Part shown: positions 1 to 58,103 of the stretch, one piece after another
How positions within the stretch are numbered: position 1 is the first letter of the stretch
How the letters are laid out: each line of letters starts with the position of its first letter
NCBI GenBank assembly: GCA_031431925.1
Contig: JANPEL010000298.1
Span: forward strand, 1-58,103
Source: Gemmatimonadota bacterium
GTDB lineage: Bacteria > Gemmatimonadota > Gemmatimonadetes > Gemmatimonadales > GWC2-71-9
Reading direction: 5' to 3'
DNA length: 58,103 nt
Made by a program: the position numbers and the translations under genes
The notes under the pieces: model-generated
Database searches by the model: none
Told to the model about the DNA's origin: nothing
What the model saw: only the letters and a program-made list of their open reading frames with translations

Positions 1-732
1 GGCCGCCACGGCGCTCAACAGATACGACATGATCACCGCATCTTGATTGCCCGGCCAGTCGGTGGCCCGCGCATCGCCGCGGAGGAGCGCAATCCGATCG
101 GCTAGGCCGGCCTCGGCCACGTAGCTGGTCGCGACGTCACAAACCTTCGGAAAGTCGAGAATGGTGGCCGTCAAGGCCGGGTTCCGATGACAGAGCGTAA
201 TCGAGAACGCCCCGGTGCCGCCGGCCACATCGAGCAGGCGCCGCCACCCGACCGGCCCGAGCCGGCGGGACAACAGGTGGGCCGGCCCGAGCGAGCCGAC
301 ATGCTGGGCGACGCTGAAGTGCCGGGCTTCCTCGGGATCGACCGTGAGTTCGTAGAAAGGGCGAGCGGCCCGGCCGTGGATGGCCGGCAGCAGATCGTTC
401 ATGTGCGGATAGACCTGCCGGTCGATTTGAAACCGGAAATAGTCCCCGTAGTAGTTGGGGGACGACTTGGCGAGGAAGTTCGCGGCGGCGGGCGAATTGA
501 CGAACCGGCCCTCGGCATCGGTTCCGACGAGGCCGAGGGCCCGCAGGGCGGTGAGCAGCGTTTGCAGTCGCTTGGGCGGGATGCCCGCGGCCGCGGCTAG
601 CTCATCGAGCGTCGCCGGCTGCCGCGCCAGGCCCGAGAACAGATCGAGGTCGAGGGCGGCAAACAGGGCCTTGGAGGCCATGAAGCCGTAGCCGATCCGC
701 GACACGTCGCGAACATCCTTGAGCAGTTCCAT
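1..732 (-). CDS. SAM-dependent O-methyltransferase (COMT-like), partial; 3' end runs off the window
   Basis: Not in the ORF track because there is no stop inside the window. Own translation of the minus strand from ATG at 732: MELLKDVRDVSRIGYGFMASKALFAALDLDLFSGLARQPATLDELAAAAGIPPKRLQTLL...WRRLLDVAGGTGAFSITLCHRNPALTATILDFPKV... LDVAGGTG is SAM-binding motif I. Plus-strand ORFs 187..600 and 455..691 are antisense shadows. Confidence 0.75.
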   Translation of the reverse strand, partial: MELLKDVRDVSRIGYGFMASKALFAALDLDLFSGLARQPATLDELAAAAGIPPKRLQTLLTALRALGLVGTDAEGRFVNSPAAANFLAKSSPNYYGDYFRFQIDRQVYPHMNDLLPAIHGRAARPFYELTVDPEEARHFSVAQHVGSLGPAHLLSRRLGPVGWRRLLDVAGGTGAFSITLCHRNPALTATILDFPKVCDVATSYVAEAGLADRIALLRGDARATDWPGNQDAVIMSYLLSAVAA

Positions 733-767
733 GCTGGGTCACCTAACGACGAGATGAGTGGGGGGAA

Positions 768-3407
768 TCACGGCGCTCGCGTCAGTCGCGCCACTTCGCC
801 GAACCATCCGCGGACCATCCGAAGCCGCGGGGTCCGGCCGACGCCGCCCTCGATCACCAATACCCGCTGGCCGTCCGGTGAGACGTCGTACGATCGGCCG
901 CCGACGTTGACGAAGTCGCCCTCGTACACCACCCGTGGCTCGCCCGCGGTGAGATCGGGCGCAGTCGAGACCGACACCTCGTAGATCCGCTGGCCGCTCC
1001 GGTAGTAGAGCCGCCGGCCGTCGCGGGACCATCGCGGTTCCTCCGCGCCGCCGGCCCCCGATACCAGCCGCCGCACCCCGGTCGAGGGGAACGGTTCGAC
1101 GAAGGTCTGGTAGTCGCCGCTCTCGGCCGAGGTGTACGCGACGAAACGGCCGTCGGGGGAAATCGCCGTCCCCCACAAGGCGGCGCGTTCGGCTCTGATC
1201 ATGCTGCGCCGACCGGCGCCGCGCTCGTCCACGGAGATCCCGCGGCCAGTGCCAACGCCGATCAGCCGCTCGTCGGCGGACCATGAGTAGGCCCTCACCG
1301 AGTCGCCGGCCGGAAGGAGCCGCTCGGCGGCGCCTCCGCCGAGCGGCTTCACCCAAGTGCCGCGGTGCTCGAGCGACTCGTCGCGGTAGACGACCCGCCG
1401 GGAGTCGCTCGACCAGAAGAGCGGCGAGCCGGCAGCCCCCGTCGTGGTGATCCGCTCGCTCCGGAAGTCGCGCAGATCGTGGACCCAAAGATCGGACCCT
1501 TCCCCGGTTCCCTCGAGCACCGCCAGGTACCTGCCGTCGGGAGAGACCTCCATGCTTCCCCGGAGCCGCACCGCGAGCGGTAAGGGCTGCCGCGCGCCAT
1601 CCCGCCCGATCCACACCAGGGGATTTTCGGCGACCGCGCGGCCCACCGCGTACACGAGGGTGCCGTCCTCGGTCACCGCCCACTGCGAATTGCCGTACAC
1701 CTCGGTTCGCACGCCGGCCAGCACCGGCACCGCCGGCCCGGTGACGCGGCGCGCCATGGTGTCGAACCGCGCGGCGAAGACCGTGGAGCCACGGTTGAAG
1801 AACAGATGTCCCGCCCCATACCGGGCGTCGTACCCCGTCACCGGCAGCACCGTGTCGCGCTTGGTGGCGAGATCGAACACATGGATGCCGTCGAAGGCGC
1901 TGTAGAGCACCGACCTCCAGCCCGGCAACAGGGACGGCCAGCACGCGGCCGGACCATCCCGAAGCACCTCGACCGGACCACCATCCGCCGAGATCCGCAG
2001 GAGCCGGGTGCACTCGTCATCGGTGAACACGATATGCCCGTCCGCGCCCCAGTCGGCTCCCCCGGAGTTAGTGACCTCGGCGACTCGCACCGGTGTCCCT
2101 CCGTTGATCCGGACTTTCCGCATCTCGTTGCCGACGAAGAAGCCCACCCAGTTGCCGTCGGGCGAGAAGAAGGGGCCGTAGGCGCCCTCGGTACCGGGCA
2201 GCCGGACGGGGTCGTACGAGTCGAATGGCCGGACGTACAGCGCCGAGCGGCCCCCCACCGATCCAGCGTAGACGAGCGTCGACCCATCGCGGGAGATGGC
2301 GAACGCCCGTCGGCCGTTGCCGAGCGAGGCGGCGCCGATGAAGGCCATCGGGATGGAGTCGGGCAGCACGAGGTCGACCCGTGACACCAGCGGGGCCGCG
2401 GCCGGCGCGTCCGAACCCGACTGACCTCTGGATGCGGGCCGGAGCCAGCCCCAGAGCGCGATGGCGATAGCGGCCGCCGCAAGCGCCGAGGCGCCGATGA
2501 ACAGGCGCTTGAACGACTGGGTGCCGTTACCCCAGGCCCCCGCGGGCCTTCCCGCGGTGTTCGCCGTTGTGTAGGCGGGGTTCCCCAGGGCCTCCGCGAA
2601 TGCCTTGGCGCTCTCGAACCGGTCGGCGGGCAGCTTCTCCAGCGACCTTGCTACCGCGGCGTCGACATTCGGCGGGACCGACTTCCGTACCTCACGCACC
2701 GGCCGGGGGGTATCGGTGACGATCCGCATGATGATCTGTTGCGCCGAGGACCCCACGTGCGGCGGGTTGCCGGTCAGCATTTCGTAGAGCACCGACCCGA
2801 TCGAGTAGATGTCGGAGCGCGCGGTGATCTGCTTCTCCGCGGTCGCCTGCTCGGGACTCATGTAGTGTGGCGTGCCGAGACTCAAGCCCGTTTCGGTCAT
2901 CCGTCCGCCGGCCGCCGCACTGACCGCGAGCGCGATCCCGAAGTCGGCCACCATCGGCCGGCCGTCGTGCAGCAGGATGTTCTCGGGCTTGATGTCCCGG
3001 TGGATCACCCCGTGCCGGTGGGCGTAGTCGAGCGCGTCGGCCACCTCTCGCGCGATCCGGACCGCCTCGTCCACACCGAGCTGGGTTTCGCGATCGAGCT
3101 TGGCACGGAGGGTTTCGCCGTCGATGAACGGCATGACGTAGAAGAGGAAGCCATCCGCCGTGCCGCTATCGAACAGGGGCAAGATGTGCGGGTGCTGGAG
3201 CGCCGCTGTGGTGGTGATCTCCTGCACGAAGCGTTCGGCCCCGAGCACGGCGGCCAGCTCGGGCTTCAGCACCTTGAGCGCGACCTTCCGCCGGTGCTTC
3301 AGATCCTCGGCGAGGTAGACCGTGGCCATGCCGCCCTGGCCGAGCTCGCGCTCGATCAGGTAGCGGTCCGCCAGGGCGGTGGTCAGGCGTTCGAGGGGAT
3401 TCGGCAT
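768..3407 (-). CDS. Ser/Thr protein kinase with TM segment and C-terminal PD40/TolB-like beta-propeller repeats
   Basis: 879-aa ORF. Hanks kinase motifs are present (GQGGMATVY, VALKVLK, HRDIKPENILL, DFG, MSPEQ). Hydrophobic segment LFIGASALAAAAIAIALWGWL. The C-terminal half has repeated SPDG/FSPDG propeller motifs. Confidence 0.9.
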   Translation of the reverse strand: MPNPLERLTTALADRYLIERELGQGGMATVYLAEDLKHRRKVALKVLKPELAAVLGAERFVQEITTTAALQHPHILPLFDSGTADGFLFYVMPFIDGETLRAKLDRETQLGVDEAVRIAREVADALDYAHRHGVIHRDIKPENILLHDGRPMVADFGIALAVSAAAGGRMTETGLSLGTPHYMSPEQATAEKQITARSDIYSIGSVLYEMLTGNPPHVGSSAQQIIMRIVTDTPRPVREVRKSVPPNVDAAVARSLEKLPADRFESAKAFAEALGNPAYTTANTAGRPAGAWGNGTQSFKRLFIGASALAAAAIAIALWGWLRPASRGQSGSDAPAAAPLVSRVDLVLPDSIPMAFIGAASLGNGRRAFAISRDGSTLVYAGSVGGRSALYVRPFDSYDPVRLPGTEGAYGPFFSPDGNWVGFFVGNEMRKVRINGGTPVRVAEVTNSGGADWGADGHIVFTDDECTRLLRISADGGPVEVLRDGPAACWPSLLPGWRSVLYSAFDGIHVFDLATKRDTVLPVTGYDARYGAGHLFFNRGSTVFAARFDTMARRVTGPAVPVLAGVRTEVYGNSQWAVTEDGTLVYAVGRAVAENPLVWIGRDGARQPLPLAVRLRGSMEVSPDGRYLAVLEGTGEGSDLWVHDLRDFRSERITTTGAAGSPLFWSSDSRRVVYRDESLEHRGTWVKPLGGGAAERLLPAGDSVRAYSWSADERLIGVGTGRGISVDERGAGRRSMIRAERAALWGTAISPDGRFVAYTSAESGDYQTFVEPFPSTGVRRLVSGAGGAEEPRWSRDGRRLYYRSGQRIYEVSVSTAPDLTAGEPRVVYEGDFVNVGGRSYDVSPDGQRVLVIEGGVGRTPRLRMVRGWFGEVARLTRAP

Positions 3408-3440
3408 CGGGTGGTGAACGATAGCTCCGGTCGGGAAGCG

Positions 3441-3899
3441 TTAGGGATTTGCCTGCTCCTCGAGGGCGGCCACGTCAGCGAGATCTTTCGGGCGGCCGGC
3501 GGCCCGCTTGTTGGCGATCAAGTCCGCCCGACCTAGAAACGGTATTGGTCGGCCCCGCACCGGGCCCTCCACCCGACGCGACCAGGCCAGAGCGAAATCG
3601 GCAACCCCACTGATCCCGGTCATCAGATCGATCCGATTCGGCGGCAGTCCCAACTGGACGACCACGTTCGGCTGTTCGAGATCAGTCCGGCTCACATCAA
3701 TGGACTCGAGGGGCGCACCGAACGCCGCCAGGGCGCGCCAGGCCCGGGCCGCATTCTCCGCCGAGCGTTCGATCCACACGTCGAGGTCCTGGGTGCCTCT
3801 GGGGATGCCGTGAACCGCCAATGCGTGGGCCCCCACGACAAGGAAGCGGACTTCGGCGGTCGTCAACTCCGACAGGAGTTCGAGCCAGTCGTCCGTCAC
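3441..3899 (-). CDS. Minimal nucleotidyltransferase-fold protein (AbiEii/DUF6036-like)
   Basis: 152 aa from GTG at 3899. The GTG overlaps the upstream stop as GTGA (3896-3899). Motifs: VGAHALAVHG...TQDLDVWI (G-x / DxD NTase signature) and C-terminal GRPKDLADV. The 182-aa track ORF extending to 3989 would overlap the upstream gene. Confidence 0.55.
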   Translation of the reverse strand: MTDDWLELLSELTTAEVRFLVVGAHALAVHGIPRGTQDLDVWIERSAENAARAWRALAAFGAPLESIDVSRTDLEQPNVVVQLGLPPNRIDLMTGISGVADFALAWSRRVEGPVRGRPIPFLGRADLIANKRAAGRPKDLADVAALEEQANP

Positions 3900-4165
3900 G
3901 GCTTGATGATCTTGATCGGCATTTCGGATCGAGAATAGGTTGGAATCGGCCGCCCGGTCAGTTCCCACATCCGGTCGCGGAGCGTCCAAACCATTTCGAG
4001 CCGTTGGCCCGGGGTCGTGGTGGCCGACAGGTCATCGCCCGGCTCCTCGCCCAGGCGGAAGACCCGTACCGGCCACCGGGTCGGATCTCGGGGGATGGCG
4101 GAATGGTCGCGGTCCATGATTGAAATGTAGCGACCTTGCCGAGCCGCCGGGCGGCTTGAGTACAT
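3896..4165 (-). CDS. Small hypothetical protein, translationally coupled to the nucleotidyltransferase-fold gene
   Basis: Part of track ORF 3896..4429; the upstream part is antisense to the NHL gene. ATG at 4165 is preceded by purine-rich GGGAGGGAAGGGGA. An alternative ATG at 4117 (MDRDHSAIPRDPTRWPVRVFRLGEEP...) has no SD. No family recognised. Confidence 0.45.
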   Translation of the reverse strand: MYSSRPAARQGRYISIMDRDHSAIPRDPTRWPVRVFRLGEEPGDDLSATTTPGQRLEMVWTLRDRMWELTGRPIPTYSRSEMPIKIIKP

Positions 4166-4192
4166 TCCCCTTCCCTCCCACGGACTGAGCCC

Positions 4193-5155
4193 ATGCGGAC
4201 CCCGAGCCTCACCGTCCTCGCCCTTCTGTCCGCCGGCCCGATCGCGGCCCAGGTCGCCGAACCGCCCACCCGCGTGGAGGCCGACCAGCTCCGCCTCCGG
4301 ATCGCCGCGGGTATCCGGCTGGGTTTCGAGCCCACCAGTCTCCGCATCGTCCCACCGCGCGAGGGATGGGCGCTCGGCATGGTCTCCTGGATCGCGGCGG
4401 GCAGGGACGGCGTGACCTACCTGCTGCACCGCGGCACGGAGGTGCCCCCGATCGTGGCCATCGATCGGGATGGGCGGGTGCTCCGGTCATGGGGCGAAGG
4501 CCTCTTCGTGATGCCCCATGGCATCAGGGTGGATCCGGACGGGAACGTCTGGACCACCGACGCCGCCACCTCGATCGTGCGGAAGTTCAGCCCCGACGGG
4601 AGGCCGCTGCTGACGATCGAGGTTGGCGGCCAGCCGTCGCCGTGCCCCAACAATTTCTGCAGCACCACGGACATCGGGTTCGGGCCGGAAGGCCGGCTCT
4701 TCATCGCCGACGGCTACGCCAACGGCCGAGTGGTCGAATACACCGGGGACGGCCGCAAGGTGGCGGAACTCGGCAGCCTCGGCACCGGGCCGGGCCAGAT
4801 GCGGGTGGTCCACTCGGTCGTGGTCGGGCCGGAGGGCGTGATCTACGTGGCCGACCGGGAGAACGGCCGGATCCAGCGATTCGACCTCAAAGGAAAATGG
4901 CTCGGGATGTGGACCGGTTTCGGCAAGACCTTTTCGCTCGCGCTCGACGGCGACGCCATCTGGCTCGCCACCCAGGCGAGGGACGAACCCAACTTGGCGC
5001 CGGGTTGGCTGATCAAGGTGGACCGGTCTACCGGGAAGATGCTGGGGTACGTGAACTCCGAAGGCAACCATGGCGTGACGGTCGCACCGAACGGCGACCT
5101 TTTGCTCGGTCCCGGGCCGGCCCGGGTGCCGGCGCACTACCGACGGATCCCCTGA
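4193..5155 (+). CDS. Secreted NHL-repeat beta-propeller protein (peptidyl-alpha-hydroxyglycine amidating lyase-like)
   Basis: 320-aa ORF with signal peptide MRTPSLTVLALLSAGPIAAQ. Repeated NHL-type motifs: HGIRVDPDGNVWTTD, GRLFIADGYANGRVVEY, GVIYVADRENGRIQRFD. Confidence 0.8.
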   Translation: MRTPSLTVLALLSAGPIAAQVAEPPTRVEADQLRLRIAAGIRLGFEPTSLRIVPPREGWALGMVSWIAAGRDGVTYLLHRGTEVPPIVAIDRDGRVLRSWGEGLFVMPHGIRVDPDGNVWTTDAATSIVRKFSPDGRPLLTIEVGGQPSPCPNNFCSTTDIGFGPEGRLFIADGYANGRVVEYTGDGRKVAELGSLGTGPGQMRVVHSVVVGPEGVIYVADRENGRIQRFDLKGKWLGMWTGFGKTFSLALDGDAIWLATQARDEPNLAPGWLIKVDRSTGKMLGYVNSEGNHGVTVAPNGDLLLGPGPARVPAHYRRIP

Positions 5156-5180
5156 ACGCGGGGCCAACTATATTTCAGCC

Positions 5181-6548
5181 ATGCCTCTCAACGTCCATGA
5201 CAACATCCTCGGCGCGATCGGCCACACCCCGCTGATCCGTCTCAACGCCATCGTCCGTGATGTCCCGGCCACGGTCTACGCCAAGGTCGAGACGTTCAAT
5301 CCCGGCCACAGCATCAAGGACCGAATGGCGCTCCGGATGGTCGAGGACGCCGAGCGGAGCGGGGTGCTCAAGCCAGGCGGCACGATCATCGAAGGCACCA
5401 GCGGCAATACGGGAATGGGCCTCGCGCTCGCGGCGATCGTCAAGGGCTACCGCTGCATCTTCACTACCACCGACAAACAATCGCGCGAGAAGGTCGACGC
5501 GCTCCGGGCCTTCGGCGCCGAGGTGGTGGTGTGCCCGACCGACGTCGATCCCGAAGATCCGCGCTCCTACTATTCAGTGTCGTCCCGGCTGGTGGCTGAA
5601 ACGCCCAACAGCTGGAAACCCAACCAGTACGACAACCTCAGCAACTCGGCGGCCCACTACGAATCGACCGGGCCGGAAATCTGGGAGCAGACCGAGGGCC
5701 GGGTGGCCCATTTGGTGGTGGGGGTCGGGACCGGCGGGACGATCTGTGGCACCGGCCGGTACTTGAAAGAGAAGAACCCCGCCATCAAGGTGTGGGGCAT
5801 CGATACCTACGGGTCGGTCTTCAAGAAGTACAAGGAGACTGGAATTTTCGACAAGCACGAGATTTACCCGTACGTGACCGAAGGCATTGGCGAGGATTTC
5901 CTGCCCGCCAACGTCGATTTCAGTGTCGTCGACCATTTCGAGAAAGTGACCGACCGGGACGCGGCGATCTTTACCCGTGAGTTGGTCCGGAGCGAGGGGA
6001 TCTGGGCCGGGAACTCAGCCGGGTCGGCGCTGGCGGGGCTGCTGCAGCTCAAAGACCGGTTCAAGGCGGGTGAGATCGTGGTGGTGATCTTCCATGATCA
6101 CGGCACCCGGTACATCGGCAAGATGTTCAACCCGGACTGGATGCGGCGGATGGGCTACGAGAATCTCGAAGGGCCGACCGCCCGAAGCCTGGTCAAGACC
6201 AAGACCGGCGCGGACCTGGTTGGGGTCGAGGAGACCGCCACGGTGGAGCAGGCGCTGGCGCGGATGGTGGCCAACGACTTTTCGCAGATCCCGGTGACCA
6301 AGGAAGAGCGGGTCGTCGGCTCATTGCGGGAGGCCCATGCCTACGCCTGTATCGTCAAGGATCACCAGGTCCGGCATGCTCCGGTCCGGTCGATCATGCA
6401 GCCGGCCTTTCCGTTCGTCGATATCGAAACCCCGGTGGAATTACTGGCGCCGATGATCACCCCGGAAAACCCGGCCGTGCTGGTCCGGGACTTCCCGGCC
6501 GCCAAGACCTACGTGCTCACCGGCTACGACGTGCTGCAGGCGATCTAG
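5181..6548 (+). CDS. Cystathionine beta-synthase (PLP cysteine-synthase fold plus C-terminal CBS pair)
   Basis: 455-aa ORF. Motifs: GHTPLIRLN...[16 protein letters not shown] (PLP lysine motif) and GTSGNTG. The C-terminal ~130 aa is CBS-domain-like. Confidence 0.9.
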
Positions 6549-7342
6549 AACCGGCAGTCGATCGTTCCGTAGGGTCCGAAATCGATATGGAACTCATCGC
6601 CTGGTCGCGCCGCGACCGGGCTCACGAACGAACCGCCTAACACCACTTCGCCGGGTTCGAGGGCCACGCCGTGGGGCGCCAGTTTATTGGCGAGCCAGGC
6701 CACGCCGTTGGCCGGATGGTTGAGCACCGCCGCCGCCACGCCCGACACTTCAATCTCCCCGTTCCGGTAGCAGAGCGCCGAAACCCAACGCATGTCGCCC
6801 TCGGTGGGCTTGAAGGGGCGGCCGCCGAGCAGGATGCCGGCGTTGGCGGCGTTGTCGGAGATAGTATCGGTGACCTTCCGGGTCACCTTGGTCTCCGGGT
6901 CGATCTGCTGGATCCTCGCGTCGATGATCTCGACCGCCGGCACCACGGAGTCGGCGGCCGCGAGCACGTCCGCCAAGGTACAGTCGGGGCCGCTGAGCCG
7001 GCGGCCGAGCACGAAGGCCAGCTCCACCTCGACCCGGGGCACGATGAACCGATCGGGCGGGATGGTGGCCCCGTTGTCGAAGAACATGTCGTCGAGGAGC
7101 ACGCCGTAGTCCGGCTCCGAGATGTTCGAGGCATACTGCATGGCTTTGGATGTGAGGCCGATCTTGTGGCCCTTCACCGTCCGGCCCCTCGCCAGCTTCA
7201 TCGCGACCCAGTGGCCCTGAATCGCATAGCCGTCGGCGATGGTCAGGTCCGGAAACTCGAGGGAGAACTGCCGGATCTGTTTCCGGCTCCGTTCCGATTC
7301 GTCGAGCCGGCGGGCCAACTCGGCGTATAGTGCGGGGTCCAC
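6545..7342 (-). CDS. hpaH: 2-oxo-hept-3-ene-1,7-dioate hydratase
   Basis: 265 aa. Near-colinear with remembered E. coli HpaH: [69 protein letters not shown]. Confidence 0.9.
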
Positions 7343-7355
7343 GGGGTCTCCGGCG

Positions 7356-7745
7356 TTAGGGTTGCTTGAAGCGCGCGTGCAGGTTGTTGTGTTTCCAGCT
7401 CCAGGCCTCGCTCGTTTCGTGAAGCTCGAACGAAAGCGCCAGGGGCCGGGTCTGAAACAGCTCGGCGAAGTGCTCCTTGATCATCGCGAAGAGCAGGTCG
7501 CCGGTGGCACGTTTGACGGCCTCCGGGCGGCCCGCGCCGATCGTGAGCCGGGCGTGGACGAATCCGTAGTCGGCGGCCTGGTCGGCCACGGCGTATTCAG
7601 TGAGCCGGTGGGCCCGGGACCGGATCCCGCCGGTTGGAAAGACCCCGCCCTGATCCATGAGGATCCGGTTGGCCTTGGCGAGCAACTCGGGAATCCGGGC
7701 GGCGTCGCCCAGGTTGTCGGTGTATTCGACGATGAGATGGGGCAT
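7356..7745 (-). CDS. hpaF: 5-carboxymethyl-2-hydroxymuconate delta-isomerase
   Basis: 129 aa. [12 protein letters not shown]...GGIRSRAH...[14 protein letters not shown]...LALSFELHE matches the HpaF/HpcD pattern. Confidence 0.9.
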
Positions 7746-7750
7746 CGGTG

Positions 7751-8491
7751 CTAACCTCCCACGATGGTACTGGTCAAACGGCCGACACCCTCGACTTCGG
7801 TGGTGACGACATCGCCGGCCTGAACGTTGGCGAGTCCGTCGGGTGTGCCGGTGAGAATGAGGTCCCCCGGCGAGAGGGTCAGGAAACCGCTCAGATACTC
7901 GATCAGCCAGGCCACCGAGAAAATCATCGCGCTCGTCGAACCCGTCAGGGTCTCGCGACCGTTCACGGTGGTTCGGAGCCGGAGGTTCGTGGGGTCAAGC
8001 ACGTCGGCCCGGTCGACGAGCCAGGGGCCCAGCGGGGTGGCATGGTCCCGCCCTTTGACCCGGAGATTCGGCCGGTAGTAATTCTCGAGGTAGTCGCGGA
8101 ACGCGTAGTCGTTGGCCACCGTGTAGCCGGCCACATAGTCGAGTGCATCGGCCTGGCGGACCCGGCGGGCGGTTCGGCCGATGACCACGGCCAGTTCGCA
8201 CTCGTAGTGCATGAAGGTCACGTCGGCGGGGCGACGGACCCGGCTCAGGTGGCCGCAGATCGTGTTGGCCCCTTTGAGAAAGACCAACGGTTCGGTCGGC
8301 GGCGCGAAGGCGAGTTCCTTGGCGTGGTCAGCGTAGTTGAGGCCAACGGCAAAGATGGTTCGCGGCACCAGCGGCGGGAGCCACCCCACGTCCGCTTCGG
8401 CCAGCATCCGGCCGTCGGATAGGCGAACCATCCCGTCGGAGTCGGTGGCCGCCCATTCGGTTCCCTGGAACATCACCCGGGCCCGCTTCAT
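7751..8491 (-). CDS. hpaG: HpaG C-terminal-domain homolog (FAH family; 5-oxopent-3-ene-1,2,5-tricarboxylate decarboxylase / 2-hydroxyhepta-2,4-diene-1,7-dioate isomerase) as a separate gene
   Basis: 246 aa. GLNYADHAKEL, PLVFLKG, MHYECELAVVIG, DYVAGYTVANDYAFRDYLENYYRPNLRVKGRD, GDLILTGTP closely match the second half of E. coli HpaG. Confidence 0.9.
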   Translation of the reverse strand: MKRARVMFQGTEWAATDSDGMVRLSDGRMLAEADVGWLPPLVPRTIFAVGLNYADHAKELAFAPPTEPLVFLKGANTICGHLSRVRRPADVTFMHYECELAVVIGRTARRVRQADALDYVAGYTVANDYAFRDYLENYYRPNLRVKGRDHATPLGPWLVDRADVLDPTNLRLRTTVNGRETLTGSTSAMIFSVAWLIEYLSGFLTLSPGDLILTGTPDGLANVQAGDVVTTEVEGVGRLTSTIVGG

Positions 8492-9120
8492 TCCCGCTCC
8501 ACCGGATTCTCGAGAACCCCGACCCCCGCGATCACGATCCGGACCCGGTCACCGGGGGTGGCGAGGGGCGGCTCGTGGGGCTCGCAGAGGAGCAGGATAT
8601 CGCCGGGTTCGAAGGTGATGAATTGGGAGACGTCCGCCAACAGGTGGGCGGCGCCGCGCACCAATCCCCGGCCATCCGCCCGGCACACGATCCGGCCATT
8701 CACTTCGATGACGACCTCGAGACCGTCTGGGTCGAGCGCGCCGCCGGGGTCCACCACCGGCCCGATGGGACAGAAGCCATCGGGGCAGCGCTCTTTGATG
8801 GCCGGCCGGTAGTGCGACTGGTAGGGGATGCTCACGTCGTTGGCCACCACCAGGCCGGCCAAGTGGGCCAGGGCTTCGTCCGGCCCGACGCCGGACATGG
8901 TGCGCCCGATGACCAGGCCCACGGTGCCTCCCATCCGGAGGGCGGGCACCCCGGCCGGGCAGGGGATCGGATCGCCGGGGCCGATCCAGGTGTTGGCCGG
9001 CTTCAAGTGCAACACCGGGGCCTTGGGCGGGGCCTTATAGGGGTCCCGGTTGAGCGCATCGCCTAACGCCCGCCATGTCTCCAGCCGGTTGAGCGCCGCC
9101 GCATAGACCGTCCGGCTCAT
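8488..9120 (-). CDS. hpaG: HpaG N-terminal-domain homolog (FAH family) as a separate gene
   Basis: 210 aa from ATG at 9120 (ATGA overlap with the hpaD stop). MSRTVYAAALNR...DPYKAPPKAPVLHLKPANTWIG matches the E. coli HpaG N-terminus (SPYKAPPK motif). The longer 353-aa track ORF is an Arg/Pro-rich extension overlapping hpaD. Confidence 0.85.
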   Translation of the reverse strand: MSRTVYAAALNRLETWRALGDALNRDPYKAPPKAPVLHLKPANTWIGPGDPIPCPAGVPALRMGGTVGLVIGRTMSGVGPDEALAHLAGLVVANDVSIPYQSHYRPAIKERCPDGFCPIGPVVDPGGALDPDGLEVVIEVNGRIVCRADGRGLVRGAAHLLADVSQFITFEPGDILLLCEPHEPPLATPGDRVRIVIAGVGVLENPVERE

Positions 9121-10085
9121 GAGATGTAGGTCGGGATGCCCGACAACGCCGATTCCCGGACCGGCGACCCGGCCCCGTCGAATGACTCGACCACTGATCC
9201 CTCGGTAAACCACCGCTTCGGCGCGGGGCCGCCCCACAGTTGCTGGCGCCGGATGTCGTCCCGGTCCCACCGGATCGGCTCGAAGTCGGGATCCACGGTG
9301 AGATAGTCCGAGCTGTACAACTCGATCCGGTGGCCGTCGGGGTCGCGAAGGTAGAGGTAGAACGCGTTCGAGATCCCATGGCGACCGGGACCGCGTTCGA
9401 TCTGGGCTTCCATCCGCGCGCCCGCCAAGATGTCGCAGAGCTGAGTGACCCGGCTTCCGTCGGGGAGGTAGTAGGCGAAGTGGTGCATCCGGGGTCCGGC
9501 GCCGTTGGTGATGGCGAGATCGTGGACGTTGCCCTTGCGGTGCATCCACGCGGCCCAGGTCACCCCGTCCTTATCCTCGGTGAACTCGCTCAGGCGGAAT
9601 CCCTGGGTCCGCTGGTACCACGCCGCCATGGCGCCCACGGTCGGACTGAACAGGTTCACGTGGTCGATCCGGGTGATCCCGGGGCCCCGGTGAAGATCGT
9701 AGCGTTGAAGCAGCCACGGGTGGCGAACCGACTGATAGTAGTAGGTCATCGGAAAGCCGAACGGGTCCTGGATTCGGAGCATCGAGGGCCGGTCGAGTTC
9801 GGATTCCCGCCGAGTGGCCAGGCCTTCGGCGCGGGCCAGAGCCTCCAAATGATCGAGGGCGGCCTCGGACCCGACCTTGAAGCCGAATTGCCGGACCTGC
9901 GGGACGGGGCCGGTCTCGAGTTTGAGGCTCCACTCCCGATCCTCGACCCCGCGGAGGTAGAGCGCGCCGGGGGTTTCGTGGAGCACGTTCAAGCCCAGCA
10001 GGTCGACGTAGAACCGTTTCGAAGCCGCGAGGTCAGCCACCGACAGCACCACGTGGCCGATCCGGATGATCTCTGGAGGCGTCAT
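9117..10085 (-). CDS. hpaD: Homoprotocatechuate (3,4-dihydroxyphenylacetate) 2,3-dioxygenase, type I extradiol (VOC fold)
   Basis: 322 aa. AAWMHRKGNVHD, GPRMHHFAY, IERGPGRHGISNAFYLYLRDPDGHRIELY closely match the Brevibacterium/Arthrobacter HPCD/MndD type rather than the LigB-type E. coli HpaD. Confidence 0.9.
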   Translation of the reverse strand: MTPPEIIRIGHVVLSVADLAASKRFYVDLLGLNVLHETPGALYLRGVEDREWSLKLETGPVPQVRQFGFKVGSEAALDHLEALARAEGLATRRESELDRPSMLRIQDPFGFPMTYYYQSVRHPWLLQRYDLHRGPGITRIDHVNLFSPTVGAMAAWYQRTQGFRLSEFTEDKDGVTWAAWMHRKGNVHDLAITNGAGPRMHHFAYYLPDGSRVTQLCDILAGARMEAQIERGPGRHGISNAFYLYLRDPDGHRIELYSSDYLTVDPDFEPIRWDRDDIRRQQLWGGPAPKRWFTEGSVVESFDGAGSPVRESALSGIPTYIS

Positions 10086-10094
10086 GTCCGGGTC

Positions 10095-11621
10095 CTAACG
10101 CTTGCCGAACTGCGGGATCGGGTGGATGCCGAGCGGCACGGCCACGTTCTTGATCTCGGTATAGAACTCGAACGCATGCTCGCCGCCTTCCCGGTGGGTG
10201 CCGCTGAACTTGACCCCGCCGAACGGGGTGGGCAGATGGCGGACGTTATGGCTGTTGATCCAGGTCATCCCGGCCTCGATGCCGAGCGCCATCCGATGGG
10301 CCCGGGCCACATCGGAGGTCCAGATATACGCCGCGAGGCCATACTTCACGTCGTTGGCCTTGGCCAAGGCATCGGCCTCGTCCGTGAACGGGATCGCCAC
10401 CAACACCGGGCCGAAGATCTCCTCTTGGGCAATCCGCATCCGATTGTCGCCGGTGAAGAGGGTTGGGGCGACATAGTTGCCCTCGGTGCCGACCCGGTGG
10501 CCGCCGGCCACCAGCCTGGCGCCCTCGGTCTTGCCGATCTCGAGGTAGCCGAGCACCCGGTCGCAATGTTCGGTGTGGATCAGCGGGCCCACCTCGGTAT
10601 TGGGGTCGAGCGGGTGCCCGACCGTGACCGCCTTGGTCCGGGCTTCGAGCCGCGACACGAAGTCGTCGAAGATCGACTCCTGGATCAGGACCCGGGAGTT
10701 GGCGGTGCAGCGTTCCCCGTTGAGGCTGAAGATCTGGAACACGGTGCCGTCGAGGGCGCGGTCGAGGTCGGCGTCGGCAAACACCACCGAGGGCGACTTG
10801 CCCCCGAGTTCGAGTGACACCCGCTTGAGCTGATCGGCGGCATTCTTGGTGACGATGGTGCCGGTGGTGGTTTCGCCGGTGAAGGTGATCAGCGGCACCT
10901 TCGGGTGCGCCACCAGCGGGGCCCCGGCCTCTTCGCCAAAGCCTTGGACCACATTGAAGACGCCGGGCGGCAAGTCGGCTTCCTGGATGATCTCTGCGAG
11001 TTTCCAGGCCGTCAGCGGCGACCACTCGGCCGGTTTGAGGATCACGGTGTTGCCGGTAGCGAGCGCCGGGGCGATCCGCCACGTGGCCAGCATCAGGGGC
11101 GAATTCCACGGGGTGATGATCCCGCAGGCCCCGACCGGCACCCGGAGCGTGTAGTTGAGCCATTCATGGCCGACGGGGTACGTCCGCCCGTCCATCGCCT
11201 TGTCGGCATACTCGGCGTAAAAGCTGAAATTCTCGGCCGCCCGGGCAATCTGGGCCCGGACCACCTTGATCACTTGGCCGGCGTCGAGGCATTCGATCGT
11301 GGCCAGTTCGTCGCCGTGCTTCTCGAGGACCGTGGCGATCCGGATCAGGTGCGTCCGGCGGGCCTTCGGCGCGAGCTTTCGCCACGACTGGAAGGCCTGA
11401 TGGGCCCGGTCGGCCGCCCGGTCGATGTCTTCGGCGTGCCCCCGCGCCACCCGGGCCAGCAACTGGTTCGTGGAGGGATCGAGGGTCTCGAACGTTTCGC
11501 CCCGATGCCCCGGCACGAACTCGCCGCCGATGAAATGGGGAATGACGGACCCGCCGAGCTTCTCGCGGACTTTCGTGATGAACTCCGGCGCAATGGCCGT
11601 CCCGCTCTGGCCCAAAGCCAT
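10095..11621 (-). CDS. hpaE: 5-carboxymethyl-2-hydroxymuconate semialdehyde dehydrogenase
   Basis: 508-aa aldehyde dehydrogenase (ELGGKSP, FSLNGERCTANSR catalytic Cys). Sits immediately next to hpaD inside the hpa set. Confidence 0.88.
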   Translation of the reverse strand: MALGQSGTAIAPEFITKVREKLGGSVIPHFIGGEFVPGHRGETFETLDPSTNQLLARVARGHAEDIDRAADRAHQAFQSWRKLAPKARRTHLIRIATVLEKHGDELATIECLDAGQVIKVVRAQIARAAENFSFYAEYADKAMDGRTYPVGHEWLNYTLRVPVGACGIITPWNSPLMLATWRIAPALATGNTVILKPAEWSPLTAWKLAEIIQEADLPPGVFNVVQGFGEEAGAPLVAHPKVPLITFTGETTTGTIVTKNAADQLKRVSLELGGKSPSVVFADADLDRALDGTVFQIFSLNGERCTANSRVLIQESIFDDFVSRLEARTKAVTVGHPLDPNTEVGPLIHTEHCDRVLGYLEIGKTEGARLVAGGHRVGTEGNYVAPTLFTGDNRMRIAQEEIFGPVLVAIPFTDEADALAKANDVKYGLAAYIWTSDVARAHRMALGIEAGMTWINSHNVRHLPTPFGGVKFSGTHREGGEHAFEFYTEIKNVAVPLGIHPIPQFGKR

Positions 11622-11622
11622 C

Positions 11623-12435
11623 TCAACTCTCCTCGGTGGTGCTGAACATTCGGTCGATCGTCGCCATGGTGGCCGCCACTTCCGCCGGCGTGGCGATCAG
11701 TTCCTGGGTCGGGATCCCGAACGCGTACGCCGACGTCGAGCCGTCGAGCGCCTGGTCGATCGGAATCACTTCGACATGTCTGGCCCAAAGCCACCGGCGG
11801 AACACGGCCGTGTAAATCTCGGGGTCGTAGGGAGCCGGGCCGCCGCCAGTGGCCTCCCGATAGACCTCGTCCCACAGCGCCCGCAGCACGTTCGGCTGGG
11901 CGTCGACCTGCTCGCGCGGGTGCCGGGGCGATTGCATGGTCCGCTCGCGCGCCGCCTCGATCAGGGCCCGGACCTCGCGGGTCGGCACCGGGAGCACGAA
12001 GTGGAGTTGCTCGCTGGCCAGCAACGGCTCGGCCCGATCGTCGGCCGGCTCGATCAACTCGCTCAACCGGTTCCCGATGAAGACGGCCTCCGCGATCAGC
12101 AGGTCGGCCGGGTCGGGATGGGACTCGTGCCACTCGAGCAGCTTGCTCCGGGCCCATACTCCGACCGCTTTTTTCACTCCCAGATGAGAGAACCCATCGA
12201 TCTCCGGGTATCGCGCCAGGATCTCCGGCGTCTCGAACGCCGACCGTGCCCCGTCCCACTGGAGGAGATGGATCCGCCGGCCCGCCCGGTGTCCGAGCAA
12301 CGCGAGCTGCCGCACCAAGAGGCTCTTCCCCACGCCCGGAAGTCCGGCCATGAACACCATCCGCTGCCCGGCCGCCAAGGCCTCGAACCGGCGGCGAACC
12401 ACCGAACCCGGAGGGAGGATGATCCCGTCGGTCAT
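11623..12435 (-). CDS. P-loop NTPase of unknown function
   Basis: 270 aa with Walker A GLPGVGKS near the N-terminus; no other family motif recognised. Lies 1 nt from the hpaE start and 2 nt from the upstream HD-gene stop. Confidence 0.7.
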   Translation of the reverse strand: MTDGIILPPGSVVRRRFEALAAGQRMVFMAGLPGVGKSLLVRQLALLGHRAGRRIHLLQWDGARSAFETPEILARYPEIDGFSHLGVKKAVGVWARSKLLEWHESHPDPADLLIAEAVFIGNRLSELIEPADDRAEPLLASEQLHFVLPVPTREVRALIEAARERTMQSPRHPREQVDAQPNVLRALWDEVYREATGGGPAPYDPEIYTAVFRRWLWARHVEVIPIDQALDGSTSAYAFGIPTQELIATPAEVAATMATIDRMFSTTEES

Positions 12436-12437
12436 CC

Positions 12438-13016
12438 CTACGCGGGTCCGGCTGGTTCGTGGTGGGCCCGAAGCGCCACCAGGAGGCCCCGGCCCATCTG
12501 GCGGCCGGGTTCGGTATGCAACCGGTCCGCCACCAGGCCATCAAGATAGGTCAGGTACTCGGCAACCGAATAGGCGAACCACTCCCGGACGGTGGCGAGG
12601 CCGAACGGCGTGAAGAGCCAGAGTTTGTCGGCGTCCTTGACCACCGCGTCTTCGACTGAGCGGGGCGCGGGGCGGGTGTCGTGTCCGTCGATGATCGCCG
12701 CGATGGCCTCGGCCGGAACCTCGGGCCAACCGACCGCCGCGAGAATCTCCCGCGCGATCCGGACGCCCTCAACCTCGTGTTGGCGGCGGAGGTCCGGGTA
12801 TTTGAGATGGGGACCGAAAGCGCCAAGGATCTTGTCCTCCGGCACGGTGCTCCAGCCCACGTCGTGGAGCAGAATCGCGGGCAGGGCAATTTCCGGCCGG
12901 GCGCCGCACGAGGGCACCAACTGCTCGGCAAACCGGAACGAGTACCGGGTGTGCTGGTCGTTCCGGCGGACACCGAGGTAGGGAAGGGCCCGCTCCCAAA
13001 GCGCGGCGAGGTTCAT
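12438..13016 (-). CDS. HD-domain phosphohydrolase-like protein
   Basis: 192 aa from ATG at 13016 (ATGA overlap with the ThDP-enzyme stop). ILLHDVGW (H..HD) and DKLW motifs are typical of the HD superfamily. The 392-aa track ORF upstream part is a shadow over the ThDP gene. Confidence 0.75.
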   Translation of the reverse strand: MNLAALWERALPYLGVRRNDQHTRYSFRFAEQLVPSCGARPEIALPAILLHDVGWSTVPEDKILGAFGPHLKYPDLRRQHEVEGVRIAREILAAVGWPEVPAEAIAAIIDGHDTRPAPRSVEDAVVKDADKLWLFTPFGLATVREWFAYSVAEYLTYLDGLVADRLHTEPGRQMGRGLLVALRAHHEPAGPA

Positions 13017-14653
13017 CGAGGGCCGCCGCGAACCCGGGGGAGTTTGCGGAACCGGTCGACGTCGGGCAGATCCCCGACCGACACGTCGATGATCGCCGGG
13101 CCCCCGTCGTGGAACGCGGCCCGGATGGCGGTCTTCAACTCCGCGGCGGTGCGAGCCCGATAGCCCGCCGCGCCAAACGCCTCGGCCAGCTTGACGAAAT
13201 CGGGATTCACCAGATCGGTGGCGATGATTCGGTTGCCGTACAGTTGGCGCTGCATCTGCTGGACGTTGCCGTACTGCCCGTTGTTGAACACGATGGTGAC
13301 GAGCCCGATCCGGTGCTGTACCGCCGTGGCCAGTTCTTGGACCGCGAACATGAACCCCCCGTCGCCCGCTATCGAGATGACCGGCACCTCGGGCCGCGCC
13401 ACCTTGACGCCCAGCGCGGTCGGAAACCCGAAGCCCAAGGTGCCTTGATAGCCCGTCGTGATGAAGGTCCGCGGATGATAGACCGGGAAGATCGCCCGGG
13501 CCGAGAAGCCGACTTGGGTCAGTTCCTCGACGAAGATCCCGTCCTCGCCGAGTTCGTCGCGAATGACCGTCAGGAACTCCCGCTGCGGCGCGAGGAACGC
13601 GGTGTCGGCCTGCCACTTCTCGGCATGCGCCTGCATTTCAGTCTTCCGTGAGGCCCGGACGGGCACCGCCCGAGCGACCCGCTCGATCAACGGGCTGAGC
13701 GCATCCTCGGCCCGGGCAGTGATGGCGATGGCCGGCGCGTGAATCCGGTTGTGGGCCTCCGCATCCACGTCGATCCGGATGATCGTGAGATCATCGTCCA
13801 CGCCCCACGACTGGAGGGGCACCCGGAGATTGGTGCCGATGGCCAGCACCACGTCGGCCTCCTTCCAGAGGGGATGGGCTGCCGGCTGGACCAAACTCAA
13901 GTAATGCCGGCTGTCGAGCACCCCGTGCCCGGTCCGGTGGGCCACGACCGGCGCTTGGAGCATCTCGGCGAGCTGCCGAACCTCGGCCGAGACGCCTAAC
14001 GCCCCGCCGCCGACGAAGATCAGGGGCCGGCGGGCGGCAGCCAGCCGGCGGGCGGCGGCGTCCATGAGGTCGAGGTCGAGGCCCGGGTACTCCGCGGGCA
14101 GCCGGATGTCGGGCTCGGACACCGCCGACCGACGCTCGAGCACGTCCATGGGGACCTCGAGTCCAACCGGGCGCGGCCGTCCGGAGCGGAGTTGCCGGAA
14201 CGCCTCGGCGATCAGACCGGGCGCTGCGGCCGGGCTCTCGATCCGGGCCGCCCACTTGGTCAGCGAACGCATCACCCCCAGCTGATCCGGAATCTCGTGG
14301 AGGATCCCCTGCTGCCGCCCGATCGAGGGCGACGGAATTTGTCCCGTCAGGCAGAGGACCGGCGCGTTCAGCGCATAGGCGGTCGAGAGGGCGGCCGTGC
14401 TGTTGAGGAACCCCGGTCCCGGGACGACGCTGTAGACCGACGGCCGCCCGGTCGCGAGCGACTCGCCTAACGCCATGTAGGCCGCGCCTTGCTCGTGGCG
14501 GGTGTGGATGACCCGAATCCGATCCCGGGCGTCATAGAGGGCGTTGTAGAGCCAATCGTTCTGGATGCCGGGCAGGCCGAAGACGGTCTCCACCCCTTGG
14601 GCAATGAGCCCCCGGACGACGGCTTCGCCGCCGGTCAACATGGCCTCGGTCAT
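13013..14653 (-). CDS. Thiamine-diphosphate-dependent enzyme (acetolactate synthase / benzoylformate decarboxylase-like); candidate arylpyruvate decarboxylase
   Basis: 546 aa. N-terminal PYR domain (GVETVFGLPG, HEQGAAYMA). C-terminal ThDP motif GDGGFMF...NNGQYGN. The substrate is inferred from neighbours only. Confidence 0.85.
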   Translation of the reverse strand: MTEAMLTGGEAVVRGLIAQGVETVFGLPGIQNDWLYNALYDARDRIRVIHTRHEQGAAYMALGESLATGRPSVYSVVPGPGFLNSTAALSTAYALNAPVLCLTGQIPSPSIGRQQGILHEIPDQLGVMRSLTKWAARIESPAAAPGLIAEAFRQLRSGRPRPVGLEVPMDVLERRSAVSEPDIRLPAEYPGLDLDLMDAAARRLAAARRPLIFVGGGALGVSAEVRQLAEMLQAPVVAHRTGHGVLDSRHYLSLVQPAAHPLWKEADVVLAIGTNLRVPLQSWGVDDDLTIIRIDVDAEAHNRIHAPAIAITARAEDALSPLIERVARAVPVRASRKTEMQAHAEKWQADTAFLAPQREFLTVIRDELGEDGIFVEELTQVGFSARAIFPVYHPRTFITTGYQGTLGFGFPTALGVKVARPEVPVISIAGDGGFMFAVQELATAVQHRIGLVTIVFNNGQYGNVQQMQRQLYGNRIIATDLVNPDFVKLAEAFGAAGYRARTAAELKTAIRAAFHDGGPAIIDVSVGDLPDVDRFRKLPRVRGGPR

Positions 14654-15669
14654 GGCGTTCCTTGCAGTGAGGCCAGCGCGTCGATGACCCGCTGGGTCGT
14701 CTCGGGCAGGCCGATGCTGATCCGGAGACAGCGGACCTGTCCCGGCCCCGCGACGGACCGGACCTGGATCCCGTGTTCGGCCAGCCGGTGGAAGGCGTGA
14801 TCCGGGTCCGCCGGCGCGGCCAGGATGAAATTGGCCGCGCTAGGCCAGTGCCTAACGCCAAGCCGGGTCAGGGCGCCGGAGAGGGTTCGGCGGCCCTTGG
14901 CGGTGAGCGCCACGGTGCGGGCGACGTGATCCTGGTCGGCCAAGGCCGCGAGCCCGGCGGCGTGGGCTGGACCGCTCAGGTGGTAGGTGAGGCGGAACCG
15001 CCCCAGCCGGTCGACCAGTTCCGGCCGGGCGATGCCGTAGCCGAGCCGGAGCCCGGCCATGCCGTAGCCCTTGGAGAACGAGTGGACGATCACCACCGGC
15101 CGGCCGTCATGGATGGCCGCCACCGTGTCGGGAAACGCCGGGTCGTCGACGTATTGATAGTACACCTCGTCGGCCACGACCAAGACCTCGGGCGGGAGCG
15201 CGTCGAGGACCGTCCGCACCGCGCTCGCGGGCATCACCACGCCGGTTGGGTTGCCGGGATTGCAGAGATAGAGGAGCCGGGTTCGGGGCGTCACCGCGCT
15301 GAGAATTCGGGTCACGTCGTGGGCGGCGGTCTCCGGATCGAGCGGCACGTCGACGGCGACGCCCTGGTTGTTTCGAATCGTCGTGGAGTAGACCGGGAAC
15401 GTCGGCGAGCAAATGATGGCCTCGTCGCCCGGCTGCAGGGACGCCCGGGCTACCAGGTCGAGCACCTCCGAGGCGCTCGAGGCCGCGAAGAAGTGAGCGG
15501 GGGTCAGGCCGCGCCCGTGGTGATCGGCCAGCGCGGCCCGAAGCGTCCCGTCATCCCGGGCTGGGTACCGGTGGACCCGGTGGGCCTCGCGGATGATGGC
15601 CTCGACGACCCGCGGCGAGGGGCCCAGCGGGTTCTCGTTGGTCGAAAGGTCGACGAGGTCCAGGGTCAC
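14650..15669 (-). CDS. Class I/II PLP aminotransferase (histidinol-phosphate/aromatic aminotransferase-like)
   Basis: 339 aa with GTG start (GTGA overlap with the ALDH stop). NENPLGPSP, CNPGNPTG and HSFSKGYGMAGLRLGY (PLP lysine) are typical of the HisC family. Confidence 0.85.
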   Translation of the reverse strand: MTLDLVDLSTNENPLGPSPRVVEAIIREAHRVHRYPARDDGTLRAALADHHGRGLTPAHFFAASSASEVLDLVARASLQPGDEAIICSPTFPVYSTTIRNNQGVAVDVPLDPETAAHDVTRILSAVTPRTRLLYLCNPGNPTGVVMPASAVRTVLDALPPEVLVVADEVYYQYVDDPAFPDTVAAIHDGRPVVIVHSFSKGYGMAGLRLGYGIARPELVDRLGRFRLTYHLSGPAHAAGLAALADQDHVARTVALTAKGRRTLSGALTRLGVRHWPSAANFILAAPADPDHAFHRLAEHGIQVRSVAGPGQVRCLRISIGLPETTQRVIDALASLQGTP

Positions 15670-17159
15670 GTCTGGTATCCGATCACCACCGACTTGGATT
15701 CGGTGTAGAGGTCGATCATCGCGGCGCCATGTTCCCGGCCGATCCCGGACTCCTTGAGCCCGCCCATCGGCAACGCCGGATCGGTCCGGGCCGGCGAGTT
15801 GACGAAGATGGTGCCGGCCTCGATCCGCGGGATCAAGCGGTGGACCGCCGAAAGGTCTTCCGAATAGATGCTGGCCGCCAGCCCATATCGGGACTGATTG
15901 ACCCTTGCCACCAGATCGGCCTCCGTGTCGAACGGGATGGCCACCAGGACCGGTCCGAACACCTCGTCGCGCTCGATGCTCATCGCCGGCGTGGTGTCGG
16001 TGAACACGGCGGGTCGGACGAAATAGCCGGGCCCGCCCGGCTCGTTGGCCGGGCTCCGGAGCCGGGCGCCGTCGGCGGTGGCCCGGGCAACGGACCCGAG
16101 CACCCGGTCTCGGTGCCCGTCCGACACCAAGGGGCCGATCTCGCTGCTGGGGTCGAGTCCGGCTCCGATGCGCATGCCGGCGGCAATTGCCGTGACTCGG
16201 CCGACGATGTTCTCGAACAACGGCCGGGCCACGAACAACCGGGAGCCGGCGGCGCAGACTTGTCCGCCGTTGTAGAAGATCCCCTGCGCCACCGCGGCCG
16301 CGACCCGCGCCGGATCGGCGTCGGCCAAGACAATGGCTGGTGATTTGCCGCCGAGCTCGAGGCTGACCCGAGCCAGTCGGCCCATGGCGGCCACCCCGAC
16401 CTGCCGGCCCACTTCGGTCGAGCCGGTAAACGTCACTTTGGCCACCCCGGGATGCGCCACGAGTGCCGCGCCGGTCCGATCCCCACCCGTCACCACGTTC
16501 AAGACGCCCGGCGGGAGGCCGGCCTCACTGGCGAGCTCGGCCAGTCGGAGCGTCGAGAGCGGGGCTTCCACCGCCGGTTTGAGGACTACTGTGCACCCGC
16601 ACGCCAGCGCGGGAATGGCTTTCCACGCGGCCATCGAGAGCGGCATGTTCCAGGGAATGATCCCGGCCACGACCCCGACCGGCTCCCGCCTGGTGTAGGC
16701 CACGTACCCGGTGCCCGGAGTCCGGAGGCTCAGATCGAGAGTCTGACCGGTGAGCTTGGTGGCCCAGCCCGCCATGTAGCGGGTAAACCGGATCGTCCCG
16801 CTGACCTCCCGCTCCGCCCCCTGGATCAACTTGCCGTTCTCGATGACGATGAGGTGCTGGAGCTCGACTGCGTGCGCCTCGAGCAGGTCGGCCAAGCGCA
16901 GCAGACGGGCTTCCCGCTCGGCGGGTGTCAGGCCGCGCCACACCTGGTCCCGAAACGCTCGCGTCGCGGAGTCCACCGCTATCCCCACCGCGCCGGCGGT
17001 GCTATCGGGTACCGTGGCAATGACGGATTCAGTGGCTGGGTCGACGACCTCCAGGCGGGGGCCGGTCTCGGTGGAGCGGGCTCCATCCACCCATCCCGAC
17101 TTCTGTGGCTCAGCGAGCCAGCGAACCAGGTTCGAATCCAGCGGACGCGGCACGGTCAT
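15666..17159 (-). CDS. NAD(P)-dependent aldehyde dehydrogenase; candidate arylacetaldehyde dehydrogenase
   Basis: 497 aa from ATG at 17159 (ATGA overlap with the MarR stop). ALDH motifs: LELGGKSP, GQVCAAGSR. Substrate inferred from context. Confidence 0.85.
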   Translation of the reverse strand: MTVPRPLDSNLVRWLAEPQKSGWVDGARSTETGPRLEVVDPATESVIATVPDSTAGAVGIAVDSATRAFRDQVWRGLTPAEREARLLRLADLLEAHAVELQHLIVIENGKLIQGAEREVSGTIRFTRYMAGWATKLTGQTLDLSLRTPGTGYVAYTRREPVGVVAGIIPWNMPLSMAAWKAIPALACGCTVVLKPAVEAPLSTLRLAELASEAGLPPGVLNVVTGGDRTGAALVAHPGVAKVTFTGSTEVGRQVGVAAMGRLARVSLELGGKSPAIVLADADPARVAAAVAQGIFYNGGQVCAAGSRLFVARPLFENIVGRVTAIAAGMRIGAGLDPSSEIGPLVSDGHRDRVLGSVARATADGARLRSPANEPGGPGYFVRPAVFTDTTPAMSIERDEVFGPVLVAIPFDTEADLVARVNQSRYGLAASIYSEDLSAVHRLIPRIEAGTIFVNSPARTDPALPMGGLKESGIGREHGAAMIDLYTESKSVVIGYQT

Positions 17160-17653
17160 GAGGGAAGTTCTCCAGGGGCTTTGGCCGACTGGATCAGCCG
17201 GTCGAGCATCGAGCCGAGTTGATGTTGCTCGGCGTTGGTCAGGCAACGGAATATCTCCTCATTGCGGCGCGCGATCAGCAGCATGACGCGGCCCCACAGG
17301 GCTCGTCCCGGCGGCGTCAGGCTCAGGGCCACGCCCCGGCCATCGAGCGGACTGGGTGTCTTCGAGACCAACTGGCGATTCACGAGTCCCTGGGCCGCGC
17401 GACTGGCCTGGCCCTTGGTGAGATTGGCCTGAGTGGCCAGCTCGTTCACCGACACCGGCGCGAACCGAACCGCTTTCCCGGCGGCCGCCAGCCGCTGGGC
17501 ATTGCCGATGGCGGCCAAACACCGGGCCTCACCGAGCGGCAGGCCAAACTCCTCGGCATACGCGGTGGCGCTCCGCTGGTCGGTGAGTTTGTTGACCAGA
17601 TGGAGCCGATAGGTCAGAAACTGCTCCAGCGGCAGGGCGGGCTTACGGGACAT
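17156..17653 (-). CDS. MarR-family transcriptional regulator (HpaR-like by context)
   Basis: 165 aa with a central wHTH: VSVNELATQANLTKGQASRAAQGLVNRQLV...DGRGVALSLT. Embedded inside the operon. Confidence 0.85.
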   Translation of the reverse strand: MSRKPALPLEQFLTYRLHLVNKLTDQRSATAYAEEFGLPLGEARCLAAIGNAQRLAAAGKAVRFAPVSVNELATQANLTKGQASRAAQGLVNRQLVSKTPSPLDGRGVALSLTPPGRALWGRVMLLIARRNEEIFRCLTNAEQHQLGSMLDRLIQSAKAPGELPS

Positions 17654-17837
17654 GGGGGGTGTCCCGACAGCGGGCCGTTGCCGTCGCGATCAGCGGAAGC
17701 ACCTGATCAGCGCGGTCGAGGCGGCTCATCAACGACAGGCACACCATCGAGAGTAGCATCGGCGCTCGCTCCGGCCCTACCGTGGTCAGGGCCTGGCACA
17801 ACACGCTGTACGCTTGATCGAGTTCGTGATCGGTCAT
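17643..17837 (-). CDS. Small conserved protein (resembles the DUF2783 family that often accompanies MhpA-like monooxygenases)
   Basis: 64-aa ORF. ATGA overlap with the monooxygenase stop and an 11-nt overlap with the MarR start. Family assignment is from memory only. Confidence 0.5.
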   Translation of the reverse strand: MTDHELDQAYSVLCQALTTVGPERAPMLLSMVCLSLMSRLDRADQVLPLIATATARCRDTPHVP

Positions 17838-19453
17838 CGCCCTACTCCCGATTGATCGAAGGCGGCCGCCACCGCGTCACCGTCGCGCCCGTGCCATCGT
17901 CCCATCACGTATCCGTCGGGCCGCACCAGCACCATGGCCTCGTCCATCCCGTGGCCCAAGCCGTACCGGCGCCAGGCCTCGGCCGAGTCCGGGGAGATCG
18001 CGAGCGGCGTGATGCCCCGGGATCGGAGTTGGTCGACGCCTCGGGGTTCGTGGTAACCGAAGGCCAGGCACACGAAGTCCGCCCCGAAATGACTGGTGAG
18101 GTGCCGGCCGCCCGGAAGTTGCGCGTCCGGGGCGGTCGAGCCCGGTGCCGCCAACCCGTTCGCCCAAGGGGCCTTGGGCTCGGGCTGATTGAGCGGGGAG
18201 CCAAGGTAGGCGATCGGCGTGGTCTGCCGCGGATTGATCAGCGAACGCACCGTCGGATCGTTCGCCGCCAGGCGGAGGGTGGCCTCTCGCATCAGTTGAT
18301 AGGCGAAGTTCGGCGGCGCCATGAACTCCGTGCTCTTGGCGCCGTAGGCCATGTTCTCCAGCGCGGCGTGCCGGCGCTCAACGGTGTAGGAATCCAGCAA
18401 TTGCTCCGGCGCGCGGCCGGTGATCACGCGGGCCAGTTTCCACGCCAGATTCCCGGCGTCGTCGAGGCCCGAGTTCAGCCCGCGGACCCCGAAGATCGGA
18501 ACCAGGTGCGCTGCGTCGCCGGAAAAGAAGACTCGGCCGTGGCGATAGGTGTCGAGCGTCAGGCATTTGGCGTTGTACATCGAAATCCAAAGCGGCTCCC
18601 AGGGGGCGTCCTCGCCGATCATGCTGAGGTGGCTCTGCACGCGCGGCAGGACGTTCTGTGGCTTCACGGCTTCGACGGGGTCTTCATCCGCCCGGATCTG
18701 GTAGTCGATCCGCCAGACGTTCTCGGGCTGGCGGTGCATCAAGATCGTGGAACCCGGGTTGCTCGGCGGATCGAACCAGGCCAGCCGTTCAACCGCCCGC
18801 TCGGTCGGTTGCCGGATGTCGACGATCACATACCTGCCGTCGTATTCGGTTCCTTTGAGCTCAAGGCCCAACTGGTCCCGGACCGTGCTTCGTCCACCGT
18901 CGCAGGCGACGACCCAGTCGGCCTGGACGGCGTGCCGGCCGGTTGGAGTATCCACCACGACCTCGACCCCGTCCCGCTCAGGACGGACGCTGGCGACTCG
19001 GGCGTTCCACCGGATATCGGCGGCCGGTTGGTGCGTCAGAGCCGCCTGGTGGGCGTACTGCTCGATGAAGTACTGCTGGATGTTGAGCATCGGGGCGAAC
19101 CGCTCCCCCGGCTCGGACGGCATCGTGAAGTGAAGGACCTCCGTATCGCGGAAATAGCTCCGCCCGCCGACCCAGGGGAGTCCCTTCCGGACCAGGGGCA
19201 CGTCGGCCCCGATCCATCCGAGGATCTCCTGCGACCGCCGGGAAATGCAGATCGCCCGGCTTCCGGTGCAATAGCCCTCGTCCGCCTCAGCCACGAGGCT
19301 CGGCACTCCATAGCGGGCCAACAACGCCGCGAGCGTCAGGCCGACGGGGCCGCCGCCGACGATCAGCACCGGGATCCGGTTCGGGAATGGCGGGGTGTGG
19401 TTCGAAATGGGCGCCGGGGTCCGGTTGGCAGGTTCCGCAACGATAGGTGTCAT
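17834..19453 (-). CDS. Single-component FAD-dependent aromatic-ring monooxygenase (PheA/TfdB/MhpA family)
   Basis: About 539 aa from ATG at 19453; the track ORF starts at an upstream TTG at 19468. Motifs: VLIVGGGPVGLTLAALLA (FAD GxGxxG) and GRVFFSGDAAH (GD motif), with a thioredoxin-like C-terminal region. Confidence 0.85.
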   Translation of the reverse strand: MTPIVAEPANRTPAPISNHTPPFPNRIPVLIVGGGPVGLTLAALLARYGVPSLVAEADEGYCTGSRAICISRRSQEILGWIGADVPLVRKGLPWVGGRSYFRDTEVLHFTMPSEPGERFAPMLNIQQYFIEQYAHQAALTHQPAADIRWNARVASVRPERDGVEVVVDTPTGRHAVQADWVVACDGGRSTVRDQLGLELKGTEYDGRYVIVDIRQPTERAVERLAWFDPPSNPGSTILMHRQPENVWRIDYQIRADEDPVEAVKPQNVLPRVQSHLSMIGEDAPWEPLWISMYNAKCLTLDTYRHGRVFFSGDAAHLVPIFGVRGLNSGLDDAGNLAWKLARVITGRAPEQLLDSYTVERRHAALENMAYGAKSTEFMAPPNFAYQLMREATLRLAANDPTVRSLINPRQTTPIAYLGSPLNQPEPKAPWANGLAAPGSTAPDAQLPGGRHLTSHFGADFVCLAFGYHEPRGVDQLRSRGITPLAISPDSAEAWRRYGLGHGMDEAMVLVRPDGYVMGRWHGRDGDAVAAAFDQSGVGR

Positions 19454-19464
19454 TGGTTGTGTCC

Positions 19465-19476
19465 GCAACTAGTTGC
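19465..19476. promoter_or_regulatory. Perfect 12-bp palindrome GCAACTAGTTGC just upstream of the operon's first gene; candidate operator
   Basis: Read directly from the sequence. Lies 12-23 nt upstream of the ATG at 19453, in the 114-nt divergent region between the monooxygenase and the HhH gene. Contains the rare CTAG tetranucleotide. Confidence 0.35.
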
Positions 19477-19567
19477 CGGGGGCTGGTCGGGCCCCGGGCT
19501 TCCCCTGTCACGATTTCGGGATACCTTTGGCACCTGTCGGAGTTCCTACACTCTCATCGGAGGTGTT

Positions 19568-20080
19568 ATGGCTCGGAGATGGTCGTCGTTCTTCAGTGGC
19601 TTTGCTCTGATCGCCGTGCTCTCGGGGCGGGCAGTTGGCCAGGCCGAGACCATGCTCGATCTCAACACCGCGACGCAGGCACAGCTGGTGGCGTATCCCG
19701 GCATTGGTCAGGCCTATGCCGCCAAGATCATCGCGGCCCGGCCGTTCAAGATGCGGAGCGAACTGGTGTCGCGGAAGATCATGCCCGCCACCGAGTACTT
19801 GAAGATCAAGAAGTGGCTGACCCCGACCTCCGAGGATGCGGCGGCGGAAGCCGCAGCCAACGTGTCGGCGCCCGCCGGTCCGGCCACCGACAGCGAGGGC
19901 CGTCTCAACCTCAACTCGGCGAGCCGGGACCAGTTGGCCAAGCTCCCCGGGATCGGTGAGGCCTATGCGACCAAGATCGTCGGGGGCCGCCCGTACAAGA
20001 CCTTTGATGAACTCGTCAGGCGGAACATCATGCCCGCCGCGGCGTTCAACAAAGTCCGGCAGCACTTGTTCATTCAGTAA
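19568..20080 (+). CDS. Secreted ComEA-like protein with two helix-hairpin-helix DNA-binding modules
   Basis: 170 aa from ATG at 19568, preceded by GGAGG. Signal peptide MARRWSSFFSGFALIAVLSGRAVGQA. Two copies of LNxN(T/S)A...L...PGIG.AYA.KI...RP(F/Y)K. The rest of the 953-aa track ORF is an antisense shadow. Confidence 0.8.
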   Translation: MARRWSSFFSGFALIAVLSGRAVGQAETMLDLNTATQAQLVAYPGIGQAYAAKIIAARPFKMRSELVSRKIMPATEYLKIKKWLTPTSEDAAAEAAANVSAPAGPATDSEGRLNLNSASRDQLAKLPGIGEAYATKIVGGRPYKTFDELVRRNIMPAAAFNKVRQHLFIQ

Positions 20081-20106
20081 CCGCCCTTCCGCAGTCATTT
20101 GGACGA

Positions 20107-20138
20107 GAAGGGGCCGGCTCGCGTGAGCCGGCCCCTTC
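20107..20138. terminator. Bidirectional intrinsic-terminator-like hairpin between convergent genes
   Basis: Perfect 14-bp stem GAAGGGGCCGGCTC / GAGCCGGCCCCTTC with loop GCGT. Lies 27 nt after the HhH gene stop and 20 nt after the minus-strand SDR gene stop. Only a weak T-tract follows. Confidence 0.6.
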
Positions 20139-20157
20139 GTGCTTCGCGCCCGGAGCC

Positions 20158-21291
20158 CTAACGACGGGCCCGCCATCCCGCCAATAACGCTGCTTCGCGG
20201 GCCGCCGTCAGGCCGGGACGCTTGCCATCCGGCCAGTCCGGATAGGTTGCCCGGTACCAGGTCAGGGTGTCCCGGGCCACGTCGGCAAACGGCCGGTGGG
20301 TCAGACCCGCTGCCCTGGCCTTAGCTCCACTCAAGTTGAAGGCGCCGATCCCTCCGTCGAGCCCGCTCGGCATTCCGGGATCGCGGTAGTCGTTGCGGGG
20401 CGGCCACCAGAGCGGCAAATCGAAATACGGGCGGACTTTCTGGCTCCGGAGGAAATCGGCGTCGACCCAGGTCAGCGAGGAGGGGGTCGTGGTCACCGCC
20501 TTGATGCCGTAGAGCATCTCGGCGAACGTCATAATCGGACCAACCGCGTTGTACTGGCCACCCCGTCGGTTTTCGACCATCTGGATGACCCAAGCCGCCA
20601 AGTCGCGGGCGTCGATGGCCTGAACCGGATCATCCGGGGCCCCGGGCGCCAACACGTCGCCGCCCCGATCCATCCGCACGGCCCAATAGGTAAAGAGGTG
20701 GTTGTTGTCGCCGGGGCCGAGGATCCAGCCGGGCCGAACCACGGTATAGTGATCGGGCATCACCTCGGCCACCGCCGCTTCGCAGAGGGCCTTGAGCGGG
20801 CCGTAGAACCGTTGGGGGTCGTGCGGCGTGCCGGCCGGGAGCGTGGCCAGCGGATAGGACTCGTCGATGTTAGCCGTGTGGTAATCGCGGTACGCGTCAA
20901 TGGTCGAGGTGTACATATAATGACCGACCGATCCCTTGAGCAGTTCGGCCGAGGCTTTGACGTCGGCGGGCACGTAGCCCGAGTTGTCGATGACCACATC
21001 CCAACTCTTGCCCTTGAGGGCGTCGAGTTGGCCGTGACGGTCGCCGATCAGCCGCTCGGCTTCCGGAAACAGGTCGGCGCCGGTCCGGCCCCGGGTAAAG
21101 AGCGACACCCGATGGCCCCGCTCGATGGCCTGGCGGACCATGTGAGGGCCGATGAAACCGGTGCCGCCGAGAAAGAGAATCCGGAGCGTTTTTTGGGCCG
21201 GGACCGCTGCAAAGGTGATCCGCCGGAGACCAGGGAGGCTGAGCAAGCCGGCGGCGGAGGACGTGAGGACGGCGCGTCGGGTCCAAGTCAT
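20158..21291 (-). CDS. NAD(P)-binding epimerase/dehydratase-family (extended SDR) protein with Tat signal
   Basis: 377 aa. Twin-arginine leader MTWTRRAVLTSSAAGLL. Rossmann motif ILFLGGTGFIGPH. Confidence 0.8.
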   Translation of the reverse strand: MTWTRRAVLTSSAAGLLSLPGLRRITFAAVPAQKTLRILFLGGTGFIGPHMVRQAIERGHRVSLFTRGRTGADLFPEAERLIGDRHGQLDALKGKSWDVVIDNSGYVPADVKASAELLKGSVGHYMYTSTIDAYRDYHTANIDESYPLATLPAGTPHDPQRFYGPLKALCEAAVAEVMPDHYTVVRPGWILGPGDNNHLFTYWAVRMDRGGDVLAPGAPDDPVQAIDARDLAAWVIQMVENRRGGQYNAVGPIMTFAEMLYGIKAVTTTPSSLTWVDADFLRSQKVRPYFDLPLWWPPRNDYRDPGMPSGLDGGIGAFNLSGAKARAAGLTHRPFADVARDTLTWYRATYPDWPDGKRPGLTAAREAALLAGWRARR

Positions 21292-21360
21292 GAGTCGTGA
21301 ATCTCGGTTGGGGTATCCGTCCCTACGGTTCCGGGCGGGGTGGGTTTCCGGTTCCGCCGG

Positions 21361-22608
21361 TCAGGGACGGAACACCGCAGCGTGCCCGAAGGCGTCGCCG
21401 CTGTTGCCGTGCGGCCACCGGCTCCGTACGAACGAAATCCCGCGCTGCCCTTCAGCGGACCGAAAGGTCTCGTCCCACGATAGCCGGCCGCTCGCGGGGT
21501 CGATCCGCGCCATCAGCATTCGATTCTCGCCGCCGTTTTCGGCCCCGACGATGAAACGGTTGGCGCCGGGGTCTTTGGCCAGCCAATGGGGGCGGAAGGT
21601 GCTGTCGGCGGTGAGGCGGGAGACTTCGCGGGGATGGGCCGGGTCCTGAACGTCGAGCGCCACGAGTTGATGAAGGTTGCCAACGGCCATGACCCAGTAG
21701 TGCCCGACCACGATCGGGATTCCGCAGGACCCCATCGGTTCCGGCGGCATGCTGATGGTATAGACGTTGGCGATCTTGGGCTCCGGCTCGCCGAGGCCGG
21801 TGACGCGGTAGAACCCGCAGCCAAAGGCGTTGAGCAGGATCGACCCGTCCGGCATGACCCGGGGTTCAAACGGGTACCCGTGCCCTCGAGGCAGCACGCC
21901 ACCCTCGGGGAGTTTGGCCGGGGGCACTTGCAAGGTCCGCAGGAGCTTCAAGTCGGACAGGCGCCAGATTTGAACGACATCGGCGCTGGTGTCCTCCATC
22001 ATCGGGGCACTGGTCATCAGCACCCGGTCGATGGCCGGCATGGCGGCAAATGAGTAGGGCCGGATCGGTACGCCGACGGTGGAGTCGGCGGCGCTGGCGG
22101 TTCTGAGGACCACACCGTTGGTGTCGAGTTCCGCGATGCCGCCATGCCCGCCGGGCATGGTCGGGTCACCGGCCAACGGGCTCGGGCCGTCGCTCCGAAG
22201 GAAGCCAACCAAGACATGGCCGTTAGGTAAGCGAACGATGTCATGCGGATATCGGTACGGCGCCACGGGTGGCAAGCGCCGCACCAGTGTCGGATGCGCC
22301 GCGTTTCTCGTATCGAACAGGAATACCGCTTCGTGATGATGGCTGTTGGCGAACAAGAGTTGGCCCGAGTCCGGCAACTGATACTCGAGGTGATGGGGCA
22401 GGGAGCCCGTGATCCCGACTGGCACCGTCGTCAGCACGGTTCCGTAGGTCGGGCTCGCAACTCCGACATCCACCACCGCCAGGAAATCGGAATCCGCCCC
22501 GTCCGCGTCGCCGGCCCAAACATAGAGAAAGCGCGAGGATGATGGAGACTCGGCGGCCGGGCGGCAGCCCGCTGTCAGGATCGCCGCGTACAGCAGCGCT
22601 CGCCTCAT
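21361..22608 (-). CDS. Lipoprotein, beta-propeller, SBP56 (selenium-binding protein / methanethiol oxidase)-like
   Basis: 415 aa from ATG at 22608 (ATGA overlap with the sulfatase stop). Lipobox LTAGC. FLYVWAGDADGADSDFLAVVDV...SPTYGTV resembles the SBP56 N-terminal signature. Assignment is from memory only. Confidence 0.55.
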   Translation of the reverse strand: MRRALLYAAILTAGCRPAAESPSSSRFLYVWAGDADGADSDFLAVVDVGVASPTYGTVLTTVPVGITGSLPHHLEYQLPDSGQLLFANSHHHEAVFLFDTRNAAHPTLVRRLPPVAPYRYPHDIVRLPNGHVLVGFLRSDGPSPLAGDPTMPGGHGGIAELDTNGVVLRTASAADSTVGVPIRPYSFAAMPAIDRVLMTSAPMMEDTSADVVQIWRLSDLKLLRTLQVPPAKLPEGGVLPRGHGYPFEPRVMPDGSILLNAFGCGFYRVTGLGEPEPKIANVYTISMPPEPMGSCGIPIVVGHYWVMAVGNLHQLVALDVQDPAHPREVSRLTADSTFRPHWLAKDPGANRFIVGAENGGENRMLMARIDPASGRLSWDETFRSAEGQRGISFVRSRWPHGNSGDAFGHAAVFRP

Positions 22609-23951
22609 GGCTTCGCCCCGGTCCGGGTGGCTTCGGCATCGACGTCCTTGGCCCACCCGGTGAGCAAGGGGCGAAGCCGCGCGGCAATGTCGGGACGGGT
22701 TGCCGCGAGATCGTTCCGCTCGCCGAGGTCCTTGCGGACGTCGAAGACCATCGCCGCGTTCCCGTCGATGAGCAGTTTCCAGTCGCCGAGCCGAACGGCC
22801 TGCTGGTTGATGTTTCCGGTCTTGGTCCGCCAGAACAGGGTCCGTTCCACCTCAGGGGCCCGGCGGGTCAGGATGGGGAGGAGGTCGATGCCGTCGAGAC
22901 GGGTGTCGGCCGGGACCGGGCTGTTGGTGGCGGCCAGGATCGATGCGGTCAGGTCCATCGTGATACCCACCTGGCCCGAGACGCCGCCCGCGGGAATCCG
23001 GCCCGGCCACCGGATGATCGTGGGGACCCGGATGCCGCCCTCCCACAGGGTGAACTTGCGATTGAAGAGGGGGGCATTCCGAGACAGCCACTCGCCGCCG
23101 TTGTCATTGGTGAAGATCACCAGGGTGTTCTGCTCGAGCCCAAGGGTGCGCAAGGTGCTGAGGATTTCCCCGATGCCGCGATCGGCCCGTTCGATCATCG
23201 CGACGTAGTCGGCCCGGGTGCTGGTCGAGTCGTCGAACGGCATCAGGTGACGGGCGTTGTCGCGGGCGACCGACGGATGATCGGGCCGCTGATACGGCCA
23301 ATGCCCGGCGTTGAAGGCAACTTCCAAGAAGAACGGCCGGGCCTGGTTCTTGGTGATGAACGACACCGAGTGGTCAGTGATGAGGTCCGTCATGTAACCG
23401 GTGACCTTGACGGGCGTGGCGTTCTCGAACAGGTCGGGCCGGCCGGCCCCGTCGGTGTGGGTGTAGTAGTCGATGTAGCCGCTCTTGAAGCCGAAGAAGT
23501 AATCGAACCCGTGGGCGTTCGGGCTGAACTCCGGCTTATATCCGAGGTGCCACTTCCCGAGGAGCGCGGTGGCGTAGCCGTTGTTCTTGAGGAGTTGGGG
23601 GAGCGACCGTCCCGTGACTGGGAGGCCGATTTCGGCGTGATGGCTGGTCGGGCCCCAGAGCGGCTCCTCGAGCGCCACTCGCTGCTGGTACCGCCCGGAG
23701 ATCAGCCCGGCGCGAGTGGGGGTGCAGAGCGGCGCGTTGGCATAGAAGTCCGTCAGCCGAACACCCTGCCTGCCTAACCGGTCGATGTTCGGGGTCTTGA
23801 TGTCCGGGGCGCCGTAACTCCCGATGTCACCATAGCCGACATCGTCGGTAATGATGAGGACCACGTTCGGCGGGGGCGGGGTCCGGTTTTGGGCGCCGGC
23901 GGGAATGCTCACCGCAGCCAGGAGCAGGACAATCGCAAGTCGATAACTCAC
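22605..23951 (-). CDS. Secreted arylsulfatase (formylglycine-dependent)
   Basis: 448 aa from GTG at 23951 (GTGA overlap with the TPR gene stop). Signal peptide VSYRLAIVLLLAAVSIPAGAQ. NVVLIITDDVGYGD plus the C-T-P-T-R sulfatase signature (LCTPTRAGLISGR). The 820-aa track ORF is an artefactual extension across the TPR gene. Confidence 0.85.
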   Translation of the reverse strand: MSYRLAIVLLLAAVSIPAGAQNRTPPPPNVVLIITDDVGYGDIGSYGAPDIKTPNIDRLGRQGVRLTDFYANAPLCTPTRAGLISGRYQQRVALEEPLWGPTSHHAEIGLPVTGRSLPQLLKNNGYATALLGKWHLGYKPEFSPNAHGFDYFFGFKSGYIDYYTHTDGAGRPDLFENATPVKVTGYMTDLITDHSVSFITKNQARPFFLEVAFNAGHWPYQRPDHPSVARDNARHLMPFDDSTSTRADYVAMIERADRGIGEILSTLRTLGLEQNTLVIFTNDNGGEWLSRNAPLFNRKFTLWEGGIRVPTIIRWPGRIPAGGVSGQVGITMDLTASILAATNSPVPADTRLDGIDLLPILTRRAPEVERTLFWRTKTGNINQQAVRLGDWKLLIDGNAAMVFDVRKDLGERNDLAATRPDIAARLRPLLTGWAKDVDAEATRTGAKP

Positions 23952-24769
23952 TTGAGCCGGCGAAGCTCCGCCTCCGCCACGATGAACCCGAAGCCCGGCC
24001 AGCCCCTTGAATCGATCACCCGACGGAACCACTGCCGGGCCTTGGCCGTGTCGCCCCGGACCAGATACCAGTTGCCAAGGCCGTAGCTCAACGTGGCGAG
24101 GGTAACGTCGCCGGTGTCGGCCGGGGTCACCACCTGGTCGGGCCCGATCAAGCCGCGGTAGAGCTTGAGCCGCCGGGCGTACCAGACCGTCGTCGGGAGG
24201 GAATCGGGCCGCCGGTCGAGCATGGCCTTGGCCTCGGCGGCCCGGCCTGCTCGGGCGAGCGACATCCAGAGCCAGTCGGTGGACCCGGCCAGTTCGCCGG
24301 GGTCCGGCGCGATCGGCTGGGCTTTGGCGAACGCGGCGGCTGCCCCGGGAAAGTCCGCCTTGGCGAAGCGGACCACGCCCAGGTGATACCAGAGTCCGTA
24401 GATCGAGGGGTCGAGTTTGGTGCCGGCCTCGAGATCGGCCCGGGCCTTTTCGAATTCGCGAACCGACAGATACCGATGACCCCGCCACCGGAGGAGGAGC
24501 GCGTTGTTGGGCTCGATGGCCAAGCCCCGGGTGAATGTGGCAATCGCTTCCCGAAACTGGCGCACCCCTGATTGGGCCACGCCGAGGGCGATGATCTTGG
24601 TCACGTTCTTGGGATCGGCCTTGAGGGCTTGCTCCGCTCGGGCCACCGCGCCGGTGTCGGGCTGCGACCGGTACTCGACCCCGGCTGGGGAGCGGTACTG
24701 AACGGACTGGCTCTGAGCGAGTGCCCAGGGGGCCGCCAGAAGGGGGGCGAAGATCCATCGAGCGCGCAT
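23948..24769 (-). CDS. Secreted TPR-repeat protein
   Basis: 273 aa. Signal peptide MRARWIFAPLLAAPWALAQ. Several Ala/Leu/Tyr-patterned 34-residue repeats. Confidence 0.7.
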   Translation of the reverse strand: MRARWIFAPLLAAPWALAQSQSVQYRSPAGVEYRSQPDTGAVARAEQALKADPKNVTKIIALGVAQSGVRQFREAIATFTRGLAIEPNNALLLRWRGHRYLSVREFEKARADLEAGTKLDPSIYGLWYHLGVVRFAKADFPGAAAAFAKAQPIAPDPGELAGSTDWLWMSLARAGRAAEAKAMLDRRPDSLPTTVWYARRLKLYRGLIGPDQVVTPADTGDVTLATLSYGLGNWYLVRGDTAKARQWFRRVIDSRGWPGFGFIVAEAELRRLK

Positions 24770-24811
24770 TGGGCCTCGGGGTTGGAATTGGAAGTGGGGA
24801 ATCTGTTGGTG

Positions 24812-25939
24812 CTATACCAAGGCGCCGGCACCCAGGAACGCCGAGACCTCCGCCAGGCCCTGCTCCAAGACGGTTCGGTTGTTGGCGTACCCGATTCGGA
24901 CGTAGCCCTCCATGTCGAGGGCGCTGCCCGGGGTAAACATCACACCCTTGGTTTCGACCAGCCGGACGCAGAAGCTCTCGGACGACTTGGGTTCGGAGTA
25001 CTTGAGCAGCGCCGTCGTGCCGGATCGGGGTTTGATGTACGATATCGAAGGTTCGGCGCCGATCCACTGATCGAGCACGGCCAAGTTGGTGCGGACGATG
25101 TTGCGGCTCCGGGCCAGGATCTTGGCCCGGTGCTCGAGAGCAATCGACGCGAAATGATCGTCGAGCATGCCGACGCTGATCGTGTTGTAGTCGCGGTGCC
25201 GCGCCACGGCGTGGATCAACGATTGGGGTCCGGTAATCCAGCCCAGGCGCAAGCCCGCGAGCGAAAAGGCCTTCGACATGCTCCCGGTGCTGATGCCCCG
25301 CTCGTACAGATCGGCCACCGAGTCGGTGGTGCCGCTTCCCTCTTGATCGGTGCCGCGATAGACCTCGTCGGACAGCACGTAGGCACCGGACGCCCCGGCG
25401 ATTCGAACGATCGCCTCGAGCGTCGGGCGGTCCATCAGCGACCCCGTCGGGTTGTTGGGGTTGCTGAGCGCGATGATTTTGGTGCGAGGGGTGACGAGCC
25501 CGGCGAGCTCCTCGAGATCGGGCAGGAAGCGGTTCGACTCCGTGAGCCGGAGGCGCTTGACCGTGGCGCCCAGGCTTTCGGGAATCGAGTAGTGCTGCTG
25601 ATAGATCGGCACCAGGGTCACCACCTCGTCACCGGGTTCAACGAGGGTCTGGTACACGAGCGAGTTGCCGCCGATGGCGCCATGGGTGATCACGACGTTG
25701 GCCGCGCGCTGGGCCGCATAGAGTGATGCCACCAGCTCGCGGAGCCGGGCGGACCCCTCGATGGCGCCATAGGTGAGCTTGAGGGGCAGGAGTTCGTCGA
25801 GGATCGTCCCCTGCTTGCCGGCGAGCGTCAGCAGCTCCCGAACGGTCAGGGATTCGACGCAACTTTCGGCCAGGTTGTACCGACAAGTGGTTTCGTACCG
25901 GTCCATCCACCGTTCAACGGCGAATTCCTCAATGTGCAT
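24812..25939 (-). CDS. PLP-dependent aminotransferase, class I/II
   Basis: 375 aa from ATG at 25939 (1-nt overlap with the upstream stop). Motifs: SNPNNPTG and SMSKAFSLAGLRLGW (PLP lysine). Confidence 0.85.
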   Translation of the reverse strand: MHIEEFAVERWMDRYETTCRYNLAESCVESLTVRELLTLAGKQGTILDELLPLKLTYGAIEGSARLRELVASLYAAQRAANVVITHGAIGGNSLVYQTLVEPGDEVVTLVPIYQQHYSIPESLGATVKRLRLTESNRFLPDLEELAGLVTPRTKIIALSNPNNPTGSLMDRPTLEAIVRIAGASGAYVLSDEVYRGTDQEGSGTTDSVADLYERGISTGSMSKAFSLAGLRLGWITGPQSLIHAVARHRDYNTISVGMLDDHFASIALEHRAKILARSRNIVRTNLAVLDQWIGAEPSISYIKPRSGTTALLKYSEPKSSESFCVRLVETKGVMFTPGSALDMEGYVRIGYANNRTVLEQGLAEVSAFLGAGALV

Positions 25940-26481
25940 CAGGCCCGACCCTCGCCGGCCGACTGCTCCGCGACGCGCTTGAGGTTCGCGAGCCCCGCTT
26001 CGAAGTCCTTTCCGATCATCTTGTCCATGCTGACGAAGATGCCCATGAGTTTGGTCATGAAGCTGCTTGGGCCTTCCATGGTCCACGTGACCCGGGTGGC
26101 ATTCCCTTCGGCGGCCAAGGCAAACACGGTCGTGTTGTGGGACTCGAACGGCTTCAGAAAATCGAGCTTGATCGTGATGCGGGAATGGGGCTCCGATCCC
26201 GTGATCTCCATCCTCCCCATGCCGGCCTTTTTGTTGCCATCCCACGCGTACACCGCACCAAGGCCCTGCGCCGCGCCGCTATGAGATCGTTTCATGCTGG
26301 GGTCGAGGTGCTCCCACGGCGACCACGTGTCCCACCGATGAAAGTCATTGAGGAGGCCGAAGACCCCGCTCGGCGGGGTCTGCACGGTTGCCGTGCGTAC
26401 CACGCGGTACGAGTCCGGCCGGGTGGCCGCGAACAGCACGAGCGCCAGGACTGCGACGACGATGACAACGATGGCGGTCAT
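25939..26481 (-). CDS. SRPBCC (START/polyketide-cyclase-like) family protein with N-terminal TM anchor
   Basis: 180 aa with N-terminal hydrophobic helix MTAIVVIVVAVLALVLFAA. F..L.DF..W..WSPW is typical of SRPBCC ligand-binding proteins. Confidence 0.7.
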   Translation of the reverse strand: MTAIVVIVVAVLALVLFAATRPDSYRVVRTATVQTPPSGVFGLLNDFHRWDTWSPWEHLDPSMKRSHSGAAQGLGAVYAWDGNKKAGMGRMEITGSEPHSRITIKLDFLKPFESHNTTVFALAAEGNATRVTWTMEGPSSFMTKLMGIFVSMDKMIGKDFEAGLANLKRVAEQSAGEGRA

Positions 26482-26491
26482 GTGAATCCTC

Positions 26492-29137
26492 CTATTTGGC
26501 TTTGAGCCAGTAGCTCACCTTCAGCGCGAGGAAGTTGTCGCCGGGGGCCGAGGTGGCATCCCAAAGCGACCCCGTACTCACGAGATTGCCGGTCGGGAGC
26601 AGGTCGCTCCGGTTTTGCTGCCAGATCAGGAACAGGGTGCTTCCGGCCGACCACTCCCACCGGACCACCAAGTTAGACCGGAATGACAGGATGTTGAAAT
26701 CGGGGCTCGCAAACCCGAAGGTCGCCGCGCCGTCGGTCACGGCGAACCGTCCGCCGGGCTGGCGGGCAATCGTGGTGCCGCCGGCCACGCCGTAGGTTCG
26801 AAGCGCGAAGCTCCGGGCCCGGGCCAATTCGCCAAAGCCATAGAACCGGCCGCTCGCCGCGAACGGTTCGGCATAGCCTTGCACGGTCAGGTTCGGCGAA
26901 AAGGCGTAGTTGAGGCGAAACTGGGTTGCGATGGTACTCTGCTGAACGAACCCGAAAACGTAGCGCCGGCCGAACGTGGCCGCCGAGCCGCCGCCTAACG
27001 TCGCGATGTACTGCTGGGGGTTGACCGAGCGGGTATACCGGGGCGTGACCGACGCCTCCCACTGCGGGCCGGGCCGGGTGGTGATCCCGGCGCTCAGGCT
27101 CGTCGCCGATCCGTCCAGCTCATCGCGGCGATAACTGGCGCCCACGTTCCACGTGGTGCGGGACTGCTGATTGCCCGACAGTCTGGCCTGCACGTTCCAG
27201 CCATCCGGGGTCTGCATGTAGGGTCCGCCCCGGGTCAGGGTATTGCTCATGGCCCGGGGGGCATAGCCGACGCCCAGCCCGAGGTTCCAAAAGTTCCGGA
27301 ACACGAAAGTCGAACTCTGGTTCAAACGAAGGAATTGCCGGTCGAGCCCGAAATCCCACTGCCCGACGACCGAGTGGCCCACTCGGAGATACCGAAACAC
27401 GCGGTTCGGCTTGGTGTCCTGGAGTTGCAGGTCGGCGTTGAAGTCGATGGCGTCGGCCCGGGCCATTTGGCCGATGTCGTTGATCTCGAACCCGGGCGAC
27501 TTGACCCCGACCTGGATGCCCCACAGAGTCAGCCGGCCCGCGTTCTTGTCGGCCCGGACCGAGGCGGTGTACCCGGATAGGGAGGTCCGGAGCGCGTCAT
27601 AGGTGAGGTAGTCGGCGTCGGGACGCTGGAAGTATCGGGCACTCGACCGTTGGACCCGGTCGATGGCCGCGCCTTCACCGGCCACCCGGCTGAACCCGGC
27701 CCAGCCGGTCAGTTCGTATTTGCCCTCCTGGAAGCGGAGCCGCCAATCGACGCCGCCGGTGACGGCATCCCGAGCCAACAGGGCGCCGAGGCCGCCGGCG
27801 TCATCCACCCCCCGGCGCACCCCGGTCAGGACCATGCCTAACGTCGATTGGTCCCGGCCCACCTCCTGCTGGAGCCGGAGCACCCCGAATCCGGCCGGTG
27901 CCTCGACCGCGGAACGGGTGATGAGTCCGGTGGTCGAGTCGTACCCCTCGCCGAATTCCCGGCCCGTGACCGAGGCGAGCAGCCCGACCGAGAGCCGGGA
28001 CGGGAGCCGGCCCGTGACCTTGGCCGCGCCCAGGATGGTGGTGTTGCGGGGTTCATTGACGAAATCACCCGAGGCGCCGCCTCGGGGGCTCGCCCCGATC
28101 CGGCGGGTATAGAAATAGGTGGGCCGCCCGAGAAAACTCTGGGCCCGTCCCGTCAGGATTTCGTTGCCCTCGACGAAGAACGGCCGCCGCTCCTCGAAGA
28201 CGGTCTCAAACGCGGTGAGATTGACCTCGGCCGGGTCGGCCTCGACTTGGCCGAAGTCCGGGTTGACCGTGGCATCGAGGGTCAGGTACGTCCCGAGCCC
28301 GGCCTTGAGATCCGCCCCCGCCCGGCCGACGAATTTCTGATCGAAGGGATTCTTCGGATTCTGGTTCCCGCGGAGCGTCAGGTCGGCGGCGACGTAGGGG
28401 ACCAATTCGATGCCCCGGGCCGAGTTGATGTTGGCGATGCCCTCGAGGGTGCCGAAGAACGACGACCAGCCAGACTGATCGCTGGCCCGGGGAATCATGA
28501 CCCAATAGTGATCGGCATTCTGGTCGGGAATGGCGCGCTGAATGTTGAGGCCCCAGGCCTGGTCGCGGGCCCCGAACCGGAGTTGCGAAAACGGAATCCG
28601 CATCTCGGCGGTCCAGCCGGCGCTGTCTATGCGGACCGCCGCGGTCCAGATCGGCTCGTATTCGTACTGGCGATCGGTTTGGGAGTCCTGCCCGTGATAG
28701 TAGTCGCTGCGGACTCCTCCGGAGGAAATCCCGAAGCTGTAGGCCGTCCGCCGGTCGTGATAGGTATCAAAGGACATTACCAGTAACTCGGCGTTGCTGG
28801 TGCCGTCTCGCCGAGTCACTGCGGTCGGGATGTTCAGAGGGTCGGGCCGGTGGAGCCGGGCGCCGACGTACACCGCGTCGTGGTCGTAGAGAAGCCGGAC
28901 CTCGGTCTTGAAGCCCGGGTCGGCACCTTCGACCGGCAACTTCTCCACGAAGTCGGCAATCGGGACTGCCGCCGCCCACCCGGCGTCATCCATCAATCCA
29001 TCAATGCGAGGAGCCGGGCCGGTGATCCGGACCGCTCGGGCTGTTTTTGGGGTGGGCTGACTTTGGGCAGACTCTGCCACGAGCAACGTCGACAATCCGA
29101 CCAACAGGATCGTGGCTTTTGGGATTCGAACGATCAC
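26492..29137 (-). CDS. Large secreted/outer-membrane protein, DUF5916 / carbohydrate-binding-family-9-like
   Basis: About 881 aa from GTG at 29137, which gives signal peptide VIVRIPKATILLVGLSTLLVAESAQS. The track ATG at 29260 is the alternative start. PRIDGLMDDAGWAAA...ADFVE and YHDRRTAYSFGI resemble DUF5916 proteins. The C-terminus ends in an aromatic-rich beta-barrel-like sequence. Confidence 0.65.
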   Translation of the reverse strand: MIVRIPKATILLVGLSTLLVAESAQSQPTPKTARAVRITGPAPRIDGLMDDAGWAAAVPIADFVEKLPVEGADPGFKTEVRLLYDHDAVYVGARLHRPDPLNIPTAVTRRDGTSNAELLVMSFDTYHDRRTAYSFGISSGGVRSDYYHGQDSQTDRQYEYEPIWTAAVRIDSAGWTAEMRIPFSQLRFGARDQAWGLNIQRAIPDQNADHYWVMIPRASDQSGWSSFFGTLEGIANINSARGIELVPYVAADLTLRGNQNPKNPFDQKFVGRAGADLKAGLGTYLTLDATVNPDFGQVEADPAEVNLTAFETVFEERRPFFVEGNEILTGRAQSFLGRPTYFYTRRIGASPRGGASGDFVNEPRNTTILGAAKVTGRLPSRLSVGLLASVTGREFGEGYDSTTGLITRSAVEAPAGFGVLRLQQEVGRDQSTLGMVLTGVRRGVDDAGGLGALLARDAVTGGVDWRLRFQEGKYELTGWAGFSRVAGEGAAIDRVQRSSARYFQRPDADYLTYDALRTSLSGYTASVRADKNAGRLTLWGIQVGVKSPGFEINDIGQMARADAIDFNADLQLQDTKPNRVFRYLRVGHSVVGQWDFGLDRQFLRLNQSSTFVFRNFWNLGLGVGYAPRAMSNTLTRGGPYMQTPDGWNVQARLSGNQQSRTTWNVGASYRRDELDGSATSLSAGITTRPGPQWEASVTPRYTRSVNPQQYIATLGGGSAATFGRRYVFGFVQQSTIATQFRLNYAFSPNLTVQGYAEPFAASGRFYGFGELARARSFALRTYGVAGGTTIARQPGGRFAVTDGAATFGFASPDFNILSFRSNLVVRWEWSAGSTLFLIWQQNRSDLLPTGNLVSTGSLWDATSAPGDNFLALKVSYWLKAK

Positions 29138-29301
29138 CTGCGATGTCCTTGGTTTTGGTAGTTCAGACGGCGGAACCGCGGTTTGGGTTTCGGCGCCGGG
29201 CCAGATCCGGAACAAACCTAACTCCCCCCGGGCCTTGATCGGGTTGGCCGGCGAGGCCACCCTTGGGGTAACCCGAAAGTCATCCTGTTGCCGGAGCCGC
29301 C

Positions 29302-31329
29302 ATGCGTTTCGCGCTCGCTACCCTCGTCGTCACGGCCACCCGAGCGGCCACCGTTCAGTTGGCCCACGCCGAGGTGGTCCGCTATGAGATCACTCATCGG
29401 CGGGATATTGCCGGTGGCCGCTCGTTCGGTGCGGCCGGCCCGTATGAGTTGATCGAAGGGCGGATCCTGTTCGCGGTCGACCCAGCCAACCGCTACAACG
29501 GTCGGATTGTCGATCTGGGCCTGGCGCCCCGGAATGGGGCCGGCCGGGTGGAGGCATGGGCGGATTTTGCCGCGCTCCGGCCCAAGAACGGGCGGAAGGA
29601 CGGCACCGTCTTGTTCGAAGTGTCGAATCGAGGGCTCAAATACGTCGCGAATCTTCTCGATTTCGGTACCATGGCCGCCCATCCCGAGACCCTCGAGGAT
29701 CTCGGTGATGGTCTCCTGCTCCGGCTCGGTCTCACCATCGTGTGGGTCGGTTGGCAGTTCGATGTGCCGGAGGCCGATCCCGACCGGCTCGGGCTCTCGG
29801 TGCCGGTCGCGGTCGGTCCGCTCGGGGCGGAGATCACCGGGTTGATCCGGTCCGACTGGGTCGTTCCCCGTCCGCTGCGGGTGCTTCCCCTCGCCCACGG
29901 GAGTCACATCGCCTACCCAGTGGCCGATCCCCGATCGCCCGAGAACGTCTTGACCGTGCGGTCGGGACGGTACGCCGCCCGGCAGGTCGTGCCGAGGACC
30001 GAGTGGCGGTTTGCCCGGGACTTCGGCAATGGCCCGGACGTCGACTCCCTGTCGATCTATATGGCCCGGGGGTTTGAACCGGGGCGGATCTATGAACTGG
30101 TGTACCGGAGTCGCGCCCCCCGGCTGGGTGGACTCGGTCTCGCGGTGATCCGCGACGCGATGAGCGCGGCCAAGTATGCGCCGGACAGTCCATTCCCGGC
30201 CCGGCACGTCATCGGCTTCGGGGTGTCGCAGACCGGCCGCCTTCTCCGCCATTTTCTCTACCAAGGATTCAATACCGACGAACGAGGCCGGAAGGTGTTC
30301 GATGGGATGCTCGTTCATGTAGCCGGTGCGGGGCGGGGCAGTTTCAATCACCGGTTTGCCCAGCCGTCAAGAGACGGGCACCGCTTCGACACGTTCTTCT
30401 ACCCGACCGATCTCTTCCCGTTCGCCAGTGCCTCGGCCACCGATCCGGTCACCGGACGGACGGATGGCCTCTATGCCCACCCGTTCAACGCCGCCGATCT
30501 TCCGCGGGTGTTCCAGACCAACACCGGCTACGAGTACTGGGGCCGGGCCGCATCGTTGATTCACACCACGCCGGACGGGGCCCGCGACCTCGCCGTGCCG
30601 CCTAACGAACGACTCTATCACTTGGCCGGCGGGCAGCACGTACCGGGTCCGTTTCCGCCGGTCGACACCACCCGTCATCCAGGGTCCCGGGCGTACCGGA
30701 GCGAACCGCTCGACTACCGGCTGCCGCTTCGGGCGCTGCTGGTCAGCCTGATCGAATGGGTGCGACACGGCACTGAACCGCCGCCGTCGGTCTATCCCCG
30801 AATCGATCGGGGCGAACTCGTGCCGCTCGCGGGTCTCCGGCTGCCGGTGATTGCGGACCTCGGCCGCCCGGCGGTGGTGCACCAACCGGACCGGCTCGAC
30901 TTTGGCCCGCGGTGGAGCCAGGGCATCGCCGACCAGGAGCCCCCGGGAGTCGGGGCGCCATTCCCGGTGCTGGTGCCGCAAGTCGACTCGCTGGCCAATG
31001 AGGTGGGCGGAGTGCGAAGCGTGGAGCTCGAGGTTCCGCTGGCGAGCTATCTACCGTGGAATCTCCGCAAGGGCCAACCGGGCGATACCACTGAAATGAC
31101 GCGGATTCTCGGGACCTATCTGCCCCTCCCGCGGACGGAGGCGGAGCGGGCCGCCGCGAACGATCCCCGGCCAAGTATTGCCAGCCGCTACCCCAATCGG
31201 ACGGCCTACATCGTTGCCGCCCGCCGGGCGGCTGAGGGGTTGGTCCGGCGGCGGATGCTCCTTCGGGATGACGTCGAACGGGCGGTGACGCGTGCCGGGG
31301 CTCAGTGGGACTGGACGATGGCCCGTTAG
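29302..31329 (+). CDS. Secreted conserved protein of unknown function (possibly alpha/beta-hydrolase-like)
   Basis: 675-aa ORF with a signal-like N-terminus MRFALATLVVTATRAATVQLAHA and plausible coding composition. No catalytic motif confidently recognised. Confidence 0.6.
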   Translation: MRFALATLVVTATRAATVQLAHAEVVRYEITHRRDIAGGRSFGAAGPYELIEGRILFAVDPANRYNGRIVDLGLAPRNGAGRVEAWADFAALRPKNGRKDGTVLFEVSNRGLKYVANLLDFGTMAAHPETLEDLGDGLLLRLGLTIVWVGWQFDVPEADPDRLGLSVPVAVGPLGAEITGLIRSDWVVPRPLRVLPLAHGSHIAYPVADPRSPENVLTVRSGRYAARQVVPRTEWRFARDFGNGPDVDSLSIYMARGFEPGRIYELVYRSRAPRLGGLGLAVIRDAMSAAKYAPDSPFPARHVIGFGVSQTGRLLRHFLYQGFNTDERGRKVFDGMLVHVAGAGRGSFNHRFAQPSRDGHRFDTFFYPTDLFPFASASATDPVTGRTDGLYAHPFNAADLPRVFQTNTGYEYWGRAASLIHTTPDGARDLAVPPNERLYHLAGGQHVPGPFPPVDTTRHPGSRAYRSEPLDYRLPLRALLVSLIEWVRHGTEPPPSVYPRIDRGELVPLAGLRLPVIADLGRPAVVHQPDRLDFGPRWSQGIADQEPPGVGAPFPVLVPQVDSLANEVGGVRSVELEVPLASYLPWNLRKGQPGDTTEMTRILGTYLPLPRTEAERAAANDPRPSIASRYPNRTAYIVAARRAAEGLVRRRMLLRDDVERAVTRAGAQWDWTMAR

Positions 31330-32090
31330 GCAGGACCCTCGGCCACGAAATGAGGGTTGTCGAACCCCGGCTTTCCGTACCGGAGGTCCTCGCCGCCGAT
31401 GGTCCGGACCCGCCCCCCGGCCGCCGCCAAAACCGCGTGACCGGCCGCGATATCCCATTCCATCGTGCGGCCGAGTCGGGGATAGAGATCGGCGTCGCCG
31501 GAGGCCACCAGGCACAACTTGAGGGAGGATCCGGCATTGGTGGTCGAGGCCACCCGGCGGCCCTGGAGGAACGCCTCGAGCGCGGCGGCATCGCCGTGGG
31601 AGCGGCTGGCCACGACCACCAACCCCGATGCCGGCACGGCCCGGCAGCGGATCGGGCGCCGGCCGGCCTGATCTTCGACCCAGGCGCCGTGGCCGACGGC
31701 GCCGACGAACAGCCGGTGCAGCGCCGGCGCCAGCACGACCCCGAACACGGGGCGGCCCCGATGCACGAGGGCGATGTTCACCGTGAATTCGCCGTTTCGG
31801 CTGATGAACTCCTTGGTGCCGTCGAGGGGATCGACCAGCCAGAACCAGTCCCCGACCTCCGGGGAATGGCCGGCCGCCACCGCCTCCTCAGCCACCACCG
31901 GGACGCCCGGGGCCAGGCGCTCCAGGGCCGGGGTAATGATCGCCTCGGCCCGGTCGTCGGCCTGGGTCACCGGCGACCGGTCCTCCTTGCCGCGGACGGC
32001 AAAGTCGGTGGCGTAGACCTCCATGATCGCGGCGCCGGCAGCCCGGGCGATGGCGATGACCTCGGCTTGCCAACCGGCCTCGCCGATCAT
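31326..32090 (-). CDS. cysQ: 3'(2'),5'-bisphosphate nucleotidase
   Basis: 254 aa from ATG at 32090. Inositol-monophosphatase-family motifs: [26 protein letters not shown]. Confidence 0.8.
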
Positions 32091-32178
32091 CGATTCGTCC
32101 ACGACGCACCTGCCTTTTCTTGGGTTGGGCGGCCAATATACACGCAACTTCGTCCCGGGCTCCGTGGCACAGCCCTTG

Positions 32179-32205
32179 CGCCTGCCCGGCAGGGCCGGGC
32201 AGGCG
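32179..32205. promoter_or_regulatory. Strong GC hairpin in the cysQ/cysD divergent intergenic region
   Basis: Perfect 12-bp stem CGCCTGCCCGGC / GCCGGGCAGGCG with loop AGG, 40 nt upstream of the cysD ATG. No U-tract follows. Confidence 0.35.
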
Positions 32206-32244
32206 ACCCGGGGCACCGATCAGAACACACTACCGAATTGGTCC

Positions 32245-33144
32245 ATGAAACTCACCCACTTGCAGCGCCTGGAAGCCGAAAGCATCCACATCATGCGGGA
32301 GGTCGTCGCCGAGAGCGATCACCCCGTCATGCTCTATTCGGTCGGCAAAGACAGCGCCGTGATGCTACAGCTGGCCAAGAAGGCCTTCCATCCGTCACCG
32401 CCGCCATTTCCGCTCCTTCATGTGGACACGACCTGGAAGTTCCGGGCGATGTATGAGATGCGGGAGCGGATGGCTCGCGAGTTGGGCATGGAGTTGCTGG
32501 TGCATCAGAACCCGGAAGCCAAGGCGCTGGGCGTCAATCCGTTCGACCATGGCTCGCAAGTCCATACCGACATGTGGAAGACCCAGGGCCTCAAACAGGC
32601 GCTCGATCTCCACGGATTCGACGCGGCGTTCGGCGGGGCCCGGCGCGATGAGGAAAAGTCGCGGGCCAAGGAACGGATCTTTTCCTTTCGGAGCGACCAG
32701 CACCGGTGGGACCCCAAACTTCAGCGTCCCGAACTCTGGCGTCTGTACAACGGGCGGAAGCACAAGGGCGAGTCGATTCGGGTGTTTCCGATCTCGAATT
32801 GGACCGAACTGGACGTCTGGCAGTACATCCATCTGGAGAACATTCCGATCGTGCCGCTGTACTTTGCCGCTCCGCGTCCGGTGGTCGAGCGGGACGGCAC
32901 CCTCATCATGGTGGACGACGACCGGATGCGGCTTAAGCCGGGCGAGACGCCGATGATGAAGAAGGTCCGGTTTCGGACCCTGGGTTGCTATCCATTGTCC
33001 GGAGCGATCGAGTCCGAGGCGGATACCCTGGTCCGGATCATCCAGGAGATGCTCCTGACCCGGACGTCGGAGCGGCAGGGCCGGATGATCGACCACGACA
33101 CAGCTGCTTCGATGGAGAAGAAGAAACAAGAGGGGTACTTCTGA
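32245..33144 (+). CDS. cysD: Sulfate adenylyltransferase subunit 2
   Basis: 299 aa from ATG at 32245. [21 protein letters not shown] (PP-loop), [26 protein letters not shown] and the C-terminal [10 protein letters not shown] are classic CysD. Confidence 0.92.
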
Positions 33145-33145
33145 T

Positions 33146-35053
33146 ATGGCGCACGTGTCCGATCTGATCGCCACCGACATCGAAGCCTATTTGCGCCAGC
33201 ACGAGCGGAAGAGCCTGCTGCGGTTCATTACCTGTGGGTCGGTCGACGACGGCAAGAGTACCGTCATCGGCCGGCTGCTCTACGAGTCGAAGATGTTGTT
33301 CGACGACCAACTCGCCGCCATCGAGGCCGACTCGAAGAAGTGGGGCACCCAGGGCGGCGAGATCGACTTCGCCCTGCTGGTCGATGGCCTGGCCGCCGAG
33401 CGAGAACAGGGAATTACCATCGATGTGGCCTACCGGTTCTTCAGTACCGACCGGCGGAAGTTCATCGTGGCCGACACCCCGGGGCACGAGCAATACACCC
33501 GGAACATGATTACCGGCGCTTCCACCGCCGACGTCGCAGTCATCCTGATCGACGCCCGGAAAGGGGTTCTGACCCAGACCCGCCGCCACAGCTACCTGGT
33601 GAGTCTGATCGGGATTCGGAAGGTCGTCCTCGCGATCAACAAGATGGATTTGGTCGATTTCTCGGAGACCACGTTCCGCCAGATCGACGAGCAGTACCGA
33701 TCGTTCGCGGCTCAGATTGGTCTCACCGACATCACCTCGATTCCGCTCTCGGGCCTCAAGGGCGACAACATGGTCGACCCGAGTAAACGTACCCCATGGT
33801 ACCACGGGCCGACCTTGATGGAGTTTCTCGAGACCACCGAGATCGACGAGGAGCGCCTCCAAGCCGGTCCGCTCCGCCTGCCGGTCCAGTGGGTCAACCG
33901 GCCGAACCTCGACTTTCGGGGCTTCTGCGGCGTGATCACCGGCGGGTCCGTCAAACCCGGCGACCGGATTCGGGCCCAGCCGTCCGGCCGGGAAAGCCGG
34001 GTGGCTCGGATTGTCACCGTCGACGGCGATCTCCCTGAAGCAGTGGCCGGCCAGTCGGTGACCCTCACGCTGGACGACGAGATCGATATTTCGCGCGGGG
34101 ATCTCATCTCCGGGGCCGAGTCGCCGGCTGAAGTGGCGGACCAATTCGAGTGCACCATCGTTTGGATGGCCGATGAGCCGATGTTGCCCGGCCGGCCCTA
34201 CCTGCTCAAGATCGGCGCTCGGACGGTCAGCGCCACGATCACCGAGCCGAAGTACAAGGTCAACGTCAATACGATGGAGCACTTGGCGGCCAAGAAGCTC
34301 GACCTGAACGAGATTGGCGTCTGCAACATCGCCCTCGATCGCCCGGTGGCGTTCGACCCCTACAGCGCCAATCGGGATAGCGGCGGTTTCATTCTGATCG
34401 ACCGGATGACCAACAACACGATCGGCGCCGGGATGCTCCATTTCGCGCTCCGCCGTTCCCATAACATCCACCTGCAGCACCTCGACATCGACAAGGGTGC
34501 CCGGGCAGGGCTCAAGGGCCAGCGCCCGGTGGTGCTGTGGTTCACCGGCCTCTCGGGGGCCGGCAAGTCCACCATCGCCAACCTGGTCGAGAAACGGCTT
34601 CACGCGATGGGGCGCCACTCCTACCTGCTCGACGGCGACAATGTGCGTCACGGTCTGAACAAGGATCTGGGCTTCACGGACGCCGACCGGGTCGAGAACA
34701 TTCGTCGGGTGGCTGAGGTGGCCAAGTTGATGGTTGACGCCGGGCTAATCGTGCTGACCGCATTCATCTCACCGTTCCGCTCCGAGCGGGCCTTGGCCCG
34801 GAGTCTCCTCGGCGAGAATGAGTTCGTTGAAATCCACGTCGACACCCCGCTTGACGTGGCGGAGTCGCGGGACGTCAAGGGTCTGTACCAGAAGGCCCGT
34901 CGTGGTGAGCTGACCAACTTCACCGGCATCGACTCCCCCTACGAGCCGCCGGAGACGCCCGACTTGCGAGTCAATACCGTGGGGACCACGGCGGAGCAGG
35001 CGGCGGATCAGGTCATCGAGCGCCTCCGGGTGCTGGGGCTGATCGATCCATGA
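33146..35053 (+). CDS. cysNC: Bifunctional sulfate adenylyltransferase subunit 1 / adenylylsulfate (APS) kinase
   Basis: 635 aa. GTPase motifs [19 protein letters not shown]-terminal APS kinase domain [16 protein letters not shown]...[13 protein letters not shown]. Confidence 0.92.
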
Positions 35054-36783
35054 CCCTGCAGCAAGCCGTGGTGACCCTGGCTCTGGCCGTCCTCGTGGTC
35101 GAGTTGGTGCGCGACAAGCGGTCGCCCGCCACCGTGTTCGGCGGAGTGGCGCTGGCGTTTGTGCTGATCGACTACGTCGATATCGACACCAGCCTCCGGC
35201 AACTGACGAATACCGGCTTGGTCACGGTCGTCGTGCTGCTGTTGCTGTCGGTGGTGCTTGACAAAGCCCAATTGCTCGAGGCCGCGGCCGATCGGGTGGT
35301 CCGGGGCCCCTATCGGCTGGCCTTGACCAAGCTCTACGTCGCGACGGCCGCCTATTCGGCATTTCTGAACAACACGGCCGTGGTGGCGTCACTGCTCGGC
35401 CCGCTCCGCCAATCGCGGCAGCACTCACCATCGCGTCTCTTGCTCCCGATGTGCTTCGCTGCCTCGCTCGGCGGGATCCTGACCCTGGTGGGTACCTCCA
35501 CCAATTTGTTGATGAACAGCCTCCTGGTCGGCCGCCAGATGCCGGCGCTCCACATGTTCGATTTGTTCCCGGTCGGGATTCTGATCGTGGTGGCCTGCGG
35601 GATCACGATGGTGCTCCTGTATCCCTCGATTCTCAAGGAACAGCCGCCGGTGGACGATGTGGCGTCGGACTACTTCCTCGAGGCCACGGTGAGCCCGACC
35701 TCTCGCTTGGTGGGCCGCTCCGTGCAGGCCAATGGGCTCCGGAATCTGGCTCATTTGTTTCTCACCGAAATCGTCCGAGGCGGCCGGGTCATCGTGCCCG
35801 TCGAGCCGGACGAGGCGATTCAGGCCAACGACGTCCTGGTCTTCACCGGCGACATCACCCGGCTCGATGTGCTGGCCCAGTTCGACGGGCTCAAGACCCA
35901 CGGTGACCACTACGACTTGCCAACCGATAACTTGGTCGAGGTGGTCGTGGCCGCCCACTCCACCCTGGCCCGGCGGACGATCAAGGAAGCCGATTTTCGT
36001 TCCCAGTTCGACGCGGCGGTGATCGCGGTGCGACGGGGCAGCGAACGACTGGCCGGCGCCATCGCCAACGTGCCGCTCGAGGTGGGCGACACGCTCGTCC
36101 TGGTGGTCGGTCAGGACTTCGAGAAACGCAACAACCTGGCCCGAAACTTCGTCGTCGTCTCCCGCCGCGAGGTGCAGAAGTTCGTGGATCAGCGAAAGGG
36201 GCTCCTCGCGCTCGCCGGGTTCCTGGCCGTGGTGATCCTCTCGGCAGCCGGGGTGTTCGATTTTCTGAAGGGCCTGCTCATTCTGTTGACGATCTTTCTG
36301 GTCACGGGCCTCGTCAAGTCGAGCGACTTGCGGCGGAACATGCCCTATAGCCTGATCATCATCCTGGCGTCGGCCCTGGTGATCTCCCAAGTGATGATCA
36401 ACACCGGCACCGCTGAACTCTTGGCCGGCGGCCTTCTGACCGGGGCGGAGAATCTCGGCCCCTATTGGGCCTTGGGAATCATCTTGTTCGTCACCTGGGT
36501 TTTGACTGAGTTGATGAGCAATAACGCCGCGGCCGCGCTGGCCTTCCCGGTGGCCGTTGGGGTGGCCCAGAAACTCGGACTCGATCCGATGCCGTTCGTC
36601 ATGGCCGTGCTGTATGGGGCGAGTTGCAGCTTCATCACCCCGTACGGGTATCAGACCAACTTGATGGTGATGTCGCCCGGCCGGTACACCCTATCTGATT
36701 TCGTCCGCGGCGGCCTCCCGATCGCGATCGTGTTCTTGATCGTCGCGCTGCTTGCCATCCCGGTGTTCTTCCCCTTTCATTAG
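35050..36783 (+). CDS. SLC13/DASS-family anion permease with two central TrkA-C domains; likely sulfate uptake by context
   Basis: 577 aa with ATGA overlap with the cysNC stop. Multi-TM N- and C-halves flank two RCK-C-like segments (GRSV...L.EI.R, ...TL.LVG). Confidence 0.8.
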
Positions 36784-36807
36784 CCCCAGTCAACCGCTGG
36801 AGTTGCC

Positions 36808-39800
36808 ATGATCGTCCCGTCGCCCGCGGCGCGTGGGGCATTCGTTGTTGCGTTGCTCGCTGCCGTTTCAGCCCGCGGTGTCTCCCAAACGCGATCCGTG
36901 ACGTTCACGACGACCGAGGGGACCTGGGTGTCGCTGGACGTCGCACCCGACGGGCAGACCATGGTCTTCGAGCTACTCGGCGATCTCTATCGGCTGCCTC
37001 GGAAGGGCGGGAAGGCGACGCCGATACTGACCGGGACGGCCTTCCAATCGCAACCGCGATTCTCGCCGGACGGCGGGTCGCTGGTGTTCGTGAGTGACGG
37101 GAGCGGGTCCGATAATGTGTGGATTGCGGCGGCCGATGGGACCAATCCGCGCCAGCTGACCAAGATCCCGCGATCGTTGGTCATGTCGCCGGTCTGGTCG
37201 CCTGATGGGCTGGCGGTGTACGCAACCGTGGTCGAGGGCCGGGAGGCCGCGGAGATCTGGCGGTTCGACGCCGCGACCGGGGCGGGTGAGAAGCTCGTCA
37301 GCAACCGCAACGGGCCGCCCTCGATGCTGGTGTCCGCGCCGGCGCCCGGTGGGTATGGGCCGTACCCGAGTGCCGACGGTCGGGCGCTCTATTATGCGAG
37401 TGTGACGCCGAGTGTGGCGCGGTGTTACGTGCGGGCCCAGAGCGTGATCCTGCGGTACGATCTGGCGACCCGCACCGACCGGGCGCTGGTCCTCGAAAAG
37501 AGTCCCGCGATGAAGCCAGTCACCTCGCCCGACGGACGGTGGCTGGCGTACGGGGCAGCGAGTCGGGGGCAGACCGGCCTTCGGGTCCGTGATCTCGCCA
37601 CTGGCGCGGAGCGGTGGCTCACATTCCCGCTCCAGCGGAATGAACTCGAGTCGCGGGCCTCCCGCGACGTGCTCCCGAACTTTGCCTTCACGCCCGACTC
37701 GCGGGCGGTGATTGCCGGGTACGGCGGGCAGCTCCATGAAATCCCGCTCGATGGAGGGCCGGTGGCGGTGATTCCATTCCGGGCCGCCGTCTCCGCGGAG
37801 CTCACTGAACCGCTTCGTTTCTCTACCCGGTTGACTGATGCCCCGGTGCGGGGCCGGATCGTCCAGCAGCCGGCGCTCGATTCGGATGGCCGGGTCGCGT
37901 TCTCGGTCCTGGCCCGGATCTACTTGGCCGATCGCGAAGGCACGGTGACGGGGCGCCTGACCACGACGGAGCATCCGCGTGAGTTCATGCCCGCGTGGTC
38001 GCCGGATGGCCGGTGGGTGGCCTTCGTCACTTGGGGCGCCGATGGCGGCCACCTCTGGAAAGCGCAGAGCGACGGGATCGGGGGACCGGTGCGTCTCTCC
38101 GAAGCCTCCGCGTTCTGGGCCGACCCGGTGTGGACGCCGAGCGGCGACAGTCTCGTGGTGCTGCGCGGCTCCACCAGTTCGAGCCACGCCGTCACCGGCG
38201 TGCCCGCCGATGCCGATCTGATGATCCTGCCCGCCGATGGAGGAAGGGGACGCCGGATCGCGGCGGCCGAGGGCGCCAGGCGGCCGCATTTCGGCACCGA
38301 CCGGCGCCGAGTCTACGCCGCGGCCGGCAACGCGCTCGTCGCCATCGAACTCGACGGCGGGAGCCGGCGGACCATGGCCGTACTGCCCCGAGCACCGGAC
38401 CTCTTTGCCGGTCCAGGTGAGCTCCGGCTGAGTCCCGATGGGACCCGGCTCGCGGCGATGTTCGATGAACGGTTGTACCACCTGCCGCTGCTGTCCCCGA
38501 ATCCGGCCCAGCCGCCGGTCGTCGAGGTGGCGAATCCGTCATCCGGCGCCGTTCTGGTTGGGGAGGGGGCACCAGCCGGCTTCACTTGGTCTCCGGATGG
38601 TGGCACGCTGGCCTGGGTCAACGGAGCTCGCCTCAGCCGGACGACGCGGGGCGCCCCCGGGCTCGGCGTCCGGGAGCACCGTCTCGTCGTCGACGTGCCG
38701 CGAACCCGGCCAACCGGAACCGTCGTCCTCCGGGGCGCCAAGATCATTACGATGCGCTCGCGCGAGATCATCGCGCCCGCCGACCTCGTGATCACGAACA
38801 ACCGGATTGCCGCGCTCGGCCCCCAGGGTTCCGTCCTTCTCCCCTCGGGCGCCCGGGTCATCAACGTGGCTGGCAAAGTGATCGTGCCGGGGTTCGTCGA
38901 TGTCCACGCCCACTTGGGCCCGCGGCATGAGTTGCTGGAGCCGGAGGGGGCATTGTCGTACGCGAACCTCGCGTTCGGGATGACGACGCTTCGGGATCCG
39001 CAGACCGGACCGGACGTCTTCGCCTACGCCGACTTGACCGAGATCGGTGAGGTCGCGGGTCCCCGGGTGTTCTCAACCGGCCCCGGCGTCTTCGCTGAGC
39101 GGAATTTCGGGTCGCTCGAGGACGCCCGGCGGTTGCTGACCCGGTATCGCGATGACTACGGGACCCACCTGATCAAGTCCTATATCGTGGGCAACCGCCA
39201 GCAACGCCAATGGATGGTCCAGGCCTGTCGCGAATTGGGACTGATGCCGACCACCGAGGGCGGCGCCGATACCAAAATGGACCTGACCCACGCGATCGAC
39301 GGGTTCAGCGGCAACGAACACTCGGTGCCGACGACGCCGATTTTCCGGGACGTGGCCGAGTTCCTTGGCCAAAGCGGCATGACCTACACGCCCACGCTGC
39401 TCGTCACCTTCGGCGGGGCCCTTCCGATCTACCGGGTGCAGCCCCGGGAAAAGGCCTACCGCAACGCGAAGCTCCAGCGGTTCGTGCCTGAGGAGGAGCT
39501 CTATCGCCGGTCGGCCGGCACCATGCTCGGCCATCCCGACGAGGACTACAATTATCGGGAGGCCTCGGCCGGCGCGAACGCGATCCAGAAAGCCGGGGGC
39601 AACGTCGCCGTCGGCGGGCACGGCGAAATGCCGGGGTTGCAGGTCCACTGGGAGATGGGCCTGCTCGCCGAGGGTGGGATGGCGCCCCACGACATCCTCC
39701 GGTCGGCAACCATCAACGGCGCCGAGGCGTTAGGTCTCGGTCGGGACCTCGGGAGCCTGGAGGTCGGCAAGCTGGCCGATCTGGTGGTGCTCGATCGCGA

Positions 39801-39936
39801 TCCGCTGGTGAACATCCGCAACACCACGTCGATCCGTTTCGTTATGAAGAACGGGGTCCTCTACGAAGGCGAGACGCTCGACCAAATCTGGCCGGCTCGG
39901 GTTCGGTTGCCCGCGCCGTGGTGGCGGCGGGAATAG
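36808..39936 (+). CDS. Secreted PD40/TolB-like propeller fused to a metal-dependent amidohydrolase domain
   Basis: 1042 aa with a signal peptide. N-terminal FSPDG/SPDG repeats. C-terminal amidohydrolase motifs: VPGFVDVHAHL, GGHGEMPG, ATINGAEALG, GKLADLVVLD. Confidence 0.85.
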   Translation: MIVPSPAARGAFVVALLAAVSARGVSQTRSVTFTTTEGTWVSLDVAPDGQTMVFELLGDLYRLPRKGGKATPILTGTAFQSQPRFSPDGGSLVFVSDGSGSDNVWIAAADGTNPRQLTKIPRSLVMSPVWSPDGLAVYATVVEGREAAEIWRFDAATGAGEKLVSNRNGPPSMLVSAPAPGGYGPYPSADGRALYYASVTPSVARCYVRAQSVILRYDLATRTDRALVLEKSPAMKPVTSPDGRWLAYGAASRGQTGLRVRDLATGAERWLTFPLQRNELESRASRDVLPNFAFTPDSRAVIAGYGGQLHEIPLDGGPVAVIPFRAAVSAELTEPLRFSTRLTDAPVRGRIVQQPALDSDGRVAFSVLARIYLADREGTVTGRLTTTEHPREFMPAWSPDGRWVAFVTWGADGGHLWKAQSDGIGGPVRLSEASAFWADPVWTPSGDSLVVLRGSTSSSHAVTGVPADADLMILPADGGRGRRIAAAEGARRPHFGTDRRRVYAAAGNALVAIELDGGSRRTMAVLPRAPDLFAGPGELRLSPDGTRLAAMFDERLYHLPLLSPNPAQPPVVEVANPSSGAVLVGEGAPAGFTWSPDGGTLAWVNGARLSRTTRGAPGLGVREHRLVVDVPRTRPTGTVVLRGAKIITMRSREIIAPADLVITNNRIAALGPQGSVLLPSGARVINVAGKVIVPGFVDVHAHLGPRHELLEPEGALSYANLAFGMTTLRDPQTGPDVFAYADLTEIGEVAGPRVFSTGPGVFAERNFGSLEDARRLLTRYRDDYGTHLIKSYIVGNRQQRQWMVQACRELGLMPTTEGGADTKMDLTHAIDGFSGNEHSVPTTPIFRDVAEFLGQSGMTYTPTLLVTFGGALPIYRVQPREKAYRNAKLQRFVPEEELYRRSAGTMLGHPDEDYNYREASAGANAIQKAGGNVAVGGHGEMPGLQVHWEMGLLAEGGMAPHDILRSATINGAEALGLGRDLGSLEVGKLADLVVLDRDPLVNIRNTTSIRFVMKNGVLYEGETLDQIWPARVRLPAPWWRRE

Positions 39937-39952
39937 GGCGCCGGGTGGTCGG

Positions 39953-40201
39953 TTAGTTTCTCGGCGGCCTCGTGGGTGCTCGGATCATGGTCAAGTACAT
40001 CGTTTCGACCTTAGCGCGGGCCCACGGGGTGCGGCGCAGGAACGCCAGGCTTGACGCCACACTCGGGTTGGTGGTGAAACAGGCGACCGTGACCTCCCGG
40101 CCCATCCGCTCCCAGCCGACCTGCTCGACGAGTTCGTCGAGCATTCGGTGGAGCGTGATCCCGTGCAACGGATTATTGGGATGGTCTTTCGGGGCGGCCA
40201 T
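39953..40201 (-). CDS. VF530/DUF2132-family small DNA-binding protein
   Basis: 82 aa. NPLHGITL..ML.ELV...GWE.MG......CF..NPS..SSL.FLR.TPWAR.KVE..YL matches the VF530 family pattern. Confidence 0.7.
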   Translation of the reverse strand: MAAPKDHPNNPLHGITLHRMLDELVEQVGWERMGREVTVACFTTNPSVASSLAFLRRTPWARAKVETMYLTMIRAPTRPPRN

Positions 40202-40219
40202 GGGCTCTGGTGATGGCCC

Positions 40220-40819
40220 CTAACGCCCGTCGGCCAACCGGCTGAGCGCGGCGAGAATCATCTCGTTGGTGGGCCGGATCTTGTAGTTGACTTCCGTGAA
40301 CTTCCACCGAACGATGCCCCGCTTGTCGATGACGTAGGTCGTCGGGTGCGGGAGGCCCTTGCTGGCCGGATTGAAGAGCCCGTAGCGGTCGATGACCCGG
40401 TGGCCCGGGTCCGACAACATCGTGTACGCCGGGGCTCGGCCGTCGGCCTTGGTAATCACATTCGCCATCATGTCGAGCTGTTCTTTGTTGTCGATCGACA
40501 GCGCGACGATTTCCGTATCACCGCGTCGGTCCGGTCCCAGCAGGTCTCTCAGCTCCCCGAGCTGACGGCCGCAATAGGGTCACCAATGCCCGCGGTAGAA
40601 GACCAAGATCACGTTCTTGGTTCCCCGGTACCCTGACAGGGTCTTCGCCGACCCGTCGCGGGCCTCCAGCGTAAAATCCGGCGCCTCGGCGCCGACGGCG
40701 ACCCGCGTCGTGTCGGTAGGCGGGTAGGTCCCCTCGTCCTTCGGTCCAAGCCGCCGGTCCTGGCCAAGGACCGGCGAGGCGAACAGCAGCCCCAGTGCCG
40801 CAACCACCGTCAAGCGCAT
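40220..40819 (-). CDS. Secreted AhpC/TSA-redoxin-fold (Prx-like thiol:disulfide oxidoreductase) protein with in-frame TGA at the active-site Cys position; candidate selenoprotein (U-P-Y-C)
   Basis: Track ORFs 40580..41455 (ends ...NVILVFYRGHW-TGA) and 40220..40471 are in the same frame. My translation across the gap has no other stop: W-[TGA 40580-40582]-PYCGRQLGELRDLLGPDRRGDTEIVALSIDNKEQLDMMANV... ATG at 40819 is preceded by GGAGGA. Signal peptide MRLTVVAALGLLFASPVLGQ. 199 codons, with the TGA as codon 80. Confidence 0.6.
40549..40565 (-). promoter_or_regulatory. SECIS-like hairpin downstream of the in-frame UGA
   Basis: mRNA reads UGA-CCCUAUUGCGGCCG-UCAGCUC-GGG-GAGCUGA. This is a perfect 7-bp stem starting 15 nt after the UGA, with a G-only apical loop 22-24 nt after it. 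The structure was not computationally folded. Confidence 0.35.
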
Positions 40820-40893
40820 CGATCCTCCATTGGTTAGGACCCTCACCGAAGGTAACCCAGCGGGTCGGCCACGACGAACCCGGGTCGCTCCTC

Positions 40894-41514
40894 TCAGGGC
40901 CGGTAGCGGGGCTCGGCCAACACCCGATCGTGCCGCCGGCTGAGTGTCAGCTGCGCCACTAAGGCCCCGATCAGCGCGAGGAACATGTCCCACTGGGTGT
41001 CCCACACATCCCCCTGGGTCCCCAGAAACGCGTCGGCCGAATCGCCGCCCAGCACGGCCGCCCACCACTCCACGAACTCGTAGCACGCGCTGAACGCGAG
41101 GCAGACCGCCGTTACCAGGACGAACAACCAGCGCCCCTGTCTGAGCGGCGAGGTCCGAAGCAGAATTTCCCGAACCAGGATCGCCGGTACGAACCCCTGG
41201 GCAAAGTGTCCGACCCGGTCGTAATGGTTCCGGGCCAACCCGAACAGATCCTGGACCCAGAAGCCGAGCGGAACTTTGGCGTAGGTGTAGTGGCCGCCGA
41301 CCATCAGGATCATCGCGTGGACCGCGAGCAACCCGTAGACCAGGGGAGTGAGCGGAAACCGCCGAGCGGTGGCAAGCAGGATCGGCGCGCCGATCAGGAC
41401 CGGGAAGATCTCGAGCCACCAAGTGGTCCGGTCGGCGGGCCGGAAGCCGGACCACGCCAGCACCAGGGTCACCCCGGCCACCAGCACCAGGGGCAACCGG
41501 TGCTGGCGCGTCAT
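40894..41514 (-). CDS. DUF2238 (YjdF-like) integral membrane protein
   Basis: 206 aa from ATG at 41514. Multi-TM, with the conserved HYTYAKVP...NHYDRVGHF motif typical of DUF2238. Confidence 0.7.
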   Translation of the reverse strand: MTRQHRLPLVLVAGVTLVLAWSGFRPADRTTWWLEIFPVLIGAPILLATARRFPLTPLVYGLLAVHAMILMVGGHYTYAKVPLGFWVQDLFGLARNHYDRVGHFAQGFVPAILVREILLRTSPLRQGRWLFVLVTAVCLAFSACYEFVEWWAAVLGGDSADAFLGTQGDVWDTQWDMFLALIGALVAQLTLSRRHDRVLAEPRYRP

Positions 41515-41516
41515 GA

Positions 41517-42080
41517 TTAGAAGAACAGGAAGCTCGGCGGCGCCATCCCGTTCTTTCGGAAATTCGCCACGGTCTGGCCGGCGGTCCACATCGTGTGCTG
41601 GTTCAGTTCATCCCAAACCTGCCACCGCGGAATCATCGTCCCGAAAAACTTGACTTGAATGTCCCGGTCCGCGTCGGTCTGATCGGCCAGCATCTGGTCG
41701 AGCGCGTCGTACCGCTCGGCAATGTACTTCTTGAGGTCGGCCCGGCTGTTGAGCACTTGGGCGGTATCGGCGTCGGCGTACGCTCGCCCCTTGAGGAACC
41801 CGTTGGCGATGAACATGTTGGCCGACACGATGTGGTGCAGCTGCTCCGAAAAGGACCGTTGTGCCGGCGTGGCCCGGTCGCGGTAGAGGCGCTCCGGCAT
41901 CGAATCAGCAAAGCTCAACAGGAGCTTTCGCTGGGCCTTGAGGGCACTTTGCTGGACGGCCCGATACTCCTTGGCCATGGCGAACTTGGCCGGCCCGGTT
42001 TCCGGGGGCTTGGGCTGGGCCATCAGGGACGAGACACTGGCCAGCAGCAGGCCGAGAGCCGGAATCGAAACGGAGCGCAT
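41517..42080 (-). CDS. Secreted DinB-superfamily protein
   Basis: 187 aa from ATG at 42080. Signal peptide MRSVSIPALGLLLASVSSLMAQ. Four-helix-bundle-like sequence with His-containing segments (EQLHHIV, LNQHTMWTAGQ) resembling the DinB/DUF664 type. Confidence 0.65.
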   Translation of the reverse strand: MRSVSIPALGLLLASVSSLMAQPKPPETGPAKFAMAKEYRAVQQSALKAQRKLLLSFADSMPERLYRDRATPAQRSFSEQLHHIVSANMFIANGFLKGRAYADADTAQVLNSRADLKKYIAERYDALDQMLADQTDADRDIQVKFFGTMIPRWQVWDELNQHTMWTAGQTVANFRKNGMAPPSFLFF

Positions 42081-42199
42081 CGGGAATCCTCGAAGAATGG
42101 ATGTCAAAGATAGTGCCGGACTGACTCCTCGGACGAAGTCGGGCCCGATGACGATCCCGTCACCGAGCCCGACTTCGGATGGCACATTGGCCAGATCGT

Positions 42200-44233
42200 T
42201 CAGGGTGTCAACGCCTCTTTCGGCGCCAACCGGGCCGCCCACAGACCGGTGTTGAAGTCGGTGAAGAGGACGTGGCCCTTCCAAGGCATCGCGTTCATGA
42301 CGAACGAGGCGTTCGGCGTGTACCCCTTCGGATCATACGGCTTGAACACCGCGATTTCCCGCCCTTGCTGGGCCAAGTTGCCCAACAACTGACCCGACAC
42401 GTCGACCAACCGGACGCCACCCTCGTAGAAGGCCTGATAGAGGATGTCGTCTTGGACGATGATGTCGTGGGAGCCGAAGTCCTCGATCTCGTATCGGCCG
42501 ACCGCCTTCGGCTTCATCGGGTCGGTAAAGTCGACGATGTGGACCAACCCCGCCGAGGTCTGGGGTACCCCACCCGGCGTCGTCATCTCGTTCCGGTAGT
42601 TGGTGCCGGCCCAGACCCGATTCGAACGGTTCATCTCTTCATCGCCGATGAACAGATAGGTCTTGCCGGTCGACGCCTGGACGTACGGGAAGATCTCGTG
42701 ACCGCTGTTGACGTCGTAGACCGTGATCAGTTTCGGCTTCTCGATCGTGCCGCCGTACTTCCCGTTGCCGACGTCCACCACCACCGTGCCGGCGCCGCCC
42801 TGCGCCGAATAGGCAATGCCGTCATGGACCCAAAGGTCGTGGAGCCGGGCGTTCGGATGCCGGTATTCGCTGACGTACTTCGGATTCTTGATGTCCCTGA
42901 CGTCGATGATGATGTACTTGGCCCCGCCCGAGACCGCGAACAAGTAGTCGTTGGTGGCGAACATATTGTGGACGCCGCCGGTGAGTTCCTGGTTGAACGT
43001 CGAGGCGATTGTCGGATGGGCCGGGTTGGCCAAGTCGAGAATCACGACGCCGTTGACCCGGTTCGAGGCGCCCTCTCGCGACAGGACCCCATAGCGGCCG
43101 TCGGGCGACACCGTGACGTCGTTGATCGTCCGGGCGTCGATCTTCACCGAATCGGTCTTGACGATGTTGTTGAGGTCGGTGATGTCATAGATGAGGCCCC
43201 AGCCGTCGCCGCCCCAGGTGCCGACGATGGCATAGTCGCGGCCGTCCTTACCGGTCCACGGCCACAGGTCGGACGTGTGGGTGTTGTTGATGTTGCCTCG
43301 GCTGGTGACCAGGATGGGCCGGCGGGCTTCCCGCGGTTTCACCTCGATGGTTCGCTCGGCAAAATTGTTCCCCGAACGGGCGATCAACGTGTAACGGCCG
43401 GGATAGTTGCCCGTGAAGAGCCCGAACTGGACAATGCCCGCCCCGCCCGGCATCCCGGAGGGGCCCACGGTGTCGGCGGGCACATAGCTGTAGGACCAGG
43501 TGATCGGGGCTTCCGGCGCCGGCCGTCCGTCGGCGCGGCGAGCGGTGGCGGTGAGTTCGACCACGTCACCGGTCCGGATCGTCGTGTCCCGAATCCCGAT
43601 GGCAATCGTGGTGACCGGATTGGACGCCACGGTGTGGGTGACGGTGGCGGACTGCCCTTCGGCATCGGCGGTAATCGTCACCGAGCCGGCGGCCACCGCC
43701 CGAACATTGCCGAACCGATCGACCGTCGCCACTCCGGCGTTCGAGGTGCGCCACGTCGGGGTGAGGCCGGGTCGCTCACTGCCATCCGGATGGGTGCCTT
43801 TGGCCGAGTGGGTCACCGTCGAACCGGTGTAGAGCCGGGTGGCGGCCGTGAGCATCTGGAGCTTGGCGATGGCCGGCCAGGTGACGGTGACGCCGATTTC
43901 GAGTTGCAGGGGCGCGCACTCGGCGCCGCCGCAAGCGCCGGGTCGCTCGGCCACCGCCACCAGCGTGTGCTTCCCGGCTTGGAACGCGTGAACCATTCCG
44001 TCGCTATACGCCACCGCCCGGCGGCCGGCAAAAACCCGGATCGTGGCGTCGCGGACTTCGCGGCCTTGGGCGTCGAGCGCTTTGACCACCACCCGCGCCG
44101 AGTCGCCGGCCCGCAGGGTGAGGGCAGCGGGCTCGGCCACCAACTTGGCCACCGGGCCGGTCTGGGCCGCGAGTGGCAGGACGACGAGCAGGGTCGCCAG
44201 AATGGCGCGGCTGAACGAACGGATTAGCTTCAT
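42200..44233 (-). CDS. Secreted protein with N-terminal bacterial Ig-like (Big_2) domains and a C-terminal LVIVD-repeat beta-propeller
   Basis: 677 aa with a signal peptide. Three Ig-like segments (L.L..G.S..V...A.D..G). Later LVIVD-type repeats: GVVILDLANPAHP, YIIIDVRDIKNPK, GVRLVDVSG. Confidence 0.7.
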   Translation of the reverse strand: MKLIRSFSRAILATLLVVLPLAAQTGPVAKLVAEPAALTLRAGDSARVVVKALDAQGREVRDATIRVFAGRRAVAYSDGMVHAFQAGKHTLVAVAERPGACGGAECAPLQLEIGVTVTWPAIAKLQMLTAATRLYTGSTVTHSAKGTHPDGSERPGLTPTWRTSNAGVATVDRFGNVRAVAAGSVTITADAEGQSATVTHTVASNPVTTIAIGIRDTTIRTGDVVELTATARRADGRPAPEAPITWSYSYVPADTVGPSGMPGGAGIVQFGLFTGNYPGRYTLIARSGNNFAERTIEVKPREARRPILVTSRGNINNTHTSDLWPWTGKDGRDYAIVGTWGGDGWGLIYDITDLNNIVKTDSVKIDARTINDVTVSPDGRYGVLSREGASNRVNGVVILDLANPAHPTIASTFNQELTGGVHNMFATNDYLFAVSGGAKYIIIDVRDIKNPKYVSEYRHPNARLHDLWVHDGIAYSAQGGAGTVVVDVGNGKYGGTIEKPKLITVYDVNSGHEIFPYVQASTGKTYLFIGDEEMNRSNRVWAGTNYRNEMTTPGGVPQTSAGLVHIVDFTDPMKPKAVGRYEIEDFGSHDIIVQDDILYQAFYEGGVRLVDVSGQLLGNLAQQGREIAVFKPYDPKGYTPNASFVMNAMPWKGHVLFTDFNTGLWAARLAPKEALTP

Positions 44234-44291
44234 TGGAGCAGGTCCCCGGGCGAGAAATCGATGTTCAAGCGGTCACTGGATCTATGGAACG

Positions 44292-45503
44292 ATGCTGATG
44301 AATAGCTTCATGCGCAAGGCGACCCTGGTCGCGGCGGTATCCGGCCCTGGTGTTTTGGCGGCTCAGACGCCGGCGCCGGCCGCCCCCACCGCCAACTATT
44401 GGGTCTACGTGGGCGCCGAATCGGCCGACGCGATCTACCGGATTCGGTTTGGACCCGGGGGGACGACGGTCGAAAAAACCATCGCGATCGGCGAGCTGGC
44501 GGCCGAGATGGAAGGGCCTCACGGGCTGGTGATCTCCCATGACGGCAAGTATCTCCACATGACGACCGGCCACGGGTTTCCGGACGGCAAATACTGGCGG
44601 TATGTGTTAGGCCCCGACACCCTGATGGGGCCAGGTACCCTGCTCGGGAACTTCCCGGCATCGATCGACATCTCCCCCGACGGCCTCTACGCCATCTCGG
44701 CCAATTTCAACCTCCATGGTGACATGGTGCCGTCGTCCCAGTCGGTGATCTATACCCCGACCCAGACCGAGGTGGCCCGGGTGGTGACCTGCACCATGCC
44801 GCACGGGAGCCGGATCGATCCGAGCGGGCGGTTTCACTACTCCGGCTGCATGATGGACGACCAGCTGGTCGAGATCGATACTCGGACCTTTACCGTGGCG
44901 CGCCGGTTTTCGCTGGCCAAGGGTGCCGAGCGGCCGCTCGACAAGGCGGACCGGGGTGAAATGGGGGCCCACCTTCAAACCGCCGCCGTGCCCGGCAAAC
45001 CGGCCGTTGACCCCGCCGACGTCGGTTACCAGGGCATGCGCCACCAGATGAAGCCGAATTCGTGCTCTCCGACCTGGGCCCAACCGTCGGCGGACGGCAA
45101 GAAGGTCTACGTCGCCTGCAACAAGAGCGATGAGATTCTCGAGATCGACCGCGACGGGTGGGCCGTGTCCCGCCGGTTTCCGACCGGTCGGGGGGTGTAC
45201 AATCTCGCGGTGACGCCGAACGGGAAGCTTCTCGTAGCGACGCTGAAGCAGGGCAGTGGGGTCCAGGTATTCGACCTCGGTACCGGCACCAGTGTCGCCC
45301 AATTCAAGAGTTCGACCACCGTGAGCCACGGCGTGGCGCTCAGCTCAGATTCCCGGTATGCGTTCGTGAGCAGCGAGGGGGTCGGGGCGGCTCCGGGGAA
45401 GGTCGATATTTACGATTTGGCCGCACTCACCAAGGTCGGAACCGTGGACGTTGGTCAGCAGGCCAGCGGGATCGCGTTCTGGAAGTTGGAGCCGGCCCAC
45501 TAG
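44292..45503 (+). CDS. Secreted YVTN/YncE-like beta-propeller protein
   Basis: About 403 aa. The start is uncertain: in-frame ATGs at 44292, 44298 and 44310. Signal peptide MRKATLVAAVSGPGVLAAQ. Repeated PHG....DG...Y....G motifs. Confidence 0.7.
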   Translation: MLMNSFMRKATLVAAVSGPGVLAAQTPAPAAPTANYWVYVGAESADAIYRIRFGPGGTTVEKTIAIGELAAEMEGPHGLVISHDGKYLHMTTGHGFPDGKYWRYVLGPDTLMGPGTLLGNFPASIDISPDGLYAISANFNLHGDMVPSSQSVIYTPTQTEVARVVTCTMPHGSRIDPSGRFHYSGCMMDDQLVEIDTRTFTVARRFSLAKGAERPLDKADRGEMGAHLQTAAVPGKPAVDPADVGYQGMRHQMKPNSCSPTWAQPSADGKKVYVACNKSDEILEIDRDGWAVSRRFPTGRGVYNLAVTPNGKLLVATLKQGSGVQVFDLGTGTSVAQFKSSTTVSHGVALSSDSRYAFVSSEGVGAAPGKVDIYDLAALTKVGTVDVGQQASGIAFWKLEPAH

Positions 45504-45559
45504 ACATTCTCATCATGTAATGATGCGAATATATTGCCTTTCTCTTCGTCGAGAGGTAC

Positions 45560-45584
45560 ATTGTCCTCATAAAGTGAGGACAAT
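45560..45584. promoter_or_regulatory. 10-bp perfect inverted repeat overlapping the fic ribosome-binding site
   Basis: ATTGTCCTCA-taaag-TGAGGACAAT. The right arm contains the GAGGA SD and ends 1 nt before the fic ATG (45585). It lies in an unusually AT-rich ~80-nt spacer. Confidence 0.4.
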
Positions 45585-46676
45585 ATGTACGTCTGGGAAT
45601 GCCGGGGCTGGCCAAAATTCCGCTGGTCCCTCGATTCGTTGCTCGAGCCGTTGGGATCGGCCCGCCTGAAGCAGGGCCGACTGCTGGGCACCATGATCCG
45701 CCTTGGCTTCGACCTCAAACTCGAGGCCCAACTCGCGTCCCTGACCGAGAACGTCCTCAAGAGCTCCGAGATCGAAGGTGAGGTTCTCGATGGCGCGACG
45801 GTCCGATCGTCGGTCGCCCGGCGGTTGGGCGTCGCCGAGGCCAGCGTCACCCCGGCTGACCGGCGGACCGAAGGGGTGGTCGAGATGATGCTTGACGCCA
45901 CCGAGCGGTACGACGTGCCGCTTACGGCGAAACGGTTGTTCGGGTGGCATGCGGCGCTGTTTCCGACCGGCTATGCCGGGGTCCGTCCGGTCCAGGCGGG
46001 CGCCTGGCGGAACGATGGCGACGGTCCGATGCAGGTGGTGTCTGGCCCGCTCGGGCGGGAGCGGGTTCACTACCAAGCCCCCCCGGCGCCGAAGGTGGCC
46101 GCCGAAATGGCCCGCTTCCTCGAGTGGTTCAATCGCCGGACCGAGCCCGAGGGTTTGCTTCGCGCCGGCCTGGCCCATTTGTGGTTCGTGACCATTCACC
46201 CGTTCGACGATGGGAATGGGCGGATCGCGCGGGCCATTGCCGATCAGGCCCTGGCCCAATCGGAAGGCTCATCCCAGCGGTTCTACAGCATGTCGAGCCA
46301 GATCCGGAAAGAGCGGACCCACTACTATGACTTGTTGGAGCGGACCCAGCAGGCCGGCCTCGACATCACCGAGTGGTTGCGTTGGTTTCTCGAATGCTTG
46401 TCGCGCGCCATCGACGGGGCCGATGCGGTCTCGGCCACCGTGCTCGCCAAGGCGGATTTCTGGCAGCGCTCGGCCCGGGAGCCGTTCACGCCCCGGCAGA
46501 AGCTGGTCTTGAACCGGTTTCTGGACGGGTTCGAGGGCAGCCTGACGGCCAAGAAATGGTCGGTGATCGGCAAGTGCTCGGTGCCGACGGCGCAGCGGGA
46601 TCTCAACGACTTGGTTGAGCGCGCCATTCTGCGACGGAACCCTGGCGGGAGTAAGAACACGAGTTACAGTCTCTAA
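45585..46676 (+). CDS. Fic-family protein (AMPylase-type), class II with N-terminal inhibitory motif
   Basis: 363 aa. Canonical HPFDDGNGRIAR = HxFx(D/E)GNGRxxR. N-terminal S-S-E-I-E-G fits (S/T)xxxE(G/N). C-terminal wHTH-like region. Confidence 0.9.
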   Translation: MYVWECRGWPKFRWSLDSLLEPLGSARLKQGRLLGTMIRLGFDLKLEAQLASLTENVLKSSEIEGEVLDGATVRSSVARRLGVAEASVTPADRRTEGVVEMMLDATERYDVPLTAKRLFGWHAALFPTGYAGVRPVQAGAWRNDGDGPMQVVSGPLGRERVHYQAPPAPKVAAEMARFLEWFNRRTEPEGLLRAGLAHLWFVTIHPFDDGNGRIARAIADQALAQSEGSSQRFYSMSSQIRKERTHYYDLLERTQQAGLDITEWLRWFLECLSRAIDGADAVSATVLAKADFWQRSAREPFTPRQKLVLNRFLDGFEGSLTAKKWSVIGKCSVPTAQRDLNDLVERAILRRNPGGSKNTSYSL

Positions 46677-46685
46677 CAGCCGGAG

Positions 46686-47171
46686 GTGACTCTGTTGCCT
46701 GATGTTCAATCGCCATCCGCTCCAACCGCCGGGATCCGAATTCCCCCGCCGATCGTCTACGCGGTTCCGCTCGCGGTCGGCCTGCTGATCCACCATTGGC
46801 ACCCGATCCGGATTCTCCCGATTGGCCTGGGCGCGCCGGTCGGGATCGGGGCTTTGCTGCTCGGGATGGTCCTGTTTCCCGCGGTGCAGAGTTTCCGGCG
46901 CGCTAAGACCAGTCCCAAGCCTTGGAAGCCGACTACCGCCCTCGTCACCGACGGCCCCTATCGAATCACCAGGAATCCGATGTACCTGGGGTTCACCTTG
47001 CTCTATCTGGGGACCTCCTTCTGGGTCAACTCGGCTTGGCCGGTCTTCTTCCTACCGCTCGTTCTCGTCGTCATGCAGCGGGCGGTCATTGCCCGGGAGG
47101 AGGCTTACCTCGAAACCCTGTTTGGCGACGACTACCGCACCTACCGGGGCCGGGTCCGGCGATGGCTCTGA
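46686..47171 (+). CDS. Isoprenylcysteine carboxyl methyltransferase (ICMT)/phospholipid methyltransferase-family membrane protein
   Basis: 161 aa with GTG start; an in-frame TTG at 46695 has better spacing from the GGAGG. Motifs: LVTDGPYRITRNPMYLG and EEAYLE..FG..Y..Y. Confidence 0.8.
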   Translation: MTLLPDVQSPSAPTAGIRIPPPIVYAVPLAVGLLIHHWHPIRILPIGLGAPVGIGALLLGMVLFPAVQSFRRAKTSPKPWKPTTALVTDGPYRITRNPMYLGFTLLYLGTSFWVNSAWPVFFLPLVLVVMQRAVIAREEAYLETLFGDDYRTYRGRVRRWL

Positions 47172-47221
47172 CGCCCGACAAACACTACCTTCGATCCACT
47201 CCAGATCCCAACGAGGCCCTG

Positions 47222-48661
47222 ATGTTCCTCAGTACTGCGACGTACCGCGCCGCGGCGATCACCGTCATTAGCGCGCTTCAACTCTCCGCCCAGGCGCGGC
47301 CTGGCGCGGCCACCCATCCCGATGTCCTCGGCGCCGAGCGGTTGTTTTCGGCTTGGATGGAAGGGCAGATCGCTTACCGCGGACTGCCGGGCATCGTCGT
47401 CGGCGTCGTGGCGGATCAAGAGCTGGTCTGGACCGCCGGATTCGGCTTTGCCGACACCCAGGCCAAGCTGCCGATGACGGCCACCACCAAGTTTCGGATG
47501 GCCTCTCACAGCAAGCTCTTCACGGCCACCGCGATCATGCAGCTCCGCGAGCAGGGCAAGCTCGGGCTCCATGATCCGGTCGCCAAGTATTTGCCGTGGT
47601 TCCAGGTCAAACCGGCCGATCCGGGCGACCCGCCGATCACGATCGAGGAGCTGCTGACCCATAGCTCCGGGCTCCCGCGCGAGGCGGGGCCGCACTGGAC
47701 CACCTACGAGTTCCCGACCCAGGACGAGCTCCGGAGGTTGATCACCGAGCGGCAGGCCGCGTTCTCGCCTGAGGTCCGTTGGAAATACTCGAACCTCGCG
47801 TACTCGCTGGCGGGGATGATCGTCGAAACCGTGAGCGGGGAGAAATGGGCCGACTACGTCCAGAAGCACATCTACGAACCGTTAGGAATGACCGCGTCGA
47901 GCGTCGATCGGAATGCCCCCGGGTTGGCTGTGGGCTATGGCCGCCGGATGCCGGACGGATCCCGGGTGGTGATGCCGTTCGTCGACGCCCGTGGAATGGC
48001 GTCGGCCACCGGGATCACCTCGACGGTCGAAGATATGGCCAAGTTCGTCTCGGCCCAGTTCCGCAAAGGACCGATGGGTGGCCGGCAGATCGTTGGCACG
48101 GGGTCGCTTCGGGAGATGCACCGGGTCCGCATGCTCGAGACCAACTGGACCCAGGGGAATGCCATTGGCTTCGCGGTCAACCGGATCCGGGACAAGACCT
48201 ACGTCGGCCACGGGGGCGGGTACCCGGGCTATACGACCCAGACCCTGATTCAACTCGACAGCCGGGTGGGGGTGATCGTGCTGACCAATACCAACGACTC
48301 GAATCCGTTCGACATCGCCACCCAGTTGATGAGCACAGTGGGCGAGGCGGTTGCGAAGGCGACGGCCACCGAGCCGAAAGTCGTGGCCTGGGATCCGTCG
48401 TGGGCCCGGTTTGCGGGATTCTACAGCGGGCGCGGGGGCGATTCCCAGGTGGTGCTTCTCAACGAGCGCCTGGTGATCATCACCCCCAACGGCGCGAACG
48501 TCGACAATCCGATCCGGCTCGAGCCGCTCGGGAACGGGCTGTTCCGGTATGTCGCTCCGGTTGGGGGCGGGCCGGTCGGCGAGGTGGTGCGGTTCGTCGA
48601 GGAGGGCGGCCGGGTGGTCCGGATGATTACCGGCGACTCGTACGTGGATCGGGTCCGATGA
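47222..48661 (+). CDS. Serine hydrolase, beta-lactamase/transpeptidase-like (class C/D-aminopeptidase type)
   Basis: 479 aa from ATG at 47222. S-x-x-K motif in FRMASHSKLFTA. Signal-like N-terminus. Confidence 0.85.
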   Translation: MFLSTATYRAAAITVISALQLSAQARPGAATHPDVLGAERLFSAWMEGQIAYRGLPGIVVGVVADQELVWTAGFGFADTQAKLPMTATTKFRMASHSKLFTATAIMQLREQGKLGLHDPVAKYLPWFQVKPADPGDPPITIEELLTHSSGLPREAGPHWTTYEFPTQDELRRLITERQAAFSPEVRWKYSNLAYSLAGMIVETVSGEKWADYVQKHIYEPLGMTASSVDRNAPGLAVGYGRRMPDGSRVVMPFVDARGMASATGITSTVEDMAKFVSAQFRKGPMGGRQIVGTGSLREMHRVRMLETNWTQGNAIGFAVNRIRDKTYVGHGGGYPGYTTQTLIQLDSRVGVIVLTNTNDSNPFDIATQLMSTVGEAVAKATATEPKVVAWDPSWARFAGFYSGRGGDSQVVLLNERLVIITPNGANVDNPIRLEPLGNGLFRYVAPVGGGPVGEVVRFVEEGGRVVRMITGDSYVDRVR

Positions 48662-49635
48662 GGAGCGCCAGCGCCCTGGCCCTCGCGGGCCTGCTCGCCG
48701 GGGTCGGCGGATGTGCGGAGAAGCCGATTCCCGCCGTCGTCGATGCCGACGCGAAGCCGAAGGTCACGCCGGGCTGGCAGTGGTCGATCGACAGCGTCCG
48801 GAAGGTGGTCGGTGCGGTTCGGGCAGGGAAGAGTCTCAAACCGAAGGTTTGGCCTAACGGCGCCAAAGTGGCCGTGTTGCTCTCGTTCGACGTCGACAAC
48901 GAAACGATCCCGATCCGGTTCGGCGAGCCCACGGTCGGCGCCTTGTCGCAGGCCCAGTACGGCGCCCGGGTCGGACTCGGGCGGATTCTCGGGCTGCTCG
49001 ACCGGAACGCGATCCCCGCCACGTTCTTCATTCCGGCCGTGAGCTTGATGATTACCCCGGAAATGGTGGGCCAGATCCAGCAGGCCGGGGTCCACGAGTT
49101 CGCCGTGCACGGGTGGATCCACGAGCTCAATACCACCTTGCCGGGTGACATCGAGAAGGAACTCGTCCAGCGGGCCGTCGATACCCTCACCAAGATGACC
49201 GGCACCAAGCCGGTGGGCTATCGGGCGCCCTCGTGGAATATGAGCCCCAATACGATGCGGATCGTCCAGGAACTGGGCTTCTTGTATGAAAGCTCGTTGA
49301 TGGCCGACGACGTGCCCTACGAGTTGGTGGCGGACGGGAAGCCGACCGGCGTCGTGGAGTTGCCGGTCGAGTGGATCAAGGACGACGCCCCGCTCTACGA
49401 TCCCCGTGGCAACGCCTACAGCCCGCCCCGTGACGTGGCCCAAGTGTGGATCGACGAGTTCGACCGGGCCTATGACGAGGGCGGGATGTTTCTGCTCACC
49501 ATGCATCCGCATATCAGCGGCCATGGGTCGCGGATGGTGGCGCTCGAGCTGTTGGTGGCGCATGTCAAGAAGCGGACTGGGGTCTGGTTTGGAACCCACC
49601 GGGCCGCCGCCGAGTGGGTGAAGGCGCCGCACTGA
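48658..49635 (+). CDS. Polysaccharide deacetylase (NodB-homology) lipoprotein
   Basis: 325 aa from ATG at 48658 (ATGA overlap). Lipobox LLAGVGGC. Motifs: LLSFDVDNE, HGWIHE, YRAPSW. Confidence 0.85.
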   Translation: MRSASALALAGLLAGVGGCAEKPIPAVVDADAKPKVTPGWQWSIDSVRKVVGAVRAGKSLKPKVWPNGAKVAVLLSFDVDNETIPIRFGEPTVGALSQAQYGARVGLGRILGLLDRNAIPATFFIPAVSLMITPEMVGQIQQAGVHEFAVHGWIHELNTTLPGDIEKELVQRAVDTLTKMTGTKPVGYRAPSWNMSPNTMRIVQELGFLYESSLMADDVPYELVADGKPTGVVELPVEWIKDDAPLYDPRGNAYSPPRDVAQVWIDEFDRAYDEGGMFLLTMHPHISGHGSRMVALELLVAHVKKRTGVWFGTHRAAAEWVKAPH

Positions 49636-50168
49636 CCCTGCCGGCCGGACGCCGTCATCCTGGTTTGGAACGGATGGATCGAAGCCGTCGGCGACCGGGC
49701 CACGACTCCGATTCCTCGCGGTACCCGGGTCGTCGATCTCCGCGGCCGATTCGTCACCCCGGGCTTCGTCGACCTGCATTCGCACATCGCGATCGGGGCT
49801 TGGGCATTCGACACGGTCCAGGGTCGCCCGACGCTTCGGTATGACTATGATGTGGCCGCGACGAGGGAGCTGGCTCGAACCCAATTGGCGTTCGGGGTCA
49901 CCACGGAATTCCGGCCGGTCCGACAGCCACCGCAGTGCGGATCAGGAATCGGATCAGGCTCATCAGGATGGCAACCCGGAACGCGGCCGTCGCGTTAGGC
50001 AGCCCCTCGGAGTTCGGCACGGTCGAACCGGGCAAACGGGCGGATCTGGTGGTTCTCAGCGCCGACCCCCTCGCGGACATTGGCAATGCCCGGCGGATCG
50101 AGTGGGTGGTCCGGAGCGGCCGGATGAGCAAGCCGGGAGGGTTTCTCCCGGCTCGCCCGCGGCCTTAA
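49636..50168 (+). pseudogene. Amidohydrolase-family relic: N-terminally truncated, with a large internal deletion and a frame change
   Basis: Own translation directly after the deacetylase stop, in the same frame: ...DAVILVWNGWIEAVGDRATTPIPRGTRVVDLRGRFVTPGFVDLHSHI...LAFGVTT (to about 49905). A different frame (track ORF 49935..50168) then gives the family C-terminus ATRNAAVALG...GTVEPGKRADLVVLSADPL. About 250 aa of catalytic core is missing between the two pieces. Confidence 0.55.
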
Positions 50169-50713
50169 AGATCGTCATCCTCGCCCTTTTCCCTGCCGCC
50201 TTTGAGGGTTCGGGCCCCCGACCCATTCTCGGCTGGGCGGTCGCCGCCGATGGTGCCCGCTTGGCCGACGTACGCCGAGGCCGCCCCATGCCGGTACACG
50301 AGCTCACCACCGCTGTGGCCGACCTGATACCCGGCCACCATGAGTCCCGCCGCCGCGAACACAGTAACAACGCGGGCCGCCGACCCCGCCTGACTCCGGA
50401 GCAGCCCGACCGCCACCAGCCCGGCCATCGCAACGGACAGCAGCAGGAACCGCTCAGCAGCGTCGGCGTGGGTATCGATGGCTTGCTCCGACACCACCCT
50501 CTCGACCTGCTCCTCCTGGCCTTCGCCGGTTTCGACCGCGATCCAGGCCGAGAGAGTCAAGGCCACCGAAAACGCCGTCGGCACCAGCCAGGCCCGGGTG
50601 GGTTGGGCCCCCCGCCGGATGGCCCAAAGCGCCACCACGGCCGAAATCGGCAACAATACCATCAGGACAATCGGGAAATGGACTAACGCGGGGTGGAGCG
50701 GGTTCGGCAGCAT
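50165..50713 (-). CDS. DUF2231-family integral membrane protein
   Basis: 182 aa. N-terminal HPALVHFPIVL signature and 4 predicted TM helices. Confidence 0.7.
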   Translation of the reverse strand: MLPNPLHPALVHFPIVLMVLLPISAVVALWAIRRGAQPTRAWLVPTAFSVALTLSAWIAVETGEGQEEQVERVVSEQAIDTHADAAERFLLLSVAMAGLVAVGLLRSQAGSAARVVTVFAAAGLMVAGYQVGHSGGELVYRHGAASAYVGQAGTIGGDRPAENGSGARTLKGGREKGEDDDL

Positions 50714-50856
50714 TTGGAGCCTCCTCGAGAAAGTTGGCGTTCGGCTGACCTCGCTGCCACGTTAGGGGCCGGGCCCGGAGCCCACAATCCGACATCTGCC
50801 ATAACCGGCCGATCAGGACAGATTTCCGAGGTATCCGACACTTGCCGGAGGCAGGA

Positions 50857-51420
50857 ATGACCGAAAACGACGCCGCGAATCCGCTCGACCGCCCGTTGGT
50901 GGCGATGTTGGTCGTCATTGGCGTGGGCGGGGCCGTCGATCTGATCCTGGACGCGCCCGCCAATTGGCGTTCGGCGCATGTGGCCTATGAAGTCTTCCTT
51001 ATCGTGGGAGCTCTTGCGACTGCCGGCTGGCTCTGGCGCCGCTGGCGGCGCGCCGAGCGGGACACGGTGCGGCTCGAGGGTCTGGTGGCCGAGCGTCAGG
51101 CGGAACGAGACGGGTGGCGCCGGAACGCCGAAGAGGCGCTAGCCGGGCTCGCGGTGGCGATCGACCGGCAACTCGATGCCTGGCGGCTGACCCCGGCGGA
51201 GCGCGAGGTCGTCGTCGCCCTACTCAAGGGGAAAAGTCACAAGGAAATCGCCGCGGTGAGCGGCCGGAGCGAACGAACGGTACGTCAGCATGCGGCCGCC
51301 GCCTATGAAAAAGCCGGTCTCGGCGGGCGGGCGGAACTGGCGGCGTTCTTCTTGAGAGACCTCCCGTTGACGGCAAGCCCGGCATCTCCAGCCGAGGGGC
51401 CGCCCCGGTCCCTTCGTTAG
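50857..51420 (+). CDS. Membrane-anchored LuxR/GerE-family HTH transcriptional regulator
   Basis: 187 aa from ATG at 50857, with GGAGG 5 nt upstream; the track start is an upstream TTG. Two N-terminal TM helices and a coiled-coil-like linker. C-terminal LTPAEREVVVALLKGKSHKEIAAVSGRSERTVRQH. Confidence 0.8.
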   Translation: MTENDAANPLDRPLVAMLVVIGVGGAVDLILDAPANWRSAHVAYEVFLIVGALATAGWLWRRWRRAERDTVRLEGLVAERQAERDGWRRNAEEALAGLAVAIDRQLDAWRLTPAEREVVVALLKGKSHKEIAAVSGRSERTVRQHAAAAYEKAGLGGRAELAAFFLRDLPLTASPASPAEGPPRSLR

Positions 51421-51908
51421 GACGGGTTCGCGGCCGCGACCTCAGCCTGCTGCCGGCGGCTCAGGGCCCATGCCAGATACCCTACGATGCCAAGATTGGC
51501 GATGAGTGCGAGTGCCGGCCCACCGCTCAGTCCTCGGCGTAAGGCGACGAGTTCGAACGGGACATAGATGAGCCCGGTGATGACGCCGAGCCACTCGGCC
51601 CACCGTTTTTGGTGCCAGAGGCCGGCCGCCTCGGTGATCCGGATGATGGCATAGATCAGGGCCCCCAGCGCGATCAAGAGGAGCCGCCCCGGGGTAGCGC
51701 CCCCGGCGATCTGGAGAAAGATCCGAGGGTAGTGATGGGCCGGATTGAGGTGGAGATGCGCAAGCAACCGCTCGGCGAGTGCCTCGACGTCCCGGTTGAT
51801 CAGGAGCAAGAGGCCCGACCCGGCCGCGAGCACGAGAAGCCCCTTTGCGGCCTCAAGGAGGGCGACGGCTCGGAGCCCAAATCCGGGGCGATCGAAGGCG
51901 AGGGGCAC
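51417..51908 (-). CDS. DUF2127-family membrane protein
   Basis: 163 aa, 4 TM. N-terminal LRAVALLEAAKGLLVLAAGSGLL pattern is typical of DUF2127. Confidence 0.65.
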   Translation of the reverse strand: MPLAFDRPGFGLRAVALLEAAKGLLVLAAGSGLLLLINRDVEALAERLLAHLHLNPAHHYPRIFLQIAGGATPGRLLLIALGALIYAIIRITEAAGLWHQKRWAEWLGVITGLIYVPFELVALRRGLSGGPALALIANLGIVGYLAWALSRRQQAEVAAANPS

Positions 51909-51914
51909 GCCTGA

Positions 51915-53192
51915 TCAGCGAGTAGTGCCGGTCAGCCGGTTGTACCGGGCTAGGATGGCCCGGACCTGGTCGTGGGGAATGGCCCACCCCCGCCGGTAGT
52001 CGGCCCCGTCCATCGTCTCGGCCGCCATCATGGCGTTCAAGATCGCCTCTTCGGTGGCCTCGACGGTCGCCGTGAAGACCGGGTCCATCAGGCCGGACCC
52101 AATCCGCTGCATCGTCGGCGCCGGCAAGGTCGAGCGGCCGCTATTGCCCCAGTCGATGCCCCGATTGGCCGTCGAAAAAGCGATGAAGATGTCGCCCGAG
52201 CCGTTGCCGTTGTTGGACCCCATCCGCCCCATGCCTAACGCCACCCGCCGGACCACCCGCTTGAGCTGATCCGGAGAGAGTGGCGCATCGGTCGCGACCG
52301 CGATGATGATCGACCCCTGTTCGGGTTCTTCGGCCGGTTGATCCGAGGGCGCCGGACCCGAGGCGCAGACCGGGAACGGCTTGCCGTCGAAGGCCATGAC
52401 CGGGGGGTCGATGCGTTGGGCCACGCAGGGGTCGACGCCCGTCACTTCCCGGCCCACCGGAATCCCGGCGATCCGGAGTTGGGTCCGGGTGCCGTAGTTG
52501 CACTGGACCAGGACCCCGACCATGAAACCGCCGTCGCCGGCGGCCAACTTCCGCGAGGAGGTTCCAGTGCCGCCCTTGAAACCGTGGCAGCTCATCCCGG
52601 TGCCGCCCCCGACGTTCCCCTCGGTGACCGGCCCGGCCTTCGCGTTCTCGAGGGCCTGAAAGGCGTGCTCGGCCTTCACGTGCAGGCCCTTCATGTCGTT
52701 CAATCCGCCGTCGGACGTTTCCGCGACGACCGGATACCAGAACGGGCCGGGGGCGTTCCGTTTGACCATCCAGTCGACCACCGCGTCACGGACCGTGCCG
52801 ACGCTCAAGGTGTTGGTGATCATGATCGGGGTCTCGAGGACCCCGACCTCATCGATCCAATGGGTGCCGGTCATGTCGCCGTTGCCATTGCCGGCATAGA
52901 ACGCGGCGAACACCGGTTCGAGGGTGGCTTTGCCCCGGGGAAGGATCGCGGTCACCCCGGTGCGAACCGGCCCTTGGCCGATGACGCGTTTTCCGCTGCC
53001 CTTGATCAGGGTGACAAAGCCGACCTCGACCCCGGCCACATCGGTGATCGCATTGAGCGGACCGGGCGTCCCGTCGAGCGGAATGCCGAGATCGCGGGCG
53101 CGGGATTTCGGTTGCGCGTGGATCGTGAGAGGCGCGGCGAGTGCCGCGATCGCAGACAGGGCGGCGACGAGCCGGAGGGCGGGGCGGGTCAT
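51915..53192 (-). CDS. Secreted P1/S58-family peptidase (DmpA-like L-aminopeptidase/D-esterase)
   Basis: 425 aa with a signal peptide. NAITDVAGVEVG, TGVTAIL and the GGTG...GGTGT segments are typical of the DmpA/BapA family. Confidence 0.8.
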   Translation of the reverse strand: MTRPALRLVAALSAIAALAAPLTIHAQPKSRARDLGIPLDGTPGPLNAITDVAGVEVGFVTLIKGSGKRVIGQGPVRTGVTAILPRGKATLEPVFAAFYAGNGNGDMTGTHWIDEVGVLETPIMITNTLSVGTVRDAVVDWMVKRNAPGPFWYPVVAETSDGGLNDMKGLHVKAEHAFQALENAKAGPVTEGNVGGGTGMSCHGFKGGTGTSSRKLAAGDGGFMVGVLVQCNYGTRTQLRIAGIPVGREVTGVDPCVAQRIDPPVMAFDGKPFPVCASGPAPSDQPAEEPEQGSIIIAVATDAPLSPDQLKRVVRRVALGMGRMGSNNGNGSGDIFIAFSTANRGIDWGNSGRSTLPAPTMQRIGSGLMDPVFTATVEATEEAILNAMMAAETMDGADYRRGWAIPHDQVRAILARYNRLTGTTR

Positions 53193-53207
53193 GTCAGGGC
53201 TCCTGGG

Positions 53208-54431
53208 TCAGGTGGTACGACCAACGGTTTTGTGGAGACTGCTGCGCGCCATCAGGGCGCCGACCAAGGTCAGGACCCCGCCCAGCACGAGCGCGGCACC
53301 GGGAAAATAGAAGGGGGCCCGGGGTCCGGTGAACCACGAAAACGTGTTGGCCATGAGGGGCGGTCCGACAATCGACGTCAGACTCATCAGGCTGGTGAGC
53401 GCGCCCTGCAACTCGCCCTGCTCGTTCGGCGGTACTTGACCGGAGATCAGCCCTTGGATGGCCGGCCCGGCAATCCCGCCGAGGCAGTACACCACGGTGA
53501 AGGCGAACATCATCCAGGTCGCCGTGGCGGCGGCGTAGAGGAAGAAGCCGAGGCTGTACACGCCGAGCCCCAAGTAGACGCTCCGGACCTGGCCCAATTT
53601 CGGGATGATCACCCGGATCAGTCCTCCTTGGACGATCCCGACCGCGAGTCCCACCATCGCAATCGAAAGCCCGACCATTCGTTCATTCCACTGGAACTTC
53701 TCGATCGTGTAGAACGACCAATTGCTTTGGACCGCGTGGGCGGCGATCTGGAGCAGGACCAGCGAGCCGACCAGGCCCAGGATGACCGGGTATTTCCGGA
53801 GGTTCTTCAGCGACACCAGCGAGTTGGCCCGCTTCCAGTCGAACGGGCGGCGGTGTTCCTGCCCCAGCGACTCGGGAAGGACGAAATAGCCGTAGAGCCA
53901 GTTGACGAGCGTCAGGACGGCCGAGGCGATGAAGGGGAGTCGGGCGCCATAGGGTCCGAGCAGTCCGCCGATCAAGGGGCCCAGGATGAACCCCATGCCG
54001 AACACCGCGCCGATCATCCCGAAGTTCTGGGCCCGCTTCTCGGGCGGCGAGACGTCGGCGATGTAGGCGGAGGCCGTGGTGAAGGACGCCCCCATGATGC
54101 CGGCAATGATCCGGCTCAGGAAGAGCCACCAGATTGTTGGGGCCACGGCCATGAAGATGTAGTCGAGCCCGAAACCGAACAACGACGCGAGGAGTACCGG
54201 CCGGCGACCGAACCGGTCACTCAAGCCACCCATGATCGGGGCAAAGAGGAACTGCATCGCCGCATACGAAAACGTCATCCAGCCGCCCCACCGGGCCGCG
54301 TCGCTCAGGGTGCCGTTGGTCAGGTGGGTGATCAGTTTCGGCATGACGGGGATGATGATCCCGAGCCCCGTCACGTCGATCAATAACGTGATCAGAATGA
54401 AGCCAAGGGCTGGCGTCCGGGTGGACGACAT
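53208..54431 (-). CDS. MFS transporter, TetA-like (TCR/Tet family) efflux pump
   Basis: 407 aa, 12 TM. The [14 protein letters not shown] motif (MFS motif A) and N-terminal [17 protein letters not shown] are typical of the Tet class. Confidence 0.85.
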
Positions 54432-54530
54432 GGCAGAGTCTCTCGAATGGGGGGCGGCCGGCGCGAATAATAGACGGAATCCGCCCGGACGCTACGCCAC
54501 CGAGTAAGAACGGCGGTAGATTCAACGACC

Positions 54531-56393
54531 ATGAACCCTGACCGTTGGCTCCGTTCCGCCACCCTGATCCTTGCGGTGGTGGCCGCCCCAACCTCCGGCC
54601 ACGCGCAGTCGGCCGCCGGACCTGATACCGGCTACTTCCGCACCCACTATCAGAAGCGCGAAGTCATGATTTCGATGCGGGACGGGGTCAAGTTGTTTAC
54701 CGCGATCTATGCCCCACGGGATCCGGCCCGGCCCGCGCCGATCTTACTGACCCGCACGCCATACAGTGCCGCCCCGTACGGACCGGCCAGCTATCCCCGG
54801 TTCATCGGCCCGGGTCCCGGCTTTGCAGCGGCCCGCTGGGTCTTCGTGACCCAAGACGTGCGGGGCCGCTACCGCTCCGAAGGCCACTTCGTGCATATGA
54901 CGCCGCACCGGTCCGACAAACGGGGTCCCGCCGACGTCGATGAGAGCACCGATACGTACGACACGATTGACTGGTTGATCAAGAACGTGCCGGGTAACAA
55001 CGGCCGGGTCGGTCTCTGGGGGATTTCGTACGGCGGGTTCTTTGCCGCGGCCGGGTCGATCGCGGCCCACCCCGCGCTCAAGGCCGTCTCACCGCAGGCA
55101 CCCCAGACCGATTGGTTCCTGGGCGACGATACCCACCACAACGGCGCTTTCTTCCTGACCTCGACGTTCAACTTCATGGCCGCGTGTGGCCGGCGGGGAA
55201 CCGGTACCTCGATGTCATGCGGTCAGCCGTTCGATTTCGGCACCACCGACGGCTACCAGTTCTTCTTGAACCTCGGCCCGCTCGCCAACGCCGAAACCAA
55301 GTACTTCAAGGGCGAGGTCCCCGGCTGGACCGAAATGATGGAGCATGGCACCTACGACTCGCTCTGGCAGTCGCGGAACATCCTCCGGCATGTCAAGAAC
55401 ATCACGCCGGCGGTCCTGACGGTCGGTGGGTTGTACGACGCCAACAACTACTACGGGGCGCTCCGCCTGTTCGAAGCGATCGAGCGCCAGAGTCCAGCCA
55501 CCGACAACGCGATCGTGATCGGCCCGTGGTATCACGGGCAATGGGCCCGCGACCCCGGGGCGGCGGTCGGTCAACTGGCGTTTGGCGCCAACACCTCGGA
55601 GGAGTACCAGAACAACATCCTCCGCCCGTTCTTCGACGCCCATCTCCTGGGCACCGGGCAGGCCAAGCATCCCAAGGCGTACGTCTTCGAGACCGGGACC
55701 AATCGGTGGAGGACCTTCGACACCTGGCCCCCGAAGGACGCCGCGGCCCGGTCCATCTATCTCGGCGCCGGGAAGACGCTGTCGTTCGAGGCGCCCCGGC
55801 CAACCGCCGGTGCCCCGTTCGAGGAATGGGTCACCGACCCCTCGAAACCGGTGTCTTTCGTCCCGGGCCTGAGCACCGACATGGACCCTGACTACATGGC
55901 CCAGGACCAGCGCTTCGGGGACGGCCGGGCCGATGTTGTCACCTACCGCGGCAACGTCCTCACCGAGGACCTGACCGTCTCGGGTCCGGTGAGCCCAACC
56001 CTCTTCGTTTCGAGCACCGGTACCGACGGCGACTGGGTTGTTAAATTGATCGACGTCCACCCGGATGGGTTCCAGGAGTTGGTTCGGGGCGATGTGGTCC
56101 GGGCCAAGTTTCGAACGAGTTTCGAGCATCCGGAGCCGCTGGTCCCGGGGCAGGTAACTCAGCTCGACTTCGTGATGCCCGACGTGATGCACACCTTCCG
56201 GCGCGGTCACCGGCTGTTGGTGCAAGTGCAGGGAAGTTGGTTTCCGCTGGTGGACCGGAATCCGCAGACCTTCGTCGATATCTATCGGGCCAAGGAGTCT
56301 GATTTCCGGACCGCAAGCCAGCGGGTGTACCGGACGCCAACCGAGAGTTCCCGGATCGTCGTGAATGTTCTGCCGTCGCGGCCAGTTCCTTAA
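54531..56393 (+). CDS. Secreted CocE/NonD-family hydrolase (S15 X-Pro dipeptidyl-peptidase-like)
   Basis: 620 aa with a signal peptide. Motifs: LTRTPY, GLWGISYGG (nucleophile elbow GxSxG), and a C-terminal jelly-roll region. Confidence 0.85.
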   Translation: MNPDRWLRSATLILAVVAAPTSGHAQSAAGPDTGYFRTHYQKREVMISMRDGVKLFTAIYAPRDPARPAPILLTRTPYSAAPYGPASYPRFIGPGPGFAAARWVFVTQDVRGRYRSEGHFVHMTPHRSDKRGPADVDESTDTYDTIDWLIKNVPGNNGRVGLWGISYGGFFAAAGSIAAHPALKAVSPQAPQTDWFLGDDTHHNGAFFLTSTFNFMAACGRRGTGTSMSCGQPFDFGTTDGYQFFLNLGPLANAETKYFKGEVPGWTEMMEHGTYDSLWQSRNILRHVKNITPAVLTVGGLYDANNYYGALRLFEAIERQSPATDNAIVIGPWYHGQWARDPGAAVGQLAFGANTSEEYQNNILRPFFDAHLLGTGQAKHPKAYVFETGTNRWRTFDTWPPKDAAARSIYLGAGKTLSFEAPRPTAGAPFEEWVTDPSKPVSFVPGLSTDMDPDYMAQDQRFGDGRADVVTYRGNVLTEDLTVSGPVSPTLFVSSTGTDGDWVVKLIDVHPDGFQELVRGDVVRAKFRTSFEHPEPLVPGQVTQLDFVMPDVMHTFRRGHRLLVQVQGSWFPLVDRNPQTFVDIYRAKESDFRTASQRVYRTPTESSRIVVNVLPSRPVP

Positions 56394-56403
56394 AGGAGGG
56401 AGC

Positions 56404-57399
56404 ATGAGCGTCAGGATGCAATGCGTCGTCGCCCTTGCCGTGCTGGCGATCGGGTGCGCCGGCCAGTCCAAGTCAGACGCCGTCGTCGCCGATTCGGCTG
56501 TCGTCGCGGCCCCCGCGCTTCCGGCCGGGGACGCAGTCCTTCCGGTGCCGGGCGGGCAGGTGTGGTATCGCAGAACGGGCACCGGCGCCGGGACCCCGGT
56601 CATTCTTCTCCACGGCGGGCCGGGCTACTCGAGCTACTATCTCAAGTTGTTCGAGAAGCTCGGTGACGACCGCCCCGTGGTCCGGTACGACCAGAGCGGC
56701 TCTGGAAAATCCGGGACCTTGACCGACACCACCAAGATGAACGTGGCCCGGTTCGTGGCCGAGCTCGATTCGCTTCGGAGTCATCTCGGATTCGAGAAAG
56801 TCCACATTCTGGGCCACTCGTGGGGCACCATCCTTGGCTTCGAGTACTATCGGGCCCATCCCGGGCGGGTCGCGAGTCTGACGCTGGCCAGCCCCGCCCT
56901 CGATTTTCCAGCGTGGGCCAAGAACGCCAAAGACCTGCTCACGACGATTTCCGATTCCGGGCAGCGGGCCGTCGCCGACGCGGAAAAGAGCGGGAACTAT
57001 GCGACGCCGGCCTACGAAGCGGCCAATGGAGAATTCTGGGCCAAGTATGTGATGCGGAGTTCGCCCGCACCGGTCCAGGCCGACCTCGACAGCCTCCTGG
57101 CCCAGGTCAACCTCGCCACCTATGGCTACATGCAAGGTCCCAGCGAGTTCACCATCGTCGGCACGCTCAAAGACTACGACGCCACCCCGCACTTCAAGAG
57201 CGTGACGGTGCCGGTGTTGTTTACGGTGGGCGAGTTCGACGAGGCCAACCCGAAACTGGTTCGGCAGCAGGCGGCGATGGTCCCCGGCGCGAAGGTCGAG
57301 GTCCTCAAGGGCGCTGCGCACGTCACCCCCTGGGATGCGCCCGATCAGAATCTTGCCGTCGTGCGAGAGTTCCTGCGCTCCGCCGATCGGCCGAAATAG
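56404..57399 (+). CDS. Prolyl aminopeptidase-family alpha/beta hydrolase lipoprotein
   Basis: 331 aa from ATG at 56404, preceded by AAAGGAGGG. Lipobox LAIGC. Motifs: HGGPG and GHSWG nucleophile elbow. Confidence 0.85.
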   Translation: MSVRMQCVVALAVLAIGCAGQSKSDAVVADSAVVAAPALPAGDAVLPVPGGQVWYRRTGTGAGTPVILLHGGPGYSSYYLKLFEKLGDDRPVVRYDQSGSGKSGTLTDTTKMNVARFVAELDSLRSHLGFEKVHILGHSWGTILGFEYYRAHPGRVASLTLASPALDFPAWAKNAKDLLTTISDSGQRAVADAEKSGNYATPAYEAANGEFWAKYVMRSSPAPVQADLDSLLAQVNLATYGYMQGPSEFTIVGTLKDYDATPHFKSVTVPVLFTVGEFDEANPKLVRQQAAMVPGAKVEVLKGAAHVTPWDAPDQNLAVVREFLRSADRPK

Positions 57400-57410
57400 C
57401 CGCGCAGTCC

Positions 57411-58103
57411 ATGGGATCGGCCTCGGAGCAACTGACCGCCGCCTTCGCCGGCCGGTACCGGATCGAGCGGGTGCTCGGCGTCGGCGGGATGGCCACGGTC
57501 TACGCGGCCCGCGACGCCAAGCACGACCGGACGGTGGCCCTCAAGATCCTCCACCCCGAAATCGCCGCCGTGGTGGGGGAGCGGTTTCTCCGGGAAGTCC
57601 GGGTCACGGCCCAATTCTCCCACCCCGGTATCCTGGGCCTGATCGACTCGGGCACGGTCGAGGTCGACCAGGTCTCACTCCCCTATTACGTCATGCCGGT
57701 GGTGGAGGGCGAATCGCTCCGGGAGCGCCTCGGCCGGGAACGAGTCCTTCCGGTGGCCACCGCCGTCTCCATTGTCCGCCAAGTTGCGCTCGCGTTGGCC
57801 TATGCTCACGACCGCGGCGTGGTTCACCGCGACATCAAACCGGAGAACGTCTTGCTGGTCGGTGATCATGCGGTGGTCGCTGATTTCGGGATTGCCAAGG
57901 CCGTGACCGAAGCCACCGGGGCAACGCTCACCGCCCAAGGCAGTCAGATCGGGACTCCGTCCTATATGAGCCCCGAGCAAGCCTCCGGCGAGGAGGAGGT
58001 CGGGCCTCGGTCGGACATCTTCTCGCTCGGCGTGGTGTTGTACGAGTTGCTCGACGGCGAGCTCCCGTTCGGGGGTACCACTGTCCAGAGCCAGATATAC
58101 AGC
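57411..58103 (+). CDS. Ser/Thr protein kinase, partial (N-terminal kinase domain; runs off the window)
   Basis: Not in the ORF track (no stop). Own translation from ATG at 57411: MGSASEQLTAAFAGRYRIERVLGVGGMATVYAARDAKHDRTVALKIL...HRDIKPENVLL...ADFGIAK...SYMSPEQ. Paralogous to the kinase at 768..3407. Confidence 0.85.
   Translation, partial: MGSASEQLTAAFAGRYRIERVLGVGGMATVYAARDAKHDRTVALKILHPEIAAVVGERFLREVRVTAQFSHPGILGLIDSGTVEVDQVSLPYYVMPVVEGESLRERLGRERVLPVATAVSIVRQVALALAYAHDRGVVHRDIKPENVLLVGDHAVVADFGIAKAVTEATGATLTAQGSQIGTPSYMSPEQASGEEEVGPRSDIFSLGVVLYELLDGELPFGGTTVQSQIYS

Follow-up and report, generated by a model that had tools for sequence, protein, structure and literature searches.

A predicted Prx-like selenoprotein of Gemmatimonadota with an in-frame TGA at its redox motif and a conserved, covarying SECIS-like hairpin

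The prokaryotic selenoprotein catalogue lists a "Prx-like thiol:disulfide oxidoreductase" (PF00578; UxxC) that is "predicted with high confidence", as well as a "Redoxin family protein" (PF08534; UxxC) (PMC13188914). In the GOS selenoproteome, the counterpart of the Prx-like UxxC family is "Prx-like 1" (PMC13188914, PMC2398784). On sequence grounds, a gene in the window (the whole 58,103-nucleotide stretch of Gemmatimonadota DNA that was analysed) probably belongs to the former kind (representative WP_010940744.1), being placed there by PF00578 and its motif. It shares with the Prx-like UxxC selenoproteins the PF00578 domain, Sec as the first residue of UxxC, a predicted SECIS hairpin just past the UGA, an abundance of Cys homologues and, in some loci, an adjacent gene for an AhpD-like CxxU selenoprotein. 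The clade described here differs from the family at large in that it is mostly from Gemmatimonadota, is largely non-marine by sample names, and carries a predicted signal peptide at the N-terminus and, at the C-terminus, a motif specific to the clade (WKFTEVNYKIRPTN).

The gene is located at 40220..40819 on the minus strand. Direct translation of the frame 40819..40220 gives 199 sense codons, including a single internal TGA at 40582-40580 and zero further internal stops, between the start ATG (40819-40817) and the stop TAG (40222-40220). The translation around the TGA reads ...NVILVFYRGHW-TGA-PYCGRQLGELRDLL..., and the list of open reading frames cuts the locus at this codon into the pieces 40580..41455 and 40220..40471. 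A putative Shine-Dalgarno sequence, GGAGGA (40823..40828, minus strand), lies 3 nt 5' of the ATG. The first codons (40760..40819, minus strand) encode a predicted signal peptide (MRLTVVAALGLLFASPVLGQ), with a hydrophobic N-terminus followed by a small-residue motif, and similar N-termini are found in the full-length Cys homologues P0002, P0004, P0026, and P0056. The UGA codon (40580..40582) would encode Sec80, the opening residue of a U-P-Y-C redox motif, and the codon for Cys83, the putative resolving Cys of UxxC, follows at 40571..40573. A predicted SECIS element (40549..40565, minus strand) overlaps the codons for (R)QLGEL(R) and begins 14 nt past the UGA. Re-reading of the sequence agrees in full with an earlier sequence-only reading of this locus on the positions of the TGA, the frame, the split of the open reading frames and the hairpin, and on the GGAGGA ahead of the ATG. 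Its view of the gene as intact and not decayed also holds, as the single frame is open save for the TGA and the downstream half evolves like the upstream half. The locus is very probably one intact gene for an exported (predicted) Prx-like selenoprotein in which the UGA is read as Sec, given the 199 sense codons and terminal TAG, the Pfam matches, and homologues spanning both halves. No second TGA-interrupted candidate was found in the window by a motif scan and a GC3-based scan. The TGA at 49633, considered as a second Sec site, was rejected as an ordinary stop that is followed by an amidohydrolase-like fragment.

With Sec replaced by Cys, the protein matches the Pfam families AhpC-TSA (1.3e-28) and Redoxin (1e-20), and its PF00578 score is 99.9 bits against a gathering cut-off of 26. 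In the motif W-U-P-Y-C, Sec is the first residue of UxxC, and the Cys83 codon is invariant in 83 sequences (TG fixed at columns 10-11 of alignment A1, described below). The best PDB sequence match is AhpE of M. tuberculosis (1xvw), a 1-Cys peroxiredoxin (6e-16), and in this alignment Cys83 corresponds to the peroxidatic Cys (the FTGIC cysteine) and Sec80 to the conserved peroxiredoxin Thr. The protein thus shares with the canonical peroxiredoxins (AhpE, BCP/PrxQ, and PrxU) the fold and a Cys at the peroxidatic position, but only this Cys is kept from the canonical PxxxTxxC plus Arg pattern: Pro gives way to Arg76 and Thr to Sec80, and the His-Pro pair of PHPTTY stands in place of the Arg of NRGTF. 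The Sec of PrxU (TxxU) takes the place of the peroxidatic Cys, whereas that of the window protein stands three residues earlier. Assignment to the canonical peroxiredoxins was accordingly rejected, with Sec at the Thr position and the Pro and Arg not conserved.

Several features recall the periplasmic TlpA/ResA/CcmG proteins (W-C-x-x-C), which are exported proteins of thioredoxin fold with a Trp before the dithiol motif at a helix start. However, the NCBIfam scores are far under the cut-offs (ResA, 48 versus 170; DsbE, 21.6 versus 123; TlpA, 20.8 versus 230) and in overall fold the protein resembles peroxiredoxins more than TlpA, so that membership in TlpA/ResA was also rejected. The AF2 model of P0004, a Cys form that is 62% identical to the window protein, has a pLDDT of 85.9 and places CxxC at the N-terminal start of helix 93-102, and its best Foldseek match is AhpE (TM 0.85). 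No NCBIfam model scored above its cut-off for this redoxin clade; PrxU (NF040737, TxxU) reached 34.7 bits against 270, the SelL-related model 33.2 against 120, and WAxxUGC 28.2 against 300, while BCP was far under its threshold. The protein is therefore of peroxiredoxin fold with a thioredoxin-type U/CxxC motif. The earlier description as a Prx-like redoxin is apt as regards the AhpC/TSA fold and UxxC, although the protein is not a true peroxiredoxin, its Sec being at the position of the Thr and not of the peroxidatic Cys.

The hairpin UCAGCUC-GGG-GAGCUGA (40565-40549) has a 7-bp stem and a GGG loop that lies 22-24 nt past the UGA, and it is present within the MFE fold. The 17-mer folds at -8.6 kcal/mol, but the 71-nt region around it folds no better than its shuffles (z = 0.07), and of the 1435 TGA triplets in the window, 15 (~1%) precede a perfect hairpin with 7 or more base pairs and a SECIS-like geometry. 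Given this z value and chance rate, the hairpin of a single sequence is only modest evidence. It is the comparison with related sequences that makes the case for the predicted SECIS decisive. Alignment A1 is ungapped and comprises the UGA and 51 nt from 83 distinct sequences, with the helix at columns 18-24 and 28-34. Helix cells are paired in 97.6% of cases in A1, compared with 29-51% in slid controls. Double (compensatory) changes occur at 4 of the 7 pairs, and none of 500 shuffles matches the observed values. RNAalifold predicts the same helix from the alignment, and it is the only conserved helix predicted over the 54 nt that follow the UGA. The compensatory changes in the stem arose in separate lineages and include U-A to G-C at the base pair; G-C to A-U (CAA...UUG), once in L055/L070 and independently in L081; C-G to U-A in L058 and, at another pair, in L079/L082; and C-G to G-C in L056/L075. 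Several of these are combined in L098. At pairs 21-31 and 22-30, every change is compensated.

Synonymous sites give a similar picture, being frozen within the stem and free to vary just outside it and at the third position of the loop Gly. Among the 83 sequences, the Leu third positions in the stem are C in 78 (column 24) and G in all 83 (column 33), whereas those outside the stem are mixed (column 42: G48, C23, A6, U6; column 45: G59, C17, A4, U3), as is the Gly third position in the loop (column 27: U39, G24, C19, A1). The bSECIS model calls for a loop of 3-9 nt, a stem of 4-16 bp, a G in the first two loop positions, 16-37 nt from UGA to loop, and an MFE of -7.5 kcal/mol or lower (PMC13188914). 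The hairpin agrees with all four published constraints (loop GGG; stem 7 bp; UGA-to-loop 21 nt; MFE -8.6 kcal/mol). The loop consensus of the family is G-[G/U]-N, and 74 of the 83 homologues have an MFE of -7.5 or lower. Like the SECIS elements of E. coli fdhF/fdnG and the bSECIS consensus, the hairpin is a stem-loop in the coding region right after the UGA, with a small apical loop opening with G and then G/U and a spacing within 16-37 nt. In contrast to the E. coli elements, it is very compact, with a perfect 7-bp stem, a 3-nt loop, no bulged U, and no likeness in primary sequence. The SECIS-like hairpin pointed out from the single sequence is thus conserved, covarying, and recovered by RNAalifold, although in that sequence it is thermodynamically ordinary.

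It may be asked whether the gene encodes a selenoprotein but the hairpin at 40549-40565 is a by-product of encoding QLGEL in a GC-rich genome, the true SECIS being larger or located elsewhere. The local fold with z near 0 would fit such an explanation, as would the outer pairs that the MFE fold of a longer region adds and the retention of 5-6 of the 7 stem pairs in the Cys-form homologues L104 and L105. The pairs in L104 and L105 may reflect a stem that arises partly from the encoding of Q-L-x-E-L in a GC-rich genome, or a fossil SECIS. On the other hand, a coding by-product would not account for synonymous third positions that are frozen in the stem while their neighbours drift, for full compensation at pairs 21-31 and 22-30, or for the state of L102 and L103, the closest Cys forms, in which neither the Gly loop codon nor the helix (2 and 5 of 7 pairs) is preserved; nor is there another conserved helix in the RNAalifold prediction for the 54 nt past the UGA. 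This explanation is consequently quite unlikely, and the hairpin is treated here as the putative SECIS. As such, it is a clean case of an RNA element that constrains both a peptide (QLGEL) and synonymous sites.

The TGA was followed across relatives in several data sets. Scanning a single genome of each species yielded 287 relatives, and the best 80 loci, which were inspected for the TGA codon, all carry TGA at exactly the Sec80 codon (80/80). These best 80 loci are mainly from Gemmatimonadota (Gemmatimonadales and Longimicrobiales), with some from Acidobacteriota and Binatia. A metagenome scan with a Cys-form query recovered TGA in 12 of the 12 loci bearing the motif, and TGA is at the Sec80 codon in five further contigs (L002-L005 and L106), of which L002 and L003 show FYRGHW-TGA-PWC/PYC and conservation on either side of the codon. 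A protein search with the U-to-C product returned two types of matches, namely full-length Cys forms with WCPYC and many proteins of ~110 residues that start just past CxxC, the latter being split gene calls. In the full-length homologues, Cys (WCPYC) stands at the TGA column, as the sequence-only reading had expected in placing the TGA at the first Cys of WCxxC. Its suggestion of a Sec codon is likewise borne out by the conservation of the TGA, the translated downstream half and the covarying hairpin, and the in-frame TGA at 40582-40580 is almost certainly a genuine selenocysteine codon. Since the same TGA is found in more than 90 related genomes together with the hairpin, the locus represents a real gene of a known kind.

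Genes for the decoding machinery were searched for in the window and in related loci. No tRNA genes or Rfam families were detected in the 58-kb window by tRNA and Rfam scans, and no selA, selB, selC, or selD was found there, in agreement between these scans and homologue searches and as noted previously from the sequence alone. The flanks of L006-L008, the three closest relatives, also yielded no Sec-machinery genes, and a tRNA scan of 60 related loci detected no tRNA-Sec. With SelA and SelB of E. coli as queries, tblastn gave no genuine match in the window or in 1.19 Mb from related loci; the match at 33383-34243 of the window, considered as SelB, was rejected because it belongs to a CysN/CysC fusion, whose GTPase domain it represents.

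The wider clade encodes further genes of the Sec type. In 13 related Gemmatimonadota loci, selD is located ~2.5 kb from the redoxin gene and itself contains an in-frame TGA (SHGAG-U-ACK, versus SHGAGCGCK in E. coli), which is at the known Sec/Cys position and is followed by its own hairpin. In the Longimicrobiales-type loci, the redoxin gene is syntenic with this Sec-containing selD. In eight loci, an AhpD/CMD-like gene lies nearby whose CxxU motif (N-x-C-x-Y-U-I-H-H-H) contains a TGA, and a conserved hairpin, ACGGAG-CGGGU-CUCCGU, comes after it. The loci with TGA in selD and in the AhpD-like gene indicate that genomes of this clade hold several independent Sec-type genes, and they lend indirect support to Sec decoding in the clade. 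At least three Sec families are involved (Prx-like UxxC, AhpD-like CxxU, and SelD), one of them apparently exported, and many Gemmatimonadota, along with some Acidobacteriota and Binatia, probably use selenocysteine. No link between Gemmatimonadota and selenoproteins was found in the literature searched.

Decoding of the UGA as a standard amino acid (Trp, Cys, or Gly), by reassignment of the code or near-cognate suppression, is very unlikely. It could draw on the JGI products P0033, P0036, and P0038, which have W at the Sec codon (the one DNA checked, L106 encoding P0038, has TGA), and on the Sec machinery of this genome not being seen in the 58-kb window. However, TGA is a real terminator in 57 of the 93 redoxin genes compared and ends 15 of the 32 long ORFs of the window, and the code is therefore not reassigned. 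The column is that of the redox-active Cys of CxxC in homologues and never a genuine TGG Trp, the hairpin fits the bSECIS model, and related genomes encode the Sec-type SelD and a second selenoprotein family. Selenocysteine is thus the preferred reading of the codon.

The half of the gene past the TGA has the properties of coding sequence. The frame remains open for 116-126 codons in all 93 sequences, contrary to what would be expected if orthologues ended at the TGA, a test that the sequence-only reading had proposed as refuting. Mean amino-acid identity is 61% downstream and 60% upstream of the TGA (93 sequences), and pairs of sequences differ on average by 0.30/0.24/0.51 at codon positions 1/2/3 downstream and by 0.31/0.27/0.58 upstream. 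This equal pattern of codon positions and identity in both halves indicates that the part past the TGA is translated and that selection acts on it as it does on the upstream half.

These data also bear on another explanation, in which the TGA arose by a sequencing or assembly error or by a recent nonsense mutation and the locus is a broken pseudogene of a Cys-type redoxin; this is extremely unlikely. The two pieces in the list of open reading frames, the lack of Sec machinery in the window and a clearly degraded copy in a close relative (L001) could be read in this way. The same TGA is nevertheless present in more than 95 independent assemblies with ~50-90% protein identity, all 93 sequences have an intact downstream frame that is as constrained as the upstream half, and a conserved covarying hairpin follows the TGA. 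The sequence-only reading had left room for such an error or mutation, which does not withstand the recurrence of the TGA in 80 species-level genomes, 12 metagenome contigs and five other contigs. Two separate polypeptides, namely an exported peptide of 79 residues and a C-terminal protein of ~110 residues with a start of its own, have practically no chance of being the true products: gene callers do list C-terminal proteins of 109-113 residues (P0087-P0120), but the called starts vary among homologues (M or V, at different positions), the first ATG in the window gene is 36 codons past the TGA, a conserved start or Shine-Dalgarno sequence is absent, the codons between the TGA and the called starts are conserved as protein (PYC.RQLGELR), and the fold could not be formed by either half alone.

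As a single Sec-containing gene, the locus suggests the following working. The UGA at 40582-40580 would be read as selenocysteine in translation, with the 17-nt hairpin acting as a bacterial SECIS that brings SelB and Sec-tRNA(Sec) while the UGA occupies the A site. The mature exported product would have ~180 residues, a peroxiredoxin-like (AhpC/TSA) fold, and the motif W-U-P-Y-C. In the exported protein, Sec80 at the N-terminus of the first helix may be the attacking nucleophile and may form a selenenylsulfide with Cys83. Re-reduction may proceed via a membrane electron route of the DsbD/CcdA plus thioredoxin-like type, and the protein may function in the cell envelope as a thiol:disulfide oxidoreductase and/or a thiol-dependent peroxidase. 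A reductant of the DsbD type is plausible because DsbD genes adjoin the Cys-form homologues. The Cys-form loci also adjoin genes for thioredoxin, a second redoxin, and ECF sigma/anti-sigma factors, and a TlpA-like second redoxin is directly downstream in ~22 Sec-form loci. Neither arrangement occurs in the window itself. A clustering of neighbourhoods serves for qualitative use only, since the ORFs called naively in this GC-rich DNA were dominated by antisense ones. A more specific role is unlikely, namely that the protein is a near-obligate, phylum-wide selenoprotein of Gemmatimonadota for handling selenium in the envelope and not for general antioxidant defence, for example in periplasmic reduction of selenite or selenotrisulfide that feeds selenophosphate synthesis.

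Public annotation splits or mistranslates the gene for this Sec-redoxin. The NCBI protein P0090 is a 109-residue fragment of the gene in L027, and dozens of such fragments of ~110 residues are present in the protein collection. The lack of an NCBIfam model above cut-off may contribute to the truncated GenBank calls, and a dedicated family model would correct ~100 or more genomes. The finding reveals no new mechanism, and its main value lies in annotation and in the mapping of Sec use in Gemmatimonadota. In the close relative L001, the N-terminal half of the gene has been lost, including the UGA and the hairpin, and this degraded copy indicates that the gene is dispensable in at least one lineage.

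The selD gene, encoding selenophosphate synthetase, is located approximately 2.5 kb from the Sec-redoxin gene in 13 related loci (L050, L052, L053, L059, L060, L063, L065, L069, L076, L077, L083, L084, and L085), and itself carries an in-frame TGA in all of them. This codon lies within the sequence SHGAG-U-ACK, at the known Sec/Cys17 position, and is followed on its 3' side by a CUCGG-loop-CCGAG hairpin. In locus L059 (selD at 12728-13759), YgfZ-like and SirB1-like ORFs are located on the opposite strand between selD and the Sec-redoxin gene.

AhpD/CMD-like genes adjoining the Sec-redoxin gene also have an in-frame TGA, within a CxxU motif, in eight related loci (L002:2258, L022:4520(-), L023:11286, L025:8280, L028:8013(-), L031:5798, L040:10273, and L094:3855). 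The motif occurs in the context N-x-C-x-Y-U-I/V-x-H-H-G-A-G-L, and a conserved hairpin (ACGGAG-CGGGU-CUCCGU) follows each TGA. The AhpD/CMD-like genes are a second selenoprotein family of these related genomes; the window does not contain such a CxxU gene. Directly downstream of the Sec-redoxin gene, about 22 loci encode a second, TlpA-like membrane-anchored redoxin (AhpC-TSA/Thioredoxin_8; e.g., L003:3354-3905, L002:3411-3887, L019, L020, and L024), and ECF sigma/anti-sigma genes are frequently close to this redoxin pair. The window has no TlpA-like partner downstream of the Sec-redoxin gene, and a VF530 (DUF2132) gene (39953-40201) stands in its place.

Locus L001, from a relative with 91% nucleotide identity to the window, has 63 bp (2366-2428) in place of approximately 985 bp (window 40533-41517). 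Absent from L001 are a gene for a membrane protein of 231 residues and the 5' part of the redoxin gene (~96 codons), with both the UGA and the SECIS hairpin. The remnant (P0012, 124 residues) joins a signal peptide to the C-terminal half of the redoxin; either this lineage has lost the selenoprotein, or the difference is an artefact of assembly. The metagenome copy at L099:114- retains the Sec-TGA and the hairpin and has a second stop eight codons past the hairpin (QLGELRDL*), which may represent a frameshift or a decayed gene.

The Sec-redoxin gene is mishandled by public annotations. The NCBI entry from the contig of locus L027 (P0090) comprises only a C-terminal fragment of 109 residues named "redoxin domain-containing protein," and the JGI products P0033, P0036, and P0038 have Trp at the Sec position. 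The stop was apparently translated with a code in which TGA is Trp, because the DNA of P0038 (L106:632-1219), the one JGI product checked, has TGA at this codon.

Elsewhere in the window, an amidohydrolase-like N-terminal fragment (49636-49995, +; …VDLRGRFVTPGFVDLHSH…) begins in frame right after the TGA stop of a polysaccharide-deacetylase-like ORF (47779..49635) and then breaks off. The fragment looks like a gene that is truncated or frameshifted, and not like part of a Sec site. The region 32023-36783 (+) looks like a sulfate-activation cluster, as its translations resemble CysD (32023-33144), a CysN/CysC fusion of 635 residues (33146-35053), and, after the fusion, a membrane transporter of 577 residues, all on the + strand. 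The sole weak SelB-like match in the window is due to the CysN GTPase domain of this fusion.
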